DNA of 63,808 nt, the filler included, from Globobulimina sp. (Eukaryota): the NCBI GenBank assembly GCA_003354225.1. It is 58 parts of 58 records of this genome, joined end to end, with 100 filler letters (N's around TTAATTAATTAA, not from the genome) between each part and the next. Parts side by side here need not be neighbours in the genome. Positions count along the whole stretch, not along the records: positions 1,104 to 2,106 come from PIVH01026117.1; 57 more parts are not named here. One strand, given 5' to 3'. A program made the translations under genes and the position numbers. The first letter of the stretch is position 1; the number at the start of each line of letters is the position of its first letter. Below the pieces are notes generated by a model. That model was given only the letters and a program-made list of their open reading frames with translations. It did not search any database and was not told the DNA's origin. Shown one piece after another: positions 1 through 63,808 of the stretch.

Positions 1-2
1 GT

Positions 3-1003
3 CTGACTAAATACCGATCACAGCTGGCAGACGAGCAACAACAGCAACCACCACAACTTAATCGCGGGCTATCACATGCAACAAACACAAACCAAACCAA
101 TTTTGTTGCAAATCCGCAACATAAACCTAATAAGTCTTATACATTTGGACAACAACAACCGCAGCCACGACAGCAACAACAGCAGCAACGGCCACGTAAC
201 CGTAGTTCATGGAAATCCACACAACCGCTACAAAACAGCAATCGAAACCGAAATAAAACTAATACCAACAATCGACACAACGGAACTGTATCTGAAACAT
301 CGTCAAATTCAGGTAGTTGTAGCTCATATAACGGCAATGCTCGAGCATCGAGAAAAAATAATAACAATAATAATAATAAAGAGAATCTAGTGCATAATAA
401 CACCAATAAACGGACCGCCCGACGCCGAGATGCAGCCAGAAGCAAAAGCAGAACACGAAACAATGCGTATAAGAAACCAATGACATTGAACGAAGCCAAA
501 GAAAAAGTGAAAATATATAGAAAACAAGTGAGTGAATTGAATGAAGTGAATGAACGATTAAATGAAGAAAAGCAAGATTTGGAGGACGAATTGCAAAATA
601 TAGATGAAAGAAATTCATTTGACAACCAACAAAAAGATGTAAAAATAAATAATTTGCAGTCGGAAAAAGAAAAAATATCCAATCAAAATAGTCTGTACAA
701 ACAACAAATTAATTCACAAGAAACACAACTTGCATTTAAAGACAATCAAATTAAAATGTTAGAGTCTGCTAAAAATTCATTGCAAGGACAATTAAACACA
801 TTTTCGGAAACTATCAAAATGAAAGATTTAATGTTTGAAAATACCAAACAAGAAATGCAATCCATTAAATCACAAACTGCTATGTTACAACAACAAACCC
901 AGCAACAATCTGCGCAAATATCGCAATTAAATGACAATTTAAATCAAACAAATCCGATAAACGTGAGTCAGGAACAGGAAATAAAAAAATTACGTGAAGA
1001 CAA
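3..1003 (+). CDS. Partial protein: Q/N-rich low-complexity region followed by a long coiled coil
   Basis: Frame 3 is open from base 3 to the contig end, longer than the track ORF 390-1055. Heptad-like E/Q/K/L-rich C-terminal half. Confidence 0.7.
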
Positions 1004-1102
1004 NNNNNNNNNNNNNNNNNNNNNNNNNNNNNNNNNNNNNNNNNNNNTTAATTAATTAANNNNNNNNNNNNNNNNNNNNNNNNNNNNNNNNNNNNNNNNN
1101 NN
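1004..1102. other. Artificial contig linker (N-run, TTAATTAATTAA, N-run); first of 57, spaced about 1.1 kb apart
   Basis: The same 12-mer with stops in all six frames, flanked by N runs, recurs at regular intervals. Flanking sequences are unrelated and contig lengths fall steadily from 1003 to 1001. Confidence 0.99.
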
Positions 1103-1236
1103 NTTTTTACCATGGACTATTTTATCAATCAGTGAGACATTTCAACGTGACACGGCAGCCGACGCCACCGAGTTCCATTTATCCTTTTATAAAATTGAAT
1201 ACAATTTTGCAATAGACCTTATTATTTCCTTAAAGT

Positions 1237-1803
1237 TTGTCGCATAAAGACAACACAACATTCTGCATCATGAATGTACAAAATATAGTTGTGTGTGGAG
1301 CGCTTGGTTGTGAATTAGATTTGCATAAAATAGAAACATCTTCTGTTGTCAATGCGAAGAAGCATGCAAGGTTTCCAGGTTTAATAGTGCACATAGCAAC
1401 ACCAAAAGTAACGATTTTGTTGTTCAGTAAAGGTAAAATAATCTGCAACGGCATCAAAGATATTGAAACAGCAAAAAAGGGAGTCCTTTTGCTTGGCAAA
1501 CGGTTGTCAAAACTTTCCTATGTGATAGATATGGATTCATGCATAAGTAGTTTACATATTGTCAATATGGTTACATCGTGTAGTACAGGATTCAGGATCA
1601 ATGTTGAACAGTTAACATTGGACCATCCTGTGCATGCTTTACTTAAAAAGGAGTTGTTTCCTGGATTATGTTATAAAATTGATGGAGCTACATTGTTGAT
1701 TTTTCATAGTGGAAAAGTTATTGTTACTGGTGTGAAGAATAAAGAAACTGTTGATACGGTTTGGAGTAAGATGGTCCCCATTATTGAAAAGTATCGTGTT
1801 TAG
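1237..1803 (+). CDS. TBP: Divergent TATA-box-binding protein, core only (ATG at 1270, or an exon after the acceptor-like ttcttaaag)
   Basis: Two TBP repeats: VQNIVV...RFPGL...TILLFSKGKIICNG and IVNMVTS...LFPGL...TLLIFHSGKVIVTG. Confidence 0.9.
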   Translation: MSHKDNTTFCIMNVQNIVVCGALGCELDLHKIETSSVVNAKKHARFPGLIVHIATPKVTILLFSKGKIICNGIKDIETAKKGVLLLGKRLSKLSYVIDMDSCISSLHIVNMVTSCSTGFRINVEQLTLDHPVHALLKKELFPGLCYKIDGATLLIFHSGKVIVTGVKNKETVDTVWSKMVPIIEKYRV

Positions 1804-1932
1804 TAAAAACGTCCTCTTAACAATATAAAATAATGCATTTTGGTTCAGAAAAAGATAAAACAAATCCAATTTTGTCTCGAAACTGAAAATATATTCTAAA
1901 GAACATAATACATTTTTCTATATTGCATTTTT

Positions 1933-2106
1933 ATGAAATCTGAAATCATGATGTCTGCTGAGTCAGAGGTACATTCTGTCAAAAATATATTCTTTGCTGC
2001 CATGGAAAGCAAATTGCGTATAGCCCCTGTAATACACCAAAACTGTCCTGGTTGTATTTACAATAAACTATCACAACGTGATCATGACCTTTGTCTCTCA
2101 ACACCA
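1933..2106 (+). CDS. Partial small Cys/His protein (CPGC...SQRDHDLC)
   Basis: ATG-initiated ORF running off the contig. The CxGC-x4-SQxxHxxC motif recalls accessory ORFs of Polinton/Maverick-type elements (from memory, not searched). Confidence 0.5.
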
Positions 2107-2207
2107 NNNNNNNNNNNNNNNNNNNNNNNNNNNNNNNNNNNNNNNNNNNNTTAATTAATTAANNNNNNNNNNNNNNNNNNNNNNNNNNNNNNNNNNNNNN
2201 NNNNNNA

Positions 2208-2966
2208 CTTGAAGTTACAAATGAATTAGATATTAATATTATGGCTGATTTAAGCATGGCTTTTGATGCGAATAAAGGGGATGGATTGGCGATGAGTATC
2301 GGATTTAAAACAGGTAAACAAATGGTAATTCAATGTGTAAATAAAGGAAATGATATAATCAACAGAATTGATATTAAATTTAATAAAAACTATTTGGGAA
2401 TACAGCCAACACAAACTGTGCCATTAAATGGTGATATTAAACCCGGACAATCGCAGATTATTTATGTGCCGTTAGTGTTGTTGCAAGAACCTGTGATTAC
2501 ACAACCATTGGATTTTAATGTACAGATTGCTGCGAGATGTGTTAGAACAAATTTATTAAAACAATCTAAACCACCGAAAATTGTGATGTTTGCAGCAAAC
2601 ATTCCCGCACAAATATTTTTGGAGCGTTCGGCGGTGAAACCTAAACAGGAATTTTTATGTGAATGGAAAAGTGTTTCTGTTCAAAATGGAGACATAATCA
2701 GGAAAATATTTGATAAAAATAAAGATGTCAATGTTGTAAATATTAAAGACATATTTAGTACAAATTCATTTTTATTTATAACAGAAAGACGTATACAAAA
2801 TCGTGGCGTGTCATTATATTTTACAACATTATTAAAACATGTTACAATTTTATTAGAATTATCGATTGCAAATAATGAAAAGTGTAGAATTGTAACAAAA
2901 TCAAGCAATAAATATTTATCAAGTATTGTATGTGATGTCGGAGTATCTCTGATTGAGAAACAATAA
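2208..2966 (+). CDS. AP-1/AP-2 beta-adaptin C-terminal appendage (ear) domains, partial
   Basis: GLAMSIGF, IDIKFNKNYLGIQP, NVQIAAR and EFLCEWKSV match the beta-adaptin Ig-like and platform subdomains. Frame open from the contig start. Confidence 0.8.
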   Translation, partial: LEVTNELDINIMADLSMAFDANKGDGLAMSIGFKTGKQMVIQCVNKGNDIINRIDIKFNKNYLGIQPTQTVPLNGDIKPGQSQIIYVPLVLLQEPVITQPLDFNVQIAARCVRTNLLKQSKPPKIVMFAANIPAQIFLERSAVKPKQEFLCEWKSVSVQNGDIIRKIFDKNKDVNVVNIKDIFSTNSFLFITERRIQNRGVSLYFTTLLKHVTILLELSIANNEKCRIVTKSSNKYLSSIVCDVGVSLIEKQ

Positions 2967-3549
2967 TTAATAAATAGGAAATTTAAAAGCAATATATTTT
3001 GTTCATTGGTTGTGTGTTATTTGTCTGCAATCATTGAAATGAAAAGTTGTTCCTATTATTATTTAAAGTTTTTTTTTTGTATTTTCTCCTTTTGTTGGAT
3101 CATTTTGATACCAGTCATATTTTATTTTTCCCAGTTGAGGCATTCAAACGAAAAAAAATCAACATCGTCAATAAAATATCCATTTGACTTTTTCGGTTCG
3201 CATTTCTAANNNNNNNNNNNNNNNNNNNNNNNNNNNNNNNNNNNNNNNNNNNNTTAATTAATTAANNNNNNNNNNNNNNNNNNNNNNNNNNNNNNNNNNN
3301 NNNNNNNNNTGAACATAAAAAGTCAATTAGACTATGTCCAACTAACAAAATTCTGAAGGCGTTACTTTAATGTCTACTTAAGTCTAAGGGATTGCTTGCT
3401 AGCAGCGTGGATTAATAAATAGTCATCACTCTATCGCCTCTACTGTCTCGTCATATGGTTTATAATCCATTTGCAAAATAAACCTCCACATAGAAAATCG
3501 ATAATGGATAAAGGTCGCTTAGCTCAAGAATAACTACTTGTTAACTCAT

Positions 3550-3634
3550 GTAATCTTGTAATCTTTTTGCAACCTTGTAATCTTTTTGCAATCTTTTTGT
3601 AAGCTTCTTGCAATCTTTTAATCTTTTTGCAATC
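3550..3634. repeat. Degenerate short tandem repeat (AATCTTTTTGC-like)
   Basis: About 7-8 imperfect copies visible. Confidence 0.7.
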
Positions 3635-4787
3635 CTGCCATCTCCTTACAAGGTTTTATAAACTGCATACAAAGTATCAACCAACAACTGGAATGAACCA
3701 GAAACGAGAATAATAACAACAAACAGCTGTGAATTATCACTATAATTAGCAAACATAAACAAAAGAATTCCTGTCTATAGGCATTTTTGCTTTATCGTAA
3801 AAATCTATTTTCTAAGGGAAAAAACTGAAGCAAAAATGCCTTATCCATCGAAGCATGCCAATCAGGGATTGTTTGTGTAACCTTCTCAGTGAGATTAAAG
3901 AGAAGTATAATGTATTTGGTAACGAAATGGATATTGATAAAAAATGTGATGAGGCTCATTTTTTGCGGAACAGAATTGTGGAGTTTTCATGTCAACATCA
4001 AATGCCCGACATTAAAAACCTTATTGTCTCAATGTCTAGCATGGTGCCAACATCGGTTCCGCAATTTGGTGCAGTTGAATCACCACGAATCAACACAGTG
4101 TTATACTTACCAACGCAAATGGAACTGGGTCACCAACGGCAAAAGAACAGGAACAACAACAAACACACACAAAAGGGACAGAAGAAGGCGTAGTCACAGC
4201 GTACTCACAGCAGAAGGCAGAGAATAATGCAAAGCAACTGCTACACGCACAACCACGCCAACTCCAACACAAAGAGCAAAGCAATGAGTGTTTGTTTTTT
4301 GTTTGCGATTGTNNNNNNNNNNNNNNNNNNNNNNNNNNNNNNNNNNNNNNNNNNNNTTAATTAATTAANNNNNNNNNNNNNNNNNNNNNNNNNNNNNNNN
4401 NNNNNNNNNNNNCCGGAAACGGAGCAGCAAAAATCCCCTATCGCCATTCAGCTTAAGTGCCGATTAAATCCCATTCTCATTGATAATATAATCAATATGT
4501 GCTTTCTTATCACATCTTCTCTACACATATCTTCTTTTTTTTGTTTGTTTAATGTTTATGTAAACATTCCTGTTTATGGGTTGTTATACGCATATTCGCA
4601 ACAAATGATCAGGAAAAATGCACATCCGCTTCGTTTGTATTTTTATTATTGGAGATTGAGAATGTGCAAAAGATTTATTCCTTAACCCAAAAAAAAAACA
4701 TTCCAACAACTCTCTTTACCTCACCTCACCACATCCGATACTCCCAACGCATATTTTTTTGTGTATATCATTCGTTGATAAAACAAT

Positions 4788-5377
4788 ATGGCAGATTTCA
4801 AAGAATCCTATGTTTTCGGTCGTGACAATGTGGAAGTAGTGATTCAAAACAAAGGTGGCGGGCAATTTACCCGGCATTTACGTGTCCATCCTCAGAATAA
4901 CCATCAGCTCGACCCTTCGGGTGGTCAGGGAAAATGGGCCCGGTGGATCGTAGAATTACAAGGCGGAGATCAATGCAAAATTAAATCCAAAGCAACCGGT
5001 AAATATTTACGTATTGAGCCAAACGCCTCCCATGGCGCCGAAGATAAAGTGGACGTTAAAGGCGGTGGTGGCAAATGGACCGTGTTCAAGGTGCATAAAC
5101 AAGGCCAACCGGGCCATGTTAAATTAGAATCTGCGGAACAAAACGGTAAATATTTAGCGGTGCAGAAAGATAACGTGGTCCGTGTCGGTAATGGTGGTCC
5201 ATGGACAGAATTAATATTCCGTAGAGAAGCCGTGGCGGATTTTACCAGACCATATCAGTTCGCGCGAACCAATATTGTGGTGATTCAACATCGTGGCGGC
5301 CAGGGCAAAGGTGCTGGGCCTACCCAACATTTACGTGTCAAACCTGGTGATTTGGACGAGGTTGACCCTGCGGGAGG
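4788..5377 (+). CDS. Tandem beta-trefoil (fascin/actin-crosslinking or ricin-B-like) protein, first exon
   Basis: Internal repeats (KIKSKATGKYLRI / VKLESAEQNGKYLAV; GGQGKWARW / GGGGKWTVF / GNGGPWTEL). A second domain copy starts ADFTRPYQF. Probable intron donor near 5377. Confidence 0.7.
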
Positions 5378-5516
5378 TTTGTACAGTTTGCATTGTTGTA
5401 CGTAATGTCATACCGNNNNNNNNNNNNNNNNNNNNNNNNNNNNNNNNNNNNNNNNNNNNTTAATTAATTAANNNNNNNNNNNNNNNNNNNNNNNNNNNNN
5501 NNNNNNNNNNNNNNNA

Positions 5517-6233
5517 AGAAAATTAAATGATAAAGAAATTGAATTAAAATGTAAGGGACCAATTAATAATTTAAAAGATGCACTGACTGAGGTAAAATCT
5601 GGTGATAAAATATTAATTTATGATGGAAAATATTCTAATCCGGAGACGGTTTTTAGTTTTGATAAATCTTTGCAAATCGTAGGATGCGGAGAGAATGTAT
5701 TAATAGAAAGTGGAGCTGTAATTAAAAACGATATTTATTTCAAAAATATTAAATTTAAAATTAAAATTAAAATATTAAAATTAAAACAAAAATGTAGATT
5801 GTTGCTGGAAAATTGTGATATAATGTGTGGATTGAATGGTATTTCGGTGGAAATGGATTGTGTTCTCACTGTTGCAAATTGTAACTTTTATGGTTTTAAA
5901 TCTGGGAGCTTTGAAGCAATATATATTGATACCCAGGCAAAAGAAGTGAATCTGATTTGTTGTATGTTTACAGGATTCAGATTAAATACTCCATGTAGTG
6001 ATGATGGATATGAGAGGTATGACTGTATTGAGTTCAATCATTATAATGATATCGATCCTAAGGTAAAATTAAAATGTGTGGATAATTTGTTTAACCACTG
6101 TCCAATGCGCAGAATATATTTACCAGCTGCCGTTTGCCGCGATAACAAAGTAAAATATGATGGTGATGTATTGGAACTTATTATTGTCAGAACAGAAAGT
6201 AAGAGGAAAACACTTAACTTTTTTCCAAGCTAA
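5517..6233 (+). CDS. Right-handed beta-helix (pectin-lyase-fold/NosD-like) protein, C-terminal part
   Basis: Frame open from the contig start. LKDALTEVKSGDKILIYDGKY cap motif, DKSLQIVGCG, and repeated xxNCxF coils. Confidence 0.65.
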   Translation, partial: RKLNDKEIELKCKGPINNLKDALTEVKSGDKILIYDGKYSNPETVFSFDKSLQIVGCGENVLIESGAVIKNDIYFKNIKFKIKIKILKLKQKCRLLLENCDIMCGLNGISVEMDCVLTVANCNFYGFKSGSFEAIYIDTQAKEVNLICCMFTGFRLNTPCSDDGYERYDCIEFNHYNDIDPKVKLKCVDNLFNHCPMRRIYLPAAVCRDNKVKYDGDVLELIIVRTESKRKTLNFFPS

Positions 6234-6620
6234 TTCCGTAGGAAACAATTAAAGAAATAACATGTTTTACTAAAGTTATAATTTATGGCAAAACAAACCG
6301 AATGATTGTTTAAAAATAATGTTAGAATGATAGTAATAATCTCTACCAGGCGTTTTGTCCATTTTATATGCATTTTTCAAGATTTCTTTGGTTTTATAGT
6401 ATGAACATCCATCGCTATCACAATTTTTTTTGACTAACTCTGCATGGCACTGAACTCACTCTTGGAACTTAGAATTATGGCCTCCAAATCCATTAAATTC
6501 CACTTTACATCCATCAGTNNNNNNNNNNNNNNNNNNNNNNNNNNNNNNNNNNNNNNNNNNNNTTAATTAATTAANNNNNNNNNNNNNNNNNNNNNNNNNN
6601 NNNNNNNNNNNNNNNNNNCC

Positions 6621-7621
6621 TCCAAAGAAACAATTTACTCCCTCCCGCATGCAGTTGTATTGCGTTTAAAACGGAGCATTTTGGCAGATATTCGACGAAC
6701 CCATGATGTAAATTTTACTATTATGCGGCACAAACATAACGGCGAGGATATGATGTTAGTGGCGGTCGAAGGTGAGGTAGAAAATAGATTGTGTGCTTGT
6801 GACATATTGGAAGAGGTTATCACTAAAATCAAATCACATTCTATTGATGTTCCAGGCTTAGAGTCCTATAGCAATAACAATGATGTTTCCGCCCCAATCA
6901 CGCAAGGATTAGGGCTACGGGAATCTGCCTCTGATTGTTTTAATATATTTGCCGGTATCATATTATATTTAGATCCGCGAATGCGGGAAATGATGAGCGA
7001 TTATCAGGCGCGCTTAGATCAAATTGGTGTAGAAACCCAATGCAATATCTACGTTGGTATGTTGTTGTATTATATATCTTATTATTTATCAGATATATAA
7101 TTAATATTATTGTGTATTGAGGTAATCGAGATTTATTTTGGTTGAATGACTTTCAATTAGCGATTGAAGGGAATGAGGCGAAAAATATCAGTCTCGCCAG
7201 GCAACAAATCGATACATTGCTGAATCATTTAAAATCATTGACTATGACCTTAGTATTACCGCCAAGCATTAACCACGAAATCAGCAAAGAGTCCAAATAT
7301 TTGGCCGGCACTATCCAGAAAGAGCTAGGTGTCGATACTGTGATTATCCAACAAAATGATCATATCAATGTGCATTTAATCGGCAGTAACGAACAGGTTA
7401 ATGTCGCAGCACAAATTATAGATTCTCGCACCCATAAACTGTCCAAATTAGTTGGCGGCGGTCCGGACCAGGCCCGGCTGGACCGGCGGGAAAGAATTCG
7501 TACGCTTAACTTCTTGGATTACGGTGTGGGCGGTTTGGACGATACGTTGCGCGATATGTTGCGTCGCACGTTTGAGTCTCGTTTGATATCCAGTCGGCTG
7601 CGGAAGGAGTTGGATTTGATG
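6621..7621 (+). CDS. NSF/Sec18-like AAA ATPase fragment with an atypical KH-like N-terminal region; two exons, intron 7057-7121
   Basis: GVGGLDDTLRDMLRRTFESRL matches the NSF D1 entry motif GIGGLD..F..IFRRAFASR. A 65-nt GT-AG intron joins the two track ORFs in frame. Confidence 0.7.
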
Positions 7622-7721
7622 NNNNNNNNNNNNNNNNNNNNNNNNNNNNNNNNNNNNNNNNNNNNTTAATTAATTAANNNNNNNNNNNNNNNNNNNNNNN
7701 NNNNNNNNNNNNNNNNNNNNN

Positions 7722-8314
7722 TCATCAAAACAAAGCATAGGAACATCGAATTCGCAAATTAATCGAATGGTTTCTGATACAACAGCGGCGGTATCCATTG
7801 CTGGGTCGTTTGCAAATGCAGTTGACAGCGCTGGTATGACTTGGCCTGGAATGGGACTGCCAGCTCCAAAGCCATACGACAGAATTGATGCAAGAAAATC
7901 AGTGTTTAATTCCTGATCTGAAACAAGACCGCCAGCTTCGGCGAATGGCACAATTCTTGCTACGAATGTTGCGCTGTCATCAGTTGCCAGGTTGGCTGCT
8001 GCTGTTTGGAGTATTGCGCCACTAAGAATTGATTGGATTATTGGACCACTTATTGCCGGGGTTGCAAATGTGCCGAGACTGCTGACTGCTCCTTGAACAA
8101 AATCCGGGTTTGCCAATGAGCCGATAAACCAATCACTAAGAACTCCGCGCTTAACGGGATCTGTCACTAGTTCGACTGCTTTGGCCTGCCATAATGGGCT
8201 TGATAGTTTTTGGATTAATATTGAAGCATACTCTGCATACTCAGGAATTGTTTGTGCTGCAATTGCACCATACATTGCTACCACAAATGACATTTTAATG
8301 AATAAATTGAACAT
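7722..8314 (-). CDS. Secreted Ala-rich hypothetical protein, partial
   Basis: ATG start followed by a signal-peptide-like hydrophobic stretch ending AIAA-Q. Coding-like composition. Confidence 0.7.
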
Positions 8315-8380
8315 GTTTTGTTGATCGATGTAATTATTTTGTGCTTGGAATTAAATTATTGTTGAAACAAAAGTGAAAGT

Positions 8381-8723
8381 GAAGAAGATCTTTTTTTCTT
8401 TTTTTAGAGAATATAAATAGATTGCTCTCTTTTTTTAGATTTATGTATAATATAAATATAAATATCAGTGTCAGACCAGACCAGCTGCATACTAGTATAC
8501 ATTGTTATGACTTTGTTCTGGATTTGCAAACAGTTTCTGTAAAAAAAGTACAATTGAAAAAGCATATCCATTCTGTGGATTAAATATATAAAAAAGGCCC
8601 CATACAATTACATTCGCAGCTGATCTGATCTGACACTGATATTTATATTTATATTATACATAAATCTAAAAAAAGAGAGCAATCTATTTATATTCTCTAA
8701 AAAAAGAAAAAAAGATCTTCTTC
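8381..8723. mobile_element. MITE-like element with ~108 bp inverted arms
   Basis: 8381-8488 is the reverse complement of 8616-8723 with about 2 mismatches. Spacer about 127 bp. Confidence 0.7.
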
Positions 8724-8911
8724 CNNNNNNNNNNNNNNNNNNNNNNNNNNNNNNNNNNNNNNNNNNNNTTAATTAATTAANNNNNNNNNNNNNNNNNNNN
8801 NNNNNNNNNNNNNNNNNNNNNNNNTACGACCTCTTGAATATTATTGAAACAAATAAAAAAACTTTGAAATTTTCATCATCAAAAAAATCAATCACCATAC
8901 TAACATCAAAC

Positions 8912-9826
8912 ATGGCAGAGCTACAAGGACCCAAATTAAGTCTCTGTTCAATGAGTGCTCCATCGCCGATGAGGCAACGTTCCAAAACATTGGGATCAAT
9001 CGACTGCAAATCGCGTAAAAAAAAAAGAAAATCAGCCACCCCAATTGCTCAAAAGTCATCATCGCATATGCATAAATTCAAAGAACGATCCATTCCTCGC
9101 AAATTGGGCCCGCGTGATATTGGCAGAAACAAATATAGAGCCGGTACAAAATTGCAACAAACGCAAACTTATGGAACCTTTCTGGATGAAAAGATCCACA
9201 GACATGCCCTCGGCAGTTCCTTTTTAGCGCGAAAAACAAAAAACCCAGTCCAAAAAAACGAAACTGTGCAAGAAACCGGAACCCCTTTCGACTGGAAAAA
9301 GCCTCAATATTACAAGTCTGAAGTACAAAAAATGTACAGTTACCACAACGGAAAACGGCAAGGTTGGGGCGGTAGCATGAATTTTCTGACTGAAAAACCT
9401 TCTAAACCGCATGATGTCCGCTTGGAAGCTTTGAAGGACCTTAAAATCCCCAAAGGCAAAGCTGTGAGCGAGTACCGGTCGCCACATAGTTGGACCCCCA
9501 TCGCCTACCAGTACGAGAACAAAGGCGGGGGCTTTTTAGACGAAAAGTTCTGGTTCGAAGCGAGCCACGTTCAGATTGACGGCGGTTTGAGTCGTTTGAT
9601 CGAGGCATTAGCGCCCAAACAAAAGTTGCAATTAAATAAAATGGCGTCGCCCACTGGGTACCAATCAAAGATCAATTTTCTAAAAATGTTGCGCGATTTG
9701 GTGGTGATTGAAATCCAGCGGATGACGAAAGAGGATGATATGCTAAAAAAGATGGAAAGTGAGGCATTTATTGATGGCATTTCCAAGGAACTTGAACAGG
9801 AATTCGAGCAGCAATTAGATGAGGCA
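8912..9826 (+). CDS. Hypothetical basic protein, partial
   Basis: Long ORF with ATG at 8912 and coding-like GC. No recognised domain. Confidence 0.65.
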
Positions 9827-9926
9827 NNNNNNNNNNNNNNNNNNNNNNNNNNNNNNNNNNNNNNNNNNNNTTAATTAATTAANNNNNNNNNNNNNNNNNN
9901 NNNNNNNNNNNNNNNNNNNNNNNNNN

Positions 9927-10858
9927 GATGATGATTGTTTATATCCATCGATATCATTTGAATTTGAAGAAATTGACTTTGCATCTCCATCCAGTGAATA
10001 TATTGATGTGTTTGGTAATGATGTATTGATTCAACGATGCACTGGCAACTACGATGCAAATTGTGGGAATTTTATTCAATGTTTGAGTAATTATTCTTTA
10101 TCAACAATATCAATGGGTGATCGATATAAAGTATCATTGACAGAATCATTACAAGTGGACGCATTTTGCACAAGTTATCATCCGTGGTCCATCAATGCCA
10201 AATTAACCATATCATGTTCCAAAGAGGATGTATTTGATAATTTTAATTTTTCATCCACAATGACAGCTCAATATTGCGATTCGATACAAGGGATAATAGC
10301 ATGCGATGGGTCCGTTACAAGCCAATTGATAGAAGCTGAGAGTCATTGCTATTCATTCCAACCAAAGTTACCAAATACAACATTCGTTACATTTTCTAAT
10401 TGTGCCTCTGAATTTGATACAAAATTATTTGTTTACAATTCTAATTATGAATGGATATCGCAGATATTTTGTGATGGTGATGATTGCGGATCAGATAAAT
10501 GTTCTACATCGTATCGAGAAGTATTTTCAATTCCCTATATGAATATAAATGAGACATATTTTGTTATTATTGGTGCGTATGCAAAAGGTGGGAATTATAC
10601 AATTGATATACAGTGTGATGTTCGTCCGCCTACATTGGAACCCACAGCAAATCCAACTCAATCACCAAAGGTAGCATGTGGTACAAATAAATGGTGTTTT
10701 TACATCCAAGTTACTCCAAATCCACATAATGATACAGAATGGAATGTAGCAATACAGAATGAATACGTATATGGTGCCAGATATTTTGATATTTATTTTA
10801 TGATTAATGGTGCTGACTGCGTTAATCCCCGTTTATCATTTACATACGAACGAGTTGA
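9927..10858 (+). CDS. Large extracellular Cys-rich protein fragment with a PPC-like domain and PTxxPT linker
   Basis: Frame open from the contig start. FSNCASEFDTKL...CDGDDCG...YFVIIGAY motif, PTLEPTANPTQSP, and an internally repeated DC..P.(I/L)SF unit. Confidence 0.7.
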
Positions 10859-11028
10859 GTATATATTTATTCTCTGTAATTGTTAATTAATGGATTGTTT
10901 TTGTAATATTATTTGACTGATAAATAACNNNNNNNNNNNNNNNNNNNNNNNNNNNNNNNNNNNNNNNNNNNNTTAATTAATTAANNNNNNNNNNNNNNNN
11001 NNNNNNNNNNNNNNNNNNNNNNNNNNNN

Positions 11029-11676
11029 GCTGTCCATCTCTCATCTTTGGTACAATGGTCAATGCTCCGATTATTACGCCAGCCAAAGCCACATTGCTTG
11101 CAAATGAAATAAACATGATTGCGAACACATATTCTGTCGCAATCAACAATAATGAGCCAATACGCTTGGTTGTGACAGAAAATGCGAGGAATTCTCTGCA
11201 CCATGCAATCACCATCAAACACACAAATTGAGAGATAATTATTGTGTCAATATCTATATACAGCAGCGGTTTTATTTGGATCTTCAAAAGCGATCGCTAC
11301 CCATATCTTCAATTAATAGCGATATTGGAACCACCACTTCTTGCAAATATGGATAAAATGAAGGAGTGCTGCTAGTTTCTGACGATTTATCTGCATCTCT
11401 CCAGTAACAAAAATAAAAACATGTCGCATTGGCAATTAAACTCAAAATAATGAATATAATGACTGTGACAATAAACTCAACACTCAACATAGCTACAGCT
11501 GTATCCTCAGTATATACAATGGAAAAGATAGGATTTATTAACAAGTGAGTAACAATTCTGGTGATATTGCTGGTTTGGCAGAGTACATTACTACAATCAT
11601 ACTCTGAAATATGGTTTCCATTCCAAGATTTGATAAAGCCATCTGCTTCGATTTGTATTGCTTGATTAAAACTCAA
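11029..11676 (-). CDS. Multi-pass membrane protein, possibly TRP-channel-like; intron 11254-11300
   Basis: A 47-nt GT-AG intron joins the two minus ORFs in frame (EDM-DIDTIIIS). Several TM helices; W.R...F.V..KRIG.L resembles an S4-S5 linker. Confidence 0.5.
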
Positions 11677-11867
11677 TGATTTGTCCTGTCAATATTATTA
11701 TAAATTGGGCAACCTTCTTCGTCATAGTTTTGTTTAGTAACATCGCAATTATCGAACATTTTTGACCAGGTTCTGTAAATATCTTCTTCATCTTTTTTAA
11801 TTTAAAACTCATCTTTTCCTTTGTTTACAATTTCAAATTTGGAAATGATTTTGTATTTGAAGCCAAC

Positions 11868-12014
11868 AAGAGCATCAGGTTTTCAGCGTCAGATTTTTAT
11901 TGTTTCTGAGAAACGAAGGCAAACCTATATTATTTTTACCTTTATCAGTCACCAGAACCGGTTTGCTTACACCTTACCCCAATAAAAATCTGACGCTGAA
12001 GACCGGATGCTCTT
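11868..12014. mobile_element. MITE family A, copy 1
   Basis: Terminal inverted repeats AAGAGCATC-GGT-TTCAGCGTCAGATTTTTATTG and CAATAAAAATCTGACGCTGAAGACCGGATGCTCTT. Second copy at 19582-19709. Confidence 0.8.
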
Positions 12015-12378
12015 ATTTGATGCCATTTTTNNNNNNNNNNNNNNNNNNNNNNNNNNNNNNNNNNNNNNNNNNNNTTAATTAATTAANNNNNNNNNNNNNN
12101 NNNNNNNNNNNNNNNNNNNNNNNNNNNNNNATATAATAAGCTAAACATAACCAGAGGTTCGGACTGATGCTCATCTCAAAATACCCAAAACGATGATTAT
12201 TACTGAGAAGCTTCAGTTAAATTAAATTAAAAGTTTTTAATAAATCCTGGACGCAAACTGGGGGAAACTGTCCCTGTTTTTAGCGCTATTTTAGTTTTCC
12301 TCATATTTTTTTCTGATAATATTCTGAAAACGTTTCTGAAAACGTTAATGAAAATATTCTAAAAAAAAGTGTTAAATG

Positions 12379-13041
12379 TTATTTAAGCAAATTACATATT
12401 TTTGTTTTCAATCGATTTGGAATCAAAACAGTAACATTGAATGGCAAATATTTTTGTGATTCCTTGATAGCAATAACTGTTTCATGAACAACAGATTCAT
12501 TATTACTTAATAAACATTTTTGATACAACAAAAAAATGCAATTTATTTGGATTGCAAAATTTTTATCATTTTTATCAATTTCCGATAATTGAAATTTTAT
12601 ATTTGGCAATAAATATTTACAAACATCCATTTCAATCATTGATGGAAATAAGTATAAAAACTGAACCGTATATGTTAAGAAAATAGTTTTTAAATCCATA
12701 TCTATTGAACAATGGATCAAACCATAAACTTTTAAAACCGATAAATATGTTTCAACATTCATACATAATTTTTCTTTATCATAGAAAAATAATGTCTCAT
12801 TTATTACCTTTGTTAATAATTTACAAACTGTTGGTATTATTTTGCTGCATAAAATTGGTTTATTTATCAATAACAAATAAAAAATATTTAATCCATTTTG
12901 TAACTTTAAACATTCTCTATTTCCATTTGCTATCTTTTGCAATGAAGAACCGCATTTTTTAATTATTTTCACAAAAATATTTTCATTTTGTTGAATTTTT
13001 TTATATTTCCAGGGATAATGTTCAATCCATAAATATAACAA
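12379..13041 (-). CDS. Hypothetical alpha-helical (HEAT/ARM-like) protein, last exon
   Basis: 220-codon ORF in very AT-rich DNA with an amphipathic Leu/Ile pattern. Confidence 0.5.
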   Translation of the reverse strand: MLYLWIEHYPWKYKKIQQNENIFVKIIKKCGSSLQKIANGNRECLKLQNGLNIFYLLLINKPILCSKIIPTVCKLLTKVINETLFFYDKEKLCMNVETYLSVLKVYGLIHCSIDMDLKTIFLTYTVQFLYLFPSMIEMDVCKYLLPNIKFQLSEIDKNDKNFAIQINCIFLLYQKCLLSNNESVVHETVIAIKESQKYLPFNVTVLIPNRLKTKICNLLK

Positions 13042-13646
13042 TACATGATTTGAATCACAAATCTACCATATCAGGAAGGTATCCTGCTCTCCTGGAAAAT
13101 GGAGAGGTCTCATTTGAATATGCAAAAGAAGTNNNNNNNNNNNNNNNNNNNNNNNNNNNNNNNNNNNNNNNNNNNNTTAATTAATTAANNNNNNNNNNNN
13201 NNNNNNNNNNNNNNNNNNNNNNNNNNNNNNNNTTTTGTATTTATTTTTTCTTTTCGATCTTTCTTTACATTTTAGTGATTTTACTAGCACTTTAAAAAAC
13301 ATTTTAGTGATTTTAGTGATTTTGCCCAAAGCGATTAAGTTTCTGGAGATTTCTGTCTGTTGTGTCCAGAGGAAATATAAAATATATTTCTAGTTAGTCA
13401 CTTGCTGTGTCAGATTTGGTGGTCCAAAGGGTTCAAAAAATACAAGTACAAATTGAACCAGTTGTATTTGAATTTTTGGCTTATAATTGCACAAAAGAGC
13501 TAGATATAATTGTATTAAAAAAAAAAAACTGAAAGGAGGATACACATTATAATAATATTTTGGTGAATAAAATGAGTATGTCATGCATATGCGATCACTT
13601 ATAATATCAAAATAAATATAAATATAAATATTATAATAAATTGATG

Positions 13647-14234
13647 CTAAGATGTGCAGGTTGTGTCAGAATACGAAGTGGAAGATGATGATACTTTGAC
13701 AGATGAATAATCAATATCTATATCATCAATATTATAATTAAACTGATGCACGATTTTAAATAACGAATTTAACTGAAATATCATATCATTAATGCTGGGC
13801 TTTTTTTTAAATCGAACCCGATTTAATATCCGATTTTTGATATGTTTTGATGCAAAATCACTTGCTTTATATTCATATAAAGAATCACCGATTGAGGTTA
13901 TACAATTAATGCAAGCATCATCGTTAAAATATTTCTCAAAAAATTGTTTAAAAGCGATCTCTTTCCATTTATATGGATTGCCGGGATATTTCTTTGTTAT
14001 TTCTTTGTTTGAAGCTGATATTGTTTTTATTGCATTTGCATTTAATAAATGTTGGAATTTATTAAATCCGTTTTGAATAATATCAACATTCAAACATTTA
14101 TGGATCCATCGCGGCGAACCATTTGTGATAATGACTATATTCATACATCCGTATATTTCAACCATTCTGTTAAATATTTTGCAAACGGAATCAGACAAAA
14201 TACTCAATTTGTACATAAATTCTTCCTTGTTATC
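13647..14234 (-). CDS. HAD-superfamily hydrolase-like protein, C-terminal part
   Basis: IVIITNG (motif II), YKWKEIAF (Lys motif) and ITSIGDSLYE (motif IV). Confidence 0.75.
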   Translation of the reverse strand, partial: DNKEEFMYKLSILSDSVCKIFNRMVEIYGCMNIVIITNGSPRWIHKCLNVDIIQNGFNKFQHLLNANAIKTISASNKEITKKYPGNPYKWKEIAFKQFFEKYFNDDACINCITSIGDSLYEYKASDFASKHIKNRILNRVRFKKKPSINDMIFQLNSLFKIVHQFNYNIDDIDIDYSSVKVSSSSTSYSDTTCTS

Positions 14235-14499
14235 NNNNNNNNNNNNNNNNNNNNNNNNNNNNNNNNNNNNNNNNNNNNTTAATTAATTAANNNNNNNNNN
14301 NNNNNNNNNNNNNNNNNNNNNNNNNNNNNNNNNNATCGTTGAAATGAATTAATGAAACGAAACGAAACTAAGCCAAAAAAGTTAAATGTTGTTTTTTAAT
14401 TGTAATGTCATTGGCTCCTTGCACTCTTTTAAAAAAAGAATGTTACGTCCAAAATAATACTTTACAGTAACGATATGGACGGTTATTGTGCGAATAACA

Positions 14500-15234
14500 T
14501 TAATTATGAGAATTGATACATGAATGTATTTCTCTATGAACCTTTGTAGGGAATACACGCAATGTACCGTAGTCACTACTTGTTTTTTTCAACAACAACA
14601 CAATATAATCATCTTCATATCGGAGTTCATTAAATGGTTTATATGTATTTCTTTTTCCTTTCGCAATGCATACAATTTTTGCATCATTAATTACTCCATA
14701 TGTGAATTGAATAACTTCTTTTGTCATATCACTTAAATGATTCTCAATCACATCTTGTAATGTATCATATTTATTTATCCATAAAACCATTGGCATTCCA
14801 ACCCATCTTATTTTGCTTAATTTAGAAATTCCTATTTTTGTGGTAAATTTCTCATTACGTTTTGATACAAATTTTATTTTTAATTTTACTTTTTCATCAT
14901 CACATCGATTGTTTTCAATCATAAATAAATCTAATTTTACAATAGGTCCATGTTTATATACAATTTGCTTATAACTCTCATTGAATGTATATGCATTTAT
15001 ATCTTTAACACGATCATTATAACATACATCCAGTGTATCAGCAATAATCCATGTAATATTTTCATTTCTTTTGTTATTTCCTGTAAAATATAATTTTAAT
15101 AAATCTTCAAATTGATATCTTAGCAAATGTCCTTTTGCTGCATTGATGGATGAAAACATTGCATTTATGAATGATTTTATTTTAAAATTTTTGCTGTATT
15201 TAAATGAAAAATAATTCTTTTTTGCGTTATCCAC
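14500..15234 (-). CDS. USP7-like C-terminal ubiquitin-like domain region, partial
   Basis: GMPMVLWINKYDTLQDV resembles USP7 GIPF...I..GET..EV. Weak similarity. Confidence 0.4.
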   Translation of the reverse strand: MDNAKKNYFSFKYSKNFKIKSFINAMFSSINAAKGHLLRYQFEDLLKLYFTGNNKRNENITWIIADTLDVCYNDRVKDINAYTFNESYKQIVYKHGPIVKLDLFMIENNRCDDEKVKLKIKFVSKRNEKFTTKIGISKLSKIRWVGMPMVLWINKYDTLQDVIENHLSDMTKEVIQFTYGVINDAKIVCIAKGKRNTYKPFNELRYEDDYIVLLLKKTSSDYGTLRVFPTKVHREIHSCINSHN

Positions 15235-15436
15235 AAATGGATGTGCATATCCTTCAAATTATTAATTCCTATTCGATAAACAATATCGTTCTCATTTGAT
15301 ATAAACTGCTGTGTATCATACAAAACAATATCAAACNNNNNNNNNNNNNNNNNNNNNNNNNNNNNNNNNNNNNNNNNNNNTTAATTAATTAANNNNNNNN
15401 NNNNNNNNNNNNNNNNNNNNNNNNNNNNNNNNNNNN

Positions 15437-16309
15437 CATAGATGCTCTATTTCAGTGGAAGTGGCCTACCGGTTTTATTTGTCCTGCTTGTTCTTCGACG
15501 AGCTATTGCTCGTTGAAATCAAGGAAACTGTATCAATGCAATCATTGTCATCATCAAACATCTGTTACAACCAATACCATATTTGAGCATTCAAAATTAC
15601 CATTAACTATATGGTTTTTAAGCGTTCACTTAATAACTCAATCCAAAACTGGCATATCAGCTTTATCACTTAAGCGACATATTGGCGTTTCATACAATAC
15701 GGCCTGGCGTATTAAACAGAAAATTATGCAAGTCATGAAAGAGCGAGATGACAAGCGCCAATTAACAGGAACAGTTCAAATAGATGATGTTTATTATGGA
15801 GGTGAACGGCATGGAGGAAAACGAGGTAGAGGCTCTGAAAACAAAACGCCATTTATTGCAGCTGTATCAACAGATAAAAAAGGTCATCCACTTTATATGA
15901 ACTTCAATGTCGTTAAAGGCTTTCGGTTATCAGAGGTGGCACGTTGGGCAAAACAGCATTTAGCGGCAGGAAGTTTTGTTGTATCTGATGGACTATCTTG
16001 TTTTACAGCTGTTACAGAAGCTAAATGTAGGCACTCTAGTACAGTTACAGGCGGTGGTCCTGAAAGTGTCACTAAAGAGAAATTCATTTGGGTTAACACA
16101 ATGATTGGTAATATAAAGAATTCAATAACAGGTACTTACCACTCAATTAGTGACAAACATTTACCTCGGTATTTAGCCGAGTATTGTTATAGGTTCAACC
16201 GTCGTTTTTCCCTTAAAAACATGTTGCCTCGATTTATGTACGTAGCTTTGCGAACACCACCGATGCCACAAAGGTGCCTTACTATGGCTGAGCTTTATGG
16301 GTAATCAGG
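15437..16309 (+). mobile_element. Bacterial IS1595-family insertion sequence, right part with right IR ending GGTAATCAGG
   Basis: The transposase stop lies inside the terminal IR. It is followed by AT-rich TAAATAAT, a candidate 8-bp target duplication. Confidence 0.85.
15438..16304 (+). CDS. IS1595-family DDE transposase, 5'-truncated
   Basis: WPTGFICPAC...YQCNHC zinc ribbon, HTH region, VQIDDVYYGG, KRGRGSENK, VVSDG, and YLAEYCYRFNRR. Confidence 0.95.
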   Translation: MDALFQWKWPTGFICPACSSTSYCSLKSRKLYQCNHCHHQTSVTTNTIFEHSKLPLTIWFLSVHLITQSKTGISALSLKRHIGVSYNTAWRIKQKIMQVMKERDDKRQLTGTVQIDDVYYGGERHGGKRGRGSENKTPFIAAVSTDKKGHPLYMNFNVVKGFRLSEVARWAKQHLAAGSFVVSDGLSCFTAVTEAKCRHSSTVTGGGPESVTKEKFIWVNTMIGNIKNSITGTYHSISDKHLPRYLAEYCYRFNRRFSLKNMLPRFMYVALRTPPMPQRCLTMAELYG

Positions 16310-16538
16310 TAAATAATTGGGTATTGATTTTAAAAAATTCAAAACCAATTCGGTTGCGTAATCCCCATCCATTTTTATTGTGATAGGCGAACGCTTTAGC
16401 AAGTGAAACCTGGAGCGAATTGAACGCCAGTTCAGGTTNNNNNNNNNNNNNNNNNNNNNNNNNNNNNNNNNNNNNNNNNNNNTTAATTAATTAANNNNNN
16501 NNNNNNNNNNNNNNNNNNNNNNNNNNNNNNNNNNNNNN

Positions 16539-16847
16539 GAGTGTTATTACTAAACAATAAATAAACTGATATTTTGAAGCAACATCTCTTTCAAGGTCTG
16601 CCTGCGTGTATCCATAAGAAATATTACTAATAATTTCACCACTTTCATCACTGTTAAATGTGGTAATTTTAATGGTATCAATATAGGATTCATACATTCT
16701 ATTTGTTCTTTCATCAAATTTTGTGCAGCAAAATTCCCAAATAAAAGCAAATTCATTTGTATTATATCTATAATATCCGCCAGGCGATACAACTTTATAT
16801 TTATCAATGATCGGTGAACCTGGAAATTCTGAAGAAAGCAATTGCAA
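16539..16847 (-). CDS. Hypothetical protein fragment, divergent from the SLC10A7-like gene
   Basis: Open frame of about 100 codons running off the contig. No domain recognised. Confidence 0.4.
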
Positions 16848-16931
16848 AACATAAATATACTGAAGAAAGTGCCATTATCCGTATTAATATTAAACTAGAG
16901 TACAAATAATTTTTCAACATCAACCGACATC

Positions 16932-17540
16932 ATGGCAATTGTCACTGCAAGTCATGCATATGAACAAGAAATGAACAAAGCAAATACCCCATTAATTGTG
17001 CCATTAACACAATCAATTGGAGTATCAGGAGCATATAACACAAGAAGTTTCAATCCATCAGATTCGCAAAAACGCTCATCCATAATGCGTTTATTAAAAC
17101 CATCGATTTCCACAAATGCAACAATAATTGAAAAAGTGTCTTATATATTTGTAAAATATTTTTTTTTAATTGGCTTGATCATATGTCTATTAATTGGCAT
17201 ATTAGTTCCAAAATTTGGTTCAGCCCATGGCCCGCTGGCACCCTCCATCACATCTTCGTGGATTTCAGTAATTATTATATTTTTCATAACCGGCATTGCA
17301 GTGAGAACTAAAGAATTAAAGAAAGCCACATCTTCGTGGCAATTGAATTTATTTGTACATTTAATTATATTTATCATGTTCCCAGTGTTTGGTTTGTTGA
17401 TTGTTGAAATCATTCAATTAATGCCTGTAGCTTATAATGACAATTTATTAAAAGGATTGATAATTACGTGTTGCTTACCAACCACAATAGGAACCGCTGT
17501 AGTATTTGTTCAGAATGATGCAGGTACATTACAACCACCA
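16932..17540 (+). CDS. Sodium/bile-acid cotransporter 7 (SLC10A7/RCH1-like), partial
   Basis: IIFFITGIAVRTKELK, GLIITCCLPTTIGTAVV and multiple TM helices. Confidence 0.85.
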
Positions 17541-17640
17541 NNNNNNNNNNNNNNNNNNNNNNNNNNNNNNNNNNNNNNNNNNNNTTAATTAATTAANNNN
17601 NNNNNNNNNNNNNNNNNNNNNNNNNNNNNNNNNNNNNNNN

Positions 17641-18310
17641 CTACGACCGCCACCGCCACCACTCTGTTACTACTAACAGGGGGTGGGAGTGGAAAAGGCC
17701 TGACACGTGTGCTTATATTGGAAATATTGCGCAAATAATTGATACATTCAATCATTAATTCATCGATAAAGTATCTGTGTGCTGCAATGGCAACATCTAT
17801 GACAATGTCGCTGGTTAATACCGGATTGAAATGATAAAATAAGTCACGAATATATTCAAAAGCACTGCAGGTTATATCTTTGATTGCAATCTCGGGATGA
17901 AACGACTGAGCTTCATTAAAATCGCCATATAACAGATTTTTGAACACCTCAGAATTTGCTGCAAATAACACTTTGATACAACGGTATTTACGAACATTTG
18001 TGCTGGGTTCAGTGAGTTGGTCATCATCGTCCGATAATGAAGGCGTACTGCTGTTGTTATGATTTGAATGGTTTGTAGTGGATGGGGCTAATGGCGTGGC
18101 CATGGTGAGCACAAATGTAACATCTGAGATCTTAGCATCATTGCGTAATTTAGTTAAATTTTTTGCTAAATAATTCTGTCGGTTTGGTGATAAACTCCCC
18201 AACGATAATCGACGTCTTTTTAACGGAGGTTCTATTTCTGATGAAGTTGTTTGACAGTAGCTCGTTGGTGTTGCTTGTGGCAAGCTTTTGAAGCGTCTTT
18301 TCCTTGTCAT
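17641..18310 (-). CDS. BTB/POZ-domain protein, partial
   Basis: SDVTFVL...KVLFAANSEVFKNLLYGDFNE...DITCSAF...AAHRYFIDEL. Confidence 0.85.
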
Positions 18311-18507
18311 TGAAGAGTTGCTTACTAGTCTGGCTGAAAAGAAGTTTTTTTTTGTTTATATCTTTGAAATTCAAAACTCAACAATATCACAGGAATGCGT
18401 TGCCTACGGCCGGTGTGCTATTATGAATTGTCAGTGATCAGTTTATAAAGATTTTCAAGATAGTGAAGTTTTTTTTGTGTCATTTTTTTGGTGTACTGCT
18501 TCGCGTG

Positions 18508-18642
18508 ATGTCCTCCAAAAAGAAATCTACCACCAAACACCCCAAACATCCAAACAAATCAAACAAATCTAAAAACAAACCTAAACCAAAAACTAATAGA
18601 CCAAAACCAAAAAGCAAACCCAGAGCACACCCACCAACATCA
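18508..18642 (+). CDS. Lys/Pro-rich protein N-terminus, divergent from the BTB gene
   Basis: ATG TCC TCC AAA... open to the contig end, about 200 bp from the BTB start codon. Confidence 0.4.
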
Positions 18643-19104
18643 NNNNNNNNNNNNNNNNNNNNNNNNNNNNNNNNNNNNNNNNNNNNTTAATTAATTAANN
18701 NNNNNNNNNNNNNNNNNNNNNNNNNNNNNNNNNNNNNNNNNNAAAAGACAAGTGTAGACATTGGAGACATGAAATGTAACGGTCTCGAAAATCACTTAGT
18801 TGAGCATAGTCAATTTACGAAGTTTTCGCGAAAGATCGTTAAATTTACCCTAATTTTAACTTTACAAAAAATAACCTAAAAACCTTGCCAATCGTTGTAA
18901 TGAAACGAACAAAACGACAATGATTTTGACAATTGGTATAATGTTTGCTGTGTGTTTATGTTCAGTTCAAATATGAATGCCAAAATATGAATCCCAAAAT
19001 ATAAATCTTTTTGTCCACACATGATTCTGTGAAAACCTTTCAAGTAAGTTAAACCCCTACCTTCCAATGATTGCCCCCCTGTTTATTTTATTTTTTTTTT
19101 TTTA

Positions 19105-19226
19105 CAAATTTTGAGCCTAGGTTTCCTAAATAGTTGCCGAGCAACTATTTAGTTGCTATTTCAGACCAAAAACGAAAATGGGCAACTATTTAGTTACTAT
19201 TTAGGAAACCTAGGCTCCAAATTTTG
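19105..19226. mobile_element. Palindromic MITE-like element B
   Basis: Arms CAAATTTTGAGCCTAGGTTTCCTAAATAGT and ACTATTTAGGAAACCTAGGCTCCAAATTTTG, with internal GCAACTATTTAG subrepeats. Confidence 0.65.
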
Positions 19227-19581
19227 ATATGGTTTGTAAAGGGTATGAGACGCTGAGTATTTAATTAAACTATTTATTTTTGTTAGTTTTCTGTTTTTAG
19301 TTATTCCGTTCCTTTCCCTAATTTTTTTTTCATATCACCTCACACCCAAATACCAAATTTTACCAAGCATCAATCACTCCATTTTAATTAATACATTCTT
19401 GTTGTTTTATCTCTTTCATATGTTTTATACACAAACAAAAGATAACAGATAAAAGATATCCAAGCTCTGTTTATATTAATACATTTTTGTGTGCTTGTTT
19501 TTTTTCTATCGGACTAAAATAGCGGATTATCCACTAGACGTCCTTGGTTCTGGCTTACCGTTGCAACACCTGTGTTGTCTT

Positions 19582-19709
19582 CAAAGAGCATCATGTTTTC
19601 AGCGTCAGATTTTTATTGTTTCTGAGAAAGGAAGGCAAACCTATATTTGCTTATACTTTACCCCAATAAAAATCTGACGCTGAAGACCGGAATCACCGGA
19701 TGCTCTTTG
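19582..19709. mobile_element. MITE family A, copy 2
   Basis: Termini nearly identical to 11868-12014; shorter internal segment. Confidence 0.8.
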
Positions 19710-20119
19710 TTGAGTTTTATTTAAATTTAACTTACTTGAAAGGTNNNNNNNNNNNNNNNNNNNNNNNNNNNNNNNNNNNNNNNNNNNNTTAATTAATTAA
19801 NNNNNNNNNNNNNNNNNNNNNNNNNNNNNNNNNNNNNNNNNNNNAACTGTAATTTTAAAAACAATGTGTTTCAAACAGGTCCTATTGTAAAGTATATTGC
19901 AGCATTATTACGCAACTCATTATGACGAAGAACAACTCATTTTATATTTACATTGTAAGAACAGGCTTAACCACAATACTGTCAGTTTATATGTTTTTTT
20001 ACCACGTAAATTTGGTATGTGATGAGGTTATTTTAATTCCTATGCAAATTTGTGAATTTCCCTTTAAGTCATTACTGAAAAAAGATTTTTTTTATCAACT
20101 TTTAACGTAGCACGCAACC

Positions 20120-20350
20120 GCAGACTTCAAGCTGTTTTGGGATTATTCATCGGATCAAATTAAATGAGGTGAGATCAAAATCAGACCTAGCAAGCTGACA
20201 TGAAAACGTGTTTCTGGGAATTTTGTTCGGATTATATTTTGTGAGACGAAACTAATTTCAGACGTAGCAGCCTGACATGAAAACGCGTTTCCATCTATTT
20301 TCATCGGATTATATTTTGTGAGCTGAGATCAATATCAGACGTAGCAAACT
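20120..20350. repeat. Degenerate 77-bp tandem repeat, about 3 copies
   Basis: TCAGAC(C/G)TAGCA recurs at 20181, 20258 and 20335. Confidence 0.75.
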
Positions 20351-20946
20351 AGCAATAAATAACTGCGACAAAAAGTTCGAAAGCTAGTTTATTATTTGCT
20401 ATTATTTGCAATTGCATTATGGTAAAAATAGATGGCTTCTTTAATCAGATAGTCATTATTTGTACAACCTAATAAAATTATAAAAATAACCAATAAGTTC
20501 AAAGCTTTTTGTAATAAATATGTTGTTCCCACACATTTTTCACTTCTTTTTGATCCTGTTTCATATCAACACAATCCATAATGGGTCGTTTGCTTGAATT
20601 TACTTGAATTTGCTTGAATTTATTTGAATTTTCTTGAATAATATTCGGATTTGATTTGCTTGAATTTACATTGATTATATTTAATTTTCCCATTATTTAT
20701 AATTGAAACTACATTGATTATGATTGCATTTGCATCTTTTGATTGATTTAAAAGCATTTCAATTGATTTTCATTTGATTTTCCATTGATTTTGAATCTAA
20801 TATCGATTAATTATACATTTTTAATTATTTTGAACGTGTTTTAATCNNNNNNNNNNNNNNNNNNNNNNNNNNNNNNNNNNNNNNNNNNNNTTAATTAATT
20901 AANNNNNNNNNNNNNNNNNNNNNNNNNNNNNNNNNNNNNNNNNNNN

Positions 20947-21685
20947 TATCATTCATATTATCCACATCCATATTTGCATTTATTTTTTGTTTAAAAAGTA
21001 ATTTATAATCTTTCTTTACATACACAGCTATACTCCAATCGCCATCATACATTGCAATATCAATATTGTTTGTAATATGTATCAATTCATCATTGATTGT
21101 ATATAATTGTTTGTTTAATATATTATAAATCATTGTATTAATATTAATACCTTTTTCATTCATAATAATCCTTAATATATGGTCGTTTGATTCAAAATCT
21201 AATCGAATTGGTCTGTGTTTATTTGAATCAAAATAAAAAATAATAATATCACATTCTAAATCAACATCAAAAATAAGGTCCAATAAACAAATATCTTCAA
21301 CCTCTTCTTTATGACTAACATTAAAATGCTGTTCATATTGTACCGCGTTAATACATTTCATTTGTGTTTGTTGTTGATTGCTTGAATTAATTTCATCAAC
21401 GAACATATTTAATAGATCAAAAGTATTGATTCTTTGCGATATTTGCATTTTATTCAATGAATCCTGATAAATATTTAAATCAACAACGTTATGACTATGC
21501 ATATCGCGAATAATAATTCCAGTAAGATGCAATAATGAATTTTCATCTCTTCGCATAAAATTTGATACCAAACACAATTTAAACTCTTTAATATTAAAAA
21601 TAATTTGAAAATAAGGTGTAAACCGCGAGTAGTTGACACCGCATAACGTGTTATTGATTTGATGGCTGTATATTAAAAAAATCAA
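20947..21685 (-). CDS. Hypothetical protein, partial
   Basis: About 245-codon ORF in AT-rich DNA. No domain recognised. Confidence 0.5.
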
Positions 21686-21763
21686 ACATGTTAAATATGT
21701 GTATTATATGTATTATATGGCATATTGATACAGTCCGACACATTTGGTTTGCTGCGCTAAATA

Positions 21764-21948
21764 GGATAGCCGGACTTGTTCGAATGTGTGCGCAATATGG
21801 GATAGCCGGACTTGTTCGAATGTGTGCGCAATATGGGATAGCCGGACTTGTTCGAATGTGTGCACAATATGGGATAGCCGGACTTGTTCGAATGTGTGCG
21901 CAATATGGGATAGCCAGACTTGTTCGAATGTGTGCGCAATATGGGATA
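21764..21948. repeat. 36-bp minisatellite, at least 5 copies, running off the contig
   Basis: GGATAGCCGGACTTGTTCGAATGTGTGCGCAATATG head to tail with 2 substitutions overall and no spacers. Confidence 0.95.
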
Positions 21949-22048
21949 NNNNNNNNNNNNNNNNNNNNNNNNNNNNNNNNNNNNNNNNNNNNTTAATTAA
22001 TTAANNNNNNNNNNNNNNNNNNNNNNNNNNNNNNNNNNNNNNNNNNNN

Positions 22049-22806
22049 TCTGGGGTGCGGGGCTTTTGACATGCCACTTCTGGATCAACGGTCCATATTA
22101 TCTCGATAGATTTGCTTTCCTGTATCAATTCGTTGATATCACGCAGGTCTTCAAGAGAAGGACCGCCACCGTGATTACCAATACCCCAGAGTACCATGCC
22201 GCAGTGGCAGTCTTGATAATCACTTATAAATTTTTCTACCTTAAACCGTGCAAAACCCGGAAGAGAAAGATACAAATCCATAGCACGCGTTGCTAAAACA
22301 GATGAGCCATCATATCCCTGCCAGATAAACTGATCTTTTTCCAGCGGACAATCTTCCTGATCCGGACGGCAAAACAGATAAGAATCAAAACCGCTCTTTG
22401 CCAGAATCTGCACGAGTCCCCGGGTATGGCCAAACGAATCAAAATTGATGGCTGTTTTCGGGGCCACACCGAATTTCTCAAGAAAGTAGGTTCTTCCCAG
22501 AAGTATTTGGCGCACAAATGACTCGCCACCGGGTAGATTACAATCCGGCTGCAAATACCATCCCCCCATGATGTGCCATTTATTGTCCTTCACCAGCTGC
22601 TGGATCCTTTTAAACAATGGCGGATCATATTCTTCCACCCACCTGTAAAGGATCACTTCATTGTGATTAAATACAAATCCATCATATTGTTCGCAGAATT
22701 CTGCAGCTACGCGAAATGTGCTGATCGCCTCAGCAGCACCTTCCTGCCACTCCCATTGCCAGACCGGGTCAAGGTGCGCATTGCATATAAGATGTACTGT
22801 TTTCAT
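22049..22806 (-). CDS. Bacterial GH38 alpha-mannosidase, N-terminal domain
   Basis: HLICNAHLDPVWQW, GGWYLQPDCNLPGGESFVRQ, DSFGH and GIGNHGGGP. Purine-rich RBS-like sequence before the ATG; no introns. Confidence 0.93.
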
Positions 22807-23152
22807 GGGTTTTCCCTTTTTCAAGCGTACAATATCTTTTGTATTCGTTCACGGAGGATTTTAAAGACTCAAAGTATACTTGCCTAAAATGTACGATTGT
22901 GCAATTTATTTGTACCATATTGTTTGTATTGGGAATTAACCTGTCATAATATGCCTCCAAAGTCAATTGGAGATCTTTTGTAACAACTGTGGGTTGGGTG
23001 CCATTATTGTTGGGTTGCGCTATTTCTTATTTTTTTGAGTAACTGTCCAANNNNNNNNNNNNNNNNNNNNNNNNNNNNNNNNNNNNNNNNNNNNTTAATT
23101 AATTAANNNNNNNNNNNNNNNNNNNNNNNNNNNNNNNNNNNNNNNNNNNNTT

Positions 23153-24152
23153 ATTCGAAAGAATGAAAATCCGATTCGAGTATACAATAAAATGCAGAGC
23201 TGCCTCAAACAAATCGAACAAATTATTGACATATTAAACGAGGACTATGGTGACGACGACGAGCGGGTAATCCCATACCTTACTGACCGTGAAAAATATA
23301 TCCTGTTCGTTACCTGCTTTGTGGAGAAGAATAATCGCTCGGATTACATGAATAATGGCTTAATAAATAGCATAACCCGACGCAGCATCACCAAACAAAA
23401 TCCAATCACGTTAGCCGGATTCATCAGAGCCGTCATGCAGTTACCGGCAAAATTACAGCCGCGATGCGAGGCCAATAACCCTCGTTATCAATTTACTGTG
23501 TATGATGACCGCGATATTAACATATTTAACTTATCGGAGTGGCCAAACCGATATAGAAACCCGGATCCAAACTCGTTCAATACATATAATAGGTTTTACG
23601 GCATCCGAGGTAGAGGCCGTGGCCGTGGACGAGGTCGAAATGGATATCGAGGACGTGGTGGATCCCGCGGTCGACCTCGCGGAGGTTACCGAGGCCGTGG
23701 ACGTGGTGGACGTGGTCGAGGACGAGGATACGGTGCACGTAATGGTCGAGGCCGCGATTTTAGTGGCAATAAACGGCAGCGCCCATCCGAATGGACGCAG
23801 AATGACCCAAATAAACGCCCGAAGGTTGAATGTGACCGCTGTGGCAAACCAGGCCATTATAAATCAGATTGCTATGCGAAATTCCATCGTGATGGCACCC
23901 GTTTGGAGGCCCAGAAGAATGCGCCGAATGCACCGAATAATAGAGGCAAATGTTTCCGATGCGGCCGAAATAATCATATGAGGAGAGACTGTACTGCGAC
24001 GACCACAGTTTCTGGCGATAAAATACTTGATATGCAGAGCCAAAGTATATCGCGGAACGTCCAACAACAACGCTCCAATGAGCAAAATAAAAAGAATCCG
24101 GATCGGCAGCAGTTTACATTAACGATATCGCAGCCGACACATACAAATAATG
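23153..24152 (+). mobile_element. Gag-like retroelement protein fragment with RGG box and two CCHC zinc knuckles
   Basis: Frame open across the whole contig. RGRGRG repeats, CDRCGKPGHYKSDC and CFRCGRNNHMRRDC. Confidence 0.65.
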
Positions 24153-24252
24153 NNNNNNNNNNNNNNNNNNNNNNNNNNNNNNNNNNNNNNNNNNNNTTAA
24201 TTAATTAANNNNNNNNNNNNNNNNNNNNNNNNNNNNNNNNNNNNNNNNNNNN

Positions 24253-24934
24253 TACATTTAATGGAAACACATAGTTTACGGATAGCGTAGTTCCATAATA
24301 ATTCATTCCAAACGCATTACCACTTAAATAACCCGGATATGTATATGCAAAAAATGAATTTGATACTGCACTGTTTATAAAGGTTGCATTGACAAAATAA
24401 CTTTGCAATGAACCTATCCAACCGTCCTCGTTATGTCCATTACCGATAAATTCGTCACTGTTTATTGACATATCGGAACAATGTAAATTCATATGCATCA
24501 TCCTTGGGATTTGCTGCTGTAATGCATATATTTCCAATTCAAAATTAAGTAATATGATATCCATAAAATCAATATGTGAGCCATCTGAAATACCACATAA
24601 CTCATCAAAATAATGAGGGTAATTTTCCTCGTTGTATTGAATTAATTTATTGAGTGGCTCTATGCAATGTGGTGCAGTTAAACAAGCTCGTAATTGAGGC
24701 ATTGATGGATAATTGTTAATATAATATAAAATACGATCTTTTGTTTGATATCCTATCTGATAACCGATTTCATAATGAGTGCCTGTTACATTTATGATTG
24801 GATAAAATGAACAGTGTGCTGTCTGTATCAAGCAATTATTATCAGTTTCGTGTGGATTTGGGTCAGTAGTTTGTACACTTTACCTGGAATATTACTATCA
24901 ACGCGGTTGTGAGGAACATCAGTGACGGTTCCAT
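24253..24934 (-). CDS. Secreted peptidase C45 / Ntn-hydrolase (AAT/Tan-like), partial; intron 24823-24883
   Basis: GTHYEIGYQIG, YFDELCGISDGS, catalytic H-C-S-D and GHNEDG. A signal-peptide exon (MEPSLMFLTTALIVIFQ) splices in frame through a 61-nt GT-AG intron. Confidence 0.85.
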
Positions 24935-25058
24935 GATTTCCAAAAAAATAACTTTGATTCTGAATGCGAACTCGCTAGACCAACCAAATACACGCACTGC
25001 TTGGCTAGTATAGGATAGGATAGCTCCTAGTAGACTAGCTACGCTGGCGTCGGATACA

Positions 25059-25130
25059 TAGCGATTCGAGGTTTCGATCCTCGGACCTTTGGGTTATGAG
25101 CCCAACGCGCTACCGCTGCGCCAAATCGCT
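25059..25130 (-). tRNA. Eukaryotic initiator tRNA-Met (CAT)
   Basis: Reverse complement folds as a cloverleaf with A1:U72, three consecutive G:C pairs in the anticodon stem, CTCATAA loop and GATCGAAA T-loop. Confidence 0.95.
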
Positions 25131-25152
25131 GACTCGAGTCTTAGGTAGTTGA

Positions 25153-25225
25153 GCCAACATAGCACAGTGGTCAATGCATCTGTTTCGTAAACAGGAGGTC
25201 GCGAGTTCGAATCTTGCTGTTGGCT
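25153..25225 (+). tRNA. tRNA-Thr (CGT)
   Basis: GCCAACA/TGTTGGC acceptor stem, TCTGT-TTCGTAA-ACAGG anticodon arm, GTTCGAATC T-loop. Confidence 0.93.
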
Positions 25226-25354
25226 AGTTCACATTATAACAACGTGCATTCGTGNNNNNNNNNNNNNNNNNNNNNNNNNNNNNNNNNNNNNNNNNNNNTT
25301 AATTAATTAANNNNNNNNNNNNNNNNNNNNNNNNNNNNNNNNNNNNNNNNNNNN

Positions 25355-26255
25355 CGGCCACTAATGTCCATATTCTCCCTCTTGGATTTAACACCGTTAA
25401 TTTGAGCGAGGCGCCGGTGCGACCATCCAACGCCTCGATATAGGCCTCTTCGGCGGAGGATTGGTGGCCAAAAATGGGCGGAAACTCTGTGATGATGTCG
25501 CTCCATTCCGTATGCATAATAAACTCAGCGCAGGAGTCCAGTTTGGCCGCTAAGTCTAAGATATAAATACCACTCAAATCGCGCATAACTGCTAATGGAT
25601 TGATCTCTAAATACGCGAAATGTAAATGAGCGTACATTAAATACATTTGATACAGGAATTCGCCTAAAAATAAATGGTAATCAGTGTCGGTCTTCGATGC
25701 ATTAAATGGTGCCGATGGCAACACTTGCGCGGATAATAAATTTTTAATAAAATCCGAGTGTTTCACTTTATTTTGCATATCCGAGGTAATAGTCCATTTC
25801 ACTGCTTTTTCGTCCACATTGCCTACATCCACACCGCCGGCATGGTAGAACATGATCTCATCGCCTTGGCGGACAGAACGGATACAAAGATACAGCTCTT
25901 CGTCTTGTAAATGTTGAATAAAAGGCTCAATGACAAAGTATCGTAATGTATCGGACGTGTTTTCGATGGTTAACTTTTGATTTCGTCGCTCAGTGATCCA
26001 GTTTATGCATTCCGCAAATGATTTATTTAAACCAACCAAACCTAATTTGCCACGTCGTTTGACCAATTGATCAGGTTTCACCACTAACCGCGCATCCGCA
26101 TCAAACGGGGATTCCATGGAAGCATCGAGATTGGTTTCAGGTGATACAAACAGCATTGCTGATAATGTATTGTACTTCTCACTTACGTTTCTTTTGTCCA
26201 TCCAACTATGGATGAGTCGTTTACCTGCATACTCGCGAATTGGTTTTTGAGCCAT
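25355..26255 (-). CDS. ACLY: ATP-citrate lyase, N-terminal ATP-grasp region
   Basis: MAQKPIREYAGK, LVVKPDQLVKRRGKLGLV, YLEINPL, LDLAAKLD and GASLKLTVLNPRGRIWTLVA. Confidence 0.95.
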
Positions 26256-26545
26256 TAGTTATTGAGCTGTTCAGAGCCGGTTTGTTCACTTTGCAGTAAA
26301 GAAGATTAAAAGTAAAAAGTTTGTGGATTTTGGATCTAAAAAGATTACAAGCTGTCNNNNNNNNNNNNNNNNNNNNNNNNNNNNNNNNNNNNNNNNNNNN
26401 TTAATTAATTAANNNNNNNNNNNNNNNNNNNNNNNNNNNNNNNNNNNNNNNNNNNNTGAAGATACGTCTGCTGGATGTTATTTTACACATTGTATCATCA
26501 ATAATTTTTTAATAATATATAGCTTGATATAAAAGGAGAAATGAA

Positions 26546-26857
26546 ATGAAAGAAATCGTGATAAATAATTTAATTGATTTATGTGGACATGTAAGATGTA
26601 ATCGTAAATGTCATGAGTGTTTTGTAGATAGAGGAACTTCCGAAGTTAAAATAAAAGGCACAATAGAATTTGAGACTATTACTGTAATGAATGCTGTTTA
26701 TAGATCATCATACGATGGTTTATTCTATGCATATATAACTCAAAATTCAGAGCCTTTACTTGATCATTGCCTTGATTTGATTTTTTCTAAATGGTACATA
26801 GTTGATAAAAACACAGTTGAATTAGACAATCCGATATGTGTAAATCATAATAAATAA
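26546..26857 (+). CDS. Small phage-type hypothetical protein
   Basis: Shine-Dalgarno AGGAG at 26534-26538 upstream of the ATG. Complete ORF followed by a hairpin. Confidence 0.65.
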   Translation: MKEIVINNLIDLCGHVRCNRKCHECFVDRGTSEVKIKGTIEFETITVMNAVYRSSYDGLFYAYITQNSEPLLDHCLDLIFSKWYIVDKNTVELDNPICVNHNK

Positions 26858-26859
26858 AA

Positions 26860-26889
26860 AACGTCTTAAACACAATGATTTAAGACGTT
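26860..26889. terminator. Hairpin between convergent phage-like genes
   Basis: AACGTCTTAAA-cacaatga-TTTAAGACGTT, an 11-bp perfect stem preceded by an A-tract. Confidence 0.6.
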
Positions 26890-26972
26890 CAAATTTGAAA
26901 TGTATATGTTAGTATGTATTTTTGTTTTAAACGTCTTATTTCGATGTGTCAGGTTCACTATTAACGAATTAA

Positions 26973-27458
26973 TTAATATTTGTCAAGACGAAAATTGTTA
27001 AACAAAGCGTTCTTTGAAAATAAAATATTTTGCTTCATATCATTATTTTGGAAGATCGATGTATTTATTTCCATAGCTAACCAATTTCCAGAAAACGAAT
27101 CTGAACCACTTGAACTTTCATTATCTAAAGATGGAAAATTAATAGTATACATATCTCCCACGTTTCTTTCTAAATCTCCGTTTAAATTCACAATAAAATT
27201 ATATCGATTCAACAAATTACTATGAGTTGTTCTTGTTAAATTTACTTTTGGATTTTCATATGTTGTATAAATATTATTGAAGTTATCAACTTCATCATTA
27301 TACATCCTATTAGCACCATTATGTGTAATATTTTCATCAATGTCTATTATTGATTCAGAATCATAATCGTATGAATAGGAATCAATATCTAATTTGAATC
27401 CTGTAGAACCAAACATTCCTTTTTTTCTCCACATCAAATCATCAAAATAAGAATTGTT
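26973..27458 (-). CDS. Myovirus baseplate-hub/tail protein-like C-terminus
   Basis: GD...VGD..TINFP....FSGNWL..EI.........F.KN pattern, as at the C-terminus of gp27/GpD-like hub proteins. Confidence 0.55.
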   Translation of the reverse strand, partial: NNSYFDDLMWRKKGMFGSTGFKLDIDSYSYDYDSESIIDIDENITHNGANRMYNDEVDNFNNIYTTYENPKVNLTRTTHSNLLNRYNFIVNLNGDLERNVGDMYTINFPSLDNESSSGSDSFSGNWLAMEINTSIFQNNDMKQNILFSKNALFNNFRLDKY

Positions 27459-27558
27459 NNNNNNNNNNNNNNNNNNNNNNNNNNNNNNNNNNNNNNNNNN
27501 NNTTAATTAATTAANNNNNNNNNNNNNNNNNNNNNNNNNNNNNNNNNNNNNNNNNNNN

Positions 27559-28449
27559 AAGCCATCCATTCATACTCTCACTATCGAAGATTGTATCACC
27601 TCCGCAGCAGAGGGCAGGGAGAAGTTAGAGCTATTTGAGAATTATTTGTTTGTTTGCATCGACACAGATGCAGAAAGTGATAAGATTTGCATGATTGTGT
27701 TTAAAAATATGATTATAACCTACCACAAGCATGACAATAAAGTGAGTGACATTGTGACTACTGAAGCTAGAAACCGTTTGGAAAAACGGCATGAGAGAGC
27801 ATGTCCCACTAATATTGGTTGGGTGTGCTACACCATCATTGATGTAGTGGTCGACAGAATGATGCCAGAGATTGAGTGTAGGGTTCAGGAGGTGACCAAT
27901 GTGGAGAATTTGGTGTTTAGTTTGTCGGGTAGCTCACATCACGAATTATTGCAACGATTGCAAATTGCAAGGAATTGGTTGATTGTGTATAGGTCGCGCT
28001 TGTGGACCAAATCGACGATGACTTATAACTTACAACAGACGCAGTGGAGAAACGGGTTTCTGTCTGGTGTGCAGCAACAATTTTGGAATGATATTAATGA
28101 TCATGTTGCAAGAATGGTGGACTTGTTATCTGCTGGACAGTTGACATTGGAATTTGCGCAGAATATATTTGTGGCCAAATTGTCATTGGAAATGAGCGAA
28201 CAATCGGATGCGTTAAGCAATGGAGCATCGAGGTTGACAGCGGTTGGCTCCATCTTTTTGCCCTTGTCCTTTCTTTCTGCAGTCTGGGGAATGAATTGCA
28301 AAGTGCCCTTTCAATACGAAGGACCGCCCGATCCTGATTCTGAGGATTCTACCGCATGGAGCGATGATTATTTTGGATATATGATTATATTTACATGCAT
28401 GCTATTTGTTGGGGCTTTTACGTATAGATTTCATATAAAATATTCTTGA
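27559..28449 (+). CDS. corA: CorA-family Mg2+ transporter (Alr1/Mnr2-like), C-terminal part
   Basis: IHTLTIEDC, REKLELFENYLF and FLPLSFLSAVWGMNCKVP (GMN motif), with two C-terminal TM helices. Confidence 0.9.
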   Translation, partial: KPSIHTLTIEDCITSAAEGREKLELFENYLFVCIDTDAESDKICMIVFKNMIITYHKHDNKVSDIVTTEARNRLEKRHERACPTNIGWVCYTIIDVVVDRMMPEIECRVQEVTNVENLVFSLSGSSHHELLQRLQIARNWLIVYRSRLWTKSTMTYNLQQTQWRNGFLSGVQQQFWNDINDHVARMVDLLSAGQLTLEFAQNIFVAKLSLEMSEQSDALSNGASRLTAVGSIFLPLSFLSAVWGMNCKVPFQYEGPPDPDSEDSTAWSDDYFGYMIIFTCMLFVGAFTYRFHIKYS

Positions 28450-28662
28450 TAATGTATCGCCTGTTTTTTTTTTTTGTTTTTTTTTTCTTTTTGTACTTAT
28501 TTATTATTGTTATTTTTTATTTTTATCTTTCTATTTTTAATAGCATTCATTTAATGCGTGNNNNNNNNNNNNNNNNNNNNNNNNNNNNNNNNNNNNNNNN
28601 NNNNTTAATTAATTAANNNNNNNNNNNNNNNNNNNNNNNNNNNNNNNNNNNNNNNNNNNNAA

Positions 28663-29628
28663 TCGAATTTTAATCAGGTAAAACTACTTCAAAACGATGT
28701 TGTAATAAAAAACGTAGGAAATACCTTCATGAAACCAGGTATACAAGGAACTGATCGATTTCAATGGCCAAGTAAACCTGACAAACAGTGGATTGGTAGT
28801 CTAAATAATACTGTGAAGTTTCTTCCACCAATACCTGTGAATCGACGAACTTTTACGTTTGACAAGAGTGCAATTTTACGAGTTCAAGCTTTGTTGAAGT
28901 GACAAACTGTATCACTGTTTTTACATTTTTCAATGATATTTAGGGTAGAAATTAGGTTTTCAGATAATGCCTATGTATATATGCTGATAATCAAATATTA
29001 ATTTGTAACAGATTTGTAATACTTCTCAAAGGAATTTGATTACAATGCAGCTAATCACAGAAGTCACGTCCGTTACAATAACTGTCACATCTGTTACAAA
29101 TTTGTCACATCTGTTACAAGACATTTTGTGTTCAGTTCCACATACATATATACTTGTTATGAACAAGTTATGGGTTCTATGAGATGCACCAGGTGTCCAA
29201 ACCTTTAATGTCATGCATTATACTAAAGTTTTGTGATGTGTTATTTTTTTATGAAGAAGTAAATATTCTGTTATACTGAATTTTGCATGTTTTGTAACTT
29301 TGTAATATGATTGCTAATCAATAACACATCATTAATCAATAAAAAGTATAGCTTGTGAAAGGGCCACAACAGTATAGCACATGATAGCTGTCAATGGCTT
29401 CAGTAAGTTTTAAACATTTCGAAAATTATAATTTAATTTTTGTAACAGACGTGACATTGACCCTGAGTTAATTTTGTAAAAAACTGAATATTTAATTAGT
29501 GAATGCAAATGACTCCAAACCGTTATCAAAATGATATTCTAGATACTCTGGGGATCACAATGGTATATTATTCAATGCCATTTGTTGAACTTGATATTTG
29601 AAAAGTTCAAAAACCCAAATGCACCCCT
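28663..29628 (+). mobile_element. Probable 3' end of a metazoan-type DNA transposon
   Basis: ORF remnant 28663-28902 (FMKPG...FQWPSKPDKQWI...PPIP..RRTF) resembles transposase-associated C-terminal domains. A TIR-like end ...CCCAAATGCACCCCTT follows downstream. Confidence 0.35.
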
Positions 29629-29812
29629 TTACTGTGAAATCACCCGACTTCTATTTTCTAAANNNNNNNNNNNNNNNNNNNNNNNNNNNNNNNNNNNNNN
29701 NNNNNNTTAATTAATTAANNNNNNNNNNNNNNNNNNNNNNNNNNNNNNNNNNNNNNNNNNNNTTGACAAGTTTTTTAAAAAATCAGTACTTATCGGAAAC
29801 CCCTAATCAAAC

Positions 29813-30764
29813 ATGGATAATGTTGACTTAAATGTTGAATCCGATACTAACCCAGACATTGATGCAAAGCAACCACAAGCGTCAGATCAAGAAACACAAA
29901 CAGAATTACCACCAAAAGCAGCAGCAACACACTCTGAAATCCCAGCCAAGAAATTTCAATTTGGTGCCATAGCCAGCGGTGTGGGTAAAACCTTCACATC
30001 CATCGGTAAAAAAACAATCAGCGCAGCGTCCTCAGTGACCACCACCATCAATGCGGCCATAAAGCGCCAATCAACGCCCAGCTTAAGCGCCGATTTCCAA
30101 CCGACGGAGCAGAAAGAATCTCTATATCGCGATGATTTTAATAGAATGCAACCACCAAAACAATGGATCCAGAAACAAAAGAAATTAATTGCCAATCCAG
30201 GCAGTATCATACGGCGACAAAAACGTGTCTTAGTGACTGGCGGTGCGGGCTTTATCGGTTCGCATTTAATCGACGTATTAATGGACAAAGGCTATGATGT
30301 GATTTGTGTCGATAACTTGTACTCCGGTCAGAAATGCAACGTTTACAAATGGTTTGGCCATCCAAATTTTGACTTCATTCGACACGATGTCTGTAACCCA
30401 TTATATGTGGAAGTGGACGAAATATATCATTTAGCGTGTCCTGCTTCGCCTGTTTTTTACCAGGAGAATCCCATTAAAACCGTCAAAGTTGAGTAATATT
30501 CATAAAATTCCTATCTTTTCCGCTGTATATTGCTACAAACTTACTGTTACAGACATGTTTTATGGGTACGATGTATATGCTTGGTTTAGCGAAGCGCGTC
30601 GGAGCCAGAATTTTATTGAGCTCTACTTCGGAGATCTATGGCGATCCAAAAGAACACCCACAAACAGAGGAATATTGGGGCAATGTGAATAATCTTGCAA
30701 TTCGAGCGTGTCATGAAGAAGGAAAGAGGATATCGGAAACATTGATGTTTGAATATCATCGAAA
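29813..30764 (+). CDS. UXS1: UDP-glucuronate decarboxylase (UXS)-like protein, partial; intron 30488-30552
   Basis: [24 protein letters not shown] and [22 protein letters not shown] 65-nt GT-AG intron restores the frame. Confidence 0.92.
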
Positions 30765-30864
30765 NNNNNNNNNNNNNNNNNNNNNNNNNNNNNNNNNNNN
30801 NNNNNNNNTTAATTAATTAANNNNNNNNNNNNNNNNNNNNNNNNNNNNNNNNNNNNNNNNNNNN

Positions 30865-31866
30865 TGAAATATTATTTGACTGACATTGGAATGTAAACAT
30901 ATATTATCGATATAAACGGGTTCAGTCTCGTTTGATTTAAATTTGATGGATATTGATGATGATTCGTCACATGATTCTGATGGCAAATTATAAACCAAAT
31001 TGATAATATGCGAATAAGGCACATCCGTTTCGAATGCCATCAACTCTTCAAATGAATTTTTAGATAAATCACACCAATATTCAACCACAAAAACGCCGGT
31101 ATCAGATTGAACCGAGCGGTTTAAAGCATGCTGCTGATTATCATCGATATTAAGATCCAAAGTAATGGCGAATTGTCCATACGCATCACTTTGAGATATC
31201 TGATATATTTGAGATATTTGCGAATTTGCCTTCATTTTTATGCAATTGTCTGTGGCTTTTGCAGAGCATTTTGATAGACCTAAATTCCACGAAAACGGCT
31301 GTGCATTTTCATACATATAATAATATCCATAATAATTATCATAATAATCATAAATATAATCATAATCCTCATCATAATAATACCAAGCTCCGTAAAAACC
31401 ATTCAAATTGTATAAATATACTATGTCTGGGCCATTCAAAGTGTAACGACCCCCACCGCATGGTTCGGCATCGAAACAATCCCCAATATTAAAAATATAA
31501 TCTGCAGTGTAATTGCAATTTACCTGACATGTTGTTGAACGCTTTTTGAATATTTCTTGGCCACAATAATTGTTTGTGTAATCCCCAATAACCCAATAAT
31601 GTCCATTAGCATACGACCCGCCAATATAATCGCATCCATACATATATGCTGCAGCAGCACACTCATTGCAAACATACACATTGCTCTTTTGTGAGATATC
31701 AAAATGTAAATATTGATAAATACCATTGAAATCGTCTCGAATATGACCAGCCACACAAATATGTTGACATGGTGTTGCTATGAGATTTGCGTCAATGCTC
31801 CACACATTCTCCTGATACACTTGCCATTTCCCAATACACTGTAAAATATTGGCTGAGTCATTTACG
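30865..31866 (-). CDS. Extracellular Cys/Tyr-rich hypothetical protein fragment
   Basis: Long ORF spanning the contig, with a Tyr/Asp-rich insert and many Cys. Confidence 0.6.
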
Positions 31867-32242
31867 NNNNNNNNNNNNNNNNNNNNNNNNNNNNNNNNNN
31901 NNNNNNNNNNTTAATTAATTAANNNNNNNNNNNNNNNNNNNNNNNNNNNNNNNNNNNNNNNNNNNNATGGCTTGTGTTACAGTAGCTTGAATTTTCAGTT
32001 CAATGTTTAATACAAATATTAATGTGATTGCACATGAAATGCAATAGTCACCGATAATGTATGCTGACTAAATGCGTCAGTTTGTAACGCCGTATGATTG
32101 CAACGAAGATGATGATACAAAATATGCATGATAAAACAATTGCTGTGATGATTGCATATGAAACAGAGTGTGAATTCGCTGTTGTCATTGTGTTGATTTA
32201 TAAATTCAATCTGCTTGAAAAAACAAAGCACTAAATTTTTGA

Positions 32243-32801
32243 ATGGGCTTGTGTTGTCAACGTCAAACGTACACTATCACGACACCGTTGTTGCAGCATT
32301 CATCAAACAAGAAACATAATATCAAAATTGAATCATATCCAAAAACAGTTGACAATAGCAACACATTTGTAATTGGTTTTATTCATCAAGATATTGAACG
32401 CAAACACAACGTACTTATCTGTTCCATTGAACATAAAACAAATTATTTACGGGTTTTGGGGTTCGTGGACGTTATATAATATTGGTGACATGGTTGATGC
32501 AAAAGTACCATACAATCATTTTTACAAAGCAATCATAAAAGACGTAGCATTACTATCTGATCCCATTCCTAATGGTGTTTTGAATCAGGCGCAAATCAAA
32601 CAAATTGATCATCATAAATTATGCACATTGGAAGCTGTGTTTGTTCACTACATTTTTGTAAGTAAACATTTAGGTGAATGGATATTTGTTGACACTGATA
32701 CAATTTGCAATTGTAATGATAGATGTGTTCAACCAAAGCATTTTTTGACAGCACCAAACAAACTCACTCAATCACATTTTATCTTCGATGTTGAGTTGTA
32801 A
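32243..32801 (+). pseudogene. Frameshifted gene: MGLCC N-terminus, F-box-like motif, Tudor/Agenet-like region
   Basis: An extra base near 32417 splits FVIGFIHQ...NVL from SVPLNIKQIIYGFW. Downstream IGDMVDAK...YKAII...FVHY...EWI. Confidence 0.55.
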
Positions 32802-33068
32802 AACTCATAATCAGCTAACAGGTATCTATAATTATGTTCGATTATGCATGCAATTATGATAATAATTGATATTTATATCATCGATTATTCAGAAACAATT
32901 ACTACATTTAGCGTCGATCATCAAACTGCGGGAACATAAGCAAGAAAGAACATTTCAGTGATGGCATTNNNNNNNNNNNNNNNNNNNNNNNNNNNNNNNN
33001 NNNNNNNNNNNNTTAATTAATTAANNNNNNNNNNNNNNNNNNNNNNNNNNNNNNNNNNNNNNNNNNNN

Positions 33069-33355
33069 TAGGCAATATTAGGGAAATGATCTGAGATGAA
33101 TACAGTGCTGTCATTATGGGTTTCCATGTCCAAGTGACTGAGGGTTTGATGTGATACCCAGTAACTATCGCATGCATAGTATTTTCTTATCGTTTTTTCT
33201 TTATTCCATTTCCATAGCGTTGGTTCTCCGGAGTTCATATTGATACATCGGTTTTTTTTTCCATACATTAGTTCAAACATTTTGTCTCCATCTTCAAATT
33301 TCTTTTTTTTCTCTTTCCTTTGATTTGGATCACTGCCGATGTGCTTAACATTTTA
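33069..33355 (-). pseudogene. Degraded APE-type endonuclease fragment of a non-LTR retrotransposon
   Basis: NVKH, MNSGEPT, D-x-x-W-V and SDHFP motifs in the expected order; upstream frame closed. Confidence 0.55.
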
Positions 33356-34170
33356 TTATTAACCTATTTTCCTTCCCATTAATGGTCTATTGATATCATA
33401 TAATTATTAGGATTAAAATAGAAGAAGATTTAGATATGGAAAACCAGCCGCAAGTGTAAACAATAAATATTGTTTTTAACAAACAAGATCGGAGCTAAAC
33501 CCTTAATGCACAAAAGGTAATTTATTTGATAAAAAAAGGAATGACACCAATGATTTTGATGGGAAAAGCGTAGAAAGAATTAAATTTATATTAAAAGATT
33601 TGGATTGCAAATCACGAGAATAATAATAATAAGAATAATATCTCATTTGATGAAATAATTGAAAATGAGTTGGATTCGCAATATAAAACAAGTGAATTCC
33701 TTATCGATTATCAGATTGTAACAGAAATTAAAAAAGATTTATTTGAAAACTAAAACAATAGAAATCATATTTGTAATGCTAATTTGTGTAAAATTATTGA
33801 TAGAAATTCAAGAAATCGCGTATTTTTATGGGGTAAATAATAATAAATTAAAGGATTTATATTATAATAATAAGATACCAACGCAGCAAATACTCGATTC
33901 ATTGCACACATATATTTATCATACAATGTATATTAATTTGGATGATTTGAAGAGTTATCTGAATTGAATAAAAGTGGAATGAAAAAGTGGAATGAAAAAG
34001 TGGAATTTAAAAGTGGAATAATGGTATTATATTATAAAAAATAGCATAATTGTTGAATTTACGAACTTTGNNNNNNNNNNNNNNNNNNNNNNNNNNNNNN
34101 NNNNNNNNNNNNNNTTAATTAATTAANNNNNNNNNNNNNNNNNNNNNNNNNNNNNNNNNNNNNNNNNNNN

Positions 34171-34379
34171 GACAGTATTTGAAAGATGACACCATTCGGA
34201 TTGGCTTGTCGTTGTTGTTGAAGTTGCTCGAAAACACAAAGAATTATGATGCGATTCGGCCGCATTGCGATGGGTTGGATGATTTGGCGGATTTTTTAGC
34301 AAAGAGATCGGGGGATATTGCAAAGCAATGCAAGTCGGTGAAGCAGGATGTAAATAGTGTGCGGAAGGGAGGCAAATGA
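34171..34379 (+). CDS. C-terminal end of an ARM-like helical protein
   Basis: Coding-like ORF from the contig start to a stop, followed by an AT-rich UTR. Confidence 0.5.
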
Positions 34380-34887
34380 GCGTTTGTTAAATTATATGAC
34401 ATAAAATGTACATATTCGTCTGTTGATATTTGTTTTTTTTTATGAGATTTTATGCTTTTTGCAGACATTATTCCTTATACTATACAATGAAAGCAAACAA
34501 AAACAATCACACACAGTCAAAAATTTCTTCTGTCGATTCTTCCGCCATTGATTACTATTAAAACTCACTTTGTTGAAATAAAAAACTTTATAACAAACAG
34601 CCAAACGTTTCATCAACTCATCATGTCATTAGTATAAAGTATAATTAAATGGCATACTCCATGATCATATCTATCGTTGTATTACGTTAAGATGCAATCT
34701 TTTATATACATATATAAATAACAGCTAATTAACTAATTGTATAAATTGCAAAAATAATTAATACATAGTGTATCTATTTGTGTCCAATACCATCAGATCC
34801 GATCAAATATGCGATAGACGCACTACTGAACAACAACAACCACAACAACCAAATAACAAAGCGTATACCAATATAAATGATATCGAT

Positions 34888-35172
34888 ATGCGTGGACTTT
34901 CCAATATTTATACACCCGCAGAAGTTGATGATATGGATACATTATGGATCGGATGGCCAAGATATCAATACAAGGCAACTCAGTCTGCAACAAAAGTAGT
35001 TTTGAATATGATTAAAGAACTTTGCGGCGCGAAAAACGATAATAACAATATTGCATCAACAAGAATCATGGTACAAGTTCCAGCGGACATTTACAATGAT
35101 TCATTAGCAATATTAAGAGCTAACACATTGCGTTGAGAGACGGTATTGGAGCGACGTGAGATTGAAATTTTT
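34888..35172 (+). pseudogene. Agmatine/peptidylarginine deiminase-like N-terminus with an in-frame TGA
   Basis: YTPAEVDDMDTLWIGWP matches the PAEW....W..WP motif. TGA at 35134-35136; the frame continues as ETVLERREIEIF. Confidence 0.55.
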
Positions 35173-35459
35173 NNNNNNNNNNNNNNNNNNNNNNNNNNNN
35201 NNNNNNNNNNNNNNNNTTAATTAATTAANNNNNNNNNNNNNNNNNNNNNNNNNNNNNNNNNNNNNNNNNNNNATTTAATGAAGATGAATTGAAAAAAAAA
35301 GTGACATTTGAATTTTGGTTGTTTTTATCAACTGCTTTAGAATAAAATAAAAATAAAAATAATAAAAGTGATGATTGGGATTTGAACCCAAATCTTGTTC
35401 ATAAGATGCTTTCTTTCAGCTATCATCACATATTATTATTATTGTCGCCATTATTAATT

Positions 35460-36274
35460 TATACTTATTGTGGCTTTAATATTTGCGACAATTTTGTCCG
35501 ACAATGAGCCATCTGACGGCGCAAAGGCATAATTTGAAATTATTTTCTTTCCCTCCAAATCCATAATCTTTTGCAGAAAATGCATTGGTTTCCAGTTCTT
35601 TTCCTGCTCTTTGTCCAATAACATCGACGAGGATGTTCGCGGCGGCATTCCCTTGACATTCAAGCTCACTTTCTTGCTCTTGCTTTTTTTGCCACTCTTT
35701 GTATATCCGCGTTGACGCTGAGAATGCGGCGCCAAATATTTAATTAAATGGTGGTCCGCTTGGCTGTAACTCCGTTTTTTGTGTCTCCTCCGCAACTTAT
35801 TAACAGTGCCCCTCTCTTGAACCTTTTCCTCCTTTTCCTCCCTTTCCTCATTGCCAAAATTCAGCACATTCCGCAAAGTAACAGCTCTGTCACCGACCGC
35901 AGCGCCGTCAAACGGAGGGTTGGGAGGATTGGGAGTCAACGTCGGTTGGTCGAAGATTGGTTGCGGTGAAGCAGTCGGCGAATCTAATCGCGACAAAGGA
36001 GAGTTCCCCACAAAATATTGCGAGATCGATATGGGCGGTTTCAAGTTGTTGGCGCCGCCATCCTCCGCACCGACGGCGGTCTGCCTGCTTTGTGGCGGCG
36101 GACACGATATGTTGTTGCGAGCAGGAAAGGGAAAAAGGTGCCGATTGCTCATCGATTCGGACGCTTCGATCACGGGAGTTTGCACCGGCGACGCTTTCAA
36201 TATGTCATTCAGCGAAGGATGTGCATCCAAATCGAGATTGGTCACCGCCAACACACTTTTGTTCGACACTGAGA
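35460..36274 (-). CDS. Ser/Pro-rich exon, possibly preceding a CDP-alcohol phosphatidyltransferase domain
   Basis: Long GC-richer ORF. The end, ISNYAFAPSDGSLSDKI, loosely resembles the EPT1/CEPT1 N-terminal motif. Intron donor near 35464. Confidence 0.45.
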
Positions 36275-36396
36275 NNNNNNNNNNNNNNNNNNNNNNNNNN
36301 NNNNNNNNNNNNNNNNNNTTAATTAATTAANNNNNNNNNNNNNNNNNNNNNNNNNNNNNNNNNNNNNNNNNNNNCAAAAAAAACTCCTCATTTAAA

Positions 36397-37376
36397 ATGT
36401 TAATACCAAAAAAAACTCATTTAATCGGATCCATTGCAAATCCAATAAGTCGGGATCGCGACCGGTCGGTTATTAAAAAAGCAGCAAAAAAAATTAAATC
36501 TGCCGCAATATGCGGTGAAAAAAAGAGGAAAAAAATTAAAAATAAATCAAATAATAGAAAAAAAAGAAGAATTTTGGCAGATAAAAAAATGAAAGGAAAG
36601 GAGAAAAAAGAAGAAGAAGAAGAAGAAGATTATGAAGATTACGACATTGTAAATGTTAAAAAGCGAAATCATTTGAAGAAAAAAAGAGCCATCGATGACT
36701 CATCAGAGGAAGAACAAGAACAAGAACAAGAATTGAATGAATTAAATGTATTGAATGTAGCAATTGGCCGGAAAAGGAAAAGAGAAATAGAAATAAACGA
36801 TATTTGCGGCAGTAAAAAAAGGAAGTTTTGTGAGATATTTTCGGCGGATAACATTTCATTGGCAATCGCTTCATATTCAGACAACTCTCAATCTCAATTA
36901 ATGGGAGAAAGTGAGTGCGGTTTAATATGGAGCCGAAATAAGGAGCTGTTGTATCAAGAGATTCGTCGAGATATTGCCTGCCAATTTGTCTCCAAATATA
37001 AGAAAGAGACACTTTCCTCCGCCACAATTGCCAATGTGGTGTGTTTTGAATGCGGTTTGGATCCACCGGACATGGAATGGGAACTCTTACTTTGCGAATA
37101 TTGCACATCGCCGTCGGGAGCGGCCCATTGCAGCTGTCTGCGGCCGCCATATCACAGCGTGCCGGAAGGCAGTTGGGCGTGCCACCAATGCACAGAGCAA
37201 GTCGTCGCCAATGAATACAAAAGCGAATACGAACAAGTTTGCAAAGAGAAACACAAACAATTGCACAATAAATGGCAACTAAATCAAATGTCTCTCAACA
37301 AACGAAAATATAAATATAAATATCCTCGTTGTCGTCCTCGCGCTCCGCCGTTGCCGCCATTGCCACCATCGACCAT
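36397..37376 (+). CDS. PHD-finger nuclear protein, partial
   Basis: CFEC...LLLCEYC...HCSCLRPP..SVPEGSWACHQC (C4HC3), with K-rich and E-rich tracts. Confidence 0.85.
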
Positions 37377-37515
37377 NNNNNNNNNNNNNNNNNNNNNNNN
37401 NNNNNNNNNNNNNNNNNNNNTTAATTAATTAANNNNNNNNNNNNNNNNNNNNNNNNNNNNNNNNNNNNNNNNNNNNAAAGACACAGTTCATTGCATAAGT
37501 ATGCCACCGCAACAT

Positions 37516-37612
37516 TTCAGTTTCAAACTGAGCCGTTTTTCAAGCTGAAAAAAAAAGTTTCAAACAAAGTTTTTTTTTTTAGCTTGAAATTAATTTGAAG
37601 TTTGAAACTGAA
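37516..37612. repeat. Short nested palindromic element C
   Basis: Outer arms TTCAGTTTCAAACT/AGTTTGAAACTGAA; inner arms TTTCAAGCT-A-tract / T-tract-AGCTTGAAA. Confidence 0.6.
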
Positions 37613-37698
37613 GTAAAAATGTAATATACAGTGTGGTGGGGATAAAAACATTGAATGGTTTGACTTCATTTGGTGAGCCATCCAATTCTTGGGATAAT

Positions 37699-38478
37699 AT
37701 GGCAGATTGTCATGCGACTGACGATAGAATGATAATTTCGCAGTTACACAAAGAATTAGATTTAAACAAACAATATAATAAATTATTGGAAAAGACTGTC
37801 AATTCGTTACGACACAGCCACAATATCTATGATTTAAATCGGCAATGGATCGAATTAAAAAGAGATTTGAAGCCATTACCAAATTTTAACTCTATTAATA
37901 AACAGCAATATAAGCAGTATTTAAATAGAGTGCAAATCTTGAAAAATAGGCAGAAAAATAAACGATTGCAGGAGGATAAGGAAAGAAATAAACTTTTGTG
38001 CATTAGGTATGTTTTAATTTTAATTTTGCTTAAATTATGAAAGAATTTCCTATTTTTTTTATGCAACAAAGTGGTAAATCGAATGTTGAGACTGATAATA
38101 AAGAGATTGATGACATGGATGATAGTGACATATTATCGTCATTTAAACAGAAAGAAATTAAGAAAAAAAGGTATTTTTGTGTACAGAAGTTATTGGCTGG
38201 TTTGGATCAACAATTTGGAGAAATATATTCGTGTCCAAACATTGTGGATTTATGCAATAAAAATAAACAAAATAATATCACATATAAGCAAGAGCTCATT
38301 GGCAGGAATATAAAGTTACGGAATATTAAATTGCAATGTTGCGAGTTAGCGAAGCAATGTAAAGAAATTGAATCTAATTTTGATTTTAATGATGAAACGA
38401 AGGATGGAAATAATGATAATCTTCGTGTGTTGGGTCGTATTGACATCGAAGGACTTACAAACAACAAATATTCAATAA
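37699..38478 (+). CDS. Coiled-coil hypothetical protein; intron 38007-38071
   Basis: A 65-nt GTATGT...AAG intron joins the two ORFs in frame. Confidence 0.6.
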
Positions 38479-38578
38479 NNNNNNNNNNNNNNNNNNNNNN
38501 NNNNNNNNNNNNNNNNNNNNNNTTAATTAATTAANNNNNNNNNNNNNNNNNNNNNNNNNNNNNNNNNNNNNNNNNNNN

Positions 38579-39089
38579 CTTTAATTATTACTCTGAGTCC
38601 TAATGATTGTAAATGAAAGATATAAAAATGCATTGTATCAAATAAATTGATAAAAAAATGATTATTTGCATTATTATCATCTGCGTCCTCTCTATTTCTA
38701 TAATGTCTTTTTGTCCATTTACAGTCATTCATATTTGCACATATTTCAATATTATCGTATTTTGCTAAATCAGTACTAATTTTATTTAATGTTTCAGTCT
38801 CGCAATGTTTTGTCATTAAATGGATATAATCCGACAAACACATTAAATATGCATTGCTACAAAATTCAATAAATATTGCTTCTGAGTTCGCATTTGAGTT
38901 TTTACCACATAATAATACATAATATCGTAAGGCATATGCTATCCGTAATAAATGATCACAATTTTTTATTATTTCATCGTCTTCCTCACTGCAATTACAT
39001 TCTGTTGTGTTTGTTTTAAATATTGTAAAATCAAGCTCCTTGTTTTGAGCAACTGTAGTTTTTGCTTTGTTTGTTTGTTTGTTTCCCAT
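38579..39089 (-). CDS. Putatively N-myristoylated (MGNKQT) lineage-specific protein, partial
   Basis: MG start; C.HL.RI...L..Y, DYIHL...H and FDTMHFYIFH. A related DSLHTYIYH motif occurs at about 33896-33922. Confidence 0.65.
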
Positions 39090-39680
39090 TGTAAAATGGG
39101 CTCAGAAAAAAAACTTTGGCATTGAAATTTAGCGCGGAGTTGAACTATTTGAGAAAGTATGGTTTACATTGACAACAATAGTTTGTCCATATATCCTTCC
39201 TATCCTTGTTTCCACATTGTTGCATAATGATATATTGGAGTATGTGACTGATGCTTGTTGGGAGTGAGACTGTAAGAATACGTTGAAGATGAATTAGATG
39301 ATGCAATTAAAACTGTTAAAGCAAAGACATGATGATAACAAGAATCCATGTTCAACTGAGTGAAAATTGTGTTTATGAGAATCAAGATTTCTTCTTTCTT
39401 GCTTTGGCTTTTATTTGGCGATCTAAATTTGCCAAAAATAACATGAAACCTTGAATGCATCCCCAAATAAATAATCCTAAAATAAAAAAAAAATTAATCC
39501 ATGGAAATTGAAATAAAATACAAGATACACCGCCGACGACCCATAAATAAAATATCCCAATCATTACATAGAAACAATAANNNNNNNNNNNNNNNNNNNN
39601 NNNNNNNNNNNNNNNNNNNNNNNNTTAATTAATTAANNNNNNNNNNNNNNNNNNNNNNNNNNNNNNNNNNNNNNNNNNNN

Positions 39681-40486
39681 GCATAATTGTATGACGCAGC
39701 ATGTTTAATTTGTTGGATTGCTTTGGAAACACTAATTTTTCCAAGCAAAGGCAATTTATTATCGTGCAAATGTGAAACTAATTCAGTGTCAACAAAACCA
39801 GGCAATGTCACCGTAACTCCGATATTATAATCATGCAATGTGGAGCGTAAATTTTCTGCCAATGCCATCAATCCATGTTTTGATGCTGAATAAAATGGAA
39901 ATAATTTGTGTGGAGTGAGACCTGCGATCGATGCATTGATTACAATGTGTCCGTGTTTTCTATGTATCATTCTTGGAATGATTGGTAATATGGTATTTAA
40001 CACACCATTTATATTTACATCAAACGTTTTATAGGCACCTGATATTATATTGTTATGCAAATCGGATCGATATCCCGCATTTGCAAAGATTAAATCAAAT
40101 GGTTTTTTATTGTCACATTCTTGAATGATTTGTTTCATTTTATTTTTGTCTGTCACATCACAGGAATATGTTTCGACATTGTTACAACCATTAAATATGC
40201 ATTTTGTACGAGCTTCTTTTAATTTATCAGCCCGTCTGGCAATTAATACTAATCTTGGAGCTGGTTTCTGTGATGCCAGCTCCAAAGCAAATTGTAAGCC
40301 AATTCCAGACGATGCGCCTGTGATGCAAATTGATCCGAAGACTTTGGGTTTGGATATAAAATATTGATATGATAATGATATCAATTCAAACGGCAAAGAA
40401 AGTAGCTGTAAGGCAATCGTTAGTATTTTTAGAATTAGTAATTGTAATACTTCAGAAATAAAACCCAGAATTATTGACGCTGCCAT
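39681..40486 (-). CDS. Membrane-anchored short-chain dehydrogenase/reductase, partial
   Basis: ITGASSGIG, FANAG, catalytic YSASK and LPGFVDT, with an N-terminal TM helix. Confidence 0.92.
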
Positions 40487-41885
40487 GATTAGATCTATAC
40501 TAAGATTGGTCGGGTATTCGTTCTTGAACTTTCGCAGTTACGGAGTTACGTCCAAATTCAACGAGATCTCCATCCAAACCAATATATCTCCATCTAAACA
40601 CACCGCGTGTTTAAACAATTTGGATCCTATGGATATACATGCAGTGCAAGGATAATGTATACAATTTCAAAAGAAAAGTGTTNNNNNNNNNNNNNNNNNN
40701 NNNNNNNNNNNNNNNNNNNNNNNNNNTTAATTAATTAANNNNNNNNNNNNNNNNNNNNNNNNNNNNNNNNNNNNNNNNNNNNATTGATTACATTCAATTT
40801 ATACACAAAACACAATCACACAGAATAATGACTGGAACCGCGACCGCAATTGATGAGTAATTATAAAATTATGAATTATAAATTACAATGAAATTGGATG
40901 CCTATTCAAATTAACAGTTAATTTTTATTTCTTTTTGTTTTCCATACAATGAAGGGATGACAAAACTGTTCCTCTCACTGGACGTCAAATGTAGACTTAA
41001 AACAACGCGTTAGAATCTGATACATGTACAAGAATATAATATGTATTTTTTTGTATTTCTATGCGCATATTTACTTATTTCTGCCTCTTTTATTATGACA
41101 GACTCCCTGCAGATGATTACAATCAGCGATCGATCAAAACAATACAAAACAAAGCCGTATGTTTTATAATTTCATTTCTTACAAAATACAAAATGATGAA
41201 CTTCTAAGACTCCCTTGATAAACAATGAAAAATTAAACAAACAATTTTGATTGAACCGTTTTTTTATTTATGGGCATAAAATGAGAAAAATCTGGAAAAT
41301 TCTCATTAAATATATAATATTTAGATGGATTTAAAGGTATTATATGTACGTTTTTAAGTTTGCATATTGTAGTGTTTCTTATGTTTATTTAATTCATTTT
41401 TTACAAAACAATAAATCTATCCATTTTGCATGAATTTATCCGTTGGGAAAAGCGAATTTTTTGAGCTTCCCATGGGTTTTGTTTACTAGTTGTCCAGATC
41501 CATTCTAGTCTGAAAACAATTGAGGCTCTTAAAACAAAAATAAAATAAAAACGTTGCTATATATACAGGAGTATAGGATTTTTACCTATCATGGGATGGG
41601 TGGGGAAGCAATTTCGTCTCCCTAGATAGTATCTAACTATAATGTGCATATTCATACTTTTTTTCTTTTTTTTTATTTTTGTTTTAATCCTCAATTGTAT
41701 CGCACTTCTTGAAAAAACTTAAGAAAGGACTCAAATCGCACATAAATGAAGATCAAGATCTTATACTAAAATACATAATAAACTNNNNNNNNNNNNNNNN
41801 NNNNNNNNNNNNNNNNNNNNNNNNNNNNTTAATTAATTAANNNNNNNNNNNNNNNNNNNNNNNNNNNNNNNNNNNNNNNNNNNNA

Positions 41886-42886
41886 ACTTTATTGGAACCA
41901 ATGCAATCGAAATATGATCCATTTCAAGTCGAATGTTTATGGGATAAATCGTGGGAAAACCGCGGATATTATAAACCGAAAATAAATTCAGAAAAAAAAG
42001 ATGCCAATCAATCTAACTTTGTAATGGTAATCCCGCCGCCAAATGTGACCGGTTCATTGCATTTAGGCCATGCCTTAATGGCCACCATTGAAGATACCAT
42101 CATTCGTTACTGGCGAATGAAGGGCAAAAATTGTCTATGGCTCCCTGGCACTGATCATGCTGGAATTGCTACGCAAACAGTGGTGGAAAGACGGTTGGCA
42201 AAGCAAGGCAAAACCAGACACGATTTAGGTATATTCATATTGTCCACCCTCACTTTTTTTGGTTGTATTTAGAAGCTTTGTTTTGTGAAATTTTGAAGGG
42301 AGAGAAGCGTTTTTGAGCGAAATCTGGAAATGGAAGAATGAGAAAGGAGGGAAAATCTGCAGTCAGTTGCGCAAAATGGGATGTTCAGTGGATTGGAGCC
42401 GTGAGGTTTTTACCATGGACGCCAAATTAACCACAGCTGTGACCGAAGCATTTGTGCGGTTATATAACGATGGATATATTTACAGAGACAACAGATTATG
42501 TCATTGGTCGTGTTCGTTACAATCGGCAATATCTGATGTTGAAATTGACAAAATTGAAATTGCGAAAAAAACTTATCTTCGCGTGCCAGGTATTAATATT
42601 TTATGTTTTGCAACCAATCAAAAATATTTTTTTTGGCTTCCAACTGGAAAATATTCAATTTGATTTCGTTTGAAACTGAATAGATTTTTGCGTCACAAAT
42701 AATTTTTCAGTTTGAAACTGAAATATGTTTTTTTTTGTACACAGGATACGATAAGAAAATTGCATTTGGAATTATCCATAAATTCGGATATCGCGTGATC
42801 GACTCTGACGAGATTGTCATTGTAGCCACCACGCGCTTAGAGACCATGTTAGGTGACACCGCAGTGGCTGTGCACCCAAACGATGA
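41886..42886 (+). CDS. VARS: Valyl-tRNA synthetase fragment, three exons (introns 42229-42298 and 42590-42744)
   Basis: [15 protein letters not shown] (HIGH motif), [18 protein letters not shown] and [19 protein letters not shown]. Both phase-1 GT-AG introns restore the frame. Confidence 0.96.
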
Positions 42887-42986
42887 NNNNNNNNNNNNNN
42901 NNNNNNNNNNNNNNNNNNNNNNNNNNNNNNTTAATTAATTAANNNNNNNNNNNNNNNNNNNNNNNNNNNNNNNNNNNNNNNNNNNN

Positions 42987-43320
42987 AACTCCCAGAAATA
43001 TTTTTATAGCATCAGGATAATAAAAATTACTGTCTCCAGCCCAAGCCGACCAAGTCGACGATTGCGTTTGTGTTGCAATCAACCAATTTGTATACCTATT
43101 TTGGAAGTACTCTTCCCGCCGTCAGTTAATTGAATAGCAGCCTGTAAGTCGGCGATAACTAATCCATGTTGAGCTTGCGTGTCTAATTTGACTCGAACAG
43201 CATCAAAATCATAACACTGGCCCAATCTGTGCATTTTTCAACTCCATTATACTGAGAATTGCCGGCTGCGCTATTTGCATCATCTGTCAATTGAATGCAA
43301 ATAGTTATTGTGACTGGTAT
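42987..43320 (-). pseudogene. Frameshifted repeat-domain gene (IQLTD...W...D.D motif twice)
   Basis: ICIQLTDD...CTDWAS, YDFDAVRVKL...AIQLTDGG and YTNW...WSAWAGDSNFYYPDAIKIFL are not in one continuous frame. Confidence 0.4.
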
Positions 43321-43482
43321 TGTTATTTTGTTGCGTATAGTCCGTATACTTCTGTTGAGTGGGAAATGCGAATAAAGCGAAGTACACTACATTACGTCTA
43401 CATAATTATAAACAACACATGACACAAACACAAACTACACAAGGCAACAATTCTAATTACACAATTATTAAAGTTTAACTCC

Positions 43483-43988
43483 TCACCAATTTATTGCCAC
43501 ATTCATTTGAACTTTCCTTTGTATAAATTTATTTTCCTTTCTACAAATCATAAGCTCCGCATTATTTGCACGCAAATTATCCACCAAAAATGTAGTCAAC
43601 TCATCGACCTCTAACTCTTTGGGTGCCTGCAATTTCGAATCCAAATTATACCAAACCCCGTTTATCTGTTTTATAGCAATCCAATGCCGCCGACTCAACA
43701 TTTTAAACATTGCTTTTTGTGGATTATTCAATATAAATCCAACAAGTCTTTTCTTTTCGCCTTTTAAATATCGCAAAAAAGTGCCATCATTTAAATCAAA
43801 CTCATTTGCTTTCCGCGCATCGAACCATTCGACCTCAATATTAGTTTTAGTCAACGCCATCATCAATACATTGGCGTCGTAGTTCCCGGTTTGCAACACA
43901 GACTTATGCGGATTGATTAACTTATTCGGCGCCAATTCTTTACAAATCTCATTCATACTTTTGATCGAAAATTCTTTTTTCTGCAACA
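43483..43988 (-). CDS. Josephin-domain deubiquitinase, C-terminal part
   Basis: NPHKS..TGNYDANVLM.AL, WFD.R and RHWIAIKQINGVWYNLDSKL. Confidence 0.92.
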
Positions 43989-44088
43989 NNNNNNNNNNNN
44001 NNNNNNNNNNNNNNNNNNNNNNNNNNNNNNNNTTAATTAATTAANNNNNNNNNNNNNNNNNNNNNNNNNNNNNNNNNNNNNNNNNNNN

Positions 44089-44183
44089 AAGTAGTCTTTG
44101 CTATGACAAAGAGGTCGGCAAAAGTAGTCTTTGCTATGACAAAGAGGTCGGCAAAAGTAGTCTTTGCTATGACAAAGAGGTCG
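44089..44183. repeat. 33-bp tandem repeat with internal hairpin, about 3 copies, truncated by the contig start
   Basis: Unit AAAAGTAGTCTTTGCTATGACAAAGAGGTCGGC, containing a TCTTTG/CAAAGA stem. Confidence 0.9.
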
Positions 44184-44236
44184 AATTATAATCGGATATT
44201 TTTTGAATTATGATTGTCGTCATGAGTAAATAAATT

Positions 44237-44416
44237 ATGAATCAATTCGCAGAATTAATATTACAACTTTTCTTACTATCAACAAGTTACATATTAGATA
44301 TTCTAACGCAACAAATTTCATTTTCAATCAATAACATTTTAGTTGTAATCTCATTCATTATTGGATTTTGTTGCGGTCGTAGAAAAACAACAAGAAGAAG
44401 AAGCCTCGTATTGTAA
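44237..44416 (+). CDS. 59-aa small membrane protein with a basic tail (not in the ORF track)
   Basis: MNQFAELILQ...ILVVISFIIGFCCGRRKTTRRRSLVL*: TM helix, CC, then Arg-rich tail. Confidence 0.45.
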   Translation: MNQFAELILQLFLLSTSYILDILTQQISFSINNILVVISFIIGFCCGRRKTTRRRSLVL

Positions 44417-44437
44417 AGAAGAAGCCTCATATTGCAA

Positions 44438-44758
44438 ATGACTCAACCAAGGAGCAAAGTCTATGTTTCAGAGCGTATTGGTGCCATTTATGAATCGTTG
44501 CATTATAGTGACAAAGAAAAAATTGAGCGGCAAATTAGATCAGGTATTCGTCGCTTGGAAATTGGTTCGTCTGTAGATATTACATTGCGCATATCAAGCA
44601 AAATTTACATTGATAGTCAATGCAAATACATTGGGCGGAGAATGGAAAACAATGAAGACTTTGCCATTATAAAAGTAATGGCTTTAAGAGATTGTAAATT
44701 GAATGATGAAACTTTAGAGCACGTTGCTCCAGTATTTTTTTTAACAAAAATTGATTAA
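44438..44758 (+). CDS. Small hypothetical protein
   Basis: Complete ATG-to-TAA ORF 21 bp after the previous ORF. Confidence 0.5.
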   Translation: MTQPRSKVYVSERIGAIYESLHYSDKEKIERQIRSGIRRLEIGSSVDITLRISSKIYIDSQCKYIGRRMENNEDFAIIKVMALRDCKLNDETLEHVAPVFFLTKID

Positions 44759-44975
44759 ATTGTTTAACTTAAATTGTTTAACTTAAATTAAAAACGTTTC
44801 TCGGAAAAAATGGAATTTGTCACAAGATCACATAGATTTCACAAGTGATGATTGTGATGTCTTTTTGCGGTGATAGAATTTGTCAACCACCAACAAGTAC
44901 CACCAACAAGTACCACCAACAAGTACCACATAGATTTCACATAGATTTCATTATTAAAAAAATACGTGCGAACAT

Positions 44976-45090
44976 GGAAGGGATGAAAAAACTGACCTCT
45001 TCCTTGGAAGGAAGGGATGAAAAAACTGACCTCTTCCTTGGAAGGAAGGGATGAAAAAACTGACCTCTTACTTGGAAGGAAGGGATGAAA
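44976..45090. repeat. 34-bp tandem repeat, more than 3 copies, running off the contig
   Basis: GGAAGGGATGAAAAAACTGACCTCTTCCTTGGAA starting at 44976, 45010, 45044 and 45078. Confidence 0.9.
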
Positions 45091-45190
45091 NNNNNNNNNN
45101 NNNNNNNNNNNNNNNNNNNNNNNNNNNNNNNNNNTTAATTAATTAANNNNNNNNNNNNNNNNNNNNNNNNNNNNNNNNNNNNNNNNNNNN

Positions 45191-45541
45191 AAGGTACTGA
45201 TGTTCGCATCGGATGTGGTAGTGCTAAATCCAGAGAAACAGCTATTTATTGATGAGAAATGGTGTGATGTATTTGCCGCACATTTTAATTATGCACAGTC
45301 GCATTATCAAATGATAGAAATCACATTGGCGTATTGGGATGTTGCGATTAATAAATTATTTTGTTTAAATTGTATCCCATTTGGTAACTCAAAGGAGAAT
45401 ATAACAAATGACCATTTATCGGTTGATATTGGATTAAAGAAATTAATGACTATGGACATTGAGGACGAGTTGGATTTGGAAATGAAAAGTAAAGCTACGC
45501 ATTTAATGAATCTCATACAAAATACTCATATTGGATTGTAA
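45191..45541 (+). CDS. Hypothetical protein C-terminus
   Basis: ORF from the contig start to a stop, 74 bp upstream of the next gene. Confidence 0.5.
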   Translation, partial: KVLMFASDVVVLNPEKQLFIDEKWCDVFAAHFNYAQSHYQMIEITLAYWDVAINKLFCLNCIPFGNSKENITNDHLSVDIGLKKLMTMDIEDELDLEMKSKATHLMNLIQNTHIGL

Positions 45542-45615
45542 TCTATTTATATCCTCCTCCTTGTGTTCCTAAATCCTAATCTCCGGTGCTCACTAAAAAA
45601 AACCTTACAAAAAAT

Positions 45616-46192
45616 ATGGCCGAATTGTGGGAGCAAATACTTGTAGTTGTTATGTTGTTTGTGATGATATGTGCATTAGCATCAGCAGTGGATGTATCTG
45701 CGTTTATTGAAAAATTAAAAAAACCAAAAGGTATCGCAATCGGTTTACTTTGTCAATATGGCTTTTTACCATTAATGGGATACATTTTGTGCCTTATCTT
45801 TAATTTTGATTATGAAACATCAATGGCATTGATTCTAACAGCAACATGTCCAGGTGGTGTTTTGTCCAATTTTTTTGCGTTTACCATTGGAGCGGATCTT
45901 CCGTTGTCTGTAGCAATGACAACAGCATCCTCTATTTTAGCATTCGCTTTTATTCCATTAAATTGTTTTTTATACATTCAATTAGGATTAGAAAAAGGTG
46001 ATAGTGTCGAAATTGATTGGCTTGGTTTATTTATTTCAACCATTGTCCTAATATTTGGTATTGTTGTTGGTTTATTTATTGCGTGGAAAAAAATCGTTAT
46101 TGCACAAAAAATTTTAGCACCATTAGCAACATTATTTATCCTCATAGTTATTGTTGTAGCATTTTATGATAACCTTACTTCCGACTATCCAT
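45616..46192 (+). CDS. SLC10/BASS bile-acid:sodium symporter, partial
   Basis: KPKGIAIGLLCQYGFLPL, TCPGGVLSN and DLPLSVAMTTASS. Confidence 0.92.
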
Positions 46193-46294
46193 NNNNNNNN
46201 NNNNNNNNNNNNNNNNNNNNNNNNNNNNNNNNNNNNTTAATTAATTAANNNNNNNNNNNNNNNNNNNNNNNNNNNNNNNNNNNNNNNNNNNNCT

Positions 46295-46625
46295 ATTAAA
46301 GCAGATAATATTATGGGTGCTTGTATCGATGTGTTCCATAAAAACCCAGAGCATCAACGTAGAATTTTACGTGACCCCAAAAATCTTCCTTGGAAAGCTA
46401 AAATCCAACTTGGCCCAGAAGTGTTAGAATTGAATATCGCTGCAATTGTAGGTGCTAATGGGACTTATTATGGTGCGCTTGCAACATGGTCTGTGATTAC
46501 AAACCAAGTGAATGTTGAGCAAGCCGTGACAGAAACCGTTAATGAAATATTGAGCGATAGTGCGACCCTTAAGTCTCAATCAAATAATATGTCAACAACG
46601 TCAAATCAAAATATCAGCACAGCAA
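46295..46625 (+). CDS. Bacterial methyl-accepting chemotaxis protein fragment (Aer2-type PAS plus start of the signalling helix)
   Basis: IDVFHKNPEHQRRIL.DP.NLP..AKIQLG...G.Y.G...TWSVIT is the characteristic PAS of Aer2-like chemoreceptors. Confidence 0.75.
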
Positions 46626-47293
46626 CCATTTGGCAATGATGATTGGGTGGTTGTTCGTAGATTATTAATTATAAATTCATTCATAACCTTATACTTTGTA
46701 TTTCAATCATTTATAACTATCTATTTAGCAGTAAATCCCTTAAAACAAACACTGGCATTTACAAGCATACATTTATGTGTTGATATAGTAAATCTCTGTT
46801 TTATTTGTTGGATGTATCGAGCATCAATGAACCGGAAAACAGCTGATATTGATCCGCCAGTATCCCCTTCGTTTGCAACCAATAAAAGCCGACCAATGTG
46901 GTCTAAATTTTTTGAACCATCCATGTTTTCCAAGACGACAGCCTCTAAATTTGGTAGAAGGAAAAAAGCATTACCAAATACTGTAAATGTTACAACACCG
47001 ACATCAGTAATTATTGTCCATACTGACGATGGTGGCAATGTAAAGTCTCCGTACGATATGATTGATACAGCCCCAGGTTTTACGAGATTAAAATCAAAAT
47101 CGTCATTCAGTACTGCAAATTCTGCGACAAAACAGTCAAATACGCATAGAGAGACTATAACCACTGTAACGAAATTAAAGTCAATTGAAGAAAATAAAGA
47201 AGAGTCAGATATAAATATTTCTTATGAATTTGACGATGAAGATGAACAGATTGAGATTGTATATGACGACGATGAATTTAATAATGTATTATA
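46620..47293 (+). CDS. Eukaryotic multi-TM (GPCR-like) protein C-terminus
   Basis: Two TM helices, then an S/T-rich and acidic cytoplasmic tail. Different frame from the MCP fragment. Confidence 0.55.
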
Positions 47294-47834
47294 NNNNNNN
47301 NNNNNNNNNNNNNNNNNNNNNNNNNNNNNNNNNNNNNTTAATTAATTAANNNNNNNNNNNNNNNNNNNNNNNNNNNNNNNNNNNNNNNNNNNNCTTTTTT
47401 TGCATTCAAATTTTTCCTTTTCCACATGAAAAACAAAGAGCTTTTCGATATACTAAGTGCAACTACAAACTTTTATCTTTCCATTGACGTATAAATCAAA
47501 TGATTTCATCGACAACTAGAGTAGTAGTAGTGAGCGTTTTAATCTAAAAAACCTGGTTTTAGGCCAAACCATCGTGCGTCCGTACCAAAAACGAAAACTA
47601 ACTTTTAGAACTCTCCGAAAAACTAGAAACATGAGTAACAGCCAACGAATAGTCCAATTGCGATTGCGATGAAACTTGGTAGGGTTAGTTGAATGGTCAC
47701 GACACATGTCAACAACCATTTTAATTTCTGTGTTGAGGAGGGAGCATAGTTTGTCGCAAATTGTGCATTGGGCTAATCCAGCCATATTATGACCTTGCGT
47801 TGTCACACAATCCATTATTGCATGTGTCATTTCA

Positions 47835-48211
47835 GAACTAGAAATACTTCTCCTGATCATATGGAAACAGAAGATTTGAACTTGCCTGAACAAGGAGATA
47901 AACCTTCAAAGAAGCGCAGATTAAAGAAAAAGAAAAAGGCAATTAGGACGGACGACGTAAAAACAAAGGGAACGAGTGGTGATAATTCAACAAAAGCAAT
48001 GGCGATTGACGCGACATCTGGCGACAGCTCCGAACAGTCAGTAACAACAAAAGCAAACAATTCTGCTGCAAAGAAGGTGACAGACACCTAAAGGAAAGAA
48101 AAAACTAAGATCAGCGGCGAAAAAAACCATCGACTATGTAGGACAAATGTCGGATGAACGATTACGAGCATATGGGATGAATCCAAAGAGATTCAGATAC
48201 AAAATGAAATA
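47835..48211 (+). pseudogene. Lys-rich nuclear protein exon with a frameshift and a transposon insertion
   Basis: A +1 shift near 48082 links ...AAKKVT to TPKGKKKLRSAAKKTIDYVGQMSDERLRAYGMNPKRF. Confidence 0.4.
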
Positions 48212-48394
48212 CAGGGTGGTCCACCTAAAAGTTAAGATTTCATTCTTTTATAACTTTTCTAATTTTCAACGAAAGCAAATGAAATTTTCACACAACATAG
48301 GAAGTTTAGGATTTTATGTGTCAAAATTTTAGCTCAATCGGCTTACCACTGTCGATATAGCGAAAGAAAATGTAAGACCTTCAAATATCGCAAA
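48212..48394 (+). mobile_element. Tc1/mariner-type non-autonomous element, left end
   Basis: TA followed by CAGGGTGGTCCA, a typical Tc1/mariner terminus, directly interrupting a coding frame. Confidence 0.55.
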
Positions 48395-48713
48395 NNNNNN
48401 NNNNNNNNNNNNNNNNNNNNNNNNNNNNNNNNNNNNNNTTAATTAATTAANNNNNNNNNNNNNNNNNNNNNNNNNNNNNNNNNNNNNNNNNNNNAAAATA
48501 TAGTACAATCCACACAATTGTTAATAATCCAAACGAGAAATACAACCACGATTTCCAGTTTTTTAGTGGGAAAAACATATATTCTCACAAAGTGTTTGTG
48601 GGTTAAAACTGGAGATCAATCAATTAATTAATTCGCGCTTTGCATTTTGTCATTGCCAGTGGGTTCGGAAGTTTTTTTTTGAAGATATTTTTATTGTATA
48701 AAAACTAAGCATC

Positions 48714-49412
48714 ATGGCAACTGACACTATGCATTCGACTTTGATGTCATTTCTCAATTGGTCGCAAACGCAACAAGTGGTTGATGATGAAAACATTGCG
48801 AAAAATAAAGCAATACAATTTAAACAGACTACAAACGATAAATTATTAGTATACGGCTTTGTAAATAGATTCTATTCGTTACTGATACCAAATGGCATTA
48901 CTCAGCTCATACTCGATTTTTATTTGAAATTATTATCAATAAATAACTACCAAAACATCGAAAATAAACTATTTTTATGGCAATTTAGCAACAAATCCGA
49001 TGTTGATTTATATTTAAATGCTACGCATAACGATGTGATCACTTCTTGCGAGTTTTGTATCAATGAATGTATATTTTATTTCGAATGCACTCCCAAAGGA
49101 TGGGGTCATTGGTTGAATGAGTCCACGATTTGGTGCGCATTGATCGATTTACCGTCGCATATCTCGAAAATCAAAGTTTATTTTGAATTGAAATGTGCTG
49201 CGGTTGGCTTTGTCGGACAAGAAACAAAAATATTAACCACGCAAGAAAATGCGCAGAATGGCGGGGTTTGGAGCATGGCGCCTCCCAAAATGATAGAATT
49301 TGAGCTGTTTGAAAAATTAGATTCGTTTACGTTTGAATGTAGCGTGAAAATACTGCAAGTTTACGATAAATTGGGTGCGGAAATTGTGACAACCAAAGAA
49401 AAATTAAGAAGA
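48714..49412 (+). CDS. F-box-like motif plus MATH-like domain protein, first exon
   Basis: LLVYGFV...IPNGITQLILDFY, then FYFECTPKGW, LIDLPSHISKIKVYFEL and FTFECSVKILQV. GTATGT donor at about 49413. Confidence 0.7.
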
Positions 49413-49596
49413 GTATGTTGTGTGTATTTCTGTTATCACATATCATGTGTTTATATTTCAGATTATTTCAGAAGTCTCACAGAAGGATAAAAGAANNNNN
49501 NNNNNNNNNNNNNNNNNNNNNNNNNNNNNNNNNNNNNNNTTAATTAATTAANNNNNNNNNNNNNNNNNNNNNNNNNNNNNNNNNNNNNNNNNNNNA

Positions 49597-50012
49597 AACG
49601 TTACCTTTTTGAAATGAACTCTGTTTGTTTACAACTGCCAGAACATATATAATAGAAACAATTCAGTTCGCTAAAGGTAATAATTATAAGCAGTGCAAAG
49701 GGATCAAAAAATATATATTTAAATCCACGGGAAATATTCATTTAATTAATTAATTATTTGTAATTATAACAATGATGGTATGGAATTAAAACAAACAAAA
49801 TCCATAATGTTGATGAATAATGAAATACACAATGAATTGAAATATATTGATGATATTAAATATTTACAATGCATGTAATTAGATATCTGACTGCATAATA
49901 TTAAATATATATTTTTTGATCCCTTTGTACTGCTTATTACCTTTAGAAAACTGAAATGTTTCTGTTATATCTGTTTGTAAACAAACAGAGTTCATTTCAA
50001 AAAGGTAACGTT
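49597..50012. mobile_element. MITE/foldback element D, about 415 bp with ~125-bp imperfect TIRs
   Basis: AACGTTACCTTTTTGAAATGAACTCTGTTTGTTTACAA... is mirrored at 49890-50012 with substitutions and indels. Confidence 0.75.
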
Positions 50013-50995
50013 CTTACGAAAAGAGCCATATATACATGTCAATCATGAGTGCACAAATACATAATCAATATATTACTAGGATAAACAATGGAATTTATGC
50101 TGGAAACACAGTAATTGGGTTGGCCAATGGTAGCATATATGTAACTGTTAATTGGGAAATTTGTAGAAAATGCCTCTCAATTTGTAGAAATTTGTAGAAA
50201 ATGTCCGATTTATTTGCCTCTCAATGAGATATTATCAATCTGTGATTTATTTGGGATGGCATATTATTTGGGATCCAATATCATTTATTTGCGATCCAAA
50301 GAGATATTATTTGGGATTCAATGCGATTGAATGTGATATATTATTTGTGATACAATTAGATATTATTGGCGTTTCAATGAGATATATTTTGCGATACAAT
50401 GGACATATTTGCTGTCCAATTGGATGTATTTAAGATTTGTTGCCATATTATTTGCGATATCAATGCTATTATTTTGCGCGATATTTATTTGAGGCGTATT
50501 TAGTAAATATTAATGACTGAAACGTGTGAAAATGACACGTTTTATTTATGCAATATGAGCGACGAAGTCGCTTAATTCATACAAATTATTTAATGTNNNN
50601 NNNNNNNNNNNNNNNNNNNNNNNNNNNNNNNNNNNNNNNNTTAATTAATTAANNNNNNNNNNNNNNNNNNNNNNNNNNNNNNNNNNNNNNNNNNNNATCT
50701 ATAGGCGTAAAAGTTGGTGCATTTTCTGAGAAGAGATGAAGGGCAAAGTCTGTTGTTTTAATGATGACTAGTTCTATCAAAAAAAACCGCAGAGCATGGA
50801 GTCGGACTTTGCTATCGTTCCATGCTACTTTAATTTGAGTAAGAAACTAAACGTAAACTCCGAACTCACTACATGCAACAATCAAACATTAGGTAATATA
50901 TCAATTGCAATACAGTTACAGTTAAAAGCAATTCAGTCAATAGATTTGCGTGAATTATAGAAGCGATCTAGAATATTCATGAAATTTCGAAAATA

Positions 50996-51547
50996 TTATC
51001 TTTTCAATTTTGATTGCCTGGCCATGGCTGATGGCGCTTGACTCATTGGCATATTTGCAGGATTATTCCGTTGTAGTCGTTGTTTCATTTGCTGTTCCTC
51101 CTTATACCGTTGCTGTAACTCTTCGGCGACTTGCCACGTATCCTCGCCATGGATGACCCTATCGATGTGTTCTTGCATATACCTATTCCGATCAGACAGT
51201 GTTATCCCGCCCGTTCCTGGGATTACTTGGTTTTGGTCACCATAGCCCTGAGAGCGTAGATACTCCCTTTTCTCTCGAGATTTTTCTAGTGTTAAATTAT
51301 CCGCCACTGCAATCATACCAGCAAAACAAACAAATAATGGCACCCAATACTTCATTAACATTGGTGTCCATAATGCTCGCATATGGAATCTTTTTACTTT
51401 TGCGTTTGGGTCTACAATTCGTTCCTGTTGCATCATTTCCAATCGTGCCCTATGTGCTTTTTGCGCCTCCTCAAAGCCACCACTAAAGTTCCGCTTTGAT
51501 ATGTTGCATATTACCAACCTCCGCGTTAGCAGTATCCTGCTGTACAT
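50996..51547 (-). CDS. Probable mitochondrial single-TM protein
   Basis: MYSRILLTRR...KRNFS presequence-like start, one TM helix, complete ORF. Confidence 0.65.
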   Translation of the reverse strand: MYSRILLTRRLVICNISKRNFSGGFEEAQKAHRARLEMMQQERIVDPNAKVKRFHMRALWTPMLMKYWVPLFVCFAGMIAVADNLTLEKSREKREYLRSQGYGDQNQVIPGTGGITLSDRNRYMQEHIDRVIHGEDTWQVAEELQQRYKEEQQMKQRLQRNNPANMPMSQAPSAMARQSKLKR

Positions 51548-51797
51548 GTTTTTGCTCAAGTTTTTGAAAAAAATACTCCGCCAATTGACTCGTGCCAACT
51601 AACTTTTTCTTAGCTACTAATACTTACCAACTTGAAAAACACTTAGTCAATTGCCTGCTGGGAGCGTGGATTAATTAAAAGTACTCACCCCACTCCANNN
51701 NNNNNNNNNNNNNNNNNNNNNNNNNNNNNNNNNNNNNNNNNTTAATTAATTAANNNNNNNNNNNNNNNNNNNNNNNNNNNNNNNNNNNNNNNNNNNN

Positions 51798-52798
51798 CAA
51801 ACCGAATATTATTATGAAATATTAGCGGTTGGATCGAGTTATTATTTTGTGGGTTGGATTGACGATGAATGCAAACCAAAACAAAGTGATCGCCGCTTCA
51901 CAGCGGGCCAAGATTTACATTCATGGACGCTATATTCGCGCGGTTATAAATACCACAACAATAACTTGCAAAGTTACGGCAAACGCATACAATCCAATGA
52001 TGTCATTGGTTGTTATATCGATTTGAACAAAAAATTGTGTAATTTCTTTATCAATGGCAAGGAATTGGGCGAAATATTCAAAAATAATATGGTGATCTCT
52101 GGGAATATATATCCTGTGTTCAGTATACACGGCGGCTGCATCAAAGTGATGGTGAATAAGCAACGCATCAAATATTTCAAAAAAGTAAAAATGTTATATC
52201 CAAACTGCAAGATATTGGATTTAGGCAATAAATATTTCTTTAAAAACACGTCACATTTAATTGGTGAGCTTTCCTTAGACACAGAATATAAGAAATTATC
52301 CCCTCTGATTGGTAAGTGTACGAAGGGACATTCGTTGACAAAATACGATTACACAAATACTACAAAAATACGTGGTCGCTGCATCAAATGTTATTATTCC
52401 TCGAAATTAAGCTATCCGCGCAATAATTTATTTGCTTCCTTTGCTGAAAAAGCAAAATCAATCGAGAAAAAGGAAGAGTTTGAGGCTCATTACATTTTTT
52501 CGTGTGACCGGTGTACAGATTATAATTTGTGTAGCAGCTGTTATGTAAATGAGGAGATATCGTGGTATATGATCGCAGAACGCCTAAAATCGATGGATTC
52601 ATTCAAGAAAAAATTATTATGGCACAATTTGGCCTCCTTAATCGGCCTAGAAAATTCGCGCGGATTCATTGATAAAAGCAACCGCTTGAAATTTTTCTAT
52701 TACTTAATCCAAGAAATACGCTTAGAAAAACAAGACAAATTAAGCTGGATTTTGTCGTGGGACGCAATTTACGAGGTTTTGAATATCAAAAATATCAT
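51798..52798 (+). CDS. SPRY (B30.2) domain plus ZZ-type zinc-finger protein fragment
   Basis: YYYEI...VGW...GQDLHSW, SYGKRIQSNDVIGCYIDL...FFINGKELG and CDRCTDYNLCSSCY. Confidence 0.85.
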
Positions 52799-53127
52799 NN
52801 NNNNNNNNNNNNNNNNNNNNNNNNNNNNNNNNNNNNNNNNNNTTAATTAATTAANNNNNNNNNNNNNNNNNNNNNNNNNNNNNNNNNNNNNNNNNNNNCT
52901 ACCTCGAGAGTCGAGGAGGGATATCAAATGCGCAATAATACTGTTAAATATGCTTATGGTTATATTTTAATACATGTATTCTGATCAATCGCAATCGTAA
53001 ATACAGCTGCATGCAAAATGTACGATATTTCGCACTGCGGCGATTCGAATTTAAATTTAACATTTACCGAATACTTTTTGCCACGCTATTTACCGAATAG
53101 TTATCTATTTTACGAACTGTAACAATT

Positions 53128-53899
53128 ATGTTCAAAAGAAAACAAAGTGAAGATGTAAATCAATTGGTTATAATTACAAGGATGACATTTTTGGAAACAT
53201 TCATGTTCATTTATCTGTTTTATTCTGTTCATTACAAGGATGACATGTTTTATTATGGATGGGAATTTCGAAAGTTTAGATTTTACATAATCATACAGAT
53301 CATACTTGCAATTCCGAGCTGTATTGTTATGATTTATGGGTTTATTAAGATTTGGAGCAACGATTTCAAGATTTCAAACAAATTACATAATTCTTACATA
53401 ATTATAACATTAATTGGTGTTATTTTTCATTGTTATCAGATTTTTTCGTTATGCGATGCTTTAGGATCAAGATATCAAATCAGTGAATGGATTATATTTG
53501 GCATATTCCCTTTGTTAGTTACAATGATTCGTATTTATTTCAACACCATTATGCAAAACACAAAGAAAGAAACAGAAGTAATACAAACAAATATTTATGA
53601 CGCAGTCAAAGTTATCATCATGGAATGTGTCACATTTTCAATCATATGTGTTTGGATTAATAGTAATAGAGTATTGTTTACATATCCTCACTGTCGCATA
53701 CTTAACAGAGTAGTGCTTACATTCGGTGCTGCGTCTCTCATGTCAATTATTTATGGAATCATTGCGTTATTAACAGCAAATGCTATATGTTTAAAATTGT
53801 TTAGTTTGTTATCAAATATTTCCACTGCGTTTACGGTTGGATGTATATTGATATTATTAGGTATAACTAGTGTTCGTTTAGTATCTGTTTCTGAAATTT
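53128..53899 (+). CDS. Multi-pass membrane protein, partial
   Basis: ATG ORF with at least 6 hydrophobic helices. Confidence 0.65.
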
Positions 53900-55102
53900 N
53901 NNNNNNNNNNNNNNNNNNNNNNNNNNNNNNNNNNNNNNNNNNNTTAATTAATTAANNNNNNNNNNNNNNNNNNNNNNNNNNNNNNNNNNNNNNNNNNNNC
54001 ATGTCCTCCGGTTTCAACTATTTTTGCTATGATACATTCATGACTAAACGGGCCGAACGTCTTCACAATACCCTTATTCACTGCAGCTACTACCTGCTTA
54101 AAACAACGGTAACTAATGTTTTTAAGTTAATATTTTTAGATATAATATTTTCAACATTGCAGATATGATTATGTCTCGTACGATTTACTGCGCATGGATC
54201 CCGATTTAGATTTGGAGGAAGCACACCAACAATTATTGATCGAACAGTTTGGAAAACCTTCTTTGGAAATGGCGACTGTGAACTGGCGAGAAAATCCAGT
54301 TCCTTATCATCCACGTTCAACTAGCACCTGATAAATCAACTAGCACTTAAGATTTTTGTAGTAGTTTGTGATTAGCACTGAAATATTAGAGAATTTTGAA
54401 TTTGTTAGGTTTTGTTTCTAAAGTTGAAACGTTGAATTTACTTTTATTGTAGTGTCGTTTAAATTGAGAATAAATAAATTTTTGAAATAAAATAAATTTT
54501 TTGATTGTTTTCGCGCACTACAGTATCCCGAGCGCCGAGTCCCCGAGCGCCTACTCCATTTTACCGAAAACTCGCGTGACTTTTACGTCGTTATTGGGTA
54601 GAGACGTAAAGGCGCAACGCCTAAAGACGCAACGCCGCAACGCCGCAGTACGCGGCTTAAAACAGCGCCCATCGCAAAAATTAGGCTCGACCGAGCATTT
54701 TTGTAATTTTAACACATAAATACATCATTAGGTTGCATTTTGGATGAAGTTTTTGAGAAAGTGTCGTAAAAATTCATTTTCAAATGATAGGCAAGATATA
54801 TGAGTAAAAAAATCAAAGTTTACGGTTTTTATGCAAAGGTCGCAGCAAAAAGGAACTTTTTTTTGTCTCGATTAGAATGAATTTTATTAATGAAAAATAC
54901 TGCAAAAATTTGGGCCGGTTATGGTCAACCATTCAGAAAACAAGGTGCTCTCTATAAGTACTCTATGTATGGTATGTACATAATATACACAGAAATATTA
55001 NNNNNNNNNNNNNNNNNNNNNNNNNNNNNNNNNNNNNNNNNNNNTTAATTAATTAANNNNNNNNNNNNNNNNNNNNNNNNNNNNNNNNNNNNNNNNNNNN
55101 TG

Positions 55103-56101
55103 CAGAAAAAGATTAATTCCGGTAATACTCATCATTTTACCCAGCAGTTACTTGAAGCGTTAATAGCACGTAATACCACACTTTACGAACAGACTTATAA
55201 TGCAATTGGAAAACTTGATAAATGGCGAAAGGCGTATAAGTTCCAGTTGAATGTACTTGTCAAGTTTCGAGAAGCAGCGCCAAAGACATGTACAGTTTTC
55301 GAAGATTCAGATAAGGGAAATGTCCCTTGGTTTGATCGATTTTCAAATTTCAAAAATGCCTGGAACTGGGCACGGACAAACCTGTGGCTCGACAAATTCT
55401 GTGATCCCAATGAACAAAAACGGCTAATCGCCGAACTGGATCGATCGGAAAAAAATGAACAAAAAATCATTAAGAAATTAGCCGCAGAAAAAGCATGGCA
55501 AGCTTGTATGGAAAAACTCACTGAGGAGCGGAGACAATCTCTTATTGCATGGTCACAGGCAGTTAAAAATATTCGTGGGGGAACTGGCCGACATGCTGAA
55601 CATCACAGGGAAACAGCTCGAAAAGAACTTAAGAACTGTCGTACTGCAATTCCGGCATGGATTATGCCATTATACCAGGTAGTCCAGACTATTTCTCCTG
55701 AGCCTGGAGTCTTTGATGTTGTTATAGTGGATGAAGCAAGTCAGTCCGGTCCAGAGGCACTTCTGTTAAGCTATATTGCAAAAAAAATAATTGTTGTAGG
55801 AGATGATAAGCAGATCAAGCCCAGGTACATTGGTATAAACCATGATGATGTATCCTATTTACGGAAACTCCATCTCGAAAATATCCCCCACAGTAATGCA
55901 CTGGATCTCAATGGAAGCCTCTTTTCCCAAGCTGAATTGCGGTTTCCAGACAGGATAAGATTGCGTGAGCATTTCCGATGTATGCCTGAAATCATCCAGT
56001 TTTGTAATAACAATTTTTATAGGAATGAATCTTTGTTTCCATTAAGGCAATACGGTGCAGATCGATTGGAACCGGCAGTTGTTGCGCATTATGTTGAAGA
56101 T
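55103..56101 (+). CDS. Bacterial superfamily-1 (DNA2/UPF1-like) helicase fragment, large Vsr/DUF559-fused type
   Basis: PAWIMPL, FDVVIVDEASQ, VVGDDKQI and LREHFRCMPEIIQFCN. No introns; frame open across the contig. Confidence 0.9.
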
Positions 56102-56203
56102 NNNNNNNNNNNNNNNNNNNNNNNNNNNNNNNNNNNNNNNNNNNNTTAATTAATTAANNNNNNNNNNNNNNNNNNNNNNNNNNNNNNNNNNNNNNNNNNN
56201 NAT

Positions 56204-57202
56204 CATATTGTATACGCACGTAATAATAAATATATTTTTTCCTCAATGAATAATGATAATTGCCCAATTCCTGCAAAACCAGCAATGATACAGCAGCCCC
56301 AAGATCGCTCTGTGTATCATATTGATGTTTTAGAATTAAATTTTTGTTTGGCATCAAAATTTGACTGTGCCAGGAATCCAGATTTTGTTTTTAGTGATTA
56401 TGTACAAAATCGCACTTTTGTCAATGCAGATTGGCATCCGAGTGACATAAAAATATTTAAATCTGAAATTGAGGCTAATGGCACCCTCATTTATAATATT
56501 GATATCTGGAAAAGTACGTTGGTCACTTGTACCATAGGCAGATACAAATCGTGTAATCAATGGTGTGGTACAGACATTGTTATGTTCGATCGACACTTAC
56601 CTCGAAACATAGATGTCTTGCAATCATATATTCCGAATGATAATAGATATATAGAATTATTCCCGAATAAAACAACAAATTATCTCGCGGGCATTGCAGG
56701 TTTAGACGCTGGCACTGCTGAATTAACGTCAATTGGTTTGGATGAGCAGTTGAGTAATCCTGCAGCACTCAAACAGGTACCGCGAAGCCGCCAAAATAGA
56801 AACAATAATCGTTATCGATCTAACCCGAGCCGGACATTTATATCATCAAAATTGCGCTATATACAGACCAATGTTGCCGGATATGCATCATCTAAAAAGC
56901 ATTTAGGCACTGCAGAGGAATCCCATTCGACTGGTTTTGCGCGACCTGCGGTATCAGAAAGGCAGACATATAAAGAAGTCATGCATTTGGGACAAACCAG
57001 ACAGCGGAATCAAGCACTCTCTCGTCCAGTGCATCAAAAACGTGGACCCAAAGCAACTTCGGCGCCATTACATAATGTTACAGACAGTGCTACAAATGAT
57101 GCACATAATAATTTGACAGGAACACGAACCAAAGCGGCCGATCGAAGTGATTTTAAAGTTGATAGCCAGCGATTTGCGCGAAATAACAACAACAATAAGA
57201 CC
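56204..57202 (+). CDS. Hypothetical protein fragment
   Basis: Frame open across the contig; globular first half and low-complexity second half. Confidence 0.55.
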
Positions 57203-57349
57203 NNNNNNNNNNNNNNNNNNNNNNNNNNNNNNNNNNNNNNNNNNNNTTAATTAATTAANNNNNNNNNNNNNNNNNNNNNNNNNNNNNNNNNNNNNNNNNN
57301 NNACGAACAATATTTTATAACCAAAGAAATCTATAAAAATGAAAATAAT

Positions 57350-58303
57350 ATGATTGCATTTGACGATAACGATATGAATGAACGCATTTTATTATTTTTT
57401 AATTGTTTACTAAATGATTCAAATTTTGATGTTTTAACATTAAGGGAATTTTCAATTATTTCTTTATTATCACCGAGCAAAACAATAACTGCGTTGATAT
57501 CGAATATTGTGTTACATCACAAATCGGCGACATTGATTGCAAACATTTTAACCAAATATCCATTGTTATTATATTATAAACACTTATTATGGCAGAAAAT
57601 TAGTGATTTTGTTACAGAAAAATTAAAAATTGGTCTGAATCACAATAACGCGGCGAAATGTATTGCTGTGTTTGTAAACACATTGATTAATAATAAGATA
57701 TTAGACGTTATTGTTCCATTCAAAATATTTATAATTCCATTATTTAAATTATGTTTTAAATATGGAAACAAAAATGTATTTCCATTTATAAATGACTTAA
57801 TTGTCCCAATTTTAACCAATATATTTGAGAAAAAAGATATTGACGAAATGATAAATTTATATTGTACATTGTCGCAAAAATATGACGATTCACAGAGAGA
57901 TTCGTCAGAATTAATGAGTTTATCCATGCAATGTTTAGAAATATTAATAAGTCTCAATAATAGAAAAAAGTTAAAACAGTCTTCAGAAGATATTATAGAT
58001 TGTGTTCAGATTTGTATGTCTTTGAATATTCAATTTATTTATAAATTGTATGAAATATTGCAATGGAAAGACAATTCTTTGATTCCTATTATAAATAATA
58101 ATAAATGGATAAACATATTTTTGTTACGGTCATTGTTTGAATGTAAATGTTTGAATATCAATGATATTTTAACCGATATCAAAGAGAAGATGTTTTGGAA
58201 AAATATAATAATTTCTTTTGAAATATTGAATATAAATAGCAACATTAAACAGATTGATTTTGAAGATCAAACAATTTGTAGTGTGTTTGATAAATTATAT
58301 GCC
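57350..58303 (+). CDS. Hypothetical alpha-solenoid protein fragment
   Basis: More than 300 codons open in AT-rich DNA, Leu/Ile helical pattern. Confidence 0.6.
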
Positions 58304-58403
58304 NNNNNNNNNNNNNNNNNNNNNNNNNNNNNNNNNNNNNNNNNNNNTTAATTAATTAANNNNNNNNNNNNNNNNNNNNNNNNNNNNNNNNNNNNNNNNN
58401 NNN

Positions 58404-58948
58404 TTTTTGCCGCTATTTTTTATGTCCAACACACTCAATGAATGTCGCTTATTTTTTTTATCCAATTTTTTGGGGGAATTTAGGAACGAACGGTTTGAGC
58501 CGGGAAGCACTAAATTTTTGCCTGATTTTCTCTTTTTTGTTGATACCGCTTTTTTCCTTTTTTTCTTCTGTGGCCCGGCTTGATTTAATTTGGCTGTCAA
58601 TGGATTTAAATTTTTGTTCCAAGAATGCAATTTGAGGCAATATTGAATGTTATCATATTTTAAATTATTTTCTTGTTCGTATAAAGTGGCAACATTTATT
58701 AATTTGAATTGATTATATTTTGGGTTTTCTGCCTCCGAGGAACCGCATGAAAGCATGAAAAAATTTATTTTGCGATAATAATAACAATATGTCAAATGAA
58801 TGATTATTAATGGAATGTATCCAATGTCATATTTTTCATTTTTATCATATTTGCCGGTTAATAAGGATTGGTTTGGCAATATACAAAGACGGATTAAACG
58901 AAGATAACCAATGACTAAGTTTTGGTGTTGGTTGTAATGCGATTCCAT
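58404..58948 (-). CDS. F-box-like-motif protein, N-terminal part
   Basis: NLVIGYLRL...IPLIIIHLTYCYY, followed by a Lys-rich stretch. Confidence 0.6.
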
Positions 58949-59758
58949 AATAACAATTATATAAAAGACGAAACAATGCTGTCAGTCTAAAACGTTTCTA
59001 CTTTTTTATATTCACAAAAAACCTCACTTCAAAGTAGCTCAACAGCTACAAGGATGGGATAATTACGTGTCAAAATAAGATGAATCAAGAACGAGAAAAA
59101 GAGTAAACATGCGATTGATTTTGCCATCTTTGAAAGAACAGACGAATGCAATGAAAGGAGACCAAACATGAATAAGTGAGAAGCAGTGAATCGCATAATT
59201 TATGCGCTTAAATATTATGCATTGATGAATACGCAGCAAAGCAAAGAGTGACAATTAACATTTTTGCATTTCATTAAAAGTCTGTATGGAATTATTTGAA
59301 TGTATAATCCATTTAATAAGAAGAAGATGATATGAATTATTTGATATGATATGAATTAATGATTTGAATGATATGATATGAATTAATTAATAAAAAATTA
59401 ATCANNNNNNNNNNNNNNNNNNNNNNNNNNNNNNNNNNNNNNNNNNNNTTAATTAATTAANNNNNNNNNNNNNNNNNNNNNNNNNNNNNNNNNNNNNNNN
59501 NNNNGATGATAATTTTAGTGCATGATTCGGTGAACACGATCAAACTCCAAAACACAGAAAGAAACATGATCCAAAACGACTGAGGTTGCATTACTTTCAA
59601 AAAAACCTCTATAATGAAAGATTATGGTCAGACTAATCAGATTTCCAAGAAAAAGATAATGAATAATAAGGTAAATTGATAATTAAAAAAAAGGAACAAT
59701 AATGTGTGAGTAGGTATTATTTATGGACAGGAAAACGTCCGTTTATTTATTTGATAGC

Positions 59759-60505
59759 TTAATCCGAATAATATTCTTCATCATTTTGTAAAAAATTAAC
59801 CGGATAATGCAATACAGCAACACAGCCCGATAATCCTTTTGCAAATTGTTGAGTTAATGGCGAATGCATTCCAACTATCTTCAATTCAATATTCTGTGCC
59901 ACACACAACTTATCAAAAAAACGCGTAAATGAAACCACTTCCACAGAATCTGAATTGGCACCACCTTTACACTCATCCCTTTCCTTCAACATTCCCTTTG
60001 AAATGCCACCAATATCAATCTCCTTCTTTGCAAACTTGACCGCTTTCATAACATTCTCATTATCCATTAACTTGACCGCAAACTTAAAATAACCACAGCA
60101 AATCACCGCATATTTCACCACATTTAGCTGTATCGCACGCAATGTCTCCTCAAACCCAATCGAAACAACATTGCCTTCCACATCAACATCACTCGCAATT
60201 AAACCAAATATAGTTTCAATTAATTTATTCTCACTTTCAAACTCTTTTTGTTGGATTAAACCTGAACATTTTCGGACAGTTTCATCAAAGCCACACTTTC
60301 CACCATAATTAATCTCAAAAACACTCATTATTGCTGCGGAAATATAGTGTTTTAAGAATGGACTTTGATATAACTGCGATTTTAACGGACCGTTTCCTGC
60401 CACAATAATACCACAGACATTCACCATTCCCCTCCCAATACCAATACCATTATTATTCATTGCATTCGATTTCGAACTCGTTCTGGAAAATATTTCATTC
60501 ATTTT
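59759..60505 (-). CDS. Divergent eRF1 (peptide chain release factor 1)-like protein, domains 2-3
   Basis: GIIVAGNGPLK.QL, EINYGGKCGFDE, GFEETLRA and QQFAKGLSGCVAVLHYPV align with eRF1 GL.LAGSADFK, DVSYGGENGFNQ and SQF.KGFGGIGG.LRY. Confidence 0.8.
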   Translation of the reverse strand, partial: KMNEIFSRTSSKSNAMNNNGIGIGRGMVNVCGIIVAGNGPLKSQLYQSPFLKHYISAAIMSVFEINYGGKCGFDETVRKCSGLIQQKEFESENKLIETIFGLIASDVDVEGNVVSIGFEETLRAIQLNVVKYAVICCGYFKFAVKLMDNENVMKAVKFAKKEIDIGGISKGMLKERDECKGGANSDSVEVVSFTRFFDKLCVAQNIELKIVGMHSPLTQQFAKGLSGCVAVLHYPVNFLQNDEEYYSD

Positions 60506-60908
60506 NNNNNNNNNNNNNNNNNNNNNNNNNNNNNNNNNNNNNNNNNNNNTTAATTAATTAANNNNNNNNNNNNNNNNNNNNNNNNNNNNNNNNNNNNNNN
60601 NNNNNCAAATATGAAAAAAAAGATCAGAGAACTTACAAAAAAAACAGTGCAAACAACGTTGTATTTTTTCTTCAAATTAATCCAACATAAAACTTTGATA
60701 ATACTTCATTCTCAATCAAAAATAACAAAAATACACAAAAAAATAAACAGACGGACAGTTTCAAACAGATAAATTTAAAAATTAGTAGTTGATAATTAAA
60801 AAATAAAACAAAACAAAAATATACAGAAATAGTCAGTAAATTTTTCAATGTACATTATTTATTGGTACTATTTAAAGAAAAATGTAATTTAATAATAAAA
60901 AAAATAAA

Positions 60909-61606
60909 TCATATTTGTTGTTGTCTTTTCATTTGATGAATGGCAATTTGTTGCATTGCATTTTGATATTGCTGCTGATATGCGGCCATTTGCTGCTGTT
61001 GCTGTTGTAGCGACTCATTGATAATAACCGGCAATAAGACGGCAGACTGATCAATCTGTGGATGATACCAATATAAACCGGCTTCCACGCCTGGAATAAC
61101 ACCATCAGCCACATTCAATAAGGTCGGAGTGGCCGTGTTTGCTGAGAAGGGAAGAAAAGGCGTACATAGACTCGGCAAATGACCATAACTGCGCGAACAT
61201 AGCGAACTGGAACTGGCAAATTGAGAGGGATGCGGCGGTGGATTGGTTAATAAATCCGGCATCGAACTGGCACGCTGTAATCCTTCTATTGGTGCTAAAC
61301 ATGGTGGCATTGCAAACTGCGCTGAGGCTAATAAAGATTGTTGTTGTTGTACTTGTTGGTTGCAATTGAAATCTTTAGGCTGTGATAATTGATTGGTTTG
61401 CACCACATTGGTTGTAATATATCCATTATTGGAAGTGGACGTATTTGTGGTGGTATTGGTCGAGGCATTGCTGTCTTTATCGACGTCGTCATTCTCTGGC
61501 ACGGGTTGCAATTTTGTACTTGGTGTGACTGGCGATTTGATACTATTTATGCTATTTGGACTATTTATACTTTGTTGCTGCTGTTGTTTTTGTTGTTGTT
61601 GGTTAA
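60909..61606 (-). CDS. Gln/Ser/Pro-rich protein C-terminus
   Basis: Poly-Q tracts; frame open from the contig end; AT-rich 3' UTR. Confidence 0.65.
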
Positions 61607-62808
61607 NNNNNNNNNNNNNNNNNNNNNNNNNNNNNNNNNNNNNNNNNNNNTTAATTAATTAANNNNNNNNNNNNNNNNNNNNNNNNNNNNNNNNNNNNNN
61701 NNNNNNTCAGCCAAAAAGATCATTGGATGCATTTAAAAGATATTTAAAAGGAGAATTTTAATTAACAATTCCTTTTGTCTTTTTGTTTAAGTATTAACTT
61801 TTGTAGTAAATATTATGGGGAAGGGAACTAAACGTTTTTCTCAAAGCGGACTTGGCAAAATAAAATATATCCACACCAGTTTCTCTTGTTTTCTTTCTAA
61901 CTCCTGCATGAATATTTACATTCTGATTATTATTTATTTGCGATTTCTGAAACTTAATACTTTACCAACTTAAGTTAAGGTTGACATGATCTCATGTCTC
62001 TGTTTTTTGTTTTGACGATATATTGTATGCACAACAATTATTATAATATTTTAACGCTAGTATGTTCATTGCAATTGTTCTTCTTATGATCAATATGCAG
62101 ATGGTATCGGTATTTTTTGCGAGCGATTTCTGTTTTATTTGCCTCAGACGTTATCATAATCTGGACATTGAGGCGAAAATGCATTTGTATTGTCGCGGCT
62201 CAATTGATATTAAATTTGAGTCTTGTTTCGGTGCAAATAAATGGGTTTGGAATTCCAATTCAAAGTCACCAAAATGGCCAGAAGCAGCCCCAAAACAACA
62301 TAATTTATTGTATTCCCATTCAGCCACACCACGCCTAAACAGAACAGCACTTCATAGCATAAACAAGCAAAACAGTGTGGTGTATTAATATAGGAATTGT
62401 CACCGGTCGCAACCGTATAATTCGGTTCGTGTATTTTATTATATTGATATTATATACAAAATGTTTCCTAATTGTTGGCAAAATTGCAAAAAGAAAACGC
62501 GATCGCGATCGCGATATTGGAACATTATGCGCCACATTTTTATTTTAATGATTATCATTAAGTCATTCATTGTTTTATTAACTTAGTTGTGTCACCGCTC
62601 GTACTGGCCTCCGTGCTTCTTACCTCCGTGCTTCTTGCCTCTGGGTATACCGCCGCCCAATGCAACTCTGTTGCCCCCTACTACATGTTAAGTAGAGAGT
62701 TCGATGGNNNNNNNNNNNNNNNNNNNNNNNNNNNNNNNNNNNNNNNNNNNNTTAATTAATTAANNNNNNNNNNNNNNNNNNNNNNNNNNNNNNNNNNNNN
62801 NNNNNNNG

Positions 62809-63252
62809 TTTGGTTTAAAATTGTATTAATGAGTAAAATCAATATTGCCACTACAATATGAATATAATAATAATATGTGGAAACTATGCGGCATAAATGA
62901 AAGGTTTAGGTTTTGTAAGTATATAAAAGGTCAAAAATTCGGCATTCATTATGATGAACAAATGGTAGCCTCTGAAATTGAGCAATCATATTATACATTG
63001 GTTATATATTTAAATGACGGAGTATCGGATTTTAAAGGTGGCAGATTGGGTTTTTTTGTTCATGATAATAACGATACTCATAACGAACATTGTCGATTAA
63101 TTTTAGCAAATACAATCACACCATCAACTGGATTGGCTGCTGTGTTTACTCATTTTCCACACAAATTATATCATTCAGGAGAGAAAGTGACCGACGGCGT
63201 TAAATATTTGATACAAACTGAGGTTATGTATCGATTGAAGCGAAAAGAATAA
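62809..63252 (+). pseudogene. 2OG-Fe(II) oxygenase (prolyl-4-hydroxylase-like) with two adjacent in-frame stops at 62827-62832
   Basis: GINERFRFCKY..GQKFGIHYD, TLVIYLND..DFKGG, HSGEKV..GVKY and TEVMY. Upstream reads LY**VKSILP. Confidence 0.7.
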
Positions 63253-63318
63253 CAGTTGTTAGATTTTGATTTTGCTGTAGCTCCGTCTTAGATACTATTT
63301 TCGTTTTATGCTCTAGCT

Positions 63319-63808
63319 ATGTCTGAACAAAAAGAGCCACGCAAAGATGAGGAAAACGAGGAAGAATTATCAATTTTCTTAAGGCAATTATATCGTTTAA
63401 CGTATGAAACAATTGAGAATAATGAAAGTGGACAGATTTTGCCAGATAAATATACCGAAATTATAAAAAAACATCATAACATAATGAAGGTAAATTCCAT
63501 ACCAAAGTCAGCAAAATCAGCAAAAGAATTAATAGCGATCTTAGGAAAAGTTCTTTCATCATCCAACAACGAATTAATTTATGGCAAAAAAGAAGCTGTA
63601 AAAACAAAAGAAAATAACGACCCAAAACTGTTATTACTTAATTACTGTTCAAATGATAACATTGACCAATCGATAGTGCTATTATTAAAATACAAACTAA
63701 ATGATGCAAATGCATCATGTTTAGAATTATGTCATTTTATTCAAAAAAGCAGTGGCTGGGCATATTGCAATGAAACTGCAGTTCACTGTGTTATGGAAAA
63801 CATAAATA
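63319..63808 (+). CDS. Hypothetical protein, possibly leading into ankyrin repeats; runs off the window (not in the ORF track)
   Basis: ATG TCT GAA CAA..., 163 codons open, ending NETAVHCVMEN, similar to the ankyrin TPLH motif. Confidence 0.65.
   Translation, partial: MSEQKEPRKDEENEEELSIFLRQLYRLTYETIENNESGQILPDKYTEIIKKHHNIMKVNSIPKSAKSAKELIAILGKVLSSSNNELIYGKKEAVKTKENNDPKLLLLNYCSNDNIDQSIVLLLKYKLNDANASCLELCHFIQKSSGWAYCNETAVHCVMENIN

Follow-up and report, generated by a model that had tools for sequence, protein, structure and literature searches.

The second contig of this stretch from Globobulimina sp. encodes a minimal TBP, which raises the question of whether this protein serves the host or an element that lives in or beside it. 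Our analysis suggests that the protein, termed P0001, which is very divergent, may act as a transcription factor of a mobile element and not of the host. The window, by which we mean the whole stretch of 63,808 bases, was found to consist of 58 pieces of 1001-1003 bp ordered by falling length, with 57 identical spacers between them, each made of 44 N, TTAATTAATTAA and another 44 N. Because the window is a series of unrelated contigs of about 1 kb joined by such spacers, the context of the gene is restricted to its own contig (Table 1). The previous piece carries an ORF (3-1001) for a Q/N-rich coiled coil, the next piece an ORF (2208-2963) for a beta-adaptin appendage, and both pieces are unrelated to the TBP contig.

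Table 1. Coordinates of the features on the TBP contig of the window and on the metagenome contig L001, which bears the sister gene P0004
Sequence	Feature	Position	Strand	Remark
Window	Artificial spacers either side of the TBP contig	1004-1103 and 2107-2206
Window	Contig with TBP and downstream ORF	1104-2106		1003 bp, 34% G+C; second piece of the window
Window	TATAAAA	1188..1194	+	76 nt before the TBP ATG, inside palindromic TTTTATAAAA
Window	AAAATTGA	1191-1198		After the TATAAAA start; 72 nt before the TBP ATG
Window	Intron-free ORF, 177-aa minimal TBP (P0001)	1270..1803	+	Two repeats, no N-terminal domain
Window	FPGL, repeat 1	1372..1383	+	Residues 35-38; canonical eukaryotic TBPs have FAAV
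Window	Repeat-2 stirrup L-K-K-E	1642..1653	+	Residues 125-128; replaces canonical Y-E-P-E
Window	FPGL, repeat 2	1657..1668	+	Residues 130-133
Window	Second TATAAAA	1824..1830	+	Within the 129 nt between the ORFs; 102 nt ahead of the second ATG
Window	Second ORF, 5' part (58 aa)	1933..2106	+	Truncated by the contig end; C-x2-C-x9-H-x2-C
L001	Adenovirus-type cysteine protease	157-654	+	Peptidase_C5, E 1.9e-7, 31.4 bits (cut-off 21.3)
L001	206-aa Walker-A ATPase	657-1277	-	Weak Pox_A32 match, E 5.5e-3
L001	TBP P0004	1594-2115
L001	Two ORFs with the same C-terminal pattern, ending WCxxC...HLC	2179-2910 and 3062-3565	-	No Pfam match at E<=0.01
L001	C2H2 finger ORF	3674-4336	-

The reading frame of P0001 runs uninterrupted from the ATG at 1270 to the stop codon at 1801-1803. 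The protein matched Pfam PF00352 in two stretches (E 1.6e-39; 134 bits, cut-off 22.9), and its best solved-structure match was the human TBP core 1cdw (E 7.9e-25, residues 3-176), so that the assignment to TBP is far beyond chance. The AlphaFold2 model, built with 54 aligned sequences, showed a complete saddle in which the order S1-H1-S2-S3-S4-S5-H2 occurs twice (mean pLDDT 97.6, pTM 0.88). A first-pass annotation of this DNA had described a TBP of only the core, about 177 aa long and free of introns, and the ORF and its Pfam match agree with that description. Phe 35, 52, 130 and 145 aligned with the human TBP Phe of RFAAV, LIFSSGK, LFPGL and LIFVSGK, respectively, and we take them to be the equivalents of the four DNA-kinking Phe; the annotation had likewise stated that these four positions are kept and that both repeats carry FPGL. 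Its reading of the repeat-2 stirrup as LKKE in place of YEPE was also borne out by the motif alignment, in which P0001 has A-L-L-K-K-E and the canonical rows S-S-Y-E-P-E. Within this stirrup, other residues stand in place of Tyr, the first Glu and Pro, and Glu128 and Leu129 are retained.

We then asked what kind of TBP this is. A HMMER search of 1.84 billion representatives gave 3164 hits to P0001 at E<=1e-3, and identity to P0001 was 30-42% among the best 150 of them. Judged from these best 150 hits, P0001 is without close kin in the collection. A word-index search with P0001 alone returned 89 candidates, none of which scored. The motif table comprised P0001 and the best 150 of the 3164 hits (151 rows), with P0002 as the reference row. 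Canonical eukaryotic cores were 60-99% identical to P0002, compared with 34% for P0001; measured from P0001, identity was 30-39% to all members of the 151-row table and 34-39% to the canonical cores.

Two housekeeping fragments on other pieces of the window served as host controls. The ATP-citrate lyase fragment (25356-26258) matched human ACLY with E 1.5e-66 and 228 bits over 300 aa, and the UDP-xylose synthase fragment matched human UXS1 with 123 bits over 97 aa, at about 59% identity by hand count. Since these fragments are ordinary, the host lineage is not hyper-divergent, and the identity of 34-39% set beside them indicates that P0001 is not the host's canonical TBP. This result upholds the earlier view that the gene is no ordinary host TBP.

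To place P0001 among TBPs, we built a quick tree of 135 rows, from which 3 partial and 13 near-identical canonical rows had been dropped, and a careful mixture-model tree of 67 rows, chosen from HMMER and profile-search hits, and 175 columns. The careful tree separated 46 eukaryote-type from 21 archaeal-type rows with UFBoot 100 and SH-aLRT 98, and P0001 fell on the eukaryote-type side. The eukaryote-type anchor, P0011, had human TBP as its best PDB match (E 1.5e-96), and the archaeal-type anchor, P0141, had the TBP entries 2z8u, 1pcz and 1mp9, which we take to be archaeal TBPs. P0001 stayed under every archaeal NCBIfam cut-off, with 103 bits at best against a required 181, whereas the archaeal-type rows P0141, P0138 and P0080 scored 205-212 bits on the same model. 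The archaeal-like hint that had been drawn from FPG in both repeats was therefore not sustained. An ESM Atlas feature search returned mostly archaeal TBP clusters; this search is alignment-free, and the archaeal ancestry it hinted at was rejected, as both the tree, which is based on an alignment, and the scores on the NCBIfam models speak otherwise.

P0001 shares with canonical eukaryotic TBP, a subunit of TFIID, SL1 and TFIIIB, the two-repeat saddle, the four Phe, LFPGL in repeat 2 and its side of the tree, but it has RFPGL instead of RFAAV and L-K-K-E-L instead of Y-E-P-E-L, lacks the N-terminal domain and carries a 4-residue insertion in the inter-repeat linker. It resembles archaeal TBP in its short length, in an FPGL-type motif in both repeats and in a similar phmmer score (1pcz, E 2e-22), yet it lies across the 100/98 branch and below the NCBIfam cut-offs. 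TLF/TBPL1 (TRF2) has lost several of the four Phe and does not bind TATA; P0001, compared with this description, differs in keeping all four.

A stirrup of the form A-[LM]-L-x-[KR]-E before LFPGL occurred in only 3 of the 151 rows, namely P0001, P0004 (173 aa) and P0028 (171 aa), all of which are minimal proteins on long branches. P0004 was the sister of P0001, at 37% identity. The three proteins formed a clade with SH-aLRT 96 in the quick tree and with support of 94/91 in the careful tree. When 15 signature columns were dropped, P0001 and P0004 remained paired at SH-aLRT 82 and P0028 was placed basally among the eukaryote-type rows, indicating that the link between P0001 and P0004 is moderately robust and that the membership of P0028 is not. 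The profile search yielded 35 further proteins, and the signature was present in none of the 22 sequences read among them.

P0004 is recorded on a contig of 12,165 bp and P0028 on one of 9,964 bp. From a metagenome scan, 80 loci were kept of 260 tblastn-confirmed stretches; these were mostly archaeal-type TBPs, judged by E-P-E-Q-F-P-G motifs, and the stirrup motif was found in one of the 80, the 4727-bp contig L001 with P0004. The results showed that P0004 has virus-type neighbours on L001 (Table 1). The best PDB match of the protease was ASFV S273R (E 3.5e-4), and the ATPase reached 16.6 bits on Pox_A32, below the cut-off of 22.8, and had no PDB match. P0004 thus appears to sit in a Polinton-like setting, although no pPolB, integrase or capsid gene was seen within the 4.7 kb of L001. 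According to PMC8502044 (Starrett et al. 2021), nearly all adintovirus/polinton-like contigs >10 kb have genes for a protease of the adenain type and an ATPase of the FtsK/HerA type, and the legend of Fig. 5 notes TBP genes in MELD viruses (midsize eukaryotic linear dsDNA). The MELD/Polinton-like virus TBPs mentioned in that legend would resemble our case in that a TBP accompanies the same two enzyme types as on L001 (PMC8502044). Apart from this one figure legend (PMC8502044), our literature search turned up no account of a TBP lineage carried by Polintons. By analogy, the neighbours of P0004 lend moderate, indirect support to a Polinton-like origin of P0001.

We therefore favour, with about an even chance of its being right, the explanation that P0001 is a functional, eukaryote-derived TBP whose lineage travels with Polinton-like (Maverick/adintovirus/MELD-type) virus elements. 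It would belong to a small undescribed lineage of minimal TBPs of about 170-177 aa, characterized by the absence of an N-terminal domain, an FPGL-type repeat 1 and the stirrup A-[LM]-L-E-[KR]-E, and the window copy would probably lie in a Polinton-like element that is integrated into, or accompanies, a eukaryote of AT-rich genome. The intact saddle and the four kinking Phe would let the protein bind TATA boxes in the compact promoters of the element, and the retained Glu128/Leu129 face could nucleate the host RNA polymerase II pre-initiation complex, if the host machinery is indeed its partner. The outcome would be a promoter-recognition factor of the element that is independent of host TFIID. 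Virus-encoded TBPs are already known; the lineage of P0001 is new.

Several observations weigh against this explanation. The Polinton link runs through one relative at 37% identity, the clade is made up entirely of long branches and loses P0028 once the signature columns are dropped, and L001 shows no pPolB, integrase or capsid gene in its 4.7 kb and has an ATPase match below the Pfam cut-off. Furthermore, five scans of IMG/VR found no member of the lineage, the codon usage of the gene is mid-range, and no hallmark family was seen in the 54 other ORFs of the window that were scanned. The TBP contig itself carries no virus hallmark gene in its 1003 bp.

In favour of the explanation, that contig has a compact layout free of introns, in which 129 nt separate the two ORFs and a TATAAAA stands ahead of each. 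The upstream TATAAAA is present where the annotation had placed it, at about 1188, although over the whole window the motif is not more frequent than chance predicts (39 occurrences against 45.5 +/- 6.6 expected from shuffles). Sigma-70 promoter and intrinsic-terminator signals were at shuffle level and irrelevant to a eukaryote, and they were set aside.

The octamer AAAATTGA, which we take to be the mimivirus early promoter octamer, precedes the TBP gene and brings in a different source, namely a giant virus (Nucleocytoviricota) or mirusvirus infecting or accompanying the sequenced organism. The contig is also AT-rich and compact, TBP homologues are widespread in giant viruses (47 BFVD matches at E<=1e-3), and L004, a densely packed metagenome contig of 20% G+C, bears a minimal TBP as well. 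According to an excerpt of PMC10675990, TBP homologues also occur in mirusvirus-like elements. However, the window holds 10 occurrences of the octamer where 18.3 are expected, which is no enrichment, and the virus-encoded BFVD proteins, while sharing the TBP fold with P0001, are 8-19% identical to it, far below cellular TBPs, and mostly exceed it in length (186-1426 aa in the 50 rows listed). That P0001 is much closer to cellular than to giant-virus TBPs implies a separate, later capture. Scans of IMG/VR with P0001, P0028, P0004, P0189 (the relative of the downstream ORF described below) and a degenerate DNA probe for the stirrup signature found no relative, and scans of GTDB contigs with P0189 and the stirrup-signature probe found nothing. 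Genes like those for the adjacent protease and small ATPase beside P0004 are reported for nearly all adintovirus/polinton-like contigs >10 kb (PMC8502044). We consider a giant-virus or mirusvirus gene unlikely.

The make-up of the rest of the window bears on whether the gene is foreign to the assembly. We scanned 54 long ORFs of the other pieces against Pfam and obtained hits at E<=1e-5 for 19 of them. The eukaryotic genes found were ATP-citrate lyase, UDP-xylose synthase, Josephin, BTB, SPRY, CorA, eRF1 and class I tRNA synthetase, and another piece encodes a gag-like zinc-knuckle protein. No protein-primed polymerase (pPolB), integrase, capsid, A32 ATPase or adenain was found among these 54 ORFs. 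Two pieces looked bacterial: one encodes an IS1595 transposase (15438-16301), the other an SF1 helicase (55103-56101), indicating that the assembly is not pure. Such impurity would also leave room for a contaminating eukaryote, fast-evolving and distinct from the host, whose canonical TBP this would be. The composition of the TBP ORF, however, matches the bulk of the window: its codon usage ranked 19 of 43 window ORFs, which is mid-range and gives no foreign signal, and codon usage and G+C were indistinguishable from those of the other ORFs. The absence of an N-terminal domain and the virus-type genes flanking the sister P0004 also speak against a contaminant of this kind, which we regard as highly improbable.

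The same composition would suit a lineage-specific TBP paralogue (TRF-like) encoded by the host, acting at a subset of host promoters and either unrelated to a mobile element or long domesticated from one. This is the main rival to the Polinton-like explanation, and the occurrence of the gene in sequencing runs bears on it directly. Words of the contig occurred, in shares of 0.89, 0.30 and 0.09, in runs of two studies that carry the labels of three organisms, and no RNA run was among the listed runs. The Logan contigs from these runs were 33-611 nt long and of low depth, and none reached past the TBP contig. Run X2 covered 1346-1924 in three short contigs at a depth of about 2 and differed from the window at 10 letters. 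The 8 of these that are listed by place all lie within the TBP ORF, and 6 of the 8 were synonymous (P ~0.002, with 22% synonymous sites). When position 1545, at which all runs differ from the window, was left out, 5 of 7 were synonymous (P ~0.007). Because the X2 differences are mostly synonymous, the TBP gene looks to be under purifying selection; since the depth of X2 is low, single differences may be errors.

Near-identical copies in the runs of three organisms and two studies, as if inherited vertically in related taxa, and differing mostly at synonymous sites, are what a host paralogue would leave. Many divergent short eukaryote-type TBPs occur in metagenomes, and no virus gene was seen on the 1003-bp contig, both of which are also in keeping with it. 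Against a host paralogue stand the virus-type neighbours of P0004 and the form of the gene itself, which is intron-free, without an N-terminal domain and followed by an orphan ORF 129 nt downstream. In addition, no relative above 42% identity appeared in the best 150 hits, although paralogues of well-sampled groups would be expected there. We regard a host paralogue as a real possibility, though a somewhat doubtful one; if it were correct, P0001 would be one more lineage-specific TBP-related factor, of modest interest.

The downstream ORF had been taken for a Polinton/virus-type zinc ORF lying 130 bp from the TBP and carrying CPGC-x4-SQRDHDLC. The ORF is there, with its ATG at 1933, 129 nt after the TBP stop codon, but the spacing within the motif was misread, since the sequence gives CPGC-x5-SQRDHDLC. 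It had no Pfam, PHROG, PDB or ESM Atlas match. The sole relative found was P0189, a protein of 145 aa encoded on one 2486-bp ENA contig, which is identical at 31 of 44 residues (70%, E 1.1e-12 database-wide) and keeps C-x2-C-x9-H-x2-C. P0189 in turn had no family match at E<=10, its best PDB match (E 0.47) was not credible, and its AlphaFold2 model was poor and unusable (pLDDT 43). No similarity was found between the downstream ORF and the ORFs beside P0004 in L001. With no family match, one relative of no assigned function and no resemblance to the neighbours of P0004, the assignment to a Polinton/virus type is not supported. Because the best 150 hits included no TBP with an identity to P0001 above 42%, the P0189 contig is probably without a close copy of the TBP, and on these sequence comparisons the pairing of TBP and downstream ORF may not be conserved.

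A bolder form of the Polinton-like explanation is that such a lineage has its own initiation module, orthogonal to the host, in which a TBP with a rewired stirrup works with an element-encoded partner instead of host TFIIB. We consider this very unlikely. The stirrup changes in question are Leu in place of Tyr, Lys/Arg in place of Pro and, in the window copy, Lys in place of Glu; a candidate for the partner is the orphan CxxC...HxxC protein whose ORF starts 129 nt downstream.

The stirrup itself had been described as having lost its acidic character and as unable to bind TFIIB, which would make P0001 a decoy that occupies TATA boxes without engaging host TFIIB. We take the stirrup Glu-x-Glu-Leu to be the TFIIB contact, of which Glu128 and Leu129 would be two of the three contact residues. 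In human TBP, charge reversal at the equivalent of the first stirrup Glu, E284 (E284R), abolishes TFIIB binding unless TFIIB compensates, and in P0001 a Lys at residue 126 stands in place of the first stirrup Glu; both points favour a decoy. Lys126 of the window copy was supported by run X1 at a depth of 5.7. However, the two replacements in run X2 were V121A and K126E: codon 126 (1645-1647) is AAA for Lys in the window and GAA for Glu in X2, which turns L-K-K-E into L-E-K-E, the motif of P0028, and P0004 reads L-E-R-E. Since P0004, P0028 and X2 all read Glu at this position, the lineage keeps both stirrup Glu and the Lys is private to the window copy. The claim of a lost stirrup is therefore not supported, as only the first Glu is replaced and Glu128 and Leu129 remain. 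With the Lys private to one copy, the lineage as a whole cannot be one of decoys, and we judge a decoy function improbable; judging by its residues, the window copy with Lys126 might nevertheless be poor at TFIIB binding.

The general assumption is that Polinton-like elements depend on the host or a helper virus for transcription. If P0001 is indeed borne by a Polinton-like element, some such elements would have their own promoter-recognition factor, as giant viruses do, which would bear on how they are silenced and switched on in host genomes. The Lys and Glu forms of residue 126, carried by near-identical copies, provide a natural pair and a ready-made test of TBP-TFIIB specificity.

The window (1-63808) was built artificially from 58 contigs, each 1001-1003 bp long, ordered by length and separated by spacers of 100 bp each (44 N, TTAATTAATTAA and a further 44 N). 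Arguments from neighbourhood that cross a spacer are invalid. The TBP contig carries AAAATTGA, the mimivirus early-promoter octamer, both upstream of the gene and inside it, and these are 2 of the 10 copies in the window. Across the whole window, the octamer was not enriched (10 observed vs 18.3 expected).

At window 1449-1512, within the TBP gene, five small contigs (33-61 nt) overlap from run X1, a sequencing run whose short contigs match the TBP contig. The contig depth in this run was 11.6 on the left side of this segment but 5.7 on its right side, and the run X1 sample seems to contain the TBP gene in at least two variants, as alleles or copies.

Metagenome contig L001, which encodes the sister of the window's TBP, contains a 44-nt direct repeat in the divergent spacer between its ATPase gene and its TBP gene, and this repeat may be regulatory. 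Two further ORFs on L001 share a C-terminal pattern, both terminating in ...H[FY]xVIT.MA.FFG...WCxxC...HLCI[ML]. This pattern resembles the OTU-like region at the N terminus of Polinton polymerases, but neither ORF had a Pfam match at E<=0.01. Another metagenome contig with a minimal TBP, L004 (11,440 bp), is extremely AT-rich (20% G+C) with densely packed genes. Besides the TBP it encodes an ATPase of the PP-loop (TilS-like) type, together with several orphan ORFs. L004 could belong to a giant virus or to a nucleomorph-like genome.

Coordinates of features in the window and in metagenome contigs L001 and L004
Feature	Sequence	Position	Strand	Detail
AAAATTGA octamer	window	1191-1198		72 nt upstream of TBP start
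AAAATTGA, second copy	window	1675-1682		within TBP ORF
IS1595-family transposase	window	15438-16301	+	DDE_Tnp_IS1595, E 1.5e-35; zinc ribbon of same family
RG-rich ORF, two retroviral-type CCHC zinc knuckles	window	23153-24151	+	zf-CCHC_5, E 7e-12
Class I tRNA synthetase in two frames	window	41886-42269 and 42289-42660	+	~20 nt separating open frames
SF1-helicase fragment	window	55103-56101	+	AAA_11
44-nt direct repeat	L001	1344-1387 and 1417-1460		98% identical, 73-nt spacing
Two ORFs with common C-terminal pattern	L001	2179-2910 and 3062-3565	both -	
185-aa minimal eukaryote-type TBP	L004	2267-2824		Pfam, E 2.8e-58

Elsewhere in the window, the IS1595 transposase and the AAA_11 helicase fragment look bacterial, and the assembly may thus include contaminant or symbiont DNA. 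The RG-rich CCHC ORF is probably a retroelement gag, and a very short intron or, alternatively, a frameshift accounts for the split in the tRNA synthetase.
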